From a virus: a stretch of 39,543 nt of DNA. This document shows, piece by piece, positions 1 through 39,543 of this stretch; the first letter of the stretch is position 1; every line of letters starts with the position of its first letter. The position numbers and the translations under genes are program-made. Under the pieces are notes generated by a model. That model searched no databases and was not told the DNA's origin. It saw nothing but the letters and a program-made list of their open reading frames with translations. The stretch is from IMG/VR virus record IMGVR_UViG_3300029951_000064, one strand, 5' to 3'.

Positions 1-121
1 AAGCCATATGCCTCCCGAATAAGTCGTTCCGGTGCCGGTCCATGGCTGGTAAAGCTCTGAGTCATCACCCGAGCCGGAGGCTGAACGATTGACAGCAACT
101 AGCGTCGCAGTGGTGTTCCCG
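1..121. repeat. Terminal direct repeat (circular closure or assembly overlap); identical to 39423..39543
   Basis: Read directly: bases 1-121 (aagccatatgcctcccgaat...gtggtgttcccg) recur exactly at 39423-39543. Confidence 0.95.
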
Positions 122-612
122 TCGGGCGCGACCCCTGCGTTGGCGGTCACAACAGGCGCAACGCCAGTCCCAACCGAGAAAGTCGACCATGGCGAAGTGC
201 TGAGACTGAGCGATTGCAGCAAAAGATTGGTTGCCGCGTTCTCGCGCAGCAAGCCGAGGTCGGTGATGCGCAGCGTGTTCGCGGCGAAATAGGAGACCGT
301 GTTTTCGGCGGTCTGCGCGGTGTCGTTGGCCTGGTTGCGTGTGACCGACAGGCAGTTGGTAGGAGCCGCGCAGCCGCTATAGGACGATCCGGCGAAATTG
401 AGGGTCACCGATGGCGTCGGCCCAAAGGTCCCCGCCGAGCCAAAGCGGCGCATCATGGGACAGCCAAGCGCCCCAGGGATCATGTCGCATTGGGTTACGC
501 GGCCGGCGCCTGGAACCATCGGCGCGACCGTTGTTCCCGTCGACGGGGCCGCGGCCAGAAAAAGCGATAGCGCGACGGCGAGCGCCAGCGCGTAAAGCTG
601 ATGAAGCCTCAT
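1..612 (-). CDS. 5' part (204 codons) of a wrap-around 766-aa gene. N-terminal signal-peptide-like segment followed by the start of a LamG/jellyroll-like fibre domain. Continues at 39422 and ends at 37734.
   Basis: ATG at 612..610 directly after an in-frame TAA. I checked the frame triplet by triplet down to base 1 and found no stop. The codon boundary at base 1 is in phase with the 37734..39359 ORF across the 121-bp repeat. N-terminus MRLHQLYALALAVALSLFLAAAPSTG. ATGA overlap with the upstream gene stop (611..609). Confidence 0.6.
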   Translation of the reverse strand, partial: MRLHQLYALALAVALSLFLAAAPSTGTTVAPMVPGAGRVTQCDMIPGALGCPMMRRFGSAGTFGPTPSVTLNFAGSSYSGCAAPTNCLSVTRNQANDTAQTAENTVSYFAANTLRITDLGLLRENAATNLLLQSLSLSTSPWSTFSVGTGVAPVVTANAGVAPDGNTTATLVAVNRSASGSGDDSELYQPWTGTGTTYSGGIWL

Positions 613-980
613 TTAAAATATTCCACGTTGATGGTCGCGGTCGCTGCCTGTTGGAAAAAACGAGCGGCAATCAAGACGTTATAACCGGACAGCGAAACAC
701 AATTGCCAGCCGCGACAGGCTCCCCGACGGTCGCCGAGACGGTTTGCGTGAGGTCGGTCACGTAATTGACCGCCTGGGCCACTACGCAAACCGTGGCATA
801 GGTCGCGCCCGCGGGAACCGTGAGAGCGGTCGGCGAGGCAACACCCAAATTATATTGCGCGCCCGCCACAGGATTGAAAGGGAAAGGCGCGGGGTAAACG
901 GTCTGCTGGGCGAGCGCCGAGCCGCAAAACAGGGTCGCGGCGACGGCGCCAACCGCTAATTTTCTCATTTGGGCGAGCAT
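609..980 (-). CDS. Small secreted protein (123 aa), function unknown
   Basis: ORF track. N-terminus MLAQMRKLAVGAVAATLFCGSALA-QQ looks like a Sec signal peptide with an AxA site. GGAGGA lies upstream of the ATG. Stop overlaps the next gene start (ATGA). Confidence 0.6.
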   Translation of the reverse strand: MLAQMRKLAVGAVAATLFCGSALAQQTVYPAPFPFNPVAGAQYNLGVASPTALTVPAGATYATVCVVAQAVNYVTDLTQTVSATVGEPVAAGNCVSLSGYNVLIAARFFQQAATATINVEYFK

Positions 981-983
981 GGC

Positions 984-1052
984 CTATCCTCCAAAAATCA
1001 TTCGAAACGCGAAGCCCGCGCCGACGCCGAGCTTTCCGAAAGCCGAGCCCAT
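984..1052 (-). CDS. Possible 22-aa glycine-zipper micropeptide (MGSAFGKLGVGAGFAFRMIFGG)
   Basis: Not in the track because it is under 60 aa. ATG 1052..1050 shares one base with the upstream TGA (TGATG). It fills the gap between two genes. Its GGAGGA codons double as the RBS of the next gene. Confidence 0.25.
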   Translation of the reverse strand: MGSAFGKLGVGAGFAFRMIFGG

Positions 1053-1810
1053 CACTTTTTGTCCTCGCCGGGATATTTCTCGCGATCGACCGCCGAATCA
1101 AAGCGCATGCGCTGCAACTGCTCTTTGCGCATGGCGTCCGCCGCCGCCTGATCGCCCGCAACCTGCATTTGCTGCAAATCCTGCTGATGCTCTTGCGCGC
1201 TCAGGGCAGAGTCCTGCGCGCGCGCCTGGGCGTCAACGTGATGGTCCGCCATGCTGGCCTGCGCGTCGATTTGCGCCTCTTGCACGCCAATTCGAGCCTT
1301 GGCGATTTCCGCCTGGGTTTTGACCTGCAACCCCTTGAGCTTGATAAGTTCGTCGGGGTTCGGCTGCGGCGGCGGCTTGGGCTGCCCGGCCTTCTCGACC
1401 ATCTGCGCAACCATCGTCTCAATTGTGGTTTCGAGCGTGCGGCCGACCTTGTAAGCGCGCAGGGCGAACAGCATCAGGTCGCCGGCAAGCTGCGCCATTT
1501 GTGGCTGCGCGGCGACGATCGGCCCCCACGTCTCGACCATTTTGGTGATGACCTCGACAAGCTCAGTGCGGTCCTTTTTCTCCTGCGCTTCGTCCCCGGC
1601 GATCGTCGAGTCGGCCTCGATGTCCATGCGGAAGCGGCGCGCGGGATTGTCGCGCAGCAAGCGCATGACCGCATCAATGGTGATCGGCGCCCCAGGCGGC
1701 AGGGCTTGCGGGGACGGCTGCGCGGCAGGGGGCGGCGTTTGTGGCAAGCCGCCAGCGGGCGGGGAGGGGGGAGCGCCGCCAGCGGGCTGCGGAGAGGGTT
1801 GAGGGAGCAT
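1052..1810 (-). CDS. Pro-rich N-terminus plus long coiled-coil protein (252 aa). Portal-associated, scaffold-like, or a detached portal C-terminal segment.
   Basis: ORF track (1052..1813). ATG at 1810 shares one base with the portal TGA. N-terminus PQPSPQPAGGAPPSPPAGG, C-terminal half Q/A-rich heptad-like. Confidence 0.6.
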   Translation of the reverse strand: MLPQPSPQPAGGAPPSPPAGGLPQTPPPAAQPSPQALPPGAPITIDAVMRLLRDNPARRFRMDIEADSTIAGDEAQEKKDRTELVEVITKMVETWGPIVAAQPQMAQLAGDLMLFALRAYKVGRTLETTIETMVAQMVEKAGQPKPPPQPNPDELIKLKGLQVKTQAEIAKARIGVQEAQIDAQASMADHHVDAQARAQDSALSAQEHQQDLQQMQVAGDQAAADAMRKEQLQRMRFDSAVDREKYPGEDKK

Positions 1811-3540
1811 CACGGTATAGCTCCCATGGCCGGTGCACCGGGCGCGGGCGCCGGCGTGGCGCGAGACCCTCCCGATGCCATCGCGCCAGGCTGCGGGGCC
1901 TGAGCTTGCCGAATGGCCGCGGCGACCTGCGCCTGATGCTGCGCGGCCTGTTGCATGGCCGCCTGTTGCCGGGCCTGCGCCTCTTGCTGCTGAAGCTGCA
2001 TCAAAACCTCCTGATCGGTCGGCAATGGCATATTCGCCATGGCCATTATCGTCTCAGGCTGGAAATGGTTGCAAATGATCTCGCCGACGATCCTCGTGAA
2101 ATCGCGGCAGAAACGCCCCAATTCCTCTTGGCGGGTTCGCATCCGCGCGGAGCCATGCTGAGATTTGAGGACTTGCGCGCCTTTGGTTTCGTCGGGGTCC
2201 GTGGCGCCGCGCACAATGTCAGAGATCCCGGTGATCTGGTAAACGTCCTCAATCAGCGCCGCGCGGAGCTTAACGCATCCCTCCAAAACCTGAGAGACCA
2301 TTTCGACGGGCCAGAAAATGACGGGCGGCACACTGCCATTGGCCGCGAACTGCGCCCAATTCCGAACGGCGATCATGCGATTTTCCACGCCCGCCGTCGC
2401 CGCGCGCTCAAGCTCGGGGAAGCCGGCGCCGTCCGGTCCCCCGGCATAGAAGCCGACCACCTTGAGCGAATCTTGAAGAGCGGCGATGCGGGCGGTCAAT
2501 TGCTGAATTTCTTCGGCCTGATCCTGATAATAGGTGTAGTCAGGGCGCGGAACGAGGGAATCGCTCGTCAAAGTCCCATAGGCCGGGCGAGGACAGGGAT
2601 AGAAGCCCGTCAGCTTGAGATAGGGCTCGTCCTCCTCAAGGGCATGGGCGAAGCCTTCGGCAACCCATAGGACGCGATTCTCGGACCTGTCCCAAACTTC
2701 CCAAATCTTGGCCTTTTTCTCAAGATTATCGTCTTTGCCGGCGTCGTCGGTCGACTTGTTGTTATAGGCCAAGCGCTCGGAAATCTTAACGCCGGCCTCG
2801 TCCGTCATCGGCTCGCCGTTTTCATCAACGAAGCGTTTTTCGACCTCTTTTTTCGTGAGATAGGCGGCGAACGCAACCCAAGTGACCTCGTCCCATGTGC
2901 GCGCGTCGTCGTGCGCGAAATCCTTCAAATGGACGAAAACAATCTTGACGCGCTCGAATTTCAGAACCTCTTGGGAGGCCGGAGTGTCATTGTCCTCGGA
3001 CGTGTCGCCCTCATGGGACCCGGCCTCTTCCTCGGCGTCACGTTCTATTTCTTCGCCGGCTGCTTGGACGCCCTCGGCGTCGGCCGTGTCGAGGTCATCG
3101 CCCTCGCCGCCGCCCATGTCGACCGTCTCCATGACCGGCTCATAAACGGCACGGGCTTGACCGCGAGCGTAGAGTAAGAAATCGTCTCGAACGAGTTTGA
3201 ACTTTCCGTCATAGTTTTCGGAATCAAACGTAAAATCAATGCAGCGCTCCACCATCATGCCAGCTTGGCGAGCCGTGTCGTCCTTATCGGTGAAGCGGCG
3301 CGTAACATCGGCCTTTGGCGGCTTGGCATAGGTTGCCGCCTTCATGACCTCTATGTTTGCCCAAAAGATTTGATACTTGCGGACCTTGACCGTTTGACTG
3401 TCGTCATACCGGTAAACGTCTCTGATTTTCCTGCAAGCCTCGAACCATTTCTCCATTCCGCGCGCTTTTTGCGACTTGCGAATGAGGGTGATCCAAGGAT
3501 TTTCGTCGCCTTGGACTCCCGAAGTATCGTTGTCAGCCAT
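1810..3540 (-). CDS. Portal protein (576 aa)
   Basis: Size, position downstream of the large terminase, and an acidic insert plus Q/A-rich C-terminal tail typical of podovirus portals. Family-level recognition only. Confidence 0.8.
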   Translation of the reverse strand: MADNDTSGVQGDENPWITLIRKSQKARGMEKWFEACRKIRDVYRYDDSQTVKVRKYQIFWANIEVMKAATYAKPPKADVTRRFTDKDDTARQAGMMVERCIDFTFDSENYDGKFKLVRDDFLLYARGQARAVYEPVMETVDMGGGEGDDLDTADAEGVQAAGEEIERDAEEEAGSHEGDTSEDNDTPASQEVLKFERVKIVFVHLKDFAHDDARTWDEVTWVAFAAYLTKKEVEKRFVDENGEPMTDEAGVKISERLAYNNKSTDDAGKDDNLEKKAKIWEVWDRSENRVLWVAEGFAHALEEDEPYLKLTGFYPCPRPAYGTLTSDSLVPRPDYTYYQDQAEEIQQLTARIAALQDSLKVVGFYAGGPDGAGFPELERAATAGVENRMIAVRNWAQFAANGSVPPVIFWPVEMVSQVLEGCVKLRAALIEDVYQITGISDIVRGATDPDETKGAQVLKSQHGSARMRTRQEELGRFCRDFTRIVGEIICNHFQPETIMAMANMPLPTDQEVLMQLQQQEAQARQQAAMQQAAQHQAQVAAAIRQAQAPQPGAMASGGSRATPAPAPGAPAMGAIP

Positions 3541-3566
3541 TGGGAGCCTCGCCAGCGTCGTTTCTT

Positions 3567-4013
3567 CTACGCTGCGCCGGGCTCGTCATGCAAGCGGCCC
3601 TCGGCCATTCCGGCATCAATCGCAGCGGCTTCCACAGGATGCTTTGCCCTATGGCGTGCTTCGGCGGCTTCGATCGCCTGAAAATGCCCGACGATCGCAT
3701 TGCGCAGATTGGCGCACCCGTGATGAAACTTGCGCTCGACCATTTCGCGGTCGTCGCTCAAAGTCCATAGGATTGCTATATTGACTTGAACGCCGCGACC
3801 GGAGAATGCGACGACGGCCATAAGATGTTGCTTTTCTCCGTCGCGCGCCCGCTGCATGAGCAATTGGAATTCCGGCGCCGTGAAGCCAGGGCGCGCGGGA
3901 TCGCGATATTCTTGCAGAAATAGGCTTTTGAAAAGCTCTCGGACTTGGGCGTAGGTCATGGCCGAAGGCCAAGCCAGCGGAGCAATGACCGGCGGTTCAT
4001 TTGGCACCCACAA
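3567..4013 (-). CDS. Hypothetical protein (148 aa, or 130 aa from ATG 3959)
   Basis: ORF track. TTG start at 4013 overlaps the upstream gene by 17 nt. An alternative ATG at 3959 gives MTYAQVRELF. Confidence 0.5.
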   Translation of the reverse strand: MWVPNEPPVIAPLAWPSAMTYAQVRELFKSLFLQEYRDPARPGFTAPEFQLLMQRARDGEKQHLMAVVAFSGRGVQVNIAILWTLSDDREMVERKFHHGCANLRNAIVGHFQAIEAAEARHRAKHPVEAAAIDAGMAEGRLHDEPGAA

Positions 4014-4407
4014 GCTTGCGAACCTCTTCCTCGCTCAACACGGAGCCGACCGTCTTGGCTTTGCCGACCTTCGCAGCGATGCGGCCATAGGCGGCGCCGA
4101 AGCTGGCCATTTCCTGACCTGTGCAATCGGACATGGGCTTGCCGTTGGGCATGGTGAGGGCGAGGAGGAGGATTTGAGCCTTGATGCGCTCCACGGTTTC
4201 GCGGCGTGCGGCGGACGGCTCGCGCTCCATTTCGTCAATCATCGCCTCGGTGACGATCTTGTAAAGCTCGGTGACGAGCTTGTAAAGCTCATCAAGGCCA
4301 GCGCGATGATGCGCGACGATTATCTTTGCGACGAACGCCCGCAAGTTGTAGCTATCGTAGGATGTTTGCGTGTGACCGCGACGTAATTGGGTTTGCGTGT
4401 TGAGCAT
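3997..4407 (-). CDS. Hypothetical protein (136 aa)
   Basis: ORF track. Strong RBS TAGGAGGTAATCA before the ATG. Internal duplicated ELYKLVTELYKIVTE. Confidence 0.6.
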   Translation of the reverse strand: MLNTQTQLRRGHTQTSYDSYNLRAFVAKIIVAHHRAGLDELYKLVTELYKIVTEAMIDEMEREPSAARRETVERIKAQILLLALTMPNGKPMSDCTGQEMASFGAAYGRIAAKVGKAKTVGSVLSEEEVRKLVGAK

Positions 4408-4440
4408 TGATTACCTCCTAAAGTTGAATGCCAAGTTCCT

Positions 4441-4590
4441 TCAGTACTTCAGGCATGACTCGCGGCTGCAAGCCACGCAGCGACCGCATAAAAGTCTCTG
4501 GGCCAGATGGCCGCGCTTGCACGGCTTGCCGGTGAAGTACCGCTTCAGCCCGAGCGCGAGCGCTTCTTTCCTGCCCATAATCTCCATCAT
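4441..4590 (-). CDS. Small zinc-ribbon protein (49 aa): MMEIMGRKEALALGLKRYFTGKPCKRGHLAQRLLCGRCVACSRESCLKY
   Basis: Not in the track (under 60 aa). GGGAG RBS. The motif LGLKRYFTGKPCKRGH...R...G.C..C recurs in small phage and prophage proteins I recognise. Confidence 0.55.
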   Translation of the reverse strand: MMEIMGRKEALALGLKRYFTGKPCKRGHLAQRLLCGRCVACSRESCLKY

Positions 4591-4740
4591 GCCCCAGCTC
4601 CCTAATTTGCACTGGTTTGCGAGGTTTCACGGGATCAATGACCCATTACGGCCGCCCGACCCGAACCTCGCCTTGTAGCGCCTTGCACGCTTGCCGTTGC
4701 CAATGCTCCCGATGCAGGAGATATCCCGGGCGGACGCGTT

Positions 4741-5187
4741 CTAATCGACGTGTCGAGAAATCCGCGACAACGCCGTATGGAGGCGATCAAGCGCGCCGTC
4801 AATCCCGCGGGCGACATCGCCGAAACGCTCGGCGAGCGGCGGGGCTTCGGACCTCCCGGCTGGCGCGCGGGGCGCCTCGACGCCCAGCGCGGACGGCGGC
4901 CCGGGGCCAAAAAGCTTGACCTCGATCGATTCGGCCTCGCTCGCCAGCAAATGAGCGCGATCGGCCAATTCGACCAGACGATTGAGGCGAGACCGCAGAT
5001 GGTCTGAGGGTTCCGCGGCTTGCTCGTCTGGATTGATTTGCGCGCCGTTCATTTTGGCGGCGCGCGCCTGCATGTCGTTCGGCGCGGCTTTCACTTTGCC
5101 ATCGCCGTAATAGGGGGCCGGAGAAATACCCCGCAGCACCGTTCCCACAGTCAAGCCGGCGGCGGCAGTTTCAGGCAAATCAATCAT
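4741..5187 (-). CDS. Hypothetical protein (148 aa)
   Basis: ORF track. ATG overlaps the terminase stop (ATGA). Confidence 0.55.
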   Translation of the reverse strand: MIDLPETAAAGLTVGTVLRGISPAPYYGDGKVKAAPNDMQARAAKMNGAQINPDEQAAEPSDHLRSRLNRLVELADRAHLLASEAESIEVKLFGPGPPSALGVEAPRAPAGRSEAPPLAERFGDVARGIDGALDRLHTALSRISRHVD

Positions 5188-6569
5188 ATGCGTTTTTCCT
5201 TTTTCGGTGAATCCTCAATGTCCATGAATTCGTCATAGGTCATTTGAGGCAGGGGCTTAAAGGACAGTTTCGGGCCTTGAGGCTGGGCGGCAACAGGGGT
5301 CCGCCACGCGATCGACAGGTAACGGAAGCTATCCGCCCCATTCGACGCCCAATTGTGAAGAGGAGTCTTTTTGAAGACGAGATTTTTATCGTCCCACTCG
5401 CGCCTGTAATCGCGTAGACAGTCCAAGCCTCGTTTGGTCCGGACATCATCAAAGCGGCAGAGCGGAATAGTTTTTCGCGCAGCATGAATCCCGTCCGCAA
5501 TGGTCTGATTTGCGACAAGCTCGGGCTTGCGTCCGAGGAGAATCATCGTCTCGATGCGGGTTCGAGCGCCGGGAGCCCCGGCCTCGCGGACCCTTGCATC
5601 GTGCGGAACGAAATCGATTCCGTGATAGCCCCGACGATCAAGCTCGCCGCAGAAATAGTCAAACCCTTTTCCGTTTTCCTCCAAATAATCCACAACGTCT
5701 AGGTGGTCGGGATAGCGTTGGAAGCACCAAACCGACATTTCGTTGCCCGCCGAGACGCCAATATCCCAGGCGGTATCGACCGGGAGGTCGAGATTGAGGG
5801 GGACGCTGCGAATATGGCCCAGCCGATCGGCGTCGGCCATCTGCTTGCCATAGAACGAGCCGAGCACGGCGGCCTCGAAAGAACAAAAATATTCCTGTTC
5901 AATCAACGCGTCGCCTTCGTCTTGTCCGAAAATCCCATGATATTCGACGCGCTGCTCCTCGACGCGTTCGAGCGGGAAGCCGGTATCCTTGACTGTGAGG
6001 ACTTGCGCGAACCAGTCCTTTCCGGCCGCCATCTGCTTGCGCGCCACGTCGAGGAGCGATTTCGCATGGTTGCGCCCGCGCGCCGTCGTGATGAACATCG
6101 CCCAGCCGTCAGATTCAACGAGGATGGGCGCCAGATAGGCCCATGCGGCTGGGTTGCTCAATGCCCACTCGGAAAAGACGATGCCCGCCAGCGTCGACCC
6201 CACGGCCGCGTCATAGCGATCGGAGCCGACGATTTGCCAAGTCGATCCGTTAGTGAAGCGGATGAACATTTCGTGGTCGTTTTTGTTGGCGATCATCCAT
6301 GGCGGAAACGCTTCGTCGATTCGGCGCTTGCCGGTTTTCGGGTTGACCGCCGTCCAGATTGCCTTCCGGCCTTGGGAATATTCGGGGAGCATCGTCCAAT
6401 AAGAGCCGACGCGCTTGACGCTCTCGACGGCGATGCGATGGAGGCCCACGTCGTCCTTGCCGGAGCGGCGATGCCAGATGAGGCATGCGCGCCGCCCCCC
6501 CGCGGCCAGATAGCCCCATGCGGCGCGCTGATAGGGGCGAGGAGCCCAATTGTGCGGGATGGGTTTCAA
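5184..6569 (-). CDS. terL: Terminase large subunit (461 aa)
   Basis: Walker A-like HRRSGKDD, Walker B-like GIVFSEW, and a C-terminal RNaseH-like nuclease region (DTAWDIGVS...VWCFQ). TTG start is the first start after an in-frame TAG. Confidence 0.9.
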   Translation of the reverse strand: MKPIPHNWAPRPYQRAAWGYLAAGGRRACLIWHRRSGKDDVGLHRIAVESVKRVGSYWTMLPEYSQGRKAIWTAVNPKTGKRRIDEAFPPWMIANKNDHEMFIRFTNGSTWQIVGSDRYDAAVGSTLAGIVFSEWALSNPAAWAYLAPILVESDGWAMFITTARGRNHAKSLLDVARKQMAAGKDWFAQVLTVKDTGFPLERVEEQRVEYHGIFGQDEGDALIEQEYFCSFEAAVLGSFYGKQMADADRLGHIRSVPLNLDLPVDTAWDIGVSAGNEMSVWCFQRYPDHLDVVDYLEENGKGFDYFCGELDRRGYHGIDFVPHDARVREAGAPGARTRIETMILLGRKPELVANQTIADGIHAARKTIPLCRFDDVRTKRGLDCLRDYRREWDDKNLVFKKTPLHNWASNGADSFRYLSIAWRTPVAAQPQGPKLSFKPLPQMTYDEFMDIEDSPKKEKRI

Positions 6570-6724
6570 ATCTTGCCGACCAGCCTATAGGCATTCGAAT
6601 CCCAATAATGAACGGCGTCAAACCGCTCGAGCAGTCGAGGATGATTTTGGAGCGCCTCTAGAGGAATTAATTTCCCGAGCCGCGCGCGCTTTATCCAGCG
6701 TCGAGCGCTCGGCTGCTTTCTCAT
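6566..6724 (-). CDS. Small ORF (52 aa) between terS and terL: MRKQPSARRWIKRARLGKLIPLEALQNHPRLLERFDAVHYWDSNAYRLVGKI
   Basis: Not in the track. ATGA overlap with the upstream stop and TTGA overlap with the terL start, so it exactly fills the apparent gap. Confidence 0.45.
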   Translation of the reverse strand: MRKQPSARRWIKRARLGKLIPLEALQNHPRLLERFDAVHYWDSNAYRLVGKI

Positions 6725-6945
6725 TCCACGACCTCGATTTTGACCCCGAGGATAATCAGGCCGTCGGGATGCGATTCTTCAAGGGCGGCGATTCCGGGGA
6801 AGGGGGGAGGGTTAATTTCGGCGACATCCGGCGAGCGCCAATACCATATCGTATTCCAAATGTTGCGGATTCCGGCCTCACTCATTCTGGCCGTGCGCCG
6901 CTCGACTTTCTCGCCGACCTTGCCGCTGAATTCGTCGACTCTCAT
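6721..6945 (-). CDS. Hypothetical protein (74 aa)
   Basis: ORF track. ATGA overlap with the terS stop. Confidence 0.5.
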   Translation of the reverse strand: MRVDEFSGKVGEKVERRTARMSEAGIRNIWNTIWYWRSPDVAEINPPPFPGIAALEESHPDGLIILGVKIEVVE

Positions 6946-7607
6946 TTCTGCGCATCCTTCGGTTTGTAGGGCTTCTCGACAATGTCGTCATACTGGACGA
7001 CCTGATAGGGGCCTGTATCGCGCGCGCCTTCGTCCTGGGGAAGCGCGGGAGCCAGATTATGCGACAGGCGCTCGATATATTGAATGTTGCGGCCCGAGGA
7101 GGTCAAGGAATTCAGCGCGGCGGCGCGCGATGGCAACGAAACCGCGCGCATCATCATCGTGCGGCGGACGCTCGTCTTGTCCCGCGCCGTTTCGTCGTCG
7201 ATCGCCTCTTGAATATCGCCGATGTTGGCGGTCGCCATTTGAGCTTCGGCGAGGAGGGCCGTTGCGAGCGAGCGAAACCCGGCCCCCATGCTTCGATGGG
7301 CGCGGTGAATTGAAACCTGTTCGTCGGCCGCGGCGTCGAGGTCGGCATCTTTTGGCTCCCCTCGATTTTCTTTCTGGTGCGTTTTTTCTTTCTGGTGCGT
7401 TTGTGGTGCGTTTTGGACAACGAGCATTTTGGCGCGGGCGCGAGCGCGGACTTCGGCGCTCTTGTCCTGTGTCCATCCCTTCGAGGCGGCGCGCCGGCTG
7501 ATTGTCGTATGGGGGATTTCGTAACGGCGAGCGATTTCGCGCACGGTTCCAAGGCCCATGCGAAAATCGCGCTCGATTGCTTCCCAATCTGCTTTTTTGG
7601 CTTTCAT
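6942..7607 (-). CDS. terS: Terminase small subunit (221 aa, HTH at the N-terminus)
   Basis: MKAKKADWEAIERDFRMGLGTVREIARRYEIPHTTISRRAASKGW is a typical terS HTH. Lies upstream of terL. ATG 7607 overlaps the methyltransferase stop (ATGA). The track's longer N-terminal extension was rejected. Confidence 0.7.
   Translation of the reverse strand: MKAKKADWEAIERDFRMGLGTVREIARRYEIPHTTISRRAASKGWTQDKSAEVRARARAKMLVVQNAPQTHQKEKTHQKENRGEPKDADLDAAADEQVSIHRAHRSMGAGFRSLATALLAEAQMATANIGDIQEAIDDETARDKTSVRRTMMMRAVSLPSRAAALNSLTSSGRNIQYIERLSHNLAPALPQDEGARDTGPYQVVQYDDIVEKPYKPKDAQK
7376..7413. repeat. Three direct copies of GGTGCGTTT (7376-7384, 7394-7402, 7405-7413) inside terS
   Basis: Read directly. Includes an 18-bp tandem duplication encoding THQKEK twice. 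Confidence 0.85.
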
Positions 7608-8329
7608 CGGTAGACGCGCGCGATGTGCCGACTCAGCGGCAGGGGGATTTTGGCAATCATGGCGCTGGCCATCTTGCGGCCTTTCGATTTTGAGCCGTGT
7701 CGACGGCAAGTCGATTTCGGGTCGCTAAACCAATCGCCGCCGATCTTTCTGCCGTCGTCATCGCTGTGATGAAGGACGGAGGCCGTCTGGAAACTCTTAC
7801 CGCTGCCGTCGAAACGGAAGCCCGGCACTTTTGTTGCGCTCATCACAACAGGCATAAGAGCTGGGATATCGCCCCAAAGATAAAACGATCCGTGTTTCCA
7901 TTTCGCCCGGCCGACCCAGGGCTCGGCGCCGCGCACGTTCTCGACCACCATCGGGATATGACGCCCGGCCGCTTCGCAAGCCTCGCGCTGGATGCGAAAG
8001 CAGGCATTGAACAAACGATTGAGACGTTCAAGCGCGGCGCCGGTATGGTCCGCGCGAATAGCTGCGGCTTTCGCTTTGGCGAGCTTCCAAGGCATTGCCA
8101 TGTAGGAATATTCTTGGCATGGGGGCGAAGCAACGATGAGTGCCGCATCCTTGAATTGAGAGCCGTGAATCGTCAAAATATCCTGCACGATCAATTGTGC
8201 GGGGTAGCGGTGCTCGCCGTAAATATGGTTTTCAATATCGAAACCGAAAACATCATATTTTTCAGCAAGCAGCCCCTCCGTCCAGCCTCCCAGCCCGCAG
8301 CACAAATCTATCGCGATCGGCTTAGACAT
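7604..8329 (-). CDS. DNA (cytosine-5) methyltransferase (241 aa)
   Basis: Motif I IDLCCGLGGW, motif IV ASPPCQEYS, motif VI VVENV, C-terminal AKIPLPL. Start MSKPIAIDL at 8329. Confidence 0.8.
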   Translation of the reverse strand: MSKPIAIDLCCGLGGWTEGLLAEKYDVFGFDIENHIYGEHRYPAQLIVQDILTIHGSQFKDAALIVASPPCQEYSYMAMPWKLAKAKAAAIRADHTGAALERLNRLFNACFRIQREACEAAGRHIPMVVENVRGAEPWVGRAKWKHGSFYLWGDIPALMPVVMSATKVPGFRFDGSGKSFQTASVLHHSDDDGRKIGGDWFSDPKSTCRRHGSKSKGRKMASAMIAKIPLPLSRHIARVYR

Positions 8330-8666
8330 GGTCCCGCGTCCCGTCGTTGTAATCGGGAGGGCGGGGCCCTGAGACGAGATCGGGGGCGAAGGGCCATGCG
8401 GGAGGGTCGCCGGCGCGCGCGGCCCGAGTGGCTTCCTCTTGGGCAATCTCCAATTCCCAATATCGGGGGGAGAGCGGGCGCCAGCCGTCGAAGGGCAAGC
8501 GACGCGGTGAAAACCGGATGCGCAGCCGATGGACGGCGTCGCAATAGCGATCGGTCAAACGGCAAAGCCAATCGCCCGATAGATTTTCGGACGCCCAAAA
8601 ATAATGACGCTCAAGCGCGCGGTAAATCAGACGATTCGCTCGGGGGCGCAAATCATGGAAAAGCAT
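8322..8666 (-). CDS. Hypothetical protein (114 aa)
   Basis: ORF track. GAGAGGAA RBS. Confidence 0.5.
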   Translation of the reverse strand: MLFHDLRPRANRLIYRALERHYFWASENLSGDWLCRLTDRYCDAVHRLRIRFSPRRLPFDGWRPLSPRYWELEIAQEEATRAARAGDPPAWPFAPDLVSGPRPPDYNDGTRDHV

Positions 8667-8698
8667 TTGATATTCCTCTCAGAAAAACGAATTTCAAG

Positions 8699-9184
8699 CT
8701 AGTGCTGGGTGGCGTTTTCCGCAGCTTTCTTGCGGTGCGCAGAGAGCCCTTGTTCGACCAGGCGCGTAATGTCGAGCATGGTCGCGCGGCCGAGCGTCCC
8801 CTTATGGCCGGTCGAAACGAGCCAAAGATAGGAATCGGCATGACCATCGGCCGCCATGGCGACCTTGTCGGGGTTCGAGGCGAACAGGGCCTCAATCGCG
8901 GCCTCATAGGGATGCGGCTGCGCGCCGGGACGCTGGACGCGAAAGGTGTTGCCTTGGTTCCCTCGGACAACAAGAGGCTCGCCACAGGCCCAGCAACCGC
9001 CCACAGGCTCGCCCTCAACCGGGGAATCGCCCTGGGCGTTGACGAAATCGGCAGCGCGCGGGCCCTCCGGACCAACGTCGCGGATAACGCGCCAGTTGCG
9101 ATGATCGTTTGGGCAGACGATCCAGTCGCCCTTTCGAAGGGGCTGGGGGCCGTCGGGCATTTCGTCGGGGGCTTCGAGGGTCAT
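8699..9184 (-). CDS. Hypothetical protein (161 aa) with a possible C/H...CxxC metal site
   Basis: In-frame ATG at 9184 forms an ATGA overlap with the upstream stop. The track's longer version (to 9496) was rejected. Confidence 0.5.
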   Translation of the reverse strand: MTLEAPDEMPDGPQPLRKGDWIVCPNDHRNWRVIRDVGPEGPRAADFVNAQGDSPVEGEPVGGCWACGEPLVVRGNQGNTFRVQRPGAQPHPYEAAIEALFASNPDKVAMAADGHADSYLWLVSTGHKGTLGRATMLDITRLVEQGLSAHRKKAAENATQH

Positions 9185-9762
9185 AGGGACTCCAATGATT
9201 TCCTGATTCGCTCCGAGGGCGCCAGCGGCGATCGGAGATATTCGCGGCGTGATTCGAGACCGGCGAGCGCCGCAGCCTTTTCCTGCTCGGTCGGCGGTCG
9301 CTTTGTCGTCGTCCCAATAATATCTGGATAAATGGCCGACAATTCTGCAAAGGTTTTTCGCCTTTCGCGTGGCTCCTCGAATTCTGTCGGCCATTCGGCT
9401 TCGAGGACTCGGCGCCGCTCTCTGGCCTCGGCGTCTCGAATCGGCTTCATTTCGGCTTCGCAGGCCTCGCGGACCTCGGCGATGCTCGGGAGCCATTTAA
9501 TCCGGCCGGCGACGCCTTCGCGCGGGTCCGTGACGCGAACAACGACGTGCTCGGGATAATCCGACAGGACCATGCAAAGAGCTTGCCCGTAAATCTCAGG
9601 ATCGGCCGCCTCGTCCCGACGATAGCAGGAGGCTAGGAGCTTTGCTCTCTCGGAAATAATCCTCGGGTCGCAGGGGGCCGAGCTTTGGCGGGACGACGAA
9701 GTCGCCGCCGTTACGGTCGATATCTGCCTGAATTGCGGCGCTGACTGATCCCGATCGTCCAT
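9181..9762 (-). CDS. Hypothetical protein (193 aa, start uncertain)
   Basis: ORF track. Overlaps the 3' end of 9596..10306 by 167 nt unless it starts at ATG 9572. Confidence 0.45.
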   Translation of the reverse strand: MDDRDQSAPQFRQISTVTAATSSSRQSSAPCDPRIISERAKLLASCYRRDEAADPEIYGQALCMVLSDYPEHVVVRVTDPREGVAGRIKWLPSIAEVREACEAEMKPIRDAEARERRRVLEAEWPTEFEEPRERRKTFAELSAIYPDIIGTTTKRPPTEQEKAAALAGLESRREYLRSPLAPSERIRKSLESL

Positions 9763-10306
9763 TTGGGTTACTCCGTTGAAATTGCGAAATATTTCCTAAC
9801 CAAGTGCGCCACGCGGCGTCCCAGTCTGCCATCAAATTTCCGCGCGATCGGTGATAATCGAGGAATTTTGGCCATTGAATTGTGATAGCTGCTCGATCAA
9901 GGCCCTTGGCCTGCGCGTCGGCGATGTTTCTTTCATTCGGCATGGCCGATTCGCCGATCGATGATCGAATTTTTGCGCGGCTCGCGGTTTTTGCGGGGGG
10001 AGATTCGGGGGAAAGTGGAGGGGTAGAGTTTATTATCATAGGGGAGGCGGAAGGGGGCAAAGAGGGGGGGGCTTTTTCCGTGACAGATGCGGAAGTCACA
10101 GGATGTCCACCACCGTCACGCCCTGTCACGTGACTTACTGTGACATCACGGGACCTTTGCCGCTGCTTTCTGGCACGGTCTGCCGCCCGGCGCCCTTCTA
10201 TCGCGACGACCTCGCGCGATTCCATCGCCTCCACAGCAATCGCAACAGCCTCAGGCGGCGCGCCAGCGGCAATAAGTTTTCTGACAAGATCGCCTAAGGC
10301 GCTCAT
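9596..10306 (-). CDS. Putative replication or DNA-binding protein (236 aa)
   Basis: ORF track. Position in the early region. C-terminal W-rich motif WPKFLDYHRSRGNLMADWDAAWRTW resembles phage replication-associated proteins. An iteron-like cluster lies inside the gene. Confidence 0.45.
   Translation of the reverse strand: MSALGDLVRKLIAAGAPPEAVAIAVEAMESREVVAIEGRRAADRARKQRQRSRDVTVSHVTGRDGGGHPVTSASVTEKAPPSLPPSASPMIINSTPPLSPESPPAKTASRAKIRSSIGESAMPNERNIADAQAKGLDRAAITIQWPKFLDYHRSRGNLMADWDAAWRTWLGNISQFQRSNPNGRSGSVSAAIQADIDRNGGDFVVPPKLGPLRPEDYFRESKAPSLLLSSGRGGRS
10080..10149. repeat. Cluster of GTCAC/GTGAC pentamers (iteron-like), including the palindrome TGTCACGTGAC
   Basis: Read directly: GTGAC 10080, GTCAC 10095, 10115, 10125, GTGAC 10130, 10140, plus variants GTCCAC 10104 and ATCAC 10145. 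Confidence 0.8.
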
Positions 10307-10554
10307 GAGCGCGCCTGATTAATCAGCCTGTTGGCTATGCGCCCTATTTCAACCTCAGGAAGGATAGGGCCGCCATTGGCGATAGAAAGAGGCGAGGATC
10401 CATCGGCCTCGATATCCCATCCCTCAATCCATGCGGATTTGAATTTTCGTCCCCGAAAAGGACAATTATTGCGCTTGCGACCGGCATGATATTCTATCCT
10501 GCCCCTGTTAAACGCGCGCGTGAAGTTCCACCGAATCCCCTGAAAGGAACTCAT
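10303..10554 (-). CDS. Rmf/CrpP-family small protein (83 aa)
   Basis: RAFNRGRIEYHAGRKRNNCPFRGRKFKSAWIEGW aligns without gaps to the E. coli RMF core RAHQRGYQAGIAGRSKEMCPYQTLNQRSQWLGGW (R, A, RG, AGR, CP, S, W and GW conserved). Confidence 0.6.
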   Translation of the reverse strand: MSSFQGIRWNFTRAFNRGRIEYHAGRKRNNCPFRGRKFKSAWIEGWDIEADGSSPLSIANGGPILPEVEIGRIANRLINQARS

Positions 10555-10607
10555 CGCAAGTAAGCCTTGCGCTTATCGACGCGAATAATTATTATGAGAC
10601 TGTTCAT
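10551..10607 (-). CDS. Possible 18-codon leader ORF MNSLIIIIRVDKRKAYLR
   Basis: GAAAGG RBS. Four consecutive Ile codons (ATA ATA ATT ATT). Stop overlaps the Rmf-like ATG (ATGA). Confidence 0.3.
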   Translation of the reverse strand: MNSLIIIIRVDKRKAYLR

Positions 10608-10631
10608 GGCGAGGCCTTTCGCTGTGGCGCT

Positions 10632-10665
10632 GGGCGGGGTCGAGCGTCTCACCGCTCCCCCGCCC
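10632..10665 (-). terminator. Strong GC hairpin downstream of the N6-methyltransferase (terminator or processing site, no clear U-tract)
   Basis: GGGCGGGG..GAGCG-TCTCAC-CGCTC-CCCCGCCC, 13 bp with a 2-nt bulge. Confidence 0.3.
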
Positions 10666-10702
10666 GCTCAATCTCAACTGATTTGGTTCCGTCGTCAAGC
10701 CG

Positions 10703-11287
10703 TCATGTGCTCTCGCGCCATGACATTCGGCGAACGGTAAAGCCAACGTCCTCGGCGTGGGGCTCGGGGTCGAATACGAACCACGCGAAGGGCGCTCCGC
10801 TGTTCGTCTGGCGCTTGCCTTCCCAGCCCTCCCGGTGCATCTGCGGCAGGCGCTCTATGCCGGCCCAAACGCGAACAAGATGGCGGTCGATAAGGTCGGA
10901 CCTTCCCGCGCCTTCGATGAACATCAGGCGCAGGAGGACGATGACCGGCAGGCCCAAGACGAGACCATGGCGAATGAAGTCATCGGCGTTTTTGTATGGA
11001 GGGTTGGTCACGATTGCGTCGACGCGCGGCGCCGAGCGCTCCATCAGGAAATCGATGCGCGAAGTGATGTAAGGATCCGCGCCATGATGGGCGACAAGGT
11101 CATGGGAGGCGACATCATGGCCGGCCGCCATAAGTTCGCGGGAGATCGCCCCGCGGCCTGCGGCAGGCTCCCAAATGCGCGCGGGAAGATTCTCGATGCG
11201 CATCAGCGTGAGGACCGCGCACCGCGGGCTCTCGTAAAGGTCATCCTTACGGGCGGCGAGCGCGCCGCGATCGGCCCCTTGGCGCAT
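10703..11287 (-). CDS. DNA N6-adenine (or N4-cytosine) methyltransferase (194 aa)
   Basis: DLYESP, motif I EPAAGRGAI, then motif IV IVTNPPY. Confidence 0.75.
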   Translation of the reverse strand: MRQGADRGALAARKDDLYESPRCAVLTLMRIENLPARIWEPAAGRGAISRELMAAGHDVASHDLVAHHGADPYITSRIDFLMERSAPRVDAIVTNPPYKNADDFIRHGLVLGLPVIVLLRLMFIEGAGRSDLIDRHLVRVWAGIERLPQMHREGWEGKRQTNSGAPFAWFVFDPEPHAEDVGFTVRRMSWREST

Positions 11288-11542
11288 CTAAAACTCAATC
11301 CCTTCTGATTTCGCCCACGCCATGAACGGCTCGGGGTTTTTCGCCGCTGCGGCGAGGAATTTCCCCGCCACGGCGAGCGCGCGCATGATTTGGCCATAGC
11401 GCTCGATCTGCTCTGGCGTGCGCTTCAATGCGCCGCGCTCGGCCCTGTCACGCAAATCCTTTTCCGCCAGCCATAAACAGCGGATTTCATTCGCCAGATG
11501 CGATAGGCGGTCACCCGCGGGCGACGGTTCGGGATTGCTCAT
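11288..11542 (-). CDS. Hypothetical protein (84 aa)
   Basis: ORF track. Abuts the downstream methyltransferase start. Confidence 0.45.
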
Positions 11543-12098
11543 AGGTTTGGCTCGCTATCATTCTCGCGGCGATTTCTATTTTTTGCCGGTCTAGGCCCTC
11601 CGCGACAGCGGCATAGTCCCGATCCGTCGTCGCCCTGAAATCTTCGTTTTGGGCTCTCAGGCGATCGATTTTCGTAATCGCGTGCAAAACGGTAGTGTGA
11701 TCGCGACCGCCGAACTGCCTGCCGATCTCGGGAAGGGAACGGCCCGTCAAATATTTGGCGCACCAGCACGCGACCTGCCGCGGCAAGACGACGGTCGCCG
11801 TCCGTCGCTCGGAAACCATGTCGAAGTGAGAAACCCCATATCGCTGTGAAATCACTATTTGGACGAGCTTTATTTGAAATTGAGGCCCGCGGGTTTGAGC
11901 GATCAAGGCCGCTCGAACGGCACCGGTGCGCAAAATCACATCGCGAAACGCGTTATCAGCGTCGGCCTGGGCGCGCATGATCGACCAGGCGTTGATTTCG
12001 CGCGCTTCCATTTTCCAGCGCAGGCGGCGTTCTATGAATTCTCGGCGGGCGCGCTGATACTCGGATTCAGGCTCTACAAGAGCTAACGCAAAATTCAT
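11511..12098 (-). CDS. DnaA C-terminal (domain IV) DNA-binding protein (195 aa)
   Basis: [47 protein letters not shown] matches the DnaA domain IV signature (RQ.AMYL...T..S...IG..FG.RDHTTV.HA). No AAA+ domain. Confidence 0.7.
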
Positions 12099-12295
12099 GG
12101 GAGCTTCTCTTTTTCCAATAAAAGACGCAACTTCTCAGTCTCGTAAACGTCGAGCGAGATCGAAATAGACGAAGAATCGAAGATGATAAGCAATCGCCCG
12201 GCGACTATGCTTAAAATGGGCGTCTCGTCGTATTCTTCGCCATCGTGGAACGGGAAAACCCTAACGTAATGCTCGCTGGAAATGGTCGCCATCAC
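12095..12295 (-). CDS. Hypothetical protein (66 aa)
   Basis: ORF track. Coupled at both ends by overlapping start and stop codons. Confidence 0.45.
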
Positions 12296-12501
12296 AGACG
12301 ACGCGATTTTTTCGTCCGCGCAATACCGTTCATATGAGCGCCGATGCTGGGCGCTTTCATAAGCTCGGCGTGATGGTCTGCCGTGACATCGGGATAAACA
12401 TATGTCCCGCCGCCAGAATAGGTTACGTGAAGTTCATTCGTCTCAGGATCGTGGCCAATGCTTGCAATAGCCGACGATTTAACGGGGATCATTGTTACCA
12501 T
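12292..12501 (-). CDS. KTSC domain protein (69 aa)
   Basis: IPVKSSAIASIGHDPETNELHVTYSGGGTYVYPDV...ELMKAPSIG fits the KTSC pattern. Confidence 0.65.
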   Translation of the reverse strand: MVTMIPVKSSAIASIGHDPETNELHVTYSGGGTYVYPDVTADHHAELMKAPSIGAHMNGIARTKKSRRL

Positions 12502-12670
12502 TTTGGGGGCTCCTCTTGAAAAAGCTTAACTGTCCCATCGATTCTATTTCGCGATGTTCCTCTATTGTATTGGGACGCGCCTCGCGGCGCGCGCGGTCGA
12601 GAACAGAATCGCTATAGCCTTCGCCTCTCACGCGACGCGGCTTTTTGGAATCTGCGGAACGCTTTGGCAT
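12479..12670 (-). CDS. Small basic protein (63 aa), uncertain
   Basis: In-frame ATG at 12670 within track ORF 12479..12739. Overlaps both neighbours. Confidence 0.3.
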   Translation of the reverse strand: MPKRSADSKKPRRVRGEGYSDSVLDRARREARPNTIEEHREIESMGQLSFFKRSPQNGNNDPR

Positions 12671-12846
12671 AGGGTGACCTCGCGAAAGCTCGGGTGAAGG
12701 TCGGTCGGATATTCCGCCCAAACCGCCATTTGCTCGCATTTATCGCATTGGGCGTGGTGCAGCCGCGGGCCGTCGTCGGCAACCAAATCGGGGAGAACCG
12801 TCATGAGGGCGCCGCAGGAATTGCAGATGGGCGCCGAAGTTTTCAT
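12628..12846 (-). CDS. Zinc-ribbon protein (72 aa)
   Basis: MKTSAPICNSCG...AQCDKCEQ (CxxC...CxxC). ATG 12846 abuts the upstream stop. Confidence 0.5.
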   Translation of the reverse strand: MKTSAPICNSCGALMTVLPDLVADDGPRLHHAQCDKCEQMAVWAEYPTDLHPSFREVTLCQSVPQIPKSRVA

Positions 12847-13013
12847 GGGGCTCGATCCAAATGAGGGACGATCGATGATCCGCGAGAGAATGGCGGCCGG
12901 CCGGTGCGACACTCGACCGAGCAGAAACGCCGTTTCGCTGGACTCCTGTTAGCCTTTTTCGGCGTGAACGGCTTTCCGCATTTTGCGCAATGAAAGATCG
13001 GGGGCGCGCTCAT
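12843..13013 (-). CDS. FCS/YacG-like zinc-finger protein (56 aa)
   Basis: HCAKCGKPF...RRFCSVEC resembles the CxxCGK...FCSxxC arrangement of YacG. ATG 13013 forms an ATGA overlap with the upstream stop. Confidence 0.45.
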   Translation of the reverse strand: MSAPPIFHCAKCGKPFTPKKANRSPAKRRFCSVECRTGRPPFSRGSSIVPHLDRAP

Positions 13014-13465
13014 GCGGAATCCCCGCAAGCACCGGGAGGGGGGAGAACTTGGCGCCCCACGACGAATCTATCGAAGGGAAATGGGACCTCGGACGAATTG
13101 ACAAGGTCCGACCCTCCCTCGATGACAATCGACGTGTGAAGCGACCAATCCTCGACAACAACCATCGAAAATTGCTGATACGGATAGTCTTTGCCCTCAA
13201 ATTTCAGGCAGAGACCGCCGATAAACGGCCGCGCGCCAATGAAATGGCCATCGCGGAAAATGAGAACGACGTTATGACGCCGAAGCACCAAGCCACCAAT
13301 CAGGCGTTCTCCTGTGTCAGCATCGACCTCATAGCCGCGCAAATCGTGGAGCACGCGGCGGCCGGTGACATCGTTCAACAGCGGAATTTGAACGGGCTTG
13401 CCGTCCTTGTCTTTCATCACGGCAGTCCCGCTATGAAACTGCGGCGCAATATCTCGCGTGCTCAT
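13010..13465 (-). CDS. Hypothetical beta-rich protein (151 aa), coupled to the Cro-like gene
   Basis: In-frame ATG at 13465 forms an ATGA overlap with the stop of 13462..13686. The track's longer form runs out of frame through the Cro-like gene. Confidence 0.55.
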   Translation of the reverse strand: MSTRDIAPQFHSGTAVMKDKDGKPVQIPLLNDVTGRRVLHDLRGYEVDADTGERLIGGLVLRRHNVVLIFRDGHFIGARPFIGGLCLKFEGKDYPYQQFSMVVVEDWSLHTSIVIEGGSDLVNSSEVPFPFDRFVVGRQVLPPPGACGDSA

Positions 13466-13686
13466 GCGGCCTTCTCCGGGGCTGGCTCGGGCTGCGCGAA
13501 ATCCTGAGGCTTGACCACGCCATGGGTGACCTTCTCGATTTTTAGGGCCAGCGGTAGGCGCGGAGTGCGCTCGCCATAGACGAGCTTTTTCAAAGCGCCT
13601 TGCGAGACGCCGATTTGGGGAGCGAAATGCGCGAGGAAAACCTCGACCGTCATCCCGCCAGCTTTCATGTATTCGATAAGTTTCAT
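13462..13686 (-). CDS. Cro/YdaS-family HTH regulator (74 aa)
   Basis: GVSQGALKKLVYGERTPRLPLALKIEKVTHGVVKPQDF matches the YdaS/Cro pattern (IE..T.G.V...D). First gene of the leftward arm. Confidence 0.7.
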   Translation of the reverse strand: MKLIEYMKAGGMTVEVFLAHFAPQIGVSQGALKKLVYGERTPRLPLALKIEKVTHGVVKPQDFAQPEPAPEKAA

Positions 13687-13743
13687 GGCGCGAGCATCCT
13701 ATCAAACAAAAAACGTGTCAAGCTAATTTTTCCCCAAGAGAGC

Positions 13744-13774
13744 GCTTGACAATCCCCAAAGAGGGGAATAATGT
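13744..13774 (+). promoter_or_regulatory. Rightward promoter/operator P1: GCTTGACA-ATCCCCAAAGAGGGGAA-TAATGT
   Basis: TTGACA (13746-13751), 17-nt spacer, TAATGT (13769-13774). The spacer holds the inverted repeat TCCCC-N5-GGGGA. The same architecture occurs at 14541 and 15723. Confidence 0.55.
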
Positions 13775-13802
13775 CGTGAGACTGAAGCAACGGGGACCGA
13801 AA

Positions 13803-14012
13803 ATGACCATCTGCCTCAATCCAACTGCCGCCGTGATCGACGCCGAAGACAACATCGTCCGCGTCGGCGATGAAGTCTACATGGTCGGCCTCGGCCATTT
13901 TGCGACCGTCGTTCGCATCATCGGCGGCTTTCACTCCTCGAACGTCGAGGTCGAATATTCCAGCGGCTTTCGTGAGACGGCGTTCGGCGCCGACATTGTC
14001 AAGGTTGCGTGA
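13803..14012 (+). CDS. Hypothetical small protein (69 aa)
   Basis: First ATG downstream of P1, in frame with track ORF 13746..14012. Confidence 0.5.
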   Translation: MTICLNPTAAVIDAEDNIVRVGDEVYMVGLGHFATVVRIIGGFHSSNVEVEYSSGFRETAFGADIVKVA

Positions 14013-14024
14013 AAGGACAAAGCG

Positions 14025-14153
14025 ATGACGGTTTATTTTCGCCTTAACGGAGCCGAGCGCACCGAGCGCGTCGACACGAACAACGCGAATTTCGCGCGCG
14101 ACGCAGTCGAGGCCAGATTTCCGGGAGCAGTCGTCTGGCTGATCCTCCGATGA
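14025..14153 (+). CDS. Small ORF (42 aa)
   Basis: Not in the track. AAAGGA RBS. Stop overlaps the next ATG (ATGA). Confidence 0.35.
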   Translation: MTVYFRLNGAERTERVDTNNANFARDAVEARFPGAVVWLILR

Positions 14154-14296
14154 ACGACGATTTCGACAACCGAGAGGACGAAGGCGCGATATTTGGGCGC
14201 GGCTTCGTTAACGCGATGCTGATTAGCATTCTTGGCGTTGGCGCGATTGCGGCCCTTATCGGGCTCGCGGTCATAATCTGTAGGGGATTCCATTGA
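14150..14296 (+). CDS. Small single-pass membrane protein (48 aa)
   Basis: Not in the track. Hydrophobic stretch AMLISILGVGAIAALIGLAVII. Coupled on both sides (ATGA, TTGA). Confidence 0.45.
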   Translation: MNDDFDNREDEGAIFGRGFVNAMLISILGVGAIAALIGLAVIICRGFH

Positions 14297-14538
14297 CCGA
14301 CGATCGATACGAACAAACGAACCACCTTGGCGTCGCCATCTTCGGCCTCGGCCGCGCAGTGTGGGCGCCGCAGCCCCTCGCCCCGCCGAGCGTCTTTGAC
14401 CCTCCCGAGGAGGAGGAAGCCCCCGGCCTGTCCCCGCTGCAAATCGTCGAGGCTGTCTTGACCGGGATTTTCTGCGCGGGGATGGGCTTTATGGTCATCC
14501 TCGGCGTCATCGCCTGGTTTCTGTGGGGCATGAAATAA
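14293..14538 (+). CDS. Small membrane protein (81 aa)
   Basis: ORF track. C-terminal TM segment LTGIFCAGMGFMVILGVIAWFLW. TTG start overlaps the upstream TGA. Confidence 0.5.
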   Translation: MTDDRYEQTNHLGVAIFGLGRAVWAPQPLAPPSVFDPPEEEEAPGLSPLQIVEAVLTGIFCAGMGFMVILGVIAWFLWGMK

Positions 14539-14540
14539 CT

Positions 14541-14571
14541 GCTTGTGTTTCCCCGTTTGGGGGAATACGTA
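14541..14571 (+). promoter_or_regulatory. Promoter/operator P2: GCTTGTGT-TTCCCCGTTTGGGGGAA-TACGTA
   Basis: Same 28-nt architecture as P1 and P3, in an intergenic gap. Confidence 0.45.
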
Positions 14572-14582
14572 GGAGGCGCGTC

Positions 14583-14654
14583 ATGATGCATTTTCTGTTT
14601 TTGGTCTCGATATTCGTTTGGGGCTACACCTTTGGAAGAGGTTACGATAAATGA
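14583..14654 (+). CDS. Possible 23-aa hydrophobic micropeptide MMHFLFLVSIFVWGYTFGRGYDK
   Basis: Not in the track. TAGGAGG RBS. Stop overlaps the ATG of the next gene (ATGA). Confidence 0.35.
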   Translation: MMHFLFLVSIFVWGYTFGRGYDK

Positions 14655-15721
14655 GCGATCAGTGGGCGAATTGGCGGGCGATGCTTGCGGGCGAAGCGGT
14701 AGACCTCGGCGCGCGCGGGGATTTTCCCTCGGGATATTTCCGCCTGCGCCCATGGAAAGGCGCTCAACTATACGAGCAGGAAATCGTCGCCATCTGGCGC
14801 GAAGAAGGGTCTGACGAAATCCAATGCTGGCGCTCAAAAGGCAAGCCCGCGACGACGGCCCTCGAAATTGACGAAATTTTCGAAGGCAACGATTTCGCGG
14901 CGATTCCAACTCATATTTACGAGGCCGTCGTCGATCGCGGAGAGCCATGGCCCGAGATTTATATGACATGGCTTCCAACGAAAGACATCACGGCCGGCGT
15001 CGTTTGGACCGAAGCATGGGCGCGAAAATTCCTCGCGCAAAACCCCGAGACGCATGATGAAGCCGGCAACCCGCGCGCCGTCGTCGGGAACAACAATCCT
15101 CCCGAGGATTTGACGCCAGACAAGGCGCTCGCCAAGCGCATCGCCGACGTAGGGCTTTTGGTGAAGGGCTGGCTCGACAAGATCGGCGGCAAGCTGAAAA
15201 CCGCTGCGGAGGCCGAAACTCTCGCGACCTATTCCAATAAATACAAGGATTTGGAGAACGAGGCCGTCAACGCGCATAAGGTCGAGAAAGAACCGTTTTT
15301 GGTAAAAGGCCGCGAGGTCGACGCCAAATGGTTTGCGCCTGTCCGCGACAAGGCGATTGCGGGGCGCGCTCGAACCCTCGACCTCATTCGAGAATTCACC
15401 GCCGCCGAGGACGCGCGCAAGCGCGAGGAGGCCGCCAAAGCAGCCGAGGCCCAGCGCCAAGCCGCCCAAACCCATGCGCAGCGCCATGACGAGCCGGCGC
15501 CGATCGTCGAGCCCCCCAAAGAGCCCGAGCCGACGAAGGTCGCGGGACTGCGCGGCGGCGGAAAGGCGTCGGCGGTCTACAAGGTTGCGGATTACTATGC
15601 TTTCGCAACCTATCTCCTGAGCCTGAGCGCCGTTCCGCCAGACCTCGCCGAATGCCTCGACAAGCTCGCGACGAAGCTCGGAAAGAACGGGCTCGTATGC
15701 CCCGGCGTGGAGAAAAAATAA
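14651..15721 (+). CDS. Hypothetical protein (356 aa) with a coiled-coil centre
   Basis: ORF track. Occupies the slot upstream of the Bet-type recombinase. No nuclease motif recognised. Confidence 0.6.
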   Translation: MSDQWANWRAMLAGEAVDLGARGDFPSGYFRLRPWKGAQLYEQEIVAIWREEGSDEIQCWRSKGKPATTALEIDEIFEGNDFAAIPTHIYEAVVDRGEPWPEIYMTWLPTKDITAGVVWTEAWARKFLAQNPETHDEAGNPRAVVGNNNPPEDLTPDKALAKRIADVGLLVKGWLDKIGGKLKTAAEAETLATYSNKYKDLENEAVNAHKVEKEPFLVKGREVDAKWFAPVRDKAIAGRARTLDLIREFTAAEDARKREEAAKAAEAQRQAAQTHAQRHDEPAPIVEPPKEPEPTKVAGLRGGGKASAVYKVADYYAFATYLLSLSAVPPDLAECLDKLATKLGKNGLVCPGVEKK

Positions 15722-15722
15722 C

Positions 15723-15753
15723 GCTTGCTATTCCCCGCTTAGGGGATTAGGAT
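15723..15753 (+). promoter_or_regulatory. Promoter/operator P3: GCTTGCTA-TTCCCCGCTTAGGGGAT-TAGGAT
   Basis: Same architecture as P1 and P2, 22 nt upstream of the bet-like ATG. Confidence 0.45.
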
Positions 15754-15774
15754 TTGAGGACTGAGGAGCCCCAA

Positions 15775-16821
15775 ATGCAACAACTCGCCATTGCCGATAC
15801 GCGCGATCTGAAAATCGTCTCTCGCCTTCCCTATGTCCCCGAGCTTGCCGACGGTTACGGCGTAGACGCGGTTCGCTGGAAAGTCTTGTGCGACACGGTT
15901 TTTCCGAACGCCAAGAGCCTCGATTCCGTCGTCATGGCCTTGACCTATTGCAAGGCGCGCGGCCTCGATATTTTCAAGCGCCCGGTTCATATCGTCCCGA
16001 TGTGGTCGAGCGCAGCCGGCGCGATGATCGATACGATTTGGCCAGGGATCGCCGAGCTTCGCACTACCGCCATGCGGACGAAGCAATATGCCGGGATTTC
16101 CGCCTGTGAATTTGGCCCTCTCGTCACCCAACTGTGGGAAAAGGCAGACGGAAAAGGGGTGACCGTCAAATTCCCAATGTGGGCGCAGATGACGGTTTCT
16201 CGCGTTTTGCCGAACGGAACCATTGGGCTATTCGCCGGGCCGAAGGTCTATTGGATCGAAGCGTATGCAACGAGCGGCAAGGACAAGCCTTGGCCGAACG
16301 ATATGTGGACGCGGCGCCCGCAAGGCCAGATTGAGAAATGCGCCGAGGCCGCCGCGCTTCGCCGCGCCTTCCCCGAGGAGCTTGGCAACGATTATGCCGC
16401 CGAGGAAATGGAAGGTCACTCGATCGACGACGGCCGCGCGCCACGCGCGCCAGCGCCCGCCGTCCCCGAAAGCGCCAAGGCGATTGCGCCCCCCGTCGAT
16501 CGCCCGGCGCAAGAGGAGGGCGCGGCTAACCTCCCGGTCGCGTCCTCCGACCCTCCCGCACAGCGCAAGCCGCCGAAGCCGCCCAGCGCGCCTGATAATC
16601 CCGCGGCGCCCGCGACAGAGATCAAGGTCGACGACTCCCCGCTCGATTTTGACGAGCACAAGGCCAATTTCGAGTTTGACCTCGCCGGGGCCTCGACGAT
16701 TGACGAAATCGACGATCTCGACGCGACCTATAGGCTCAACATTCCGCACAAGCTGACGAAGCCTCAATTCATCGAATTGAAGCACATGCATGACATGCGC
16801 GCGGCCGAGATTGGAGATTAA
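15775..16821 (+). CDS. Bet/RecT-superfamily single-strand annealing protein (348 aa)
   Basis: VVMALTYCKARGLDIFKRPVHIVPMW matches the lambda Bet family signature (YC.ar.LDp..kpvHIVP). GAGGAG RBS before ATG 15775. Confidence 0.75.
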   Translation: MQQLAIADTRDLKIVSRLPYVPELADGYGVDAVRWKVLCDTVFPNAKSLDSVVMALTYCKARGLDIFKRPVHIVPMWSSAAGAMIDTIWPGIAELRTTAMRTKQYAGISACEFGPLVTQLWEKADGKGVTVKFPMWAQMTVSRVLPNGTIGLFAGPKVYWIEAYATSGKDKPWPNDMWTRRPQGQIEKCAEAAALRRAFPEELGNDYAAEEMEGHSIDDGRAPRAPAPAVPESAKAIAPPVDRPAQEEGAANLPVASSDPPAQRKPPKPPSAPDNPAAPATEIKVDDSPLDFDEHKANFEFDLAGASTIDEIDDLDATYRLNIPHKLTKPQFIELKHMHDMRAAEIGD

Positions 16822-16826
16822 GAGCC

Positions 16827-17048
16827 ATGCAAACGACCGAGGAAGAAGCGAAATCGAAATTGTGTGTCCTGGGAAGCGCCGCCCACGCGCGCCAAGGCAA
16901 CTGTGTGGGGCGCGCCTGCATGGCATGGCGGTGGACGAATTTTGAGTTGAAGGAAGCCCCGCGGCCGATCTTGTTCGCCATCGATTACGACAGACCGACG
17001 CACGGCATGTGCGGCCTTGTCGGGAACCCGACCAAGGGTCCAGTGTGA
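16827..17048 (+). CDS. Cys-rich small protein (73 aa)
   Basis: ORF track. CVGRACMAWRW motif, common in small phage proteins. Confidence 0.5.
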   Translation: MQTTEEEAKSKLCVLGSAAHARQGNCVGRACMAWRWTNFELKEAPRPILFAIDYDRPTHGMCGLVGNPTKGPV

Positions 17049-17455
17049 CCAAGGCGTCTCTCGTTCTCGCAACGGACGAAATCAGGCATAAGGCCGCCCA
17101 TTGGTGCCTTCATCTGCCCCGTCTAACGCGCGTGACGTTCCAAGAGCCAAAGCGCACGCTTCCTCAGAATAAAAAAATGTGGGCGATGCTCGGCGACATT
17201 GCAACAAGCCAGCGCGCCGCGCTCAAGGCCGGCAATGCCAGCGCCCGTGATTTGCCGCCCGAGGCATGGAAGTGCCTTGTGCTTCATGCCCTTGGGAAAG
17301 AGGCCCGCTATGAGCCCTCTCTCGACGGCGAGGAGATCGTGCCGCTGGGATATTCATCAAGCGAATTAGGGATATCCGAGATGGCCGACATGATCGCTTT
17401 CATGGATAGCTGGGGCGCAGAAAACAACGTGACCTTTACGGACCCTAACCAATGA
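17045..17455 (+). CDS. NinB/Orf-family recombination mediator (136 aa)
   Basis: KRTLPQNKKMWAMLGDIA matches the NinB signature (R.L.QN...W..L.DI). GTG 17045 overlaps the upstream TGA. Confidence 0.65.
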   Translation: MTKASLVLATDEIRHKAAHWCLHLPRLTRVTFQEPKRTLPQNKKMWAMLGDIATSQRAALKAGNASARDLPPEAWKCLVLHALGKEARYEPSLDGEEIVPLGYSSSELGISEMADMIAFMDSWGAENNVTFTDPNQ

Positions 17456-17850
17456 CGCGCCGAAATTTCGCCCGCGCTGTGCGCGTCGAGAAAATCCGCG
17501 CGCAAACCCGCGAGAGCGTCGTTTATTGCGAGGGCTGCGGCCTCCCCTGTCGCCGGTTCGAAATTCATCACCGCGATATGGACGCGATGCAAATCGACAA
17601 AAGCCGAAAGCTTACTGTCGCCGACGCTCAACTTCTTTGCGCCGGCGCGGGGTCCTGCCACGAACGCGAGACAGCAAAGCAGCGCCCAATTTTGGCGAAG
17701 GCGCTCGCGCGAGAGGCCTCGCATTTGGGCGCGAAGGCTCCTCCGACGAAGAAAATCGAGAGCGCCGGGTTCAAGAAATCGCCCAAAACTATCGCCCGCG
17801 AGGCGCGCGGCCCGCGCCAAAGCCTTCCCCCCAGGAGCCTTTATCGATGA
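17452..17850 (+). CDS. HNH endonuclease-like protein (132 aa)
   Basis: CEGCG...FEIHHRD...LLCAGAGSCHERETAK (CxxC...HH...C..CH). Confidence 0.6.
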   Translation: MTRRNFARAVRVEKIRAQTRESVVYCEGCGLPCRRFEIHHRDMDAMQIDKSRKLTVADAQLLCAGAGSCHERETAKQRPILAKALAREASHLGAKAPPTKKIESAGFKKSPKTIAREARGPRQSLPPRSLYR

Positions 17851-17910
17851 CCCCTCCCGACATCCTCGCCAACGCCATAGCGGCGCTTGAGACTGCGCGA
17901 GGTCGACCAG

Positions 17911-18801
17911 GTGATTGAGTTTAATCGTGGCGATTGGGTGAAAGGCGTTGCGCATTGGCGCGAAGGCGAAACCGCATTTATTTCGGTCGCCTTTACTTGG
18001 CGCCTGCCGGAAGCGCGCAGGGTCGCAGAGTATTACCGCGCGATCGGCGTCGATCGAGTCGTCGCCGGCGGCCCAGGCGTCTTCACACAAAGAAAATTTC
18101 TCGCCGACATTTGCGAAGTCCCGCTGCCCGGCACACCCGAAGCGCGCATCCCCGATACGATCGCGCGGCATAACCCCATGGCGACGCGGGCGAGCTACGG
18201 ATGCCCGGTGGGATGCTGGTTTTGCATCGTGCCGAAGATGGACGGAAAAGCTTTCACTACGCTTGAAGACTTTCCGGTGCGCCCGGTCCTTTGCGACGAT
18301 AACCTTTCGGCTCTTTCGCCGGAATATCAAGATCATATTGTCGGCCGCTATCTGGCGGCAGGCGTCCCGTTGCTGGACGCTAATTCAGGTTTTGAGCCCG
18401 CCACCTTCGATGACGAAGTGTTCGCGCGCTGGCGGCCGATCTTGAAAGGCCCGTGGCGCTTTGGTTTCGATGAAGCGACGGAGGGAGACGCCGTAGCTCG
18501 GGCTTTCCGCATTCTCAAAGACGTCTCGCCGCGCAAGAAACAAGTCTACACGATGATCGGGCATGAGCCGTTCGCCGTTTGCATGGACCGCATTCAACGT
18601 GTGATCGCAAGCGGCGGCGAGCCCTACGCGCAGCCGTTCATGAAGCTCAACGCATTGGAGAAGACACCGGCTGTTCGTCACGATTGGACGCCGTTGCTAC
18701 TGCGCCAAGTCCAACGCTGGACGAACCGCCATCTGTGGCGAAAGACGAAGTTCGAGGACTATGATGCATCGGCGAAAACCAATCGAAGGAGAGCAGCGTG
18801 A
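17911..18801 (+). CDS. Radical SAM enzyme (about 296 aa, start uncertain: GTG 17911 or TTG 17887)
   Basis: CxxxCxxC cluster motif in RASYGCPVGCWFCIVP, preceded by a Rossmann-like segment (ISVAFTWRLPEARRVAEYYRAIGVDRVVAGGPG). Confidence 0.65.
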   Translation: MIEFNRGDWVKGVAHWREGETAFISVAFTWRLPEARRVAEYYRAIGVDRVVAGGPGVFTQRKFLADICEVPLPGTPEARIPDTIARHNPMATRASYGCPVGCWFCIVPKMDGKAFTTLEDFPVRPVLCDDNLSALSPEYQDHIVGRYLAAGVPLLDANSGFEPATFDDEVFARWRPILKGPWRFGFDEATEGDAVARAFRILKDVSPRKKQVYTMIGHEPFAVCMDRIQRVIASGGEPYAQPFMKLNALEKTPAVRHDWTPLLLRQVQRWTNRHLWRKTKFEDYDASAKTNRRRAA

Positions 18802-19469
18802 CTGATTCGAAAGACATCCGCTCCCTTGCCTCCGCGCCAGCCGATCAGAGCGACGCTTTTAGGCACGGCATCGACGGAACTGACACCGACGCATGGCTGA
18901 GGCGTCAAGTTCGACGGGAAGGAAAATTGGTCAAGGCATTGAAAGCCGCGAAGCCGATGCTCCAGAATTTCGCCGGGGATAGTCCAGATAACGAACGCAT
19001 ATACAACTTGGTTTGCGACGCTATCGAATGCGTGCCCGACCAGAGCGACGCCGGGCGGGATGTGGCGATTGAGGACTTGGCTTCTCGTTTCCATGCCGCG
19101 GGTATCGAGCCTTGGGCTATTGATGCGCTCCGCGCCCTCAAATCCGCCGCCCCGGCTGAAATGGGCCAGTATGAGCCTGACGCAGTCGATCCAATGCTGC
19201 TTGAGGCCCATCTGGAATACGGGCGCGAGTCAGCCAAGGCTCAGTTATCCGCCGCCCCGGCTGAATGCACTTGCCATCCTGACGATAATCCTCCGAGGCC
19301 ATGTCCACAAAAATATGCGTTGAGCGACTGCCGGTCCGCCGCCGATCGCGCCGCCATCCGCGAGGCGCTGAAAGAGGCGTCGCGATTTGCCCTTCGCGCC
19401 GCCGGCGATGACGCTAAAGCTATCTGCGATCGGATCACCGCCGCGCTGGCGTTGCTGGGGGAGGGGTAG
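18798..19469 (+). CDS. Hypothetical protein (223 aa), last gene of the rightward arm
   Basis: ORF track. GTG start overlaps the upstream TGA. Confidence 0.5.
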   Translation: MTDSKDIRSLASAPADQSDAFRHGIDGTDTDAWLRRQVRREGKLVKALKAAKPMLQNFAGDSPDNERIYNLVCDAIECVPDQSDAGRDVAIEDLASRFHAAGIEPWAIDALRALKSAAPAEMGQYEPDAVDPMLLEAHLEYGRESAKAQLSAAPAECTCHPDDNPPRPCPQKYALSDCRSAADRAAIREALKEASRFALRAAGDDAKAICDRITAALALLGEG

Positions 19470-19843
19470 AGCCCCGCGCGCACGCTCGCCGCCAGCGCGG
19501 CATACGATCGCGGGTGAACGTGATCGGCGCCAGGCGCGAAGGCGACCGCCGAATCGCCACGCTCGGCCGCCACAGCGCGCACCGTGAAGGCCGCGCGGCC
19601 GTTGACGGGAGCAATCCAGACGACGCGCCCCGAGATATGCGCGCGAAGGGCCTCCAAATTCGATTTTAAGGCCCTATTGGCAGGATCGTTGCTCCCGGCG
19701 CTGATGACGGCCCATGAAAACGAGCCCCCGGCCAGACGTGCTATTCTGCCGGACGGCCAGCCGACATGCGCGCGGACCTCGCATGCCGGGAATTGCTGCG
19801 CGAGCCCGACGGCGATCGAATCTCCGATAATGATACAGGTCAT
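19241..19843 (-). CDS. SGNH/GDSL-family hydrolase (200 aa to the first stop)
   Basis: Block I IIIGDSIAVG, block III ISAGSNDP, block V DHVHP. The C-terminal 70 or so residues lie antisense to 18798..19469. Confidence 0.65.
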   Translation of the reverse strand: MTCIIIGDSIAVGLAQQFPACEVRAHVGWPSGRIARLAGGSFSWAVISAGSNDPANRALKSNLEALRAHISGRVVWIAPVNGRAAFTVRAVAAERGDSAVAFAPGADHVHPRSYAALAASVRAGLYPSPSNASAAVIRSQIALASSPAARRANRDASFSASRMAARSAADRQSLNAYFCGHGLGGLSSGWQVHSAGAADN

Positions 19844-20061
19844 AATCCGCCGCGCCCGTTGAAAACGAATTCCCGCAACACGTTGCCGTCGCCGTCCTCG
19901 ATTTGGACGCCATCGGCGGCGGGGATTCTTTGCAACCTGATCTCGTGCAGCCGTCGCTTGGCATATTCGACAGCGTCGTCGGGGTTCTCAGTCGGCGCCG
20001 CCTCGCGCGCAATCTCAATGTCGCGTCGGGCGTATTTGAAATATCGTATCACAAGCGCCAT
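19840..20061 (-). CDS. Hypothetical protein (73 aa)
   Basis: In-frame ATG 20061 within track ORF 19840..20223. Stop overlaps the SGNH start (ATGA). Confidence 0.45.
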   Translation of the reverse strand: MALVIRYFKYARRDIEIAREAAPTENPDDAVEYAKRRLHEIRLQRIPAADGVQIEDGDGNVLREFVFNGRGGL

Positions 20062-20068
20062 TGCAGGC

Positions 20069-20932
20069 TCATTTGGACGTAAGGGGCGCCAACGGGGCAA
20101 TTGGGGCAATTGGCGCGATCGTCGATTGACTGGCCCGCAACTCCCGAATTTGCGCCTGCAAATCTTTGACGGCGTCGCCCATCGTAAAGTTCGCGCCAAA
20201 TTCGTGCTGAACCTCGTTAACACGGGCCGAGAGCGCCGTATAGCGATCGTTGATACTCGTCAATCCGCTGACGATTTGCGAAGTCATCGCCGACATTTGC
20301 GTATTGATTTCCGGCCGCTTGATCTGATCGGCCGCGACAATCGCAATATCGCTTTTTTCCTGGGCGAGGTCGCGCGACGCAAAGTCCTGATATATCTTGG
20401 TTACTTCATCAACGCGCTTCTCGAATTCGTGCTGCGCGTCTTTCGACCATCTTTCGTCTACCGCTTTTTCAAGGGCGGCAAACCGCACCACGTTGCTTTT
20501 CTGATCGTCCGCGAGCGTCAAAAGCGGCGTCATGCGCTGATTGATCTCGTCTATTTTCTTGTCGAAAATGAAGGCCTGATCTTTGGCGCCCTGCTTCAAT
20601 TCGGCAACATCGCCTCGAACTGGCGTCAATGCCATCGAGCCGACGACGCCGAAAATCGATATGAACGCCACGGCCAAGGCGGCGCCAGAAGAGACAATCG
20701 GCGTCCAGCGCGTGCGGCCGGATTCTATCTGCGCGGTTTGCTGGGCTTTGAAATCTCGCCCCAAATCGGCGATCTGCGTCGAAAGGTCCGACCGAAGCCC
20801 GCGAACCTCCGATGACATTTGCGCGCTGAGATCGTCAATTTTTCGCTCGGCGCCGTAAACTCTCTGTTCGAGAGCGCCATAGTCGTGGCGATCCCGCTGC
20901 ACCGCTGCTTTCGTTGGGCGCGCCGCAACCAT
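20069..20932 (-). CDS. Bitopic membrane coiled-coil protein (287 aa)
   Basis: Central TM WTPIVSSGAALAVAFISIFGVVGSMAL flanked by coiled-coil-like regions. C-terminal APIAPIAPLAPL comes from 9-bp repeats GGGGCAATT (20094-20111). Confidence 0.55.
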   Translation of the reverse strand: MVAARPTKAAVQRDRHDYGALEQRVYGAERKIDDLSAQMSSEVRGLRSDLSTQIADLGRDFKAQQTAQIESGRTRWTPIVSSGAALAVAFISIFGVVGSMALTPVRGDVAELKQGAKDQAFIFDKKIDEINQRMTPLLTLADDQKSNVVRFAALEKAVDERWSKDAQHEFEKRVDEVTKIYQDFASRDLAQEKSDIAIVAADQIKRPEINTQMSAMTSQIVSGLTSINDRYTALSARVNEVQHEFGANFTMGDAVKDLQAQIRELRASQSTIAPIAPIAPLAPLTSK

Positions 20933-21228
20933 CACATGCCAGCGGGCATAAGGTGACCCCCGACGCCGTCACGCGAGCCGGCGCCCAAATAGACCGTCTG
21001 AGGATGCGAAGCGGTCGCCGGCAACGTGAGTCCGCCCCCCGTTTCGGTCGCGCCGAAATCCTTAGCGAGCGCAACGAAGGACGCAAAATCAGCCTCCCCT
21101 TCCGGGGTCGCGTAATAAGCCGCGCCGCGCTGCGCGTATTTGATGACGATGCGGCCGACGGCAAGCTCGGCCTTTTCGGTCGGCGTCGTGGCGATCAGGC
21201 TCAAAACGTGCAGGAGTAATTGGAGCAT
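20932..21228 (-). CDS. Hypothetical protein (98 aa)
   Basis: ORF track. Confidence 0.45.
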   Translation of the reverse strand: MLQLLLHVLSLIATTPTEKAELAVGRIVIKYAQRGAAYYATPEGEADFASFVALAKDFGATETGGGLTLPATASHPQTVYLGAGSRDGVGGHLMPAGM

Positions 21229-21229
21229 G

Positions 21230-21325
21230 TCAGTTGAACCCCGCCGAATTGCTATTGGGCCAATGGGCGCAAGCCGCCATCGCCAGCGCTAAAAGAACAA
21301 CGATGACGGCTCGCGCGATTTTCAC
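21230..21325 (-). CDS. Possible mini-lipoprotein (31 aa): MKIARAVIVVLLALAMAAC-AHWPNSNSAGFN
   Basis: Not in the track. GTG overlaps the upstream TGA (GTGA). Signal peptide plus a lipobox-like AMAAC. Confidence 0.35.
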   Translation of the reverse strand: MKIARAVIVVLLALAMAACAHWPNSNSAGFN

Positions 21326-21771
21326 GAGGCGGGAGCGGCGGGGGCCGCAGCCGCAGGAGCGCCAGCGCCGGTAATGTCGTCAAAAAAGGCGTCCACGATA
21401 TTGCGAACGCCAGCGCCAGCGGCGGCGCCGTCGACCTCGGCGGACGAAGCGCCAGCGGCCGGTGTCTTGCCCTCGACGCCCTCGACGAAGCCCTCAATCG
21501 CGTTGAAGACGCTCACGAAAGCAGACGTGACCGGAACGACAGCCTGCCCGATCGCCACGGCGGCGGCGGCGGGATTGGTCGCCGAAGCAGCGACCGACGC
21601 GCCCGCCGCGAGGACGGTCCCGACGCTGGCCGTGGCGTCGCCCAAGAGCTTCGCAAATTCAGGGCCCGCATTTGTAAAAGCGGTCTCAAAAGCGGTAATG
21701 CGCGCGAGGACCGAGGCGGAAATATTGTCGGCGTCGTTCTCGATTGTGGCGATAATCGTTGCAGCGGTCAT
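21322..21771 (-). CDS. Ala-rich hydrophobic protein (149 aa); possible membrane or holin-accessory protein
   Basis: ORF track. GGAGAAACGAA before the ATG. Hydrophobic stretch VGTVLAAGASVAASATNPAAAAVAIGQAVVPV. Confidence 0.5.
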   Translation of the reverse strand: MTAATIIATIENDADNISASVLARITAFETAFTNAGPEFAKLLGDATASVGTVLAAGASVAASATNPAAAAVAIGQAVVPVTSAFVSVFNAIEGFVEGVEGKTPAAGASSAEVDGAAAGAGVRNIVDAFFDDITGAGAPAAAAPAAPAS

Positions 21772-21828
21772 TTCGTTTCTCCAATGCTCCCGAGAAAGGC
21801 GAGCGCCAGGCGGGGGCGACCCCGGCGA

Positions 21829-21992
21829 TTACAAGCGGCCCATAACGACCAAAATTACGACGATAATCAGCACGAGGCCGATTCCGCCCCTCCGTAATAG
21901 CCGGTTCCATAGAAAGGACCGCCGCCGAAGCCGCTGAAACCGCCAAGCAAAACGACGACTAGCAGAATGAGGAGGATGGTTCCGAGCGACAT
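21829..21992 (-). pseudogene. DUF3309-like two-TM small membrane protein interrupted by a 1-nt frame change at a G4 run
   Basis: Frame 0 gives MSLGTILLILLVVVLLGGFSGFGGGPFYGTGYYGG and then stops at 21867. The -1 frame continues GGIGLVLIIVVILVVMGRL-stop at 21829. Together they match the DUF3309 pattern (MLGTILLI...GG.GLVLVILLILLLLGRI). The shift point is GGAGGGGCGG (plus strand cccc 21887-21890). Confidence 0.5.
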
Positions 21993-21995
21993 GGC

Positions 21996-22397
21996 TTATC
22001 CTTTCGGGTCTGCGGCAGGCGAGGGGGGGGCCTGACTTTGGAGCTTGCCTATTTCGCCCACCACGAACTTTTTGAGCGAATCTGGCGTCGCTCCAACTGC
22101 TTCCATCGTATCGGGGAGGACCGATGCAATCCGCGCCGCGGCGGCGGCGACAGCCGGGCTATTGACGGTCACCGACTGCTTGGCGAGATTATCCTCGGCA
22201 TTGGCGACCATAACCCCGGCCTCGGTCGCCGCGGCGCCCTTGAGGCGCGCAATCTGAGAATCGCTGATCTTGATATTCGTCCATTGATTGAGCTTCGCCG
22301 CCGCGAGCGTGATGACCGCGCCGACAACCGCCTCGACTAGCACGTCAATATAGGGCTTGAGGTCGGCGACGAAGGGAGCGGCGGAAATGTCGGTCAT
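21996..22397 (-). CDS. Holin-like protein (133 aa), single N-terminal TM, LL-H-type architecture
   Basis: TM YIDVLVEAVVGAVITLAAA followed by a long helical region. ATGA-coupled to the endolysin. Confidence 0.5.
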   Translation of the reverse strand: MTDISAAPFVADLKPYIDVLVEAVVGAVITLAAAKLNQWTNIKISDSQIARLKGAAATEAGVMVANAEDNLAKQSVTVNSPAVAAAAARIASVLPDTMEAVGATPDSLKKFVVGEIGKLQSQAPPSPAADPKG

Positions 22398-23215
22398 GAC
22401 GGAATCTCTGAGGGCGATCCACTATACGCTGTATCAGATGCCTCGCCGAGCGCATCGCGTCGCGCGGCCTGAATTTGGCTTTTCCAATACAAAATTGCAG
22501 CGCCGATGAAGCCGGCCAAGCCGATTCCGGCCGCCGCAACCGGCTGCGCGCCAGAAACGGCGATCCCAGCAACTGCGGCGCTCACGGCCGTAGCGACGGA
22601 ACTCGCCATATGCGTGCTGCTCGAATCGGAGGCCTCATTCGATTTCGTCGCCAAATGCTCGGAAAGGCTGAGAACGACTTTCTGTGCCGGCTGCGGGATT
22701 TTCGCGCCGGCACTATGCGCCATGACGACGGATTCGGCCTCGACGCCCGCGACGCGGCGCGACCAACCGGGAAGAAAGGTTTTGGCTGTCTTGAGCGATT
22801 CGAGGAACGACAGGCGCATCGCCGAATAGGCGTGAATCGTCGCGATGGGGTCCGATGTGGGCGCGAATTTGCCACGCTTCCAACGGCCGAGCGCCGAGCC
22901 TGGGCCAGCATTATAGGCGTCGTCGGAAACGCAATGATCGACGCCCGCCGGCAGGCCGTCCCCGTCGACCGGGTCCCAATAATTACGCTCGAAAATCGTC
23001 AACGCCTGATCGGCCGTGATGTTTTTCATGGAAACGCCGGGAAACCAGCGCGCGGCGACAGGGGCCGAAACGCCATATTTCGAGCCGACAAGAGAGCCAG
23101 TTCCGACTTTGCCGGAGGTCCAATTGCCGGGATCCTTGGGGTTGAGCGAAAGCGTCGCGCCGCCCTCCCATTTCATGGTCGCGAGGAAGGACGACATGCG
23201 GTTTGAGACAGACAT
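22394..23215 (-). CDS. Endolysin: GH108-like lysozyme plus PG-binding region, with a C-terminal hydrophobic anchor (273 aa)
   Basis: KWEGGATLSLNPKDPGNWTSGKVG..GSKYGVS (GH108 EGG motif). FLPGWSRRV (PG_binding_3-like). C-terminal AVSAAVAGIAVSGAQPVAAAGIGLAGFIGAAILYW. Confidence 0.75.
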   Translation of the reverse strand: MSVSNRMSSFLATMKWEGGATLSLNPKDPGNWTSGKVGTGSLVGSKYGVSAPVAARWFPGVSMKNITADQALTIFERNYWDPVDGDGLPAGVDHCVSDDAYNAGPGSALGRWKRGKFAPTSDPIATIHAYSAMRLSFLESLKTAKTFLPGWSRRVAGVEAESVVMAHSAGAKIPQPAQKVVLSLSEHLATKSNEASDSSSTHMASSVATAVSAAVAGIAVSGAQPVAAAGIGLAGFIGAAILYWKSQIQAARRDALGEASDTAYSGSPSEIPS

Positions 23216-23225
23216 CGGGGGCTCC

Positions 23226-24935
23226 TCAGTAAATCAGGTCGGCCAGCAAAAGGGCGTTGGCGTTGATATTCAGCGTGCCGCCGCTCGAACCGTCCCCAAT
23301 TTCCATCGCGAAAATGGTATGAGCCCCGAGCGGCCCCGCCGACATTCCCAACTCGGCCTTGGTATTGCCGAAGCCGTTGGACAGGCGCCCGAGCCCCCAT
23401 TCCATCCCAGCCGGCGCAACCGTGCTGCTATCGAGGCCGACGCCAGCGCTAACCGCGCTATTGGTGACAGAAACGGAATATGCCGTCGAATAAGACGCGT
23501 GAAGGCGACCCTTTGCGCCGACGACGTAAGTAATTTTGGTCGTCGCGCTCGGGCCGCCGCCCTGTTGGAAGGCCGAAGCCGCATATCCATGGCCGGCGCC
23601 CGTGTCCTGCGAAACCCCGAGAAGCGGCTCTTGATTATAGGCGTTCCAAAATCCTACGGAGCCGGGGCCGCCGAGCGCCTGCGCAAAGCCAGGGTTGAAC
23701 GTGCACGTCGCCGCCGCGCCGTCGGTCATCATCGTGCCGACCCACACGCCATAGCCGGCCGGAGGTCCGTTCGTGATCGAATTCGTATTGACCTCGAATC
23801 CCTGGACAAGGCTCAAAGCCTGCGCCGTCCCGCGGCTTTCTGTGCCGAGTGCGCCGTTGCTGACGCCAAAGCCTCCGGTTCCCGCCTGCACCGTGATGGC
23901 GCCCGAGCCCGCGCCGGTGACATTGATCGCCGAGCCGCCGACGCTCGCCGAAATCTCGAACGCGTTTGCCGTGAGTCCTGCCGCAATGACGAAATAGGTG
24001 ACGCCCGCCGTGAGGCCGGTCGGCAACGTCGCGGCAGAAAAGCGAACGGGACAGCCGGCCAAAAGGCCGTGAGCGGTCAAATTGACAACTGCCGGGCTCG
24101 CGGTCGGAATGGTGACCGTCGCCGTTTTCGACCACATATCGCCGCGCGTGAGCGTATTCGCGTAAAAAGTGATGTTTTCTGTGGTTGCCGTCGCCGTGGC
24201 GGGGAGCGGCCCGAAAACAACCGTCGTGCCCGTCGCGCTGACAACCGTCGAGCCAGCGGGGATGCCCGCGCCGGTGACCGGCTGGCCCGGCGCGATGCCC
24301 GTAATGCTGCTCATGCTCGTTAGAGAGGTCGAGCCGAGCGTCGTATTGCCGGTATAAGTCGTCGGCGCCTGCCAGACGAAGAGGTCATAGACTGAGTTTG
24401 GCTGCGCCGCGAGAGGCCCGGCGTTGCCGACTGACGAATTCGCGAGCGTGTTGGAAAGCTCGGAAAACGGGAAATTTGAGAAAAGCGTGCCGTTCCAAAC
24501 CGGAATCGAATTGGAATTGGCCGGCGTGTAAAGAATCGCAATGGCGCCGGCGACGGTCGCCAGCAAAATCGGGGTCAATGTCGTCAGAGTCAAACGCCCC
24601 GTCGGCGCGACAGCCGCAATAGACCCCAACACGGCCGTTTGCGCCGCAGCAATTTCGGCCTGCGCGGTTGATAGAACCGTCGCGTCCGCCGTCTGCATTT
24701 GCGTAAGGTTCGGGGCGTCTGTCGAGACAACGGCCGTTGCGACATTGTTGATGTTGAAGCCGCCCATCGACAAATTGGCTTCCATCCCGGCACGCCCGAG
24801 GCGGTCGAGGGAATTGGTAATTTCATTGCCAAGGTCGCCCGTCAGCGTGTTGTAGGCGCTTGACGAAATGGTCTGGCCTGAGACGGCGGCCGTGCTGCCT
24901 GGGGCCTGATACGTGCCGTTGCTTTGCCTGGGCAT
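23226..24935 (-). CDS. Tail fibre protein (569 aa)
   Basis: N-terminus MPRQSNGTYQAPGSTAAVSGQTISSSAYNTLTGDLGNEITNSLDRLGRAGMEANLSMGG is a classic tail-fibre N-terminal motif. ATG 24935 shares one base with the upstream TAA. Confidence 0.75.
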   Translation of the reverse strand: MPRQSNGTYQAPGSTAAVSGQTISSSAYNTLTGDLGNEITNSLDRLGRAGMEANLSMGGFNINNVATAVVSTDAPNLTQMQTADATVLSTAQAEIAAAQTAVLGSIAAVAPTGRLTLTTLTPILLATVAGAIAILYTPANSNSIPVWNGTLFSNFPFSELSNTLANSSVGNAGPLAAQPNSVYDLFVWQAPTTYTGNTTLGSTSLTSMSSITGIAPGQPVTGAGIPAGSTVVSATGTTVVFGPLPATATATTENITFYANTLTRGDMWSKTATVTIPTASPAVVNLTAHGLLAGCPVRFSAATLPTGLTAGVTYFVIAAGLTANAFEISASVGGSAINVTGAGSGAITVQAGTGGFGVSNGALGTESRGTAQALSLVQGFEVNTNSITNGPPAGYGVWVGTMMTDGAAATCTFNPGFAQALGGPGSVGFWNAYNQEPLLGVSQDTGAGHGYAASAFQQGGGPSATTKITYVVGAKGRLHASYSTAYSVSVTNSAVSAGVGLDSSTVAPAGMEWGLGRLSNGFGNTKAELGMSAGPLGAHTIFAMEIGDGSSGGTLNINANALLLADLIY

Positions 24936-26314
24936 TAGATGCTCCCGCCAGCCATGGGCGCGGCTGGATTCCATTCTTGCCCCGGTTGCCAAGCGGGCGC
25001 CGCGGCGGGGGCCTGCATGGCGAGCGCTTTGGCAATCGCCTGCGACCTCGTAAGCGATTGCGGAACCTGCGAGGGATTGGCGCGCAGGGCGTCCGCGACG
25101 GGCGAGCGCCCGCGAACCGCCGCGTCAACGCCAGAGAGAGCGCCGGTAGAGAGGGTATTGTCGAGGCTTTTCGCGCCATACCCCACGGCAGGAGCCATTA
25201 GGCCCGCCGCAGCGCCGGGAACGCCTGCGGTCTCATAGCCGGCGATTGCCCCCATGACGCCGGTATTCGCCGCGTGCATGCCGCCGCCGCCCCCCAGGAG
25301 GTTGCCGATGGCGCGCGCGGCGTTCGTCGTCGGCGTCCCATGGACGACATCCTTCAATCCCTGAATTTCGTCGTCACTAAATCCGGCCGTGAGCTTATCA
25401 TTTCCGAGCAGGGCGGCGACGCGCTGGCGCGTTGCATTTCCAATATTTGCGCCTGAGTTAGAAGCCGCAGCGGCGAGATCGGCTTTATTTGCGATGCCGT
25501 TAATGCGATCCGACCGGAAGGCGGCGGCTTGATTGGCTCGGGCGTCTTGGAGGGTCTGCGCGGCGGTAGTGGCGTCGCCAGATAAAACAGCGCCGTCAGG
25601 AGGCTTTGCCACAAATCCGTCAATGGCCTTTTGCGCGACCCCAGCCGCATGACTGTCTTGGCCTTGGCCTGGGGAATAATCGTGGGCGATCTGCCCGAGC
25701 ATTTGGCGGGCGGATTCGAGCGACGTAAGAGGGACGGAAGGGTTTGAGCCATCGGGGGGAACAGCCTGTAATTTATTCAGGATCGCATGCGTTTGGGGCG
25801 CAATTTCCTGAATGGGGAAACTCGGATCAGCTTGAACCTGGGCCGCCAAATCCGCAACATGAGACGGAGCGTAATCCACTCCCATCGCGGGAAGGGACTT
25901 ATAGCCGGCGCTCGCCGCGCTTTGAAGCGCTTCCGTCGAGGGCGGCACAAAGGGGGCGTCTTTGAACGCTGGCGCGGCCAAGATGCCTTCGCCCGCGCCA
26001 ATGCCGGGCGCGGCGGACAGCCCGAGCGCGGCGGCGACCCCCGTAGAGGCCGCAACGCCGGCCGGGCTTGTCGGGTCAACGCGGCCCTCCGCAACGTCCT
26101 GAGTGAGCTTCGTCCCTTTGTAAAACGGCGCCAGAATTCCAGCGCTCGGATCAAAACTGACGTTTCCGCTTGCATCGCGCGAAAACGGCAGGATTGAGCC
26201 GGAATAGGGCTGCTCGGCGGCAACATCGGTCGGCGACCATGCGGGCGCAGCGGTCCCCGGCTGCGCGGGAGCCGTCGGCGTTGCAGGCGCGTCATTGTCC
26301 CAGGCGTCGGCCAT
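24935..26314 (-). CDS. Internal virion / ejection protein (459 aa)
   Basis: Position between the transglycosylase-bearing protein and the tail fibre. Ala/Gly-rich. ATG 26314 shares one base with the upstream TAA. Confidence 0.5.
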   Translation of the reverse strand: MADAWDNDAPATPTAPAQPGTAAPAWSPTDVAAEQPYSGSILPFSRDASGNVSFDPSAGILAPFYKGTKLTQDVAEGRVDPTSPAGVAASTGVAAALGLSAAPGIGAGEGILAAPAFKDAPFVPPSTEALQSAASAGYKSLPAMGVDYAPSHVADLAAQVQADPSFPIQEIAPQTHAILNKLQAVPPDGSNPSVPLTSLESARQMLGQIAHDYSPGQGQDSHAAGVAQKAIDGFVAKPPDGAVLSGDATTAAQTLQDARANQAAAFRSDRINGIANKADLAAAASNSGANIGNATRQRVAALLGNDKLTAGFSDDEIQGLKDVVHGTPTTNAARAIGNLLGGGGGMHAANTGVMGAIAGYETAGVPGAAAGLMAPAVGYGAKSLDNTLSTGALSGVDAAVRGRSPVADALRANPSQVPQSLTRSQAIAKALAMQAPAAAPAWQPGQEWNPAAPMAGGSI

Positions 26315-28962
26315 TATTTCTTCGTCCAAACCGAGCCGTCGGGCCGCTTATATTGCGCGCCAGCCGGGAGCGCAGCATAGGCGGGGTCCGACGGGCTCGA
26401 AATAGATGGAATGGCGCCGGGTGCGGGCGCGGCCGAAGCAGCCCCAGGCGCCGGAGCCGCAAACCGCTGAATGACCTTCTGCCCTTCCGGTCCTATGACC
26501 GGATAGGATGAATTCGCGCCGAAAGCGGTCTGCCACTGGCGCTGCAATTCGTCGGTTTTGCCTTGCAGGAGGGTCGAGACTTTCGAGAAAACGGCTTTCT
26601 GCTCGTCCGGGGTCATGTTCGGAGACAGGTTCGAGACCATCGCCTTGATTTCGCCTTCGGCCGGCGTGCCGCCTTTGTAAATCTTGGCTATTTCGTCGGA
26701 AAGGGCGTTTTTGTTGAACTGATAGGCCTGCAACGCGGGGTTGCCGACGGCCAATTCGCGGCCCTCGTTTTTCACGGCGTTCACGATCGGATAGCCGGTG
26801 TTGCCGAGCGCGTCCGCGCTGTCGGCGAGGCCGTTCAAATGGTGGAGGGCCGTGTTTGCCGACAGGATCATGCCGCCCGCCGAGGTCGGCGAAGTCTTGT
26901 CGCCGAATTGCTTGACCATATCGGCGCGCGCGGAAGCGACCGACGAATTGAATTCCGGCGCCGCTTTGAACACGGCGTCCCGAATGGCGACATCGATGGG
27001 CTTCGTCGCGGCGTTCGCCTCGGGAAGCGGCGCTTGGCCATTGATGATCGCGCGCGCCGATCGCGCGACGACAGAATTCGCACCGCCCGATTGCTCAAGG
27101 CCGTTGAGATAGGTTTGGCCTTGCGGCGTCATACCATTAGCAGCCGCCATATCGACCGAGCCGGCGACGGTCTGCGGAGGCGCCGCATTGGTCTGGCCCG
27201 TCGGATTGGGCGGAAGGGGGGCGACGGAAGCGCCCGGCGCCGGCGCGCCAGCGGCGGGAGGGCCGCCTGGCAAGACAGGCACGGCGGGAGCGCTCGACGC
27301 CGCGGGAGTGCCCGGAACGCCGGGCGCAGGCGCAAGCGCCGGGCCCCCAATCGCCGACCCTGCGCCGACCGGCGTCACGGTCTGAGTTTTCGGGCTGATC
27401 CAACCGTATTGTTCGTTGCCGGCGGCGTCTTTGCCGATAACGCCGAAAGTCGGGGGCGTCGGCAGTTGCGCCGAAAGCTGGGCCTCGGCGAGTTGAGCGA
27501 GCGCCGGGGGCGTATAGGGGTCTGCGAGGAGCGCCAACAATTGCTGACGATTGCCAGGGGTTTGCGGGGCCGAAGCAGCCGGGGGCGCGGACACGGCGCC
27601 GCCCGGCTGCGGCCCAGCCGGCGCGGAAGCCCCCGCGACTACGCCAGCGGGAGGTTGCGCCTGGGGCTGCGCGCCCATGGCGGATGCAAGTTGAGCAATG
27701 GCCTGGGGAGAAGGCGGCGCAGGCTGCGCGCCCCCCGCGCCCGGCGCCGCTTGAGCCGACGCCATCATTGCGCCGGGGGCCGGCGTCACGCCAGCGGGCG
27801 GAAGCGCGTTTGGCGGAATCGGCGTTCCCTTCGGCGCCGTGATGACTTGGCCAGTCGTGGGATCCTTCCAAGCGACTGCGCCAGCGTCGGCGTAAGCGCC
27901 ACCTTGCGGCCCGGGCGCGGGCGCGCTCTGCGTGGGTTGGCCGGTAGAAGGGTCGATCGCATAGCCTTGAGCATTCGTGGCAACCGGCGTCCCATCGGCG
28001 GCATGCGCCATGGGACCGCCAGCACCAGACGGCGCGGGCTGGCCAGGCGCGGGCGCTGCGGCGTTGATCGCGGCGGCGGCCGGCGACAATTGCGACGTGA
28101 ATTTGTCGGCATAGGCTTGGCCTGTCGTGCCGAGTTGATCGGCCGCGGTCGCGCCGCCCTCCGCAAGAGGCTTGCCAGTTAGCCAAATGCTCGCCGCGTC
28201 CTGGGGCGAATTGGTCTGCAAAAGCGAGCCGAATTGATGATTGAAAACCGCGTCCTGCAATTCCCGGCTGGCCAAGAATTCTTCTCGCGAAACAGGTCGA
28301 CCGACTGCCGCCTGCGACCATTGCGGGAGATTTCCAGGCATGACGCCATATTTGCCGAGAGCCCGCTGGCCGGCATAGGGACCGCTCGCCACAACGGGGC
28401 CGAGCGCGGAATAATTGCCGCCGCTCTCGTTCCCGGCAATCGCGGCGCGAAACGGCGCCATCGGGTCTGAGCCGCCAGCGCCGGCCGGCGCGAGCGCATT
28501 GGCGACCGCCGAAGCTCCCCCTCCCGAGCCGGGAGAGGCCCCAGGCTGCGCGCCACCCAGCGCTGCGGCGATTGCAGGCGCGCCGCTCAATCCGGCTGCG
28601 GCGTCGCCCTGCGCGTCAACCGCAGCGTCGGAGTTTTGGAGCGCGGGCGTCGAGCGGCCCGGCGTCGCCGGAATGGCCTGCGCCCCCGGATCAAGGCCAA
28701 AAGCTGCGCCTTCCAACGCGTCATTGTTCGCGCGCCCCAAATTCAATTGTTGGTTCGCTTGCCGATTAATCAGCGCGGCACTAAGCGCCTGCGCGATTCG
28801 GGCGGCGCCCTGCCAAGGGCTCGCGATCGGCGACGTATCCGAACCGGATTTCGAAAGAGCGTCCGCAATGGCCTGCTGGCGCGCGATCTGTGCCGGCATG
28901 AGCAACGTGGAATTGGGATTGCTGGGGTCGCTGGCGGGAAGATTGAAATCGAGCAGACTCAT
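26314..28962 (-). CDS. Internal virion protein with a lytic transglycosylase/lysozyme-like domain (882 aa)
   Basis: AIAGNESGGNYSALG...ALGKYGVMPGNLPQW is an SLT-type catalytic Glu motif. Long Ala/Pro/Gly-rich linker regions. Confidence 0.7.
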   Translation of the reverse strand: MSLLDFNLPASDPSNPNSTLLMPAQIARQQAIADALSKSGSDTSPIASPWQGAARIAQALSAALINRQANQQLNLGRANNDALEGAAFGLDPGAQAIPATPGRSTPALQNSDAAVDAQGDAAAGLSGAPAIAAALGGAQPGASPGSGGGASAVANALAPAGAGGSDPMAPFRAAIAGNESGGNYSALGPVVASGPYAGQRALGKYGVMPGNLPQWSQAAVGRPVSREEFLASRELQDAVFNHQFGSLLQTNSPQDAASIWLTGKPLAEGGATAADQLGTTGQAYADKFTSQLSPAAAAINAAAPAPGQPAPSGAGGPMAHAADGTPVATNAQGYAIDPSTGQPTQSAPAPGPQGGAYADAGAVAWKDPTTGQVITAPKGTPIPPNALPPAGVTPAPGAMMASAQAAPGAGGAQPAPPSPQAIAQLASAMGAQPQAQPPAGVVAGASAPAGPQPGGAVSAPPAASAPQTPGNRQQLLALLADPYTPPALAQLAEAQLSAQLPTPPTFGVIGKDAAGNEQYGWISPKTQTVTPVGAGSAIGGPALAPAPGVPGTPAASSAPAVPVLPGGPPAAGAPAPGASVAPLPPNPTGQTNAAPPQTVAGSVDMAAANGMTPQGQTYLNGLEQSGGANSVVARSARAIINGQAPLPEANAATKPIDVAIRDAVFKAAPEFNSSVASARADMVKQFGDKTSPTSAGGMILSANTALHHLNGLADSADALGNTGYPIVNAVKNEGRELAVGNPALQAYQFNKNALSDEIAKIYKGGTPAEGEIKAMVSNLSPNMTPDEQKAVFSKVSTLLQGKTDELQRQWQTAFGANSSYPVIGPEGQKVIQRFAAPAPGAASAAPAPGAIPSISSPSDPAYAALPAGAQYKRPDGSVWTKK

Positions 28963-29726
28963 GCGAGCGCTCCCAACAATCCAATGCCGGAACTCCCGAG
29001 GCCGAATAGCCCCCCCATTGCCGCGTTGCTTTGCGCGACCTGTTGTTGATAATTCTGCTCGACGATGCCCGCGACATTCGTCGGCGCGACGCCGGTTTGG
29101 GAGGTCGGCGCCAGCGTGCCAACGCCGGGCTGAGAAACTTGGCTTCCCGTTTCGAGCGAAGAAAGGGCGTTGAGAGGTTCGTTATATTCTGACGTAAGCG
29201 CGGATTGAGCCTGCGATGCGTCCTGCCCGAAAGCGGACGCATAGGCGTTGTCCTTTAGAAGTCCCTCGTTCGAAATTGCCGTGGTATAGCCGGCGCTCCC
29301 CGGCGCGAGACCTTGGTCGTAGGCGGTCTGCTGGGTCTGCGCATCGTTGCGCGCCCATTGGGGATCCATCGTGAATTCGTTTTCCTTGTCGAGTTGCCCT
29401 TGCAACGCCGAATAGGAAAGGTCGAGAGGATTCGAGAGAGTCGAGGAGGCCGTGTTTTCGAGCTGACCGGCGAGATTTGCGCTTCCCGTCGCATTCGCGA
29501 TCGTTTTATCGGAAAGAGCTTGTTCGTCTGGCGCAAGCGTCGTCGTCGCTGTTTCTTCCGGCGCGCCGCTCGAACTCGTCCCGGTCTGATTGTAGGTAAT
29601 GTTGCCGTAAGGCGTGATCTGCGAAACGTCGTTAAGCTGGCTCTGATAATCGGCCGTCTGCTCGTTCGATTGCGTTTGCGCCTGGGCGGTCTGATACGGG
29701 TCGGGAGGGCTCGGCTGGCTGATCAT
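28959..29726 (-). CDS. Internal virion / ejection protein (255 aa), Q/S/T-rich
   Basis: ORF track. ATGA-coupled to the downstream gene. C-terminal glycine-zipper GGLFGLGSSGIGLLGALA. Confidence 0.5.
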   Translation of the reverse strand: MISQPSPPDPYQTAQAQTQSNEQTADYQSQLNDVSQITPYGNITYNQTGTSSSGAPEETATTTLAPDEQALSDKTIANATGSANLAGQLENTASSTLSNPLDLSYSALQGQLDKENEFTMDPQWARNDAQTQQTAYDQGLAPGSAGYTTAISNEGLLKDNAYASAFGQDASQAQSALTSEYNEPLNALSSLETGSQVSQPGVGTLAPTSQTGVAPTNVAGIVEQNYQQQVAQSNAAMGGLFGLGSSGIGLLGALA

Positions 29727-30129
29727 TCGAAAGCCTCAAGATTTTCTGCCTTGAGGCGAGGAGGCCTAGAATGATGCCGTCCTCTCGGGGAAAGCGATCT
29801 TTCATGACGCCCTCGGGCTCAAAGCCGAGTTTCAGAAGGCTTCTGATCGCCCGATCATTAGAAATTGGGGTTACGCACGTCACCCGCGCAACGGCGAGCT
29901 TGCCAAACACATAGTTCGCGATATTCCGCATAGCCCACATCGGCCATGGCTTCAACACTGTGCACGATAAATCGACGTTGATCCGATCGAAGTTGTTGAA
30001 AACCAGCGCGCCGGCCAATTCTTCGCCGTCGAGGACGACAAGGCCGACGAATGGCTCAGAAAAAACGAGGCCAAGAGGGACGCCGATCGCGCGGGCCGCG
30101 CGCGCATTGTCTTGCGAAACGGAGAACAT
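29632..30129 (-). CDS. GNAT-family N-acetyltransferase (165 aa)
   Basis: FGKLAVARVTCVTPISNDRAIRSLLKLGFEPEGVMKDRF matches the RimJ/RimL-like GNAT core (..v.a.v...N..s.rl.eklGF..eG). AAGGA RBS. The 3' 95 nt overlap the next gene. Confidence 0.65.
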   Translation of the reverse strand: MFSVSQDNARAARAIGVPLGLVFSEPFVGLVVLDGEELAGALVFNNFDRINVDLSCTVLKPWPMWAMRNIANYVFGKLAVARVTCVTPISNDRAIRSLLKLGFEPEGVMKDRFPREDGIILGLLASRQKILRLSNDQPAEPSRPVSDRPGANAIERADGRLSEPA

Positions 30130-30148
30130 TGATATATGAAATCCTTCG

Positions 30149-30271
30149 ATCGCTTTGGGGCAGCATGGTAGCCCGCCGCTTGTCGGAGCCGAGCGCTATG
30201 ACGGGGTCGCTACCCGTTAATATCTCGGGAGGGGTGCAACCCTCGCGCCGGTTCAAATCCGGCAGGCGATT
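30149..30271 (+). ncRNA. tRNA-derived / tRNA-like element, non-canonical (about 50 nt too long, no CCA)
   Basis: Acceptor ATCGCTT (30149-55) pairs with AGGCGAT (30264-70). T at position 8. D-arm GGGC-AGCATGGTA-GCCC (30158-74). T-arm GCCGG-TTCAAAT-CCGGC (30247-63). There are 71 nt between the arms instead of about 22. Confidence 0.35.
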
Positions 30272-30273
30272 CT

Positions 30274-32043
30274 TCACCCGAGCACGTTCCCCTCTTGGAA
30301 CATCACGTCGAAGGCAGAAATCCGCTGATCGGGCAGCGTCGTTCCCAAATTCGTCGTCAACTGGAAAACAACCCCGATCGCGACGCCTTCGCCCTGCGCG
30401 TCCTGCCATGTCGAATAGGGGACGAGCGCGCCAGACCAGACGGCTTGATCCCACTTCGCCACGTCCCAAAGCGCGCCGGCAAGCGCCGTCGAGGGGTTCG
30501 GGCCAGCCGGAATCGTGGTGTTGAATTCGACGTTGATCATGATTTGCGGCGTGACAGGTTGCGCGGCGAGAAAATAGGGCTTCACCAACACAACCTGCTT
30601 TTGCGAGGCTGGGCGCCCGAGATAGGAGAACGCCATCATGATGGTGGTGGTGTAATTATTTAGGCCGGCGTCGCAGCCTCCCGTCTCGCCCTGCCAGACG
30701 TTGCCAGCCGAATCCCCGTAAAACATATTGTCGTTGAAAATGCCGAAGCAATTGGCGTCCCATCCGAGATAGCGCGCCCAGGCGCCGGTGCGGGAATTGG
30801 CGACGAATTGCGTGAAATCCGAGGCATTTTCCTTCGGCAGATTGATGATCGCCATCGATTGCAGGGGCCACGGCACGATTTGCCAGCCCGAGATACCGGC
30901 CCGGGCAATGACAGCATCACGCCAGGCGGGCGCAATCGGCTTCGTCACGGCGATGTTTTCGAGGGCGACTTGGTCGAGGGTCATGACCTTCGACATCGGG
31001 ACAATGCCGTCCTCGGTCATAATGAGGAGGTCGCCGCCCGCGGGCATGGTGCAACGCGGGCCGAGCGGTCGCGCGATGGTATATTGGCCGACCAGCGTCC
31101 AGCTTGTATCGGCGGGGCTCGCGCCGTTGTAGAGAAGAACCTCGCCTTCGGACGTGATGAACACAAAGCCGAGATATTGCCCGACGCCGGAATTCACGGC
31201 CCATTGGGCCATCGCAATGAGATATCCTCCCTTGAGGCAAAATGGCGCGAGGGGAAAGAGCGTCGCCGGGCCGCCGATCGCGGCGAGGCCGAGATAATAG
31301 CAATTCAAGGTTTGGCCGTCGGCGAAATACAAATGCCCGCGATATTGCGCGACGGCGGAAAATCCGACCCCGGAATATCCGGTAATCGGCGCATTCTGAT
31401 AAAAAGTGAGCGATTCCGCCCCGGAGCCCGTCGCCGCGATGCTGATGACGATGCTCGTGTTCGGATTGATGCTGACGATCGTCGCGCCCGCGGGAATGTT
31501 CGTGCCCGAAAGCGCCATTCCGACTTGCAGATTCGCGGTCGACGCCATGAGAATCGTCGTCGTCGCATTGAGCGTCCCGGAAAGGACGAAGGTGCGATTC
31601 CATCCGGTCCCGTCGAAGATTTGAACAGGATCGACCCCGTCGACGGCGACCAGATAGCTCCCCCCAAACCCGGCAAACTGCACATATTGCAGAAAGCTGC
31701 TGTTGAGGCCGGTGACCTTCGGCGCCCCAACGGCGCCCGCGCTCGAAATATCGTAAATCTCTTTGTTGCAGACGGCGAAAAACTTCGAATTGACCCCGCT
31801 TACCCAAGGCATGATGGACGAGACGGCGAAGGATCCCATCCCGCTCGCCCACAATTGCGAGCCTCCCCGCACGCGAACGTAGTCAAGTTGGGGAAATGCG
31901 TTGTCGAAAACGATTGCGGTTTTGGGGGGAGGCTGCGCCTGGTTATCGCCGACATACCAACCCGAGGTCGGGGCCGGCATATTGAAAACCTCGGAGACCT
32001 GCGCGCCCGCATCCTCCATTTGCTGCTTGCGGCGCCGGCTCAT
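30274..32043 (-). CDS. Virion structural protein (589 aa), nozzle or tail-tubular-B-like
   Basis: Size and position after the adaptor-like gene. Contains the shared G..IP.G.TI module. Family call tentative. Confidence 0.5.
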   Translation of the reverse strand: MSRRRKQQMEDAGAQVSEVFNMPAPTSGWYVGDNQAQPPPKTAIVFDNAFPQLDYVRVRGGSQLWASGMGSFAVSSIMPWVSGVNSKFFAVCNKEIYDISSAGAVGAPKVTGLNSSFLQYVQFAGFGGSYLVAVDGVDPVQIFDGTGWNRTFVLSGTLNATTTILMASTANLQVGMALSGTNIPAGATIVSINPNTSIVISIAATGSGAESLTFYQNAPITGYSGVGFSAVAQYRGHLYFADGQTLNCYYLGLAAIGGPATLFPLAPFCLKGGYLIAMAQWAVNSGVGQYLGFVFITSEGEVLLYNGASPADTSWTLVGQYTIARPLGPRCTMPAGGDLLIMTEDGIVPMSKVMTLDQVALENIAVTKPIAPAWRDAVIARAGISGWQIVPWPLQSMAIINLPKENASDFTQFVANSRTGAWARYLGWDANCFGIFNDNMFYGDSAGNVWQGETGGCDAGLNNYTTTIMMAFSYLGRPASQKQVVLVKPYFLAAQPVTPQIMINVEFNTTIPAGPNPSTALAGALWDVAKWDQAVWSGALVPYSTWQDAQGEGVAIGVVFQLTTNLGTTLPDQRISAFDVMFQEGNVLG

Positions 32044-32783
32044 TCATCGCCTGTCAAGGTCGTATAGATCGGCAGAATCCCCGGCCATACGCTCGGGCCG
32101 CCGAGCGGGACTTGGCTCATATTCACTTCCCGATAGGTATCCTGCCGCCCGTCGGCGCGCATGAACGAGCGCTCGAACCGCTCTTTCGCCGCCCCGTAGG
32201 AAAGGCCTTTGGCCTCAAGCCAGCGATATTCGAGTCCGCGCGTCATGACTTTTTCATCAATCAGCGAAATATCGGTATCGGCCGACCAGTAGAGCCGATG
32301 AACGCCCGCCGCGGTCTGAATCCAGCGCGGCGAATAATAATTATAGGTCAACGTCTCGCCGAGCGAGAGGGCGGGCCAGACCTCGAAAGTGTTGCCGATG
32401 ATATGCCAGACCGGGCGAATTGGGCCGACCGGGAAGGCCTTGAGGGCCGCCAATTCTTCGTCGGTCACCCGAACGATGGGCTGCAAAGGGAACGCGGTCG
32501 ATTGCATTTGCAGGCCCGGCGACATGCCGGCGAAATCACTGGCCGGTGTGTCGGCCGCTCCAATCGGGAACGGCCAAATCGTCGTCACGCCATCGCCGGG
32601 GCCGATCGACGCGGGAACGTCGAGGGGTTGCCAGAAATCGCTTTCCGCGACTTCGTCCCCGACATCTTGCAAGAGCGCCTGCATTTGAGCGACGCCGGAA
32701 TCGGCAGTGTTGCCGAAAACGGTCGCGACCGTCCCCATGTTTTTGCGGAGGCGGAACGCGTTGACGATGCTCAAAAGGCTCAT
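32040..32783 (-). CDS. Virion structural protein (247 aa), adaptor or tail-tubular-A-like
   Basis: Position. ATGA-coupled to the 589-aa gene. Tentative. Confidence 0.45.
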   Translation of the reverse strand: MSLLSIVNAFRLRKNMGTVATVFGNTADSGVAQMQALLQDVGDEVAESDFWQPLDVPASIGPGDGVTTIWPFPIGAADTPASDFAGMSPGLQMQSTAFPLQPIVRVTDEELAALKAFPVGPIRPVWHIIGNTFEVWPALSLGETLTYNYYSPRWIQTAAGVHRLYWSADTDISLIDEKVMTRGLEYRWLEAKGLSYGAAKERFERSFMRADGRQDTYREVNMSQVPLGGPSVWPGILPIYTTLTGDE

Positions 32784-32806
32784 GACGCGACCTCATAGGC
32801 GCCCGC

Positions 32807-33475
32807 TCAGGCGGCCTGTTCTTTGGGATGCGCCGGGCGCCCAGGGCCGCGCTTCGGCGCGTCTGCGGATGACGACTGCGCATCGAGGCGCGCGCCAAGC
32901 TCGCGAATCTGGCGCTGCAAATCCTCGTTCGATTCCTTGAGGCGATCGTTTTGCGCGGCGATGCTCGCGGCAATCCCCGCGTCTTTCGAGGCCCCGAGCC
33001 ATGCCTTCGCGCGCTCGCGCCATTGATTGCCGTCGAGAATGCGATGGAGGGTCGAATCGGGGCATTCGGCCAAGTGCTCGACCGACAGAATATTGAGCGC
33101 CTTCAATTCCATGCAAAATCCGGCCGAAATCATCGGCCAATGGGAAAGCGGCGTCCCGTCGATATGGTCGTTTTTCTTGGTCTCTTTCCAGCGCTTGTAA
33201 GCCTCGTGGAAGCGCTCGCGCAGGGCGTCCGTCACAGGATGAACAGGCGCGCTGTTATGGTCTCCGGTGGTGCGCAGCATGACCATTTCGTCGTCGCGCG
33301 TGCGCAGCGTGCCGGCTGCATCGGTCGCGCGCTGATCGACCGACGTTTGCATGAAGAAAACCGCCGTAATGCCCTTGTTCATCGCGGCATAGTCGACGCC
33401 GTTATTGCCGACCGTGGCGAACACGTCGTTGAGGCCGAGATTTTGGGTTTCGAAGGCTGAAAAAACATCGCTCAC
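32807..33475 (-). CDS. Hypothetical structural-module protein (222 aa)
   Basis: ORF track. GTG start with a GAGGAG RBS. C-terminal coiled coil. Confidence 0.5.
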   Translation of the reverse strand: MSDVFSAFETQNLGLNDVFATVGNNGVDYAAMNKGITAVFFMQTSVDQRATDAAGTLRTRDDEMVMLRTTGDHNSAPVHPVTDALRERFHEAYKRWKETKKNDHIDGTPLSHWPMISAGFCMELKALNILSVEHLAECPDSTLHRILDGNQWRERAKAWLGASKDAGIAASIAAQNDRLKESNEDLQRQIRELGARLDAQSSSADAPKRGPGRPAHPKEQAA

Positions 33476-33490
33476 AGGCGCGCTCCTCGC

Positions 33491-33523
33491 GGGGGAAAAG
33501 GAAAAGGGGCGCCGAAGCGCCCC
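33491..33523 (-). terminator. Rho-independent terminator (minus strand)
   Basis: Perfect 7-bp stem GGGGCGC-TTCG-GCGCCCC followed by TTTTCCTTTTCC on the minus strand, starting 4 nt after the stop at 33527. Confidence 0.65.
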
Positions 33524-33526
33524 CGG

Positions 33527-34084
33527 TCACTCGTTATTGTGGTCGCTCGCCGGGTCGCGGTCAATGTCCGCAAGAGAGCCTTCCCCCGCGTCTTGCTGAT
33601 TGGAGGCCGCACGCTGCACGTCGGGGTCGCTCGCAGCCCATTCCGCGCTTTGGGCGATCGGCTGGGCGTGTAGAGCCGGCTGCGCGCCTCCCGATGCAAC
33701 CGACTTCTGGTAAGCCATCCACTCGCAATAGGCCCCGCTTTCGGGGGGCGTCTCGCCGTCCTGCACAAGCTTAACGGAGGTCACCGCGAACGGCACGCCG
33801 TTCTGATTCGAGACCATGAGATTGACCATGGAATCGGAATGCACGAACGCCACGAGCGCCGCAAACGTCGCGCTGCGATCGTCGTGCGGGTGAAACAGCA
33901 CAACGCGGCCGACCGTCGGCTTGATGACGACGGGACCGCTCGGGGCTATTTCACGTGAAACAGGACTCTGGCCATCCCGGCCGCCGATGCGGCTTTCAAG
34001 GTGCAGAAACAGAAGCTTGGTCGCGTTGTCTAAATGGTGAAAGCGCGCATCGTCCTGCGCGAATAGGTCTGACAAATAGGACAT
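33527..34084 (-). CDS. Hypothetical protein (185 aa)
   Basis: In-frame ATG 34084 (MSYLSDLF) with a GAAAGG RBS. The track's longer N-terminus runs through a structured intergenic region. Confidence 0.5.
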   Translation of the reverse strand: MSYLSDLFAQDDARFHHLDNATKLLFLHLESRIGGRDGQSPVSREIAPSGPVVIKPTVGRVVLFHPHDDRSATFAALVAFVHSDSMVNLMVSNQNGVPFAVTSVKLVQDGETPPESGAYCEWMAYQKSVASGGAQPALHAQPIAQSAEWAASDPDVQRAASNQQDAGEGSLADIDRDPASDHNNE

Positions 34085-34123
34085 GGGGCGGCCTTTCGAG
34101 GCAAGCAAGGGAGGATAAGGCGT

Positions 34124-34149
34124 GGCCCCAGGGCTTGCGTCCTGGGGCC
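34124..34149 (-). other. Perfect 9-bp hairpin GGCCCCAGG-N8-CCTGGGGCC, nested inside GCAAGCA/TGCTTGC
   Basis: Read directly. Lies in the 107-nt gap after the decoration gene. Confidence 0.5.
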
Positions 34150-34191
34150 TGCTTGCAAACGCGAAAGGGAGAGAAGCCGTTCCCCGCCGCG

Positions 34192-35178
34192 TTAGTTCTG
34201 GACCGCGACCGACGGCCAATTAAGGAAGGCCTCGACGTAAATCGAAGTCGTCAAGGCGATATTGTTGGCCGTCGCCGTCGCATTGGCGCTCATAACGATC
34301 GTGTAGGGCGCCGAATTGCCGATGATTTGCAGAATGGTCGTCGAGCCGGGGATGCCCGTTCCGGCGATCGTCTGGTTTGGATACATGCCGGCGATCGAGG
34401 TCACGTTCGTCAAGTTCGGCGAGCCGTTCGTCGTGGTCGCCAGACCGACGCCGTTCGTTGACGTGATCGTCACCGTTCCCGAAGCCGTCGCGAGCAAATT
34501 CATATAGACGGTCGAGCCCTGGATATCGGTGATGATTGCGCCCGTCGCAATGCCGGTGCCCGAAAGCTGCTGCCCGATGACAAGGCCGCGATTCTGCGAA
34601 ACGGCCGTGATCGTGCCCGAGCCGCTAACCGTCGTGCCGGTGAAGGTCCATGACAATTCGCAGGTGAAAACATTCGCGATGCCCATCGAACCCGCGAGCG
34701 GCGTCGTCGGCTGATTAAGCTGGCCAGCGACCGCCGTGGTGTTGATCGGCTTCGTCTGCGCGTTGATCGTCGCGCAGTTAAGAAGCGAAATGCCTGCGCG
34801 CTGCACCCACATGGCATACATGCCAGGGACGAACGTATATGACCAGACGTTGCCCGGATCGGGCTGGCTGGCCTGCGTCGCCTTCGTGCCGCCAAAGAAT
34901 GCCGTCCCGAGATTCGCGCCGAAAGGATGCGCGCCGGCGCCCGTCGCCGCACGAATCGCCTTGAACGAATTGTCATAGACAACCGCATCGCCCTGATTGA
35001 GCGTCAGAGCCGCGACGACCGGGAAGAGAACATAGACAAATTCCGCGCCAGTGTCGCCGCCGACCACGGTTCCCGGCGCGAAGCTCGGAAATGGAGCCTG
35101 CCCAGCCGAGCCAAACGGCCCCTCGGGAAGAGCGGTGCGGGCGCCAATGGCCTCGAATTGCATCCGAGCGATCGTCAT
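34192..35178 (-). CDS. Capsid decoration / cement-like protein (328 aa) with two copies of the shared repeat module
   Basis: Immediately downstream of the major capsid gene. Internal repeats ...IGQQLSGTGIATGAIITDI... and ...PNQTIAGTGIPGSTTILQI... Confidence 0.5.
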   Translation of the reverse strand: MTIARMQFEAIGARTALPEGPFGSAGQAPFPSFAPGTVVGGDTGAEFVYVLFPVVAALTLNQGDAVVYDNSFKAIRAATGAGAHPFGANLGTAFFGGTKATQASQPDPGNVWSYTFVPGMYAMWVQRAGISLLNCATINAQTKPINTTAVAGQLNQPTTPLAGSMGIANVFTCELSWTFTGTTVSGSGTITAVSQNRGLVIGQQLSGTGIATGAIITDIQGSTVYMNLLATASGTVTITSTNGVGLATTTNGSPNLTNVTSIAGMYPNQTIAGTGIPGSTTILQIIGNSAPYTIVMSANATATANNIALTTSIYVEAFLNWPSVAVQN

Positions 35179-35193
35179 TTTGCTTTACCTTTC

Positions 35194-35233
35194 GAAGAAA
35201 AAGGGAATTTAGAGGGGCCTCCCTAGACCCCTC
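35194..35233 (-). terminator. Possible attenuator or terminator after the major capsid gene
   Basis: Stem GAGGGG-N10-CCCCTC (35212-35233), then a TTTTT run 6 nt downstream on the minus strand. Confidence 0.3.
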
Positions 35234-35247
35234 CATCGCCCGCTAAT

Positions 35248-36249
35248 TTACTGCCACAAAACGCCATTTAGGCTGAGGTTGTTGGCAGTCATATTACCCG
35301 CCCACGCCATTATGCGCACAACCGCGTCCTGATTGACGTTGGTCCGATCGCCGCCGATGACCTTGAAGTTTCGCTTCGAGGACGGCCGATAAAGGACGGT
35401 TTTGGTGTTGAGGAAATAGGCCGTGTTCGTCGGAATCTGGCCGTTCTTGCCGCCGTCGAGGACGACGTCGACCTCTTTACCGGCGCCGTAATATTTCAGC
35501 GACGTGAAGCCCGCGCCCGCCATCGCCTTCTCTGACGTGATGCGCTGGATAAGCTGCAACGAGGTCAAATAGGCGATATAGATGTTGTTGTCGGCGACGA
35601 TCAGGTCAACGCCATCCGAATTGCGCTTTAACCCGATGGTCGTCGAGTTGAAATAGCTCTGGACGTTGCTCGACGTGATGACGCCGCGCGAATCGGTATT
35701 GGCGTTGACGCTGACATTGCGCCACCACGGATTCGCGCCGCGATCGATGCCGCCGACCAGTCCCGAGGTCGGAGCCTTCGAAACGAGGAGGGCCAGGCCG
35801 CCGATCTGCTTGCCAGAAAATCCGGTGCCGTCGGAATAGACGCCCGCCGACATTTCATTGTCAAAGGTCGCTTCCGCGGTATCGGTGCGCTCGACGATCA
35901 AGTCAAGCATCTGCTCCTCGCCGTCGTTCTGAATATCTTCCAGGCCCGACAGCACAACGGCGACCGAACACTGCTTCCATGGGAAGCGGGCGGCGGTCAT
36001 CGTGTCGTTCAATGAAATGTTGATAAATTCCGTGCCCGAATACCACATGAACGACTGGTTTTGGGCATAGCGGAGGCCTTGATAAATCTCTCGGCCGCCC
36101 GAGATTGGCTTGCTGTTGCCGCCCTTGCGAATGAACGCCAGGAGGGCGTTGTTGTTCGTAACGTTGTCCTCCAACGTCTTGGAGCGGTTTTCGAGGGTCG
36201 TGGTGACAACGTCACCCCAATCTACTGAGACGACTTGCGGCGAGGCCAT
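35248..36249 (-). CDS. Major capsid protein (333 aa), HK97 fold, epsilon15/BPP-1-like family
   Basis: N-terminal pattern ENRSKTLEDNVTNNNALLAFIRKGG...GGREI, size, and position after the scaffold gene. Confidence 0.8.
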   Translation of the reverse strand: MASPQVVSVDWGDVVTTTLENRSKTLEDNVTNNNALLAFIRKGGNSKPISGGREIYQGLRYAQNQSFMWYSGTEFINISLNDTMTAARFPWKQCSVAVVLSGLEDIQNDGEEQMLDLIVERTDTAEATFDNEMSAGVYSDGTGFSGKQIGGLALLVSKAPTSGLVGGIDRGANPWWRNVSVNANTDSRGVITSSNVQSYFNSTTIGLKRNSDGVDLIVADNNIYIAYLTSLQLIQRITSEKAMAGAGFTSLKYYGAGKEVDVVLDGGKNGQIPTNTAYFLNTKTVLYRPSSKRNFKVIGGDRTNVNQDAVVRIMAWAGNMTANNLSLNGVLWQ

Positions 36250-36259
36250 GGCCTAATCC

Positions 36260-37393
36260 CTAAATTCTGGCCCCTTTTTGGGCCGCCAAGGCCTCCCGCG
36301 CGATTTCCATCGCCGATTGGCCCGCTTTTGGAGCGCTCGCGGCAGGAATGCCCCGCGCCGGCGCCCCGGTGATAGCTTTCGCCTGTCGCCGCGCCTGATC
36401 GGCGGCCTGGGCGTTGACGATACGCCTCGCGGGAGCGGCGCCCATGTGGGGCCTGATCGTCGCGTCGGCGTAACAAGCCATGTCGTAAGCGGCTTGCAGC
36501 CTTTCCTTGAGGGGCAGCGCCGCATCGATAACTCCCGACGACAGAATGCCGGGAATTTTTGCCTCGACGTTCGCATAGAACCTGTTTGATGGGTCCGCAG
36601 CGAAAGCCTCGACGACCGAAAGTCGCTCTTTTTGTCCCGCCTCCTGCGCAATTTCTTGCCGGACTTGGGCGATGATTCTTTGGGGATCGACCGTCTGATG
36701 GGTCGGGGCAGGCTGGGGATTTGGTCGAGGAGCGCCCGGCTGCTGATTGCCGGAAAGGCGCTGCGACCACGCAACTAGGAACTGTCTCGGGTCTTTGATT
36801 CCGACGTTCGCTAGGACTCTTGTCACGCCAGCAAAAACGTCACGGCGCAACTCTTGCTCGATTCCTACATATTGTTCCAAGGCTTTATCAAGCGTCGTGC
36901 CGCCCTTCAAGGCCATTTCGTGGTATTTTTCCACAGGCTTGAAGATTGAGAGCTTGGCAAAGCCCTGCTCAATCTCGCGTTCGCGCTTGACAATGTCGGC
37001 CTTGATATGCGGGGGGAGTTTTTCGAAATCGACTTTCGACTGCGGCGACCAGCCGCCTGGGGGTCTCTCGACGACAGGTGCGTTGGGATCAGCCGCGGCG
37101 ACCGGGGGCGTTCCTGGGGCGACAGGCGGAACGGGAGCGCCCGTTCGATCCGGCGCAGGCTTGTCGGTCCTCGGCACGAACTTGCCGTCTGGCGCCCGCG
37201 CGCGGTCGCGCTCGGCGCCGCGCTCGCCCGAATGACCTTCGTCCCCCTCAGCGCGGTCCTTCTGATCGTTGAGCGCCGCGCGCGCGATTTCGAGGGTCGA
37301 TTCGGGAGCGGCGGGGGCTGCTGTTTCGCCGGAAGCGCCATCACCAGGCGCGAGCGTGTCGGCGATTTCGTTTTCTAGTCCGGGGCCTGCCAT
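36260..37393 (-). CDS. Scaffolding protein (377 aa)
   Basis: Immediately upstream of the capsid gene. Ala/Pro/charged-rich and helical. Confidence 0.55.
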   Translation of the reverse strand: MAGPGLENEIADTLAPGDGASGETAAPAAPESTLEIARAALNDQKDRAEGDEGHSGERGAERDRARAPDGKFVPRTDKPAPDRTGAPVPPVAPGTPPVAAADPNAPVVERPPGGWSPQSKVDFEKLPPHIKADIVKREREIEQGFAKLSIFKPVEKYHEMALKGGTTLDKALEQYVGIEQELRRDVFAGVTRVLANVGIKDPRQFLVAWSQRLSGNQQPGAPRPNPQPAPTHQTVDPQRIIAQVRQEIAQEAGQKERLSVVEAFAADPSNRFYANVEAKIPGILSSGVIDAALPLKERLQAAYDMACYADATIRPHMGAAPARRIVNAQAADQARRQAKAITGAPARGIPAASAPKAGQSAMEIAREALAAQKGARI

Positions 37394-37737
37394 GCTGTTG
37401 AACTTTCCGATTCGAGGGGCTTCGGTTTGTAGCCAGCGCGGACCTTGCGATAGGCCTCGCCGATTTCGTTTTTCGTGATACGGCGGGAATTGTCGAGGGT
37501 CCGCGTCGGCGCTTGATCGCCGACCTCAACCACTCCCGCCGCCTTATAGCCGCGCCGGAGCGCGGATTTCGAGGAATAGACTCTTCCGTCGGCCATGCTG
37601 CGCAAGTCGCCGATCGAATCCATATTGAGCATCGGCGCGGGCAGATGCGAGCGGGCCGGCGCCGGCCGCCGATCAAGAGGGCCGCCCTTCTCGACAAGCG
37701 CGCCGTTGCGGAAAACGAAAGTGCCTCGATTGCTCAT
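37375..37737 (-). CDS. Hypothetical protein (120 aa)
   Basis: ORF track. ATGA-coupled to the upstream gene. Confidence 0.5.
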   Translation of the reverse strand: MSNRGTFVFRNGALVEKGGPLDRRPAPARSHLPAPMLNMDSIGDLRSMADGRVYSSKSALRRGYKAAGVVEVGDQAPTRTLDNSRRITKNEIGEAYRKVRAGYKPKPLESESSTAWQAPD

Positions 37738-39543
37738 GGGATCGACGATACGTTGCCGGTTACCGGGAAATTCCCCGAATTCGTCAGGCTATCATAAAGG
37801 AAATAGAATTCGGTCGGCGTCTCGTGCATGGTCGGGTCGCCATTGTAGGCGGCCGATGTGCCCAACTGAATTGCCTTCTGACGCTTGGTAAAGCTGATGT
37901 TGGTCCCTGGAGGCCCTGCGCAATTCCAAGATGTGGCATAGCCGATGTTCTGCCCGAAGAACGTCGTGTCAAAATCGTCGGTATAGAGCATTTCGCAATA
38001 GCCCTCGGCGTCCTCGATTACCCAAGGGTCTTCAAGGCGCGTGGTGTTTGGAAAGTCCCAATCGGTCGACACGGTATTCAGCGCTACGCCGCCGAAAGTC
38101 CACGTCGTCGGGCAAGTATTTCCGACCGGCAAAGGCGATGTGAAATAATCGATGGTTAGCCCGTTTGGCCTGACGGCAACGAACATGATCAATTGATAGG
38201 GCGTCTTGATGATATTCGGGAGCGCATAGCCGATCGGCGTAAGGGGATTCAGACCAGACTTGGCGTATGTCCCATTTACCGCAGGGGCAGACGCCAGCCC
38301 TATGGCTTCGTCGCCCCCGGTTCCCGTCGTGCCGGTCATCCCGCTGTAATACATGCAGGTGGTCGAACCAGCGGCTACATCCGATGGATGCAGAAGATAT
38401 GACGAGTCCCAAGTGCCGGTGCCGGCCGAGAGGATGACGCCATTGTTGGTCCAAGGTGAAGTTAAAACGGCGGTCGCCGACAGCAGGTCAATATTTTGCC
38501 AGCCTTGATTGGGGCTCGTATTGGCGACGTTTCGCGCGCCGCCCGGCCCATAAATCGTGCCCGCGATAACCGTATCCGGCGAGGAATAATAGGGCGACGA
38601 TTGCGCGCCGACGTTTGCCGCAATCGTGTTGAGCGGCGCGATTGGGTTGCCGCTATAGGCCACCGCTGCGCTAAAGTCGCGGAACGGGGGCGTCTGAGAC
38701 GACGACGCGGCCGTTAGGCCCTGAAAGGTAGCGCTTGCCAGCTTCGTATTATAGCCGGTGATCGACGTGAAAAATCCCACGGCGCCGTTCGTGCCGTCTT
38801 GGAATGAGCCGAGATTTGCCGCCGTTACAGCGGAAACGGAGCCTCCCGCGACCGGCGTTCCGTTGTTGATGGCGATAGCGCTCGAACCAGCCCCCCATTC
38901 GACGCCAGCGGCCAGATAGGGGTTCGATGAAAGCCATGTCCCTATGGAATTTACTGAGCTTCCTCCCCATCCGCTTGTCGCCGCTCCTCCCGAGGTATAG
39001 CCGAGGGCGGCGACATCGGTCGCGCCGACGCCGAGGAGGGTTTGGGCGACCGACTCGCCCATATTGTCGGTGACAAAAATCAGCGTCCCGGCCGCGCTCT
39101 CGATCAGGCTGAGAAGGGCGCCGCTGGCGGGGATGATATCGGCCGGTCGCGTGACGGTCGAGGTCGTCGTGGGGATAAGCGACGAACAGTGAGAGCCTAG
39201 TTCTTCCTGACCTCCCCAGGCGAGAAACGTCACGGCTCCCGTCGGGCCGCCCGCCGCCATATAGCCGATATTGAATTGCGACGTGGCCGACATCGTCGGG
39301 CCGACGATGCACACATGCTGCCAGCCCGAAGTGAGGGCAATAGTGGTCACCCCTTGCAACGCCGTGCCATTGTAGGCGGCGATCTGAATATTCTTTCCTA
39401 TGTCCCCTGCGGAGCCCGCCTCAAGCCATATGCCTCCCGAATAAGTCGTTCCGGTGCCGGTCCATGGCTGGTAAAGCTCTGAGTCATCACCCGAGCCGGA
39501 GGCTGAACGATTGACAGCAACTAGCGTCGCAGTGGTGTTCCCG
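37734..39543 (-). CDS. 3' part of the wrap-around 766-aa gene: rest of the LamG/jellyroll-like domain plus a C-terminal beta-propeller glycoside-hydrolase-like domain
   Basis: The frame is open from the window end to the stop at 37734. The track ORF starts at an internal TTG (39359), but 21 upstream codons (EAGSAGDIGKNIQIAAYNGTA) are open and in phase with 1..612. Motifs: TANAGVAPDGNTTATL, WGGQEELGSHCSSLIPTTTSTVTRPAD (LamG-type), and WDSSYLLHPS...CMYYSG...AIGLASAP, EDPWVIEDAEGYCEMLY, NIGYATSW (GH43/32-like blades). Confidence 0.6.
   Translation of the reverse strand, partial: GNTTATLVAVNRSASGSGDDSELYQPWTGTGTTYSGGIWLEAGSAGDIGKNIQIAAYNGTALQGVTTIALTSGWQHVCIVGPTMSATSQFNIGYMAAGGPTGAVTFLAWGGQEELGSHCSSLIPTTTSTVTRPADIIPASGALLSLIESAAGTLIFVTDNMGESVAQTLLGVGATDVAALGYTSGGAATSGWGGSSVNSIGTWLSSNPYLAAGVEWGAGSSAIAINNGTPVAGGSVSAVTAANLGSFQDGTNGAVGFFTSITGYNTKLASATFQGLTAASSSQTPPFRDFSAAVAYSGNPIAPLNTIAANVGAQSSPYYSSPDTVIAGTIYGPGGARNVANTSPNQGWQNIDLLSATAVLTSPWTNNGVILSAGTGTWDSSYLLHPSDVAAGSTTCMYYSGMTGTTGTGGDEAIGLASAPAVNGTYAKSGLNPLTPIGYALPNIIKTPYQLIMFVAVRPNGLTIDYFTSPLPVGNTCPTTWTFGGVALNTVSTDWDFPNTTRLEDPWVIEDAEGYCEMLYTDDFDTTFFGQNIGYATSWNCAGPPGTNISFTKRQKAIQLGTSAAYNGDPTMHETPTEFYFLYDSLTNSGNFPVTGNVSSIP
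39423..39543. repeat. Terminal direct repeat, identical to 1..121
   Basis: Read directly. Confidence 0.95.

What the first reader, a model, noticed from the sequence alone, without database searches (positions are those of the whole stretch)
1..1052. Cassette of signal-peptide proteins inserted between portal and scaffold (wraps to 37734-39543)
In podoviruses with this capsid and terminase type I expect portal to be followed closely by scaffold and capsid genes. Here three tightly coupled ORFs intervene. The first is a 22-aa glycine-zipper peptide. The second is a 123-aa protein with a clear Sec-type signal peptide (AVAATLFCGSALA-QQ). The third is a 766-aa protein whose N-terminus (MRLHQLYALALAVALSLFLAAAPSTG) also looks like a signal peptide or anchor; it continues into a LamG/jellyroll fibre-type domain and a C-terminal five-bladed-propeller-like glycosidase region. 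Exported proteins are unexpected for virion components assembled in the cytoplasm. Possible explanations are an exported or soluble polysaccharide depolymerase/lectin moron, a membrane-tethered superinfection-exclusion or receptor-masking system, or a head/tail fibre whose hydrophobic N-terminus has another role.
Basis: partly seen in the sequence, partly recalled or inferred. Interest (0 to 1): 0.65.

Follow-up and report, generated by a model that had tools for sequence, protein, structure and literature searches.

The report
Exported spike-fibre cassette in phage head operon
A phage carries, between its portal and capsid-assembly genes, a swappable two-gene module (a small beta-sandwich protein plus a sugar-binding, probably sugar-cutting fibre related to the head spikes of gene transfer agents), and both proteins start with secretion-type signals, which virus-particle parts normally lack.

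Summary
The window is a circular contig whose ends overlap by 121 nt. With the overlap removed, a 766-aa ORF (612..1 + 39422..37734, minus strand) follows a 123-aa ORF and a 22/23-aa ORF. All are translationally coupled, between the split portal gene and a conserved 120-aa gene, scaffold and capsid.

Phages with 65-76% identical capsid proteins lack the 123-aa and 766-aa genes. That position is a hypervariable slot: empty in some relatives, holding other fibre-like cargo in others.

p766 is a modular fibre. It has the NCBIfam "GTA head spike fiber" domain (E 1e-21), and weaker evidence points to a C-terminal GH43/GH117-like propeller. Its closest distant homologue, in a Methylosinus prophage, directly follows an Rcc01079-type spike-base gene, so p123+p766 resembles a base+fibre pair. 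p123 itself shows no detectable homology to that base.

p123 belongs to a large unannotated family (about 3,000 clusters). About 75% of the top members have signal-peptide-like N-termini by a crude rule, and a conserved cysteine pair tracks with them.

My best reading (about 0.45) is an exported glycan-targeting module, not a cytoplasmically assembled virion part. The main rival (about 0.25) is a virion spike in which p766's alternating-leucine N-terminus docks into a p123 oligomer. This is a new variant of a known kind.

The parts
984..1055 (-). Small ORF (23 aa from GTG 1055, 22 aa from ATG 1052; MGSAFGKLGVGAGFAFRMIFGG). Its last codons contain the GGAGGA ribosome-binding site of p123.
   Evidence: Alignment with L003 shows an in-frame 57-nt deletion relative to a 40-aa hydrophobic peptide ORF. 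Function doubtful.
609..980 (-). p123: 123-aa small beta-sandwich protein. Signal-peptide-like aa 1-24 (nt 980..909; MLAQMRKLAVGAVAATLFCGSALA|QQ), Pro-rich arm, then a beta core with conserved Cys64/Cys93.
   Evidence: AF2 pLDDT 87 overall, about 97 for aa 35-123. Foldseek.
1..612 (-). p766, N-terminal part (aa 1-204): hydrophobic alternating-Leu N-terminus (aa 1-22, nt 612..547), Cys-rich linker/neck (aa 27-122) and the start of the spike-fibre jellyroll domain (from aa 123, nt 246).
37734..39422 (-). p766, C-terminal part (aa 205-766 plus stop): rest of the NF048003 domain (to aa 298, nt 39141), a second beta domain (aa 299-443) and a propeller-like glycosidase-type domain (aa 444-766, nt 38705..37737).
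   Evidence: Contiguous and 100% identical in L007.
39423..39543 (.). Assembly overlap: exact copy of window 1..121. It must be removed to close the circle.
1052..1813 (-). Upstream flank: portal C-terminal fragment gene (253 aa, GTG start overlapping the stop of the 576-aa N-terminal fragment 1810..3540).
   Evidence: phrog_12082 positions 504-707 versus 17-504.
37375..37737 (-). Downstream flank: conserved 120-aa gene (phrog_21669). In relatives it directly follows the portal. It is followed by scaffold-like 36260..37393 and major capsid protein 35248..36249.

Best explanation
p123 + p766 is an accessory two-component, glycan-targeting "small beta-sandwich partner + fibre" module. It is of the kind known from the RcGTA head spike (Rcc01079 base + Rcc01080 fibre). 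It sits in a hypervariable cargo slot between the portal and head-assembly genes of an Mx8/BUCT555/ppBjS10J-1-like phage, probably of a Hyphomicrobiales host.

p766 is built as follows: a hydrophobic N-terminus, a Cys-rich linker, a CBM-like spike-fibre jellyroll, a second beta domain, and a GH43/GH117-like five-bladed propeller.

In this lineage both partners carry Sec-type N-terminal signals and lineage-specific cysteines. From that I infer four steps:
1. The pair is co-translated with the head genes late in infection.
2. It is exported to the periplasm.
3. It folds there with disulfides.
4. It acts on envelope polysaccharide. It may bind or cut nascent EPS, capsule or O-antigen (a receptor-destroying or matrix-clearing role), and it may be released at lysis as a free lectin or depolymerase. 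It is not built onto capsids in the cytoplasm.

Shown: gene structure, the insertion, domain identities, and family-level signal/cysteine statistics. Inferred: export, complex formation, substrate and biological role.
For: - Identity of p766: NF048003 GTA_spike_fiber, 78 bits against a cut-off of 36; PHROG tail protein.
- C-terminal domain: all 12 PDB profile hits are propeller GH/phosphorylases, with GH117 best at E 0.002. Foldseek on the low-confidence model independently returns phage tail fibres, CBM4/16/61 and GH117/GH43.
- Pairing with a small upstream beta protein recurs: Methylosinus prophage, L078 and L075, L022/L032.
- Export of p123: canonical signal with ALA|QQ. Divergent homologues each have their own signal. 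The signal is present in 112 of 149 family representatives. The conserved Cys pair occurs in 83/112 signal-bearing against 6/37 signal-less members, Fisher p 6e-10.
- Export of p766: it has 10 Cys against 0-2 in most other virion proteins of the same genome (p 0.002). None of these Cys is shared with the signal-less homologue P0003.
- In other phage contigs, signal-bearing p123-like genes are followed by fibre or tailspike-like proteins with canonical cleavable signals: L006, L027, L028 and L075.
- A periplasmic depolymerase can reach capsule in transit (PMC6003464).
- Accessory status: relatives with 65-76% identical capsid lack the pair.
Against: - No signal-peptide predictor was available. 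The calls rest on rules and family statistics that do not correct for relatedness.
- p766 lacks a clean, conserved SPase I site: AAA|P in the window, PIA|TT in P0001.
- p766's N-terminus aligns with the base-docking segment of signal-less homologues. It has five bulky/small alternations, rare among bona fide signals of the p123 family (3/113).
- The module is seamlessly embedded in the head operon and is made of virion-type domains.
- Glycosidase activity is unproven. The matches are weak, the model has pLDDT 39, and catalytic residues were not assigned.
Confidence: 0.45

Rival explanations
1. Cytoplasmically assembled virion spike (head or neck), a GhsA/GhsB analogue. A p123 oligomer binds the capsid. 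The alternating L-A-L-A-V-A-L-S-L N-terminus of a single p766 plugs into the oligomer's hydrophobic pockets, as Rcc01080 does in the Rcc01079 pentamer. The signal-like N-termini would then be attachment elements, not export signals.
For: - NF048003 domain. The homologue is paired with a true spike base.
- The docking mechanism is documented in PMC7296036.
- p766 aa 9-17 has exactly five bulky/small alternations, and the segment is positionally equivalent to the N-termini of P0003 and P0007.
- p123 is a roughly 90-aa beta sandwich like the jellyroll base.
- The genes lie next to the head genes and are translationally coupled.
- The same slot in relatives holds signal-less small beta proteins and fibre-like proteins.
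Against: - p123 has a textbook cleavable signal, conserved in character across divergent homologues. A Cys pair co-varies with the signal.
- No sequence, profile or specific structural link between p123 and Rcc01079: NF048002 no hit, HMM no hit, hhalign probability 0.7%, no 6TB9 among the 50 listed Foldseek hits.
- A hydrophobic, positively charged N-terminus would be captured by Sec/SRP.
Confidence: 0.25
2. Exported module that is loaded onto virions after export. p123 and p766 mature in the periplasm with disulfides, then dock onto particles once the holin opens the inner membrane.
For: It reconciles the virion-type domains and head-operon position with the signal and cysteine evidence.
Against: - No precedent known to me.
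- No direct evidence here.
- If p766's N-terminus is cleaved or membrane-embedded, it cannot also be the docking motif.
Confidence: 0.08
3. Superinfection-exclusion or receptor-masking system. Periplasmic p123 and membrane-anchored p766 block entry of related phages or mask the receptor, analogous in logic to T5 Llp, Cor, P1 Sim or T4 Spackle.
For: - Signal-bearing small protein next to a receptor-binding-type protein.
- Hypervariable locus.
- Some p123-like signal proteins occur alone, between terminase and portal (L013/L019/L020).
Against: - No own promoter for expression in a lysogen.
- No integrase found among the genes scanned.
- No lipobox.
- A 766-aa CBM + propeller protein is an odd blocker.
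Confidence: 0.1
4. Ordinary tail fibre plus assembly chaperone, misplaced in the genome. p766 would be the main receptor-binding protein and p123 its chaperone.
For: - PHROG tail protein hit.
- Foldseek hits to phage tail fibres.
- p123-like genes lie beside tail-fibre genes in prophages.
Against: - Close relatives lack both genes yet keep the whole tail module, so the pair is accessory.
- Signal peptide and disulfide on p123.
Confidence: 0.07

Closest known systems
RcGTA head spike: base Rcc01079 (GhsA) + fibre Rcc01080 (GhsB); PDB 6TB9/6TBA; PMC7296036, PMC10218006
   Same: - p766 carries the family-defining spike-fibre domain (NF048003).
- A small beta-sandwich gene lies immediately upstream.
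- The fibre's N-terminus is hydrophobic, with five alternating bulky residues.
- Both are lectin-like and glycan-targeting.
   Different: - p123 is not detectably homologous to Rcc01079.
- Both proteins have Sec-type N-termini and extra cysteines.
- p766 is more than twice as long, with an added beta domain and a propeller glycosidase-like domain.
- The genes sit inside the head operon of a phage with a different capsid lineage.
Methylosinus sp. LW4 prophage pair (spike base P0163 + 733-aa fibre P0003)
   Same: P0003 is 34% identical to p766 over 90% of its length, including the C-terminal propeller-like domain. The base gene lies directly upstream.
   Different: - It lies at the end of a siphovirus-type tail module.
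- It has a true Rcc01079-family base.
- It has no signal-like N-termini.
- Its cysteines are at different positions.
Phage tailspike or fibre depolymerases and free or detachable forms (e.g. RcGTA TspA, bioRxiv 10.64898/2026.07.19.739414)
   Same: A modular receptor-binding protein with a carbohydrate-binding and a putative glycosidase domain. It could act detached from the particle.
   Different: Known examples are made in the cytoplasm without signal peptides. Their catalytic domains are usually beta-helices, not GH43/117-like propellers.
Signal-bearing phage accessory proteins encoded beside receptor-binding genes (T5 Llp, phi80/T1 Cor, lambda Lom/Bor); comparison from my own knowledge
   Same: An exported small protein encoded in the late or structural region, linked to receptor specificity.
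   Different: Those are lipoproteins or outer-membrane proteins with their own expression in lysogens or early in infection. p123 has no lipobox and no own promoter. No homology.

Membership tests
GTA/phage head spike fibre (NF048003 GTA_spike_fiber) | Domain HMM match above NCBI's curated cut-off | tested here: met
   p766 aa 123-298: E 1.2e-21, 78.1 bits against a cut-off of 36. The same holds for P0001, P0003 and P0004.
GTA/phage head spike fibre (NF048003 GTA_spike_fiber) | N-terminal alternating (iso)leucine peptide that docks into the base pentamer (Rcc01080 residues 2-10, IALGLGLGL) | tested here: inconclusive
   p766 has L9-A-L-A-V-A-L-S-L17, five bulky/small alternations; 3/113 signal peptides of the p123 family reach that run length. 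The same segment also looks like a Sec signal or anchor. No complex modelling was possible.
GTA/phage head spike fibre (NF048003 GTA_spike_fiber) | Attached to capsid pentons of the particle | not testable with these tools
   Needs virion proteomics or cryo-EM.
Spike base protein, RCAP_Rcc01079 family (NF048002) | Sequence or profile similarity to Rcc01079 | tested here: not met
   - NCBIfam: no hit for p123 even at E 10.
- Family HMM against Rcc01079: no alignment.
- hhalign A3 against A5: probability 0.7%.
- No such gene anywhere in the window.
Spike base protein, RCAP_Rcc01079 family (NF048002) | Small jellyroll fold, encoded directly upstream of the fibre gene | tested here: inconclusive
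   AF2 model of p123 is a confident beta sandwich. Foldseek gives only generic cupin/jellyroll hits at E about 0.03 and no 6TB9 among the 50 listed. Gene position matches.
Sec (SPase I) secretory protein: p123 | Positively charged n-region, hydrophobic h-region, small residues at -3/-1 | tested here: met
   By inspection MLAQMRK / LAVGAVAATLFCGS / ALA|QQ. The same layout with different sequences appears in P0011, P0012 and most of 149 representatives. A Cys pair co-varies with it. SignalP was not available.
Sec secretory or signal-anchored protein: p766 | Cleavable signal or transmembrane anchor at the N-terminus | tested here: inconclusive
   R2/H4 plus 17 hydrophobic residues, then P-S-T-G. 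The possible site STG|TT is not conserved in P0001. Cys enrichment supports export.
GH43/GH117/GH130/GH32-type five-bladed beta-propeller glycosidase (p766 aa 444-766) | Fold and catalytic acidic residues | tested here: inconclusive
   - All 12 PDB profile hits belong to this fold; best is GH117 at E 0.002.
- Foldseek on a pLDDT-39 model agrees.
- Pfam: nothing for p766; sub-threshold BNR_2 for P0003.
- Acidic residues invariant in the p766/P0001/P0003 alignment (A4) include D543, D669, E681, E738 and E742. Their catalytic role is untested.
Moron (autonomously expressed cargo gene in a late operon) | Own promoter and terminator | tested here: not met
   Start/stop overlaps on both sides. Promoter-like and terminator-like sites are no more frequent than in shuffles.
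Llp/Cor-type exclusion lipoprotein | Lipobox L-[AS]-[GA]-C | tested here: not met
   The context of the only Cys in the p123 signal is T-L-F-C.

The most novel reading that the evidence does not exclude
Many environmental phages export copies of receptor-binding-type modules (a small disulfide-bonded jellyroll protein plus a fibre or tailspike-like protein) into the periplasm. The p123-like family alone has about 3,000 clusters at 50% identity. The exported modules would either destroy or occupy envelope glycans from within, or mature spike components oxidatively for loading onto virions after the holin opens the membrane. This would be a class of phage late function that has not been described.
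Probability: 0.3. Interest if true: 0.8.

Novelty: new variant of a known kind. Interest (0 to 1): 0.55.

Why it matters
Virion parts of tailed phages are assembled in the cytoplasm. Secretion signals on spike-type proteins inside a head operon therefore point to one of two things. Either phages export glycan-targeting modules, a receptor-destroying or matrix-clearing step comparable in logic to viral neuraminidase, or these hydrophobic N-termini are assembly elements that merely mimic signals.

The work also gives a first handle on a very large unannotated family of small phage proteins (about 3,000 clusters). It identifies a hypervariable cargo slot next to the portal in this phage lineage. 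Both are directly testable with fusions, proteomics and enzyme assays.

Tried and rejected
- Pfam on all cassette and flanking proteins: no hits.
- tblastn of p123 against 50,697 phage genomes: no match. A signal-less family member matched only one metagenomic record, so no cultured phage with virion proteomics is available.
- p766 against PDB by sequence: no hit.
- AF2 of p766 from 8 sequences: pLDDT 39. I used it only as a weak cross-check.
- Homology of p123 to Rcc01079: rejected at sequence and profile level and not seen by Foldseek.
- Domain fusions of long p123-family members: no Pfam domains.
- Similarity of p766 or p123 to the tail proteins of the same genome (shared specificity domain): none.
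- Classical moron: rejected.
- Lipoprotein: rejected.
- Sequencing-error explanation for the wrapped ORF: rejected by L007.
- A KD-based alternation score did not discriminate between sequences, so I replaced it with a bulky/small run count.
- The search for related loci with the 103-sequence alignment failed because the alignment was too divergent. I repeated it with the 5-sequence alignment.
Full report

All genes of the structural module are on the minus strand. The first and last 121 nt of the window are identical, so the window is a circular contig written with an assembly overlap. After the overlap is removed (unique circle 39,422 nt), an ORF starts at 612, runs through position 1 and ends at 37734. 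An independent ENA contig (L007) holds the same 2,301-nt CDS uninterrupted at 100% identity, so the join is not an artefact.

The junctions are tight.
- The 253-aa upstream gene ends in GTGATG, where the small ORF starts.
- The small ORF ends in GGAGGATAG, which supplies the Shine-Dalgarno sequence 6 nt before the p123 ATG.
- The p123 stop and p766 start overlap as ATGA.
- The p766 stop and the next gene's start overlap as ATGA again.

Compared with the 83%-identical relative L003, pN/pS is about 0.17 for both proteins. It is 0.26 for p766 aa 1-23 and 0.30 for the p123 signal region, so the N-termini are translated and constrained.

**2. Surroundings and synteny**

PHROGs identify the following genes:
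- 3540..1810 as the N-terminal 500 positions of a portal family;
- 1813..1052 as the remaining C-terminal 200 positions, so the portal gene is split;
- 37737..37375 as a conserved protein of unknown function (p120);
- 37393..36260 as a virion structural (scaffold-like) protein;
- 36249..35248 as the major capsid protein.

The nearest named phages by capsid protein are Bradyrhizobium phage ppBjS10J-1 (47% identity), Stenotrophomonas phage BUCT555, Myxococcus Mx8/Mx9 and the Brucella Tb group. In ppBjS10J-1 the order is portal, a ~50-aa ORF, a p120 homologue, scaffold, capsid. BUCT555 has the same layout, with a 137-aa ORF in the p120 position that I did not confirm as a homologue. Neither has p123 or p766.

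Among 26 IMG/VR contigs with up to 76% identical capsid proteins (most at 65-76%), the interval between portal and p120 varies widely:
- It is empty in L049-51 and L069.
- It holds a 59-aa basic protein plus a 119-aa beta-rich protein in L045/46.
- It holds 2.2-5.3 kb of other cargo in L052/53, L058 and L064, and about 4 kb lies upstream of p120 in L066 (no portal was detected on that locus).
- That cargo includes a 258-aa protein matching tail-fibre PHROGs (L058), a 500-aa fibre-like protein (L052/53), a 982-aa protein with a signal-like N-terminus (L066) and an 840-aa membrane-anchored protein (L064).

Only L003 and L007 carry p123 + p766. So the pair is an insertion into a hypervariable slot, and it is accessory. 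The tail module downstream is conserved with relatives. The cassette has no compositional anomaly. It has no excess of promoter-like or terminator-like sites. It is therefore expressed as part of the late head operon.

**3. What p766 is**

Pfam finds nothing. PHROGs give a "tail protein" family at E 9e-14. NCBIfam gives NF048003 "GTA_spike_fiber / phage head spike fiber domain" at aa 123-298, with E 1.2e-21 and 78 bits against a cut-off of 36.

The large protein search found only eight relatives. Apart from the close ones, the best is P0003 from Methylosinus sp. LW4, 34% identical over 90% of the length and named "phage head spike fiber domain-containing protein". In that genome it lies at the end of a siphovirus-type tail module. 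It is directly preceded by an 86-aa gene that matches NF048002 "spike base protein, RCAP_Rcc01079 family" (E 8e-24) and the PDB chain "Head spike base Rcc01079" (6TB9; E 6e-19).

In RcGTA, each head spike is a pentamer of the jellyroll base protein plus one fibre. Fibre residues 2-10 (I-A-L-G-L-G-L-G-L) form a five-point star that plugs into the hydrophobic pockets of the five base subunits. The fibre binds the capsule polysaccharide (PMC7296036; PMC10218006).

The alignment of p766 with its relatives gives the following layout:
- hydrophobic N-terminus, aa 1-22;
- a linker with four cysteines that P0003 lacks, within aa 27-122;
- the spike-fibre domain, aa 123-298;
- a second beta domain, aa 299-443;
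- a C-terminal domain shared only with P0001 and P0003, aa 444-766.

A profile of the C-terminal domain hits 12 PDB sequences, and all 12 are propeller-type glycosidases or phosphorylases: GH117 at E 0.002, then GH43, GH130 and GH32.

The AF2 model of p766 is poor (pLDDT 39). Even so, Foldseek returns a coherent set: phage tail-fibre chains, CBM4/16/61 jellyrolls, and the same GH117 and GH43 propellers. I treat the propeller-glycosidase assignment as likely for the fold and open for activity. Acidic residues invariant in the p766/P0001/P0003 alignment include D543, D669, E681, E738 and E742.

**4. What p123 is**

Its N-terminus is a textbook Sec signal: MLAQMRK, a hydrophobic stretch, then ALA|QQ. 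It has no lipobox.

The indexed search found four further homologues. The 52-59% identical ones, P0011 and P0012, have their own unrelated signal sequences (ARA|D and ALG|Q). P0013 has none.

An exhaustive profile search found 2,979 representative clusters at E <= 1e-3, of which 818 are at E <= 1e-10. In nearly all of the 150 listed, the ~90-aa domain lies at the C-terminus of the protein. Of the 149 top members scored, 112 have a signal-like N-terminus by a simple charge/hydrophobicity rule. The two conserved cysteines (C64 and C93 in p123) are both present in 83 of those 112, against 6 of 37 signal-less members (Fisher p 6e-10). The two cysteines are nearly always present or absent together. 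This statistic is not corrected for relatedness. Still, it is the signature expected of a disulfide that forms only in exported members.

With 103 sequences, AF2 gives a confident beta sandwich for aa 35-123 (pLDDT about 97). Foldseek finds only generic cupin/jellyroll matches in the PDB (E about 0.03, with no 6TB9 among the 50 listed hits). It finds many uncharacterised ~100-aa Caudovirales proteins in BFVD (E down to 4e-5, TM 0.5-0.7).

p123 is not detectably related to Rcc01079:
- no NF048002 hit;
- no HMM alignment;
- hhalign probability 0.7%.

No Rcc01079-like gene exists elsewhere in the window.

**5. Contexts of the p123 family**

In 36 IMG/VR loci and 5 bacterial genomes (Roseiarcus fermentans and other Alphaproteobacteria), the gene sits beside fibre genes or inside head modules.
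- Signal-less ~91-102-aa versions precede signal-less fibres. In L022 the downstream protein has spike-fibre domains at E 8e-68.
- Signal-bearing versions are followed by fibre or tailspike-like proteins that themselves begin with canonical cleavable signals. Examples are the L028 559-aa protein (tail-spike PHROG) and the partners in L027 and L006.
- L075 shows the same pattern with a 221-aa signal protein of another family ahead of the signal-like spike-fibre protein P0005.
- Exceptions exist. In L011 and L039 the fibre is signal-like but the small protein is not. In L013/19/20 a signal-bearing p123-like gene sits alone between terminase and portal.
- The general pattern of a small beta protein directly upstream of a spike-fibre-domain protein also holds in L078 (99 aa + 818 aa, no signals).

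**6. The N-terminus of p766**

It is ambiguous.

For a signal or anchor:
- R2/H4, then 17 hydrophobic residues, then P-S-T-G;
- ten cysteines (nine conserved in P0001, none in P0003), against 0-2 in most other virion proteins of this genome (p 0.002);
- partner proteins with clear signals in other phages.

For a docking motif:
- the segment aligns with the N-termini of the signal-less homologues;
- it contains L9-A-L-A-V-A-L-S-L17, five bulky residues alternating with small ones, as in Rcc01080;
- only 3 of 113 signal peptides of the p123 family have such a run;
- the best cleavage site is not conserved in P0001.

The two roles exclude each other. A cleaved or membrane-embedded segment cannot plug into a base.

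**7. Most likely mechanism**

I commit, at about 0.45, to an exported accessory glycan-targeting module. It is made late with the head proteins. p123 is cleaved and disulfide-bonded in the periplasm. p766 is exported or anchored there. The pair then acts on envelope polysaccharide during transit, or is released at lysis. That a periplasmic depolymerase can reach capsule in transit is shown for VexL (PMC6003464). A GTA tailspike that works detached from particles is reported (bioRxiv 10.64898/2026.07.19.739414).

The rivals are:
- a cytoplasmically assembled head or neck spike whose N-termini only mimic signals (0.25);
- superinfection exclusion or receptor masking (0.10);
- export followed by loading onto virions after holin action (0.08);
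- a displaced tail fibre with its chaperone (0.07).

**8. Comparison with known systems, and novelty**

p766 is a member of the head-spike-fibre domain family, because the defining HMM criterion is met. p123 is not a member of the Rcc01079 base family, because that was tested and not met. The pair may still work like base + fibre.

The new elements are:
- Sec-type N-termini and cysteine patterns on both partners;
- the added propeller-type domain;
- the position in a hypervariable slot of a head operon;
- the link to a very large unannotated family.

I rate this a new variant of a known kind, with interest 0.55. The core parts, however, belong to a known kind, and the mechanism is unresolved.

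Noticed in passing
window 1..121 and 39423..39543: Exact 121-nt terminal direct repeat. The window is a circular contig written with an assembly overlap (unique length 39,422 nt).
   Followed up: yes
window 1052..3540 (-), junction at 1810..1813: The portal gene is split into 576-aa and 253-aa ORFs in different frames with a GTGA stop/start overlap. The split is also seen in L007, L045-L051 and ppBjS10J-1 (L003 holds only the C-terminal piece). The gene is fused in BUCT555, L052/53, L058 and L064. It could be two polypeptides or a programmed frameshift. I did not resolve this.
   Followed up: partly
L044-L069, interval between portal and the p120 homologue: Hypervariable cargo slot in this phage lineage. 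It ranges from empty to 5.3 kb between portal and p120; in L066 about 4 kb lies upstream of p120, with no portal detected on that locus. Cargo includes a tail-fibre-like 258-aa protein (L058), a 500-aa fibre-like protein with a Cys-rich 89-aa partner (L052/53), a 982-aa protein with a signal-like N-terminus (L066) and an 840-aa N-terminally anchored protein (L064).
   Followed up: partly
L028 5779..9865: Four consecutive genes with signal-like N-termini lie immediately upstream of a 495-aa ORF that looks terminase-like from its N-terminal sequence alone (not scanned against any library): a 166-aa p123-like protein, two 559-aa proteins (the first matches tail-spike PHROGs) and a 71-aa protein. 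This is another cassette of apparently exported virion-type proteins.
   Followed up: partly
L011 6360..7949: A 529-aa fibre-like protein with a signal-like N-terminus. From reading the sequence (not tested against Pfam), it also has a C-terminal region resembling an S74-type intramolecular chaperone domain, followed by a hydrophobic C-terminal tail.
   Followed up: no
window 35210..35235 (-): Strong terminator-like hairpin (11 pairs followed by a T-rich tail) directly after the major capsid gene. It probably attenuates transcription into the downstream structural genes.
   Followed up: no
window 27001..28000 (within the 882-aa gene 26314..28962, -): Local GC of 71.6% against about 60% genome-wide, inside a large virion protein that has no cysteines and only an unknown-function PHROG match.
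   Followed up: no
window 29632..30129 (-): A GNAT-type acetyltransferase gene is embedded in the tail module. It is conserved at the same place in ppBjS10J-1 and BUCT555.
   Followed up: no
L012, L014, L015, L022-L025, L029-L032, L035-L037: In many IMG/VR contigs the signal-less p123-like gene follows a conserved ~120-aa protein ending in ...LYKLKFLA. The one member scanned (L015) matches phrog_858, 'starvation-inducible transcriptional regulator'. The meaning of this recurrent pairing is unknown.
   Followed up: no
L071 7770..8865: Two tandem p123-like genes in an alphaproteobacterial MAG, at least the second with a signal-like N-terminus, with no obvious phage genes nearby. The family may not be restricted to phages.
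   Followed up: no

What the first reader, a model, noticed from the sequence alone, without database searches (positions are those of the whole stretch)
30130..30273. tRNA-derived element antisense to the late operon, divergent from the GNAT gene: possible tRNA mimic or recombination scar
The 144-nt gap contains, on the plus strand, an unmistakably tRNA-like frame. There is a 7-bp acceptor stem (30149-55 with 30264-70, one G-U pair), T at position 8, and a canonical D-arm GGGC-AGCATGGTA-GCCC with the GG dinucleotide. There is also a perfect T-arm, GCCGG-TTCAAAT-CCGGC; GGTTCAAATCCGGC is the T-arm sequence I know from initiator tRNA-Met. However, 71 nt separate the D and T arms where about 22 are expected. 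That insert contains two extra hairpins: ACGGG-GTCGCTA-CCCGT (30201-17, U33-like T but a pyrimidine at position 37) and GAGGG-GTGCAA-CCCTC (30229-44). There is no CCA. It fits exactly between the GNAT RBS and the stop of the 589-aa gene. A possible promoter (TTGCGA 30112-17, then TATATG 30133-38 after a 15-nt spacer or TATGAA 30135-40 after 17 nt) would start transcription just before it. No integrase is present, so an attP role is not supported. Its juxtaposition with a GNAT, a family whose toxins acetylate aminoacyl-tRNA including initiator tRNA, raises the speculative idea of a tRNA-mimic RNA paired with the acetyltransferase as decoy, substrate or RNA antitoxin. It could also be a decoy for host tRNA-targeting defences. 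A degenerate tRNA gene or a scar of the insertion event is the conservative reading.
Basis: partly seen in the sequence, partly recalled or inferred. Interest (0 to 1): 0.7.

Follow-up and report, generated by a model that had tools for sequence, protein, structure and literature searches.

The report
Rearranged tRNA-shaped RNA element in phage
A 122-base tRNA-shaped insert between two phage late genes is real and has relatives in two other phages, where the same parts occur in a rearranged, Y-RNA-like order; it has no tie to the neighbouring acetyltransferase.

Summary
Window 30149-30270 (+) has a 7-bp acceptor stem, U8, a D arm, a T arm and the elbow tertiary nucleotides of a tRNA, with 72 nt between the D and T arms. 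ARAGORN and Rfam do not call it, only because of that insert.

It is not a decayed tRNA. After circular permutation, its sequence and helices align along their whole length with elements in two other GC-rich phage contigs (L112, L119): 97 of 132 columns are identical, 97% of pair cells are paired and 5 pairs show compensatory changes. In those contigs the order is V arm, T arm, closed acceptor hairpin, D arm. This is the YrlA (bacterial Y RNA) layout, with a 25-bp terminal stem and 10-11-bp flanking direct repeats, which suggests mobile insertions.

In the window, the 144 nt are an insertion into a stop/start junction that is tight in most of about 40 relatives. In two of the closest relatives (L042, L043), antisense HNH homing-endonuclease genes sit at this same junction.

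The GNAT is a conserved structural-module gene that occurs without the element in all relatives, and it resembles SSAT/RimJ enzymes rather than TacT/AtaT. The decoy or antitoxin idea is therefore not supported.

Expression of the plus strand is unproven, and the proposed promoter is at chance level. Most likely this is a mobile, anticodon-less tRNA mimic whose function is unknown.

The parts
30130..30148 (+). AT-rich 19-nt leader TGATATATGAAATCCTTCG that belongs to the inserted block. On the minus strand it supplies the GNAT Shine-Dalgarno (GAAGGA).
   Evidence: Relatives have a tight TGATG/ATGA stop-start overlap instead of this sequence.
30149..30155 (+). Acceptor stem, 5' strand (ATCGCTT). 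It pairs with 30264-30270.
   Evidence: It is homologous to the 3' strand of the closed acceptor hairpin of L112/L119, with compensatory changes.
30156..30175 (+). U8, G9, D arm GGGC-AGCATGGTA-GCCC (30158-74), then G26.
   Evidence: 92% identical over 24 nt (30156-30179) to L112 5011-5034 and L119 6628-6651.
30176..30186 (+). Anticodon-arm stub CCG-CUUGU-CGG. It occupies the place of the GCGG/CCGC helix that continues into the 25-bp terminal stem in L112/L119.
30189..30228 (+). X arm. Lower stem CCGAG/CUCGG (30189-93 with 30224-28), internal loop, upper stem UGACGGG/CCCGUUA, apical loop GUCGCUA (30206-12).
   Evidence: all pairs kept in the three sequences. The hairpin is also found in T4 rnaD and in L103.
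30229..30244 (+). V (variable-type) arm GAGGG-GUGCAA-CCCUC.
   Evidence: Pair 53:73 is G-C, C-G and U-A in the three sequences.
30247..30263 (+). T arm GCCGG-TTCAAAT-CCGGC.
30264..30273 (+). Acceptor stem, 3' strand AGGCGAT (30264-70), discriminator T (30271), then CT. No CCA.
29632..30129 (-). GNAT acetyltransferase gene (165 aa). It is a neighbour, not a partner. Its first ~84 codons (30129 down to 29878) lie in the block that is non-homologous to L042, together with the element.
30274..32043 (-). 589-aa late structural gene (phrog_5107; annotated as neck, tail tubular or amidase protein in relatives). Its stop codon abuts the insertion.

Best explanation
Window 30149-30270 (+) is an intact, tRNA-shaped structured-RNA element, not a decayed tRNA.

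Anatomy. It keeps the whole 'top half' of a tRNA: a 7-bp acceptor stem stacked on a 5-bp T arm, plus the D arm and the elbow nucleotides. The anticodon arm is cut down to a 3-bp stub. Two extra arms fill the variable region: X, with a conserved GUCGCUA loop, and V.

Family. It belongs to a small family of phage-borne elements. In the other two members (L112, L119) the same helices are circularly permuted into the YrlA / bacterial Y-RNA order: the acceptor is closed by a GAAA loop and the 'anticodon' helix is extended into a 25-bp terminal stem. Those two copies behave as ~188-bp mobile insertions flanked by 10-11-bp direct repeats.

Location. In the window the element is part of a 144-nt insertion into a normally overlapping stop/start junction. 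That junction is a landing site for selfish DNA, since antisense HNH homing-endonuclease genes sit there in L042 and L043, two of the closest relatives. The element is unrelated to the GNAT next door.

Inferred, not shown. If the plus strand is transcribed, the 12-bp acceptor/T minihelix and the elbow would make the RNA a substrate for RNase P, the CCA-adding enzyme and T-loop/D-loop modification enzymes. This has been shown experimentally for the 7-bp-acceptor YrlA of M. smegmatis. The product would be a stable ~122-125-nt non-decoding tRNA mimic that could occupy factors binding the tRNA elbow or acceptor end. Its benefit to the phage, if any, is unknown.
For: - The tRNA frame is verified and unique.
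- tRNA-clan covariance signal: 18.9 bits, E = 0.2 over all 4227 families in a 251-nt search.
- Homology with block order swapped: window 30184-30268 matches L119 6525-6618 (74% over 95 nt, E 8e-10), and window 30156-30179 matches L119 6628-6651 (92% over 24 nt).
- The permuted window sequence aligns colinearly, with 97 of 132 columns identical.
- Structure counts: 39 pairs, 97.4% of cells paired, 5 pairs with changes on both sides; slid controls reach at most 52%.
- RNAalifold independently predicts the same seven helices.
- The L119 element folds at -113.8 kcal/mol, z = -8.4.
- Its T-arm/acceptor-hairpin/D-arm module gives a partial hit to Rfam YrlA: 24.6 bits, E 0.0024.
- Direct repeats flank the L112 and L119 copies, exactly 198 nt repeat-to-repeat in both, and removing the L112 copy restores a 101-aa ORF.
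- The junction is tight (-2 to +20 nt) in most relatives; HNH ORFs lie antisense at the same junction in L042 and L043.
- DNA homology to L042 breaks exactly at 30272.
Against: - Only three family members were found, two of them 91% identical, so the covariation statistics are thin.
- There is no evidence that the plus strand is transcribed. The element is antisense to its operon, whereas L112 and L119 are in sense orientation. The only promoter-like site matches 8 of 12 positions, which is chance level.
- The unconstrained minimum-energy fold (-57.7) prefers an alternative 10-bp pairing (30177-86 with 30260-69) over the cloverleaf (-53.5).
- The window copy has no terminal inverted repeats and no target duplication, so how it arrived is unknown.
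- No further copies turned up in IMG/VR, GTDB representative genomes, GenBank phages or PLSDB with the patterns used.
Confidence: 0.62

Rival explanations
1. A degenerate tRNA pseudogene or recombination scar: a captured host or phage tRNA gene that picked up junk in its anticodon region and has no function.
For: - ARAGORN and Rfam do not call it at standard thresholds.
- The T arm and acceptor 3' end resemble phage tRNA-Cys and tRNA-Met genes.
- It lies at a recombination-prone junction, where the GNAT 5' half is mosaic.
Against: - Every helix is intact, including those in the 'junk' part.
- The 'junk' itself (X and V arms, stub) is conserved in L112 and L119 with compensatory changes.
- No parent tRNA with these arms was found in 185,579 species genomes at long spacing or in viral contigs at any spacing.
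Confidence: 0.12
2. It acts at the DNA or mRNA level, not as a tRNA-sense RNA. One version: any insert at this junction destroys the target of the HNH homing endonuclease carried by relatives, giving immunity to homing. Another version: the antisense copy in the late mRNA uncouples or tunes GNAT translation.
For: - It occupies the same junction, on the same strand, as the HNH genes of L042 and L043.
- The only transcript certain to exist is the minus-strand late mRNA.
- The insert replaces the stop/start overlap with its own Shine-Dalgarno sequence.
Against: - The HNH cleavage site is unknown.
- The minus-strand fold is no better than shuffled sequence (z = -1.26, against -2.6 for the plus strand).
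- The T-loop and D-loop consensus and the G-U pairs make sense only on the plus strand.
Confidence: 0.15
3. A tRNA-mimic partner of the GNAT, acting as decoy, substrate or RNA antitoxin.
For: Physical adjacency only. The element and the first ~84 codons of the GNAT lie in one block that is non-homologous to L042.
Against: - The GNAT is conserved at this position in about 40 relatives that lack the element.
- L112 and L119 have no GNAT.
- The GNAT profile's nearest solved structures are SSAT, AAC(6') and RimJ/L enzymes; no aminoacyl-tRNA-acetylating toxin appears.
- Pfam assigns it to Acetyltransf_3 and Acetyltransf_8.
Confidence: 0.03
4. A phage attachment site (attP) derived from a tRNA gene.
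For: Many phages integrate into tRNA genes, and some relatives of this phage group are described as temperate (from my own knowledge, not tested here).
Against: - No integrase among the 40 ORFs scanned.
- A whole tRNA-shaped unit is present, rather than a 3' fragment.
- No matching host tRNA was found.
Confidence: 0.02

Closest known systems
YrlA, the bacterial/phage Y RNA with a tRNA-like domain (Rfam RF02553; Chen et al. 2014, PMC4201824)
   Same: L112 and L119, the homologues of the window element, have the YrlA module order V arm, T arm, closed acceptor-like hairpin, D arm, with a terminal stem formed by the two ends. Rfam YrlA partly matches L119. The elbow nucleotides are conserved. [quoted passage not shown]
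   Different: - The window copy has the unpermuted tRNA order, with an open acceptor and no terminal (Ro60-binding) stem.
- None of the three has the GNCGAAN0-1G motif.
- No TROVE/Rsr gene was found nearby.
- The score is far below the gathering threshold (24.6 against 69 bits).
- There is an extra X arm.
- The L112 and L119 copies look mobile.
Canonical tRNA, class II (long variable arm)
   Same: 7-bp acceptor stem, U8, 4-bp D stem with a GG loop, 5-bp T stem with a TTCAAAT loop, a variable-type arm directly before the T arm, and the G15:C48, G18/G19 and T54-A58 positions.
   Different: The anticodon arm is a 3-bp stub with no anticodon loop. It is 122 nt long and has an extra 40-nt arm. It falls below the Rfam tRNA thresholds, and ARAGORN does not call it by default.
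Bacteriophage T4 small stable RNAs RNAC (species 1) and RNAD (species 2)
   Same: - They are phage-encoded RNAs of 119-139 nt with unknown function.
- RNAC ends in a canonical T arm followed by a strand that pairs with its 5' end, and its Rfam tRNA-Sec score is similar (17.5 against 18.9 bits).
- RNAD begins with the hairpin CCGG-GUCGCUA-CCGG, which shares its loop and an 11-mer with the element's X arm.
- Both lie beside a homing endonuclease gene, segB (PMC3014915, PMC9697503).
   Different: There is no overall sequence homology. RNAC has no D arm. Both are in sense orientation within a tRNA gene cluster. The shared hairpin could be coincidence (chance of about 0.003-0.007 for an 11-mer).
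Circularly permuted RNA genes: two-piece tmRNA of Alphaproteobacteria and permuted tRNA genes of Cyanidioschyzon (from my own knowledge)
   Same: One RNA fold is encoded in two circular permutations in different genomes.
   Different: ARAGORN's tmRNA mode finds nothing. There is no tag reading frame. Here the tRNA-order form is the unusual one, and both forms occur in phages.

Membership tests
tRNA (Rfam RF00005 / clan CL00001) | Acceptor stem, D arm and T arm in cloverleaf register, with conserved tertiary nucleotides | tested here: met
tRNA (Rfam RF00005 / clan CL00001) | 5-bp anticodon stem with a 7-nt loop (Y32 U33 NNN R37) at the correct distance from the elbow | tested here: not met
   Only a 3-bp stub follows G26. 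The 7-nt loop GUCGCUA has G32 and U37 and sits on a 12-bp interrupted arm. ARAGORN's intron-mode anticodon stem has 2 mismatches in 5.
tRNA (Rfam RF00005 / clan CL00001) | Score at or above the curated covariance-model threshold, or an ARAGORN default call | tested here: not met
   No hits at gathering threshold. The best clan hit is tRNA-Sec at 18.9 bits against a threshold of 47. ARAGORN finds no genes.
YrlA / bacterial Y RNA (RF02553) | tRNA-like module in the order V, T, closed acceptor-like stem-loop, D, with both ends forming a long stem | tested here: not met
   The window copy has the tRNA order with an open acceptor and a capped stub. The feature is met only by the homologues L112 and L119.
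YrlA / bacterial Y RNA (RF02553) | Score at or above the Rfam gathering threshold (69 bits) | tested here: not met
   Window: no YrlA hit at E <= 10. L119: 24.6 bits, partial. L112 and L119: nothing at gathering threshold.
YrlA / bacterial Y RNA (RF02553) | Ro60-binding module (GNCGAAN0-1G motif in the 5' strand) and a gene next to rsr (TROVE) | tested here: not met
   The motif is absent from the window, L112 and L119. No TROVE hit among the ORFs scanned. The host genome could not be examined.
tmRNA | tRNA-like domain plus a tag-peptide reading frame | tested here: not met
   ARAGORN tmRNA mode finds nothing. No Rfam tmRNA hit.
GNAT toxin / tRNA-linked toxin-antitoxin module (TacT, AtaT type) | The acetyltransferase belongs to the aminoacyl-tRNA-acetylating clade and co-occurs with its partner | tested here: not met
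   The nearest PDB relatives are SSAT, AAC(6') and RimJ/L. The GNAT occurs without the element in about 40 relatives.
MITE-like mobile insertion (as seen in L112 and L119) | Terminal inverted repeats plus a flanking target-site duplication | tested here: not met
   The window copy has no flanking direct or inverted repeats beyond the acceptor stem. L112 and L119 have 21-25-bp inverted ends and 10-11-bp direct repeats.

The most novel reading that the evidence does not exclude
The window element and the L112/L119 elements are two natural circular permutations of one RNA: a tRNA-order form and a Y-RNA (YrlA)-order form.

If so, this would be direct evidence that YrlA-type tRNA-like modules arise from tRNA-shaped genes, or convert back to them, by permutation. 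The route could be tandem duplication and trimming. It could also go through an RNA intermediate: RNase P opens the acceptor loop, the terminal stem is trimmed and ligated, and the product is copied back into DNA.

It would also mean that such RNAs travel between phage genomes as small selfish insertions. [quoted passage not shown]
Probability: 0.25. Interest if true: 0.8.

Novelty: new variant of a known kind. Interest (0 to 1): 0.62.

Why it matters
tRNA mimicry by bacterial and phage non-coding RNAs (YrlA, tmRNA, T4 RNAC/RNAD) is known, but its origin and function are mostly unresolved. Chen et al. [quoted passage not shown]

A homologous pair in which the same seven helices are wired once as a tRNA and once as a YrlA-like RNA would make that origin concrete and testable. 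It would also define a small mobile class of structured RNAs in phages of GC-rich bacteria.

On the practical side, standard tRNA finders miss tRNA-shaped genes with large central insertions. More examples were seen in passing in L116 and L118.

Finally, the work removes a tempting but wrong functional link to the adjacent GNAT.

Tried and rejected
- Whole-window ARAGORN and Rfam at gathering threshold found nothing.
- blastn of the element and of 1.3 kb around it against GenBank phages gave only trivial T-arm hits.
- Exact or gapped pattern scans of IMG/VR with the full D arm plus T arm, and with the X plus V hairpins, found nothing.
- A pattern allowing canonical spacing found only a jumbo-phage tRNA-Met.
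- The GTDB genome scan returned only canonical tRNAs with a chance upstream GGTAGCCC.
- About 75 relatives' loci fetched through the 589-aa protein contain no such element.
- The GNAT has only 6 homologues in the 5.8-billion-protein set, and none of the five whose contigs were retrieved carries the element.
- The antisense ORFs across the gap (157 and 137 aa) are arginine-rich noise.
- No HNH remnant is present in the window.
- No flanking repeats.
- Attempts to assign an isotype led nowhere. Cys was suggested by U73, the shared acceptor pairs (2:71, 3:70, 4:69) and T arm with phage Aziz tRNA-Cys, and a UGCAA loop; Met by the D and T arms. No single deletion yields a canonical tRNA with a sensible anticodon arm.
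- The 17-mer hairpin scan gave about as many hits as chance predicts apart from the T4-like phages. Several hits lie in coding DNA, so I did not build on it.
- The scan for the L112/L119 terminal repeat found only two chance coding matches.
- blastn of the L119 element against GenBank phages and PLSDB plasmids found nothing.
- The literature gave no described tRNA with such an arm.

Full report
**1. The observation**

- A 7-bp acceptor stem, 30149-55 with 30264-70, including one G-U pair.
- T at position 8 and G at position 9.
- D arm GGGC/AGCATGGTA/GCCC at 30158-74.
- T arm GCCGG/TTCAAAT/CCGGC at 30247-63.
- Two further perfect hairpins, at 30201-17 and 30229-44.
- No CCA.

The spacer between the D and T arms is 72 nt. 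The positions that build the tRNA elbow are also in place: A14, G15 with C48, G18 G19, A21, T54-A58 and G53:C61.

The frame is not a chance arrangement. A scan of my own for T arm plus 7-bp acceptor plus D arm found only this site in 538 kb (both strands) of related phage DNA.

Standard tools miss it only because of its length.
- ARAGORN finds nothing in the window.
- Rfam finds nothing at gathering thresholds.
- A local Rfam search gives only a tRNA-clan hit, tRNA-Sec at 18.9 bits, E = 0.2 across all families.
- ARAGORN calls a tRNA starting at 30149 in 961 of 1725 artificial internal deletions.
- In intron mode ARAGORN calls 30149-30272, but with a forced, mismatched anticodon stem.

The plus strand folds better than shuffled sequence (z = -2.6) and the minus strand does not (z = -1.26). 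The cloverleaf-constrained fold is -53.5 kcal/mol. The unconstrained optimum is -57.7 kcal/mol and uses an alternative 10-bp pairing.

**2. Surroundings**

The window is a phage genome.
- Small terminase, portal, major head, tail and lysis genes lie on the minus strand.
- RecT, exonuclease and NinB genes lie on the plus strand.
- By the 589-aa protein, it is related to podoviruses of Alphaproteobacteria: Bradyrhizobium ppBjS10J-1, Rhizobium RHph phages, Sulfitobacter pCB2047 and Brucella Tb.

Both genes flanking the gap are on the minus strand, so the tRNA-sense strand is antisense to the late operon.

There are 201 sites that good per strand in the window, and the promoter scan found none upstream.

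No integrase was found among the 40 ORFs scanned.

**3. The gap is an insertion at a hot spot**

The order 589-aa gene, GNAT, 255-aa virion protein is conserved in about 40 related loci. In most of them the stop of the first gene overlaps or nearly touches the GNAT start, with gaps of -2 to +20 nt.

Exceptions include the window itself, L042 and L043. L042 has 90% protein identity in both flanking genes. In both loci the gap (468 and 586 nt) is filled by an HNH homing-endonuclease ORF on the antisense strand, the same strand as the tRNA-like element. Their closest GenBank homologues are HNH genes of Rhizobium and Sinorhizobium phages.

DNA homology between the window and L042 (about 84%) stops exactly at 30272 and resumes at 29877. 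The element and the first ~84 codons of the GNAT therefore form a swapped block.

**4. No link to the GNAT**

- The GNAT is a conserved gene of the structural module and occurs without the element in every relative.
- A profile of it finds diamine/spermidine acetyltransferases, AAC(6') and RimJ/L-type enzymes in the PDB. No aminoacyl-tRNA-acetylating toxin appears among the 50 hits.
- Pfam assigns its relatives to Acetyltransf_3 and Acetyltransf_8.

**5. What the element is related to**

While comparing it with the T4 small stable RNAs, I noticed that the apical hairpin of the central arm (ACGGG-GUCGCUA-CCCGU) shares its loop and an 11-mer with the 5' hairpin of T4 RNAD.

A pattern combining that motif with a T loop retrieved two GC-rich viral contigs, L112 and L119. 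These are clearly homologous to the window element.
- Window 30184-30268 matches L119 6525-6618: 74% over 95 nt, E 8e-10.
- Window 30156-30179 matches L119 6628-6651: 92% over 24 nt.

The two blocks are in the opposite order in the two genomes. When the window element is circularly permuted (30180-30270 followed by 30149-30179), it aligns colinearly with both contigs, with 97 of 132 columns identical.

In L112 and L119 the layout is as follows (fold -113.8 kcal/mol, z = -8.4).
- The acceptor strands form a hairpin closed by GAAA.
- The helix that is a 3-bp stub in the window (CCG-CUUGU-CGG) continues into a perfect 25-bp stem made by the two ends.
- The order of modules is X arm, V arm, T arm, acceptor hairpin, D arm.

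This is the layout of YrlA, the tRNA-like bacterial Y RNA (PMC4201824). Rfam's YrlA model gives a partial match to L119: 24.6 bits, E 0.0024, far below the gathering score of 69.

**6. Is the structure conserved?**

I counted my seven-helix structure on the three-sequence alignment.
- 97.4% of pair cells form standard pairs.
- 5 pairs change on both sides. One V-arm pair is G-C, C-G and U-A in the three sequences, and two acceptor pairs also change on both sides.
- Sliding the 3' partners by 1-3 columns leaves at most 52% paired.
- Only 3-6 of 500 shuffles reach the observed values.

RNAalifold predicts the same helices on its own. With only three sequences, two of them 91% identical, this is supportive but not conclusive.

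**7. Mobility of the relatives**

- Both the L112 and L119 copies are bracketed by 10-11-bp direct repeats: CCCGCACCGGG in L112 and ATGTGAGGGC in L119.
- The repeat-to-repeat distance is exactly 198 nt in both.
- They lie in unrelated contexts. The L119 copy sits between a cytosine methylase gene and a small ORF.
- The L112 copy sits inside an ORF, and removing the insert restores a 101-aa reading frame.
- Neither contig shows a GNAT, an HNH relative of L042/L043, a TROVE/Rsr gene or the Ro60-binding motif.

I found no further copies. The window copy has neither terminal repeats nor a target duplication.

**8. Interpretation**

Shown:
- The frame is real and intact.
- It is an insertion at a junction used by selfish DNA.
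- It belongs to a conserved structured family that exists in two circular permutations.
- The GNAT is irrelevant.

Inferred:
- If the plus strand is transcribed, the 12-bp acceptor/T minihelix and elbow should be recognised by RNase P, the CCA-adding enzyme and T-loop/D-loop modification enzymes. This has been demonstrated for the M. smegmatis YrlA, whose acceptor stem is also 7 bp (PMC4201824).
- The product would be a stable, anticodon-less tRNA mimic.
- It cannot decode, because there is no anticodon arm.

Unknown:
- Whether it is expressed. It is antisense here, whereas the relatives are in sense orientation.
- What it binds.
- How the permutation arose.

Rival readings, with my confidence in each:
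- A junk pseudogene (0.12).
- A DNA- or mRNA-level effect, such as blocking the homing site or uncoupling GNAT translation (0.15).
- A GNAT partner (0.03).
- An attP site (0.02).

**9. Novelty**

tRNA-like non-coding RNAs in bacteria and phages are known (YrlA, tmRNA, T4 RNAC/RNAD). Circular permutation of RNA genes is also known (two-piece tmRNA, permuted tRNA genes).

What appears new is a homologous pair with the same helices in tRNA order and in YrlA-like order, both carried as small inserts in phage genomes. I rate it a new variant of a known kind, with interest 0.62. The score is limited by the small family size and the absence of expression data.

Noticed in passing
L042 3941-4408 (-) and L043 4415-5000 (-); also L042 684-1187 (+): Two of the closest relatives carry antisense HNH homing-endonuclease ORFs at exactly the 589-aa/GNAT junction. 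The two ORFs are 48% identical to each other. L042 has a second HNH_3 gene inserted between the homologues of window genes 32807-33475 and 32040-32783.
   Followed up: partly
window 1052-3540 (-): The portal gene is split into two ORFs. ORF 1810-3540 matches phrog_12082 positions 17-504 and ORF 1052-1813 matches positions 504-707 of 715. This could be a frameshift, a sequencing error or a true split.
   Followed up: no
window 29877-30272 compared with L042 3943-4666: The GNAT is mosaic. Its N-terminal ~84 residues are 46% identical to L042 but 60-61% identical to L043 and P0005, while the flanking genes are 90% identical to L042. This is the pattern expected from recombination or co-conversion around a homing-endonuclease site.
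   Followed up: partly
L116 69-703 (+); L118 272-391 (-): Other viral contigs carry tRNA-shaped genes of 95-120 nt with 30-60-nt expansions in the anticodon region; L116 has an apparent array of about four (two scored by Rfam). Rfam tRNA scores them at 40-45 bits, but ARAGORN calls none. They may be intron-bearing or expanded tRNAs.
   Followed up: no
window 30199-30219; T4 NC_000866 rnaD 5' end (L086 2150-2165, -); L103 998-1022: The hairpin with loop GUCGCUA recurs.
- It is the conserved 5' hairpin of T4 RNAD in at least 12 T4-like contigs, where the stem differs from the window's by a compensatory G-C to C-G change.
- A stand-alone intergenic copy lies just upstream of a ribosome-binding site in L103 (92% over 25 nt, E 5e-4).
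- Its 5-bp stem, G-C closing pair and xUCGxxx loop resemble a T arm.
   Followed up: partly
window 30177-30186 with 30260-30269: A 10-bp alternative pairing (CGCUUGUCGG with CCGGCAGGCG) competes with the T stem and acceptor stem and wins in the unconstrained minimum-energy fold. It may be an alternative conformer or a relic of the permutation.
   Followed up: no
L112 4867-5064: The 198-nt insert (element plus one direct repeat) is a multiple of three and has no stop codon in the frame of the ORF it interrupts. The host ORF therefore stays open through it, with 66 extra codons.
   Followed up: no
window 29632-29726: The GNAT gene overlaps the start of the downstream 255-aa virion-protein gene by 95 nt. 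L042 has a similar overlap of 77 nt.
   Followed up: no
L079 2332-2410 (Mesorhizobium sp. KR1-2): An odd tRNA-Met(CAT)-like gene with an A1xA72 mismatch, an unusual D arm (GGGG/AAGCTCGGTCTA/TCCC) and the same T arm as the element. It turned up as a chance hit in the genome scan.
   Followed up: no
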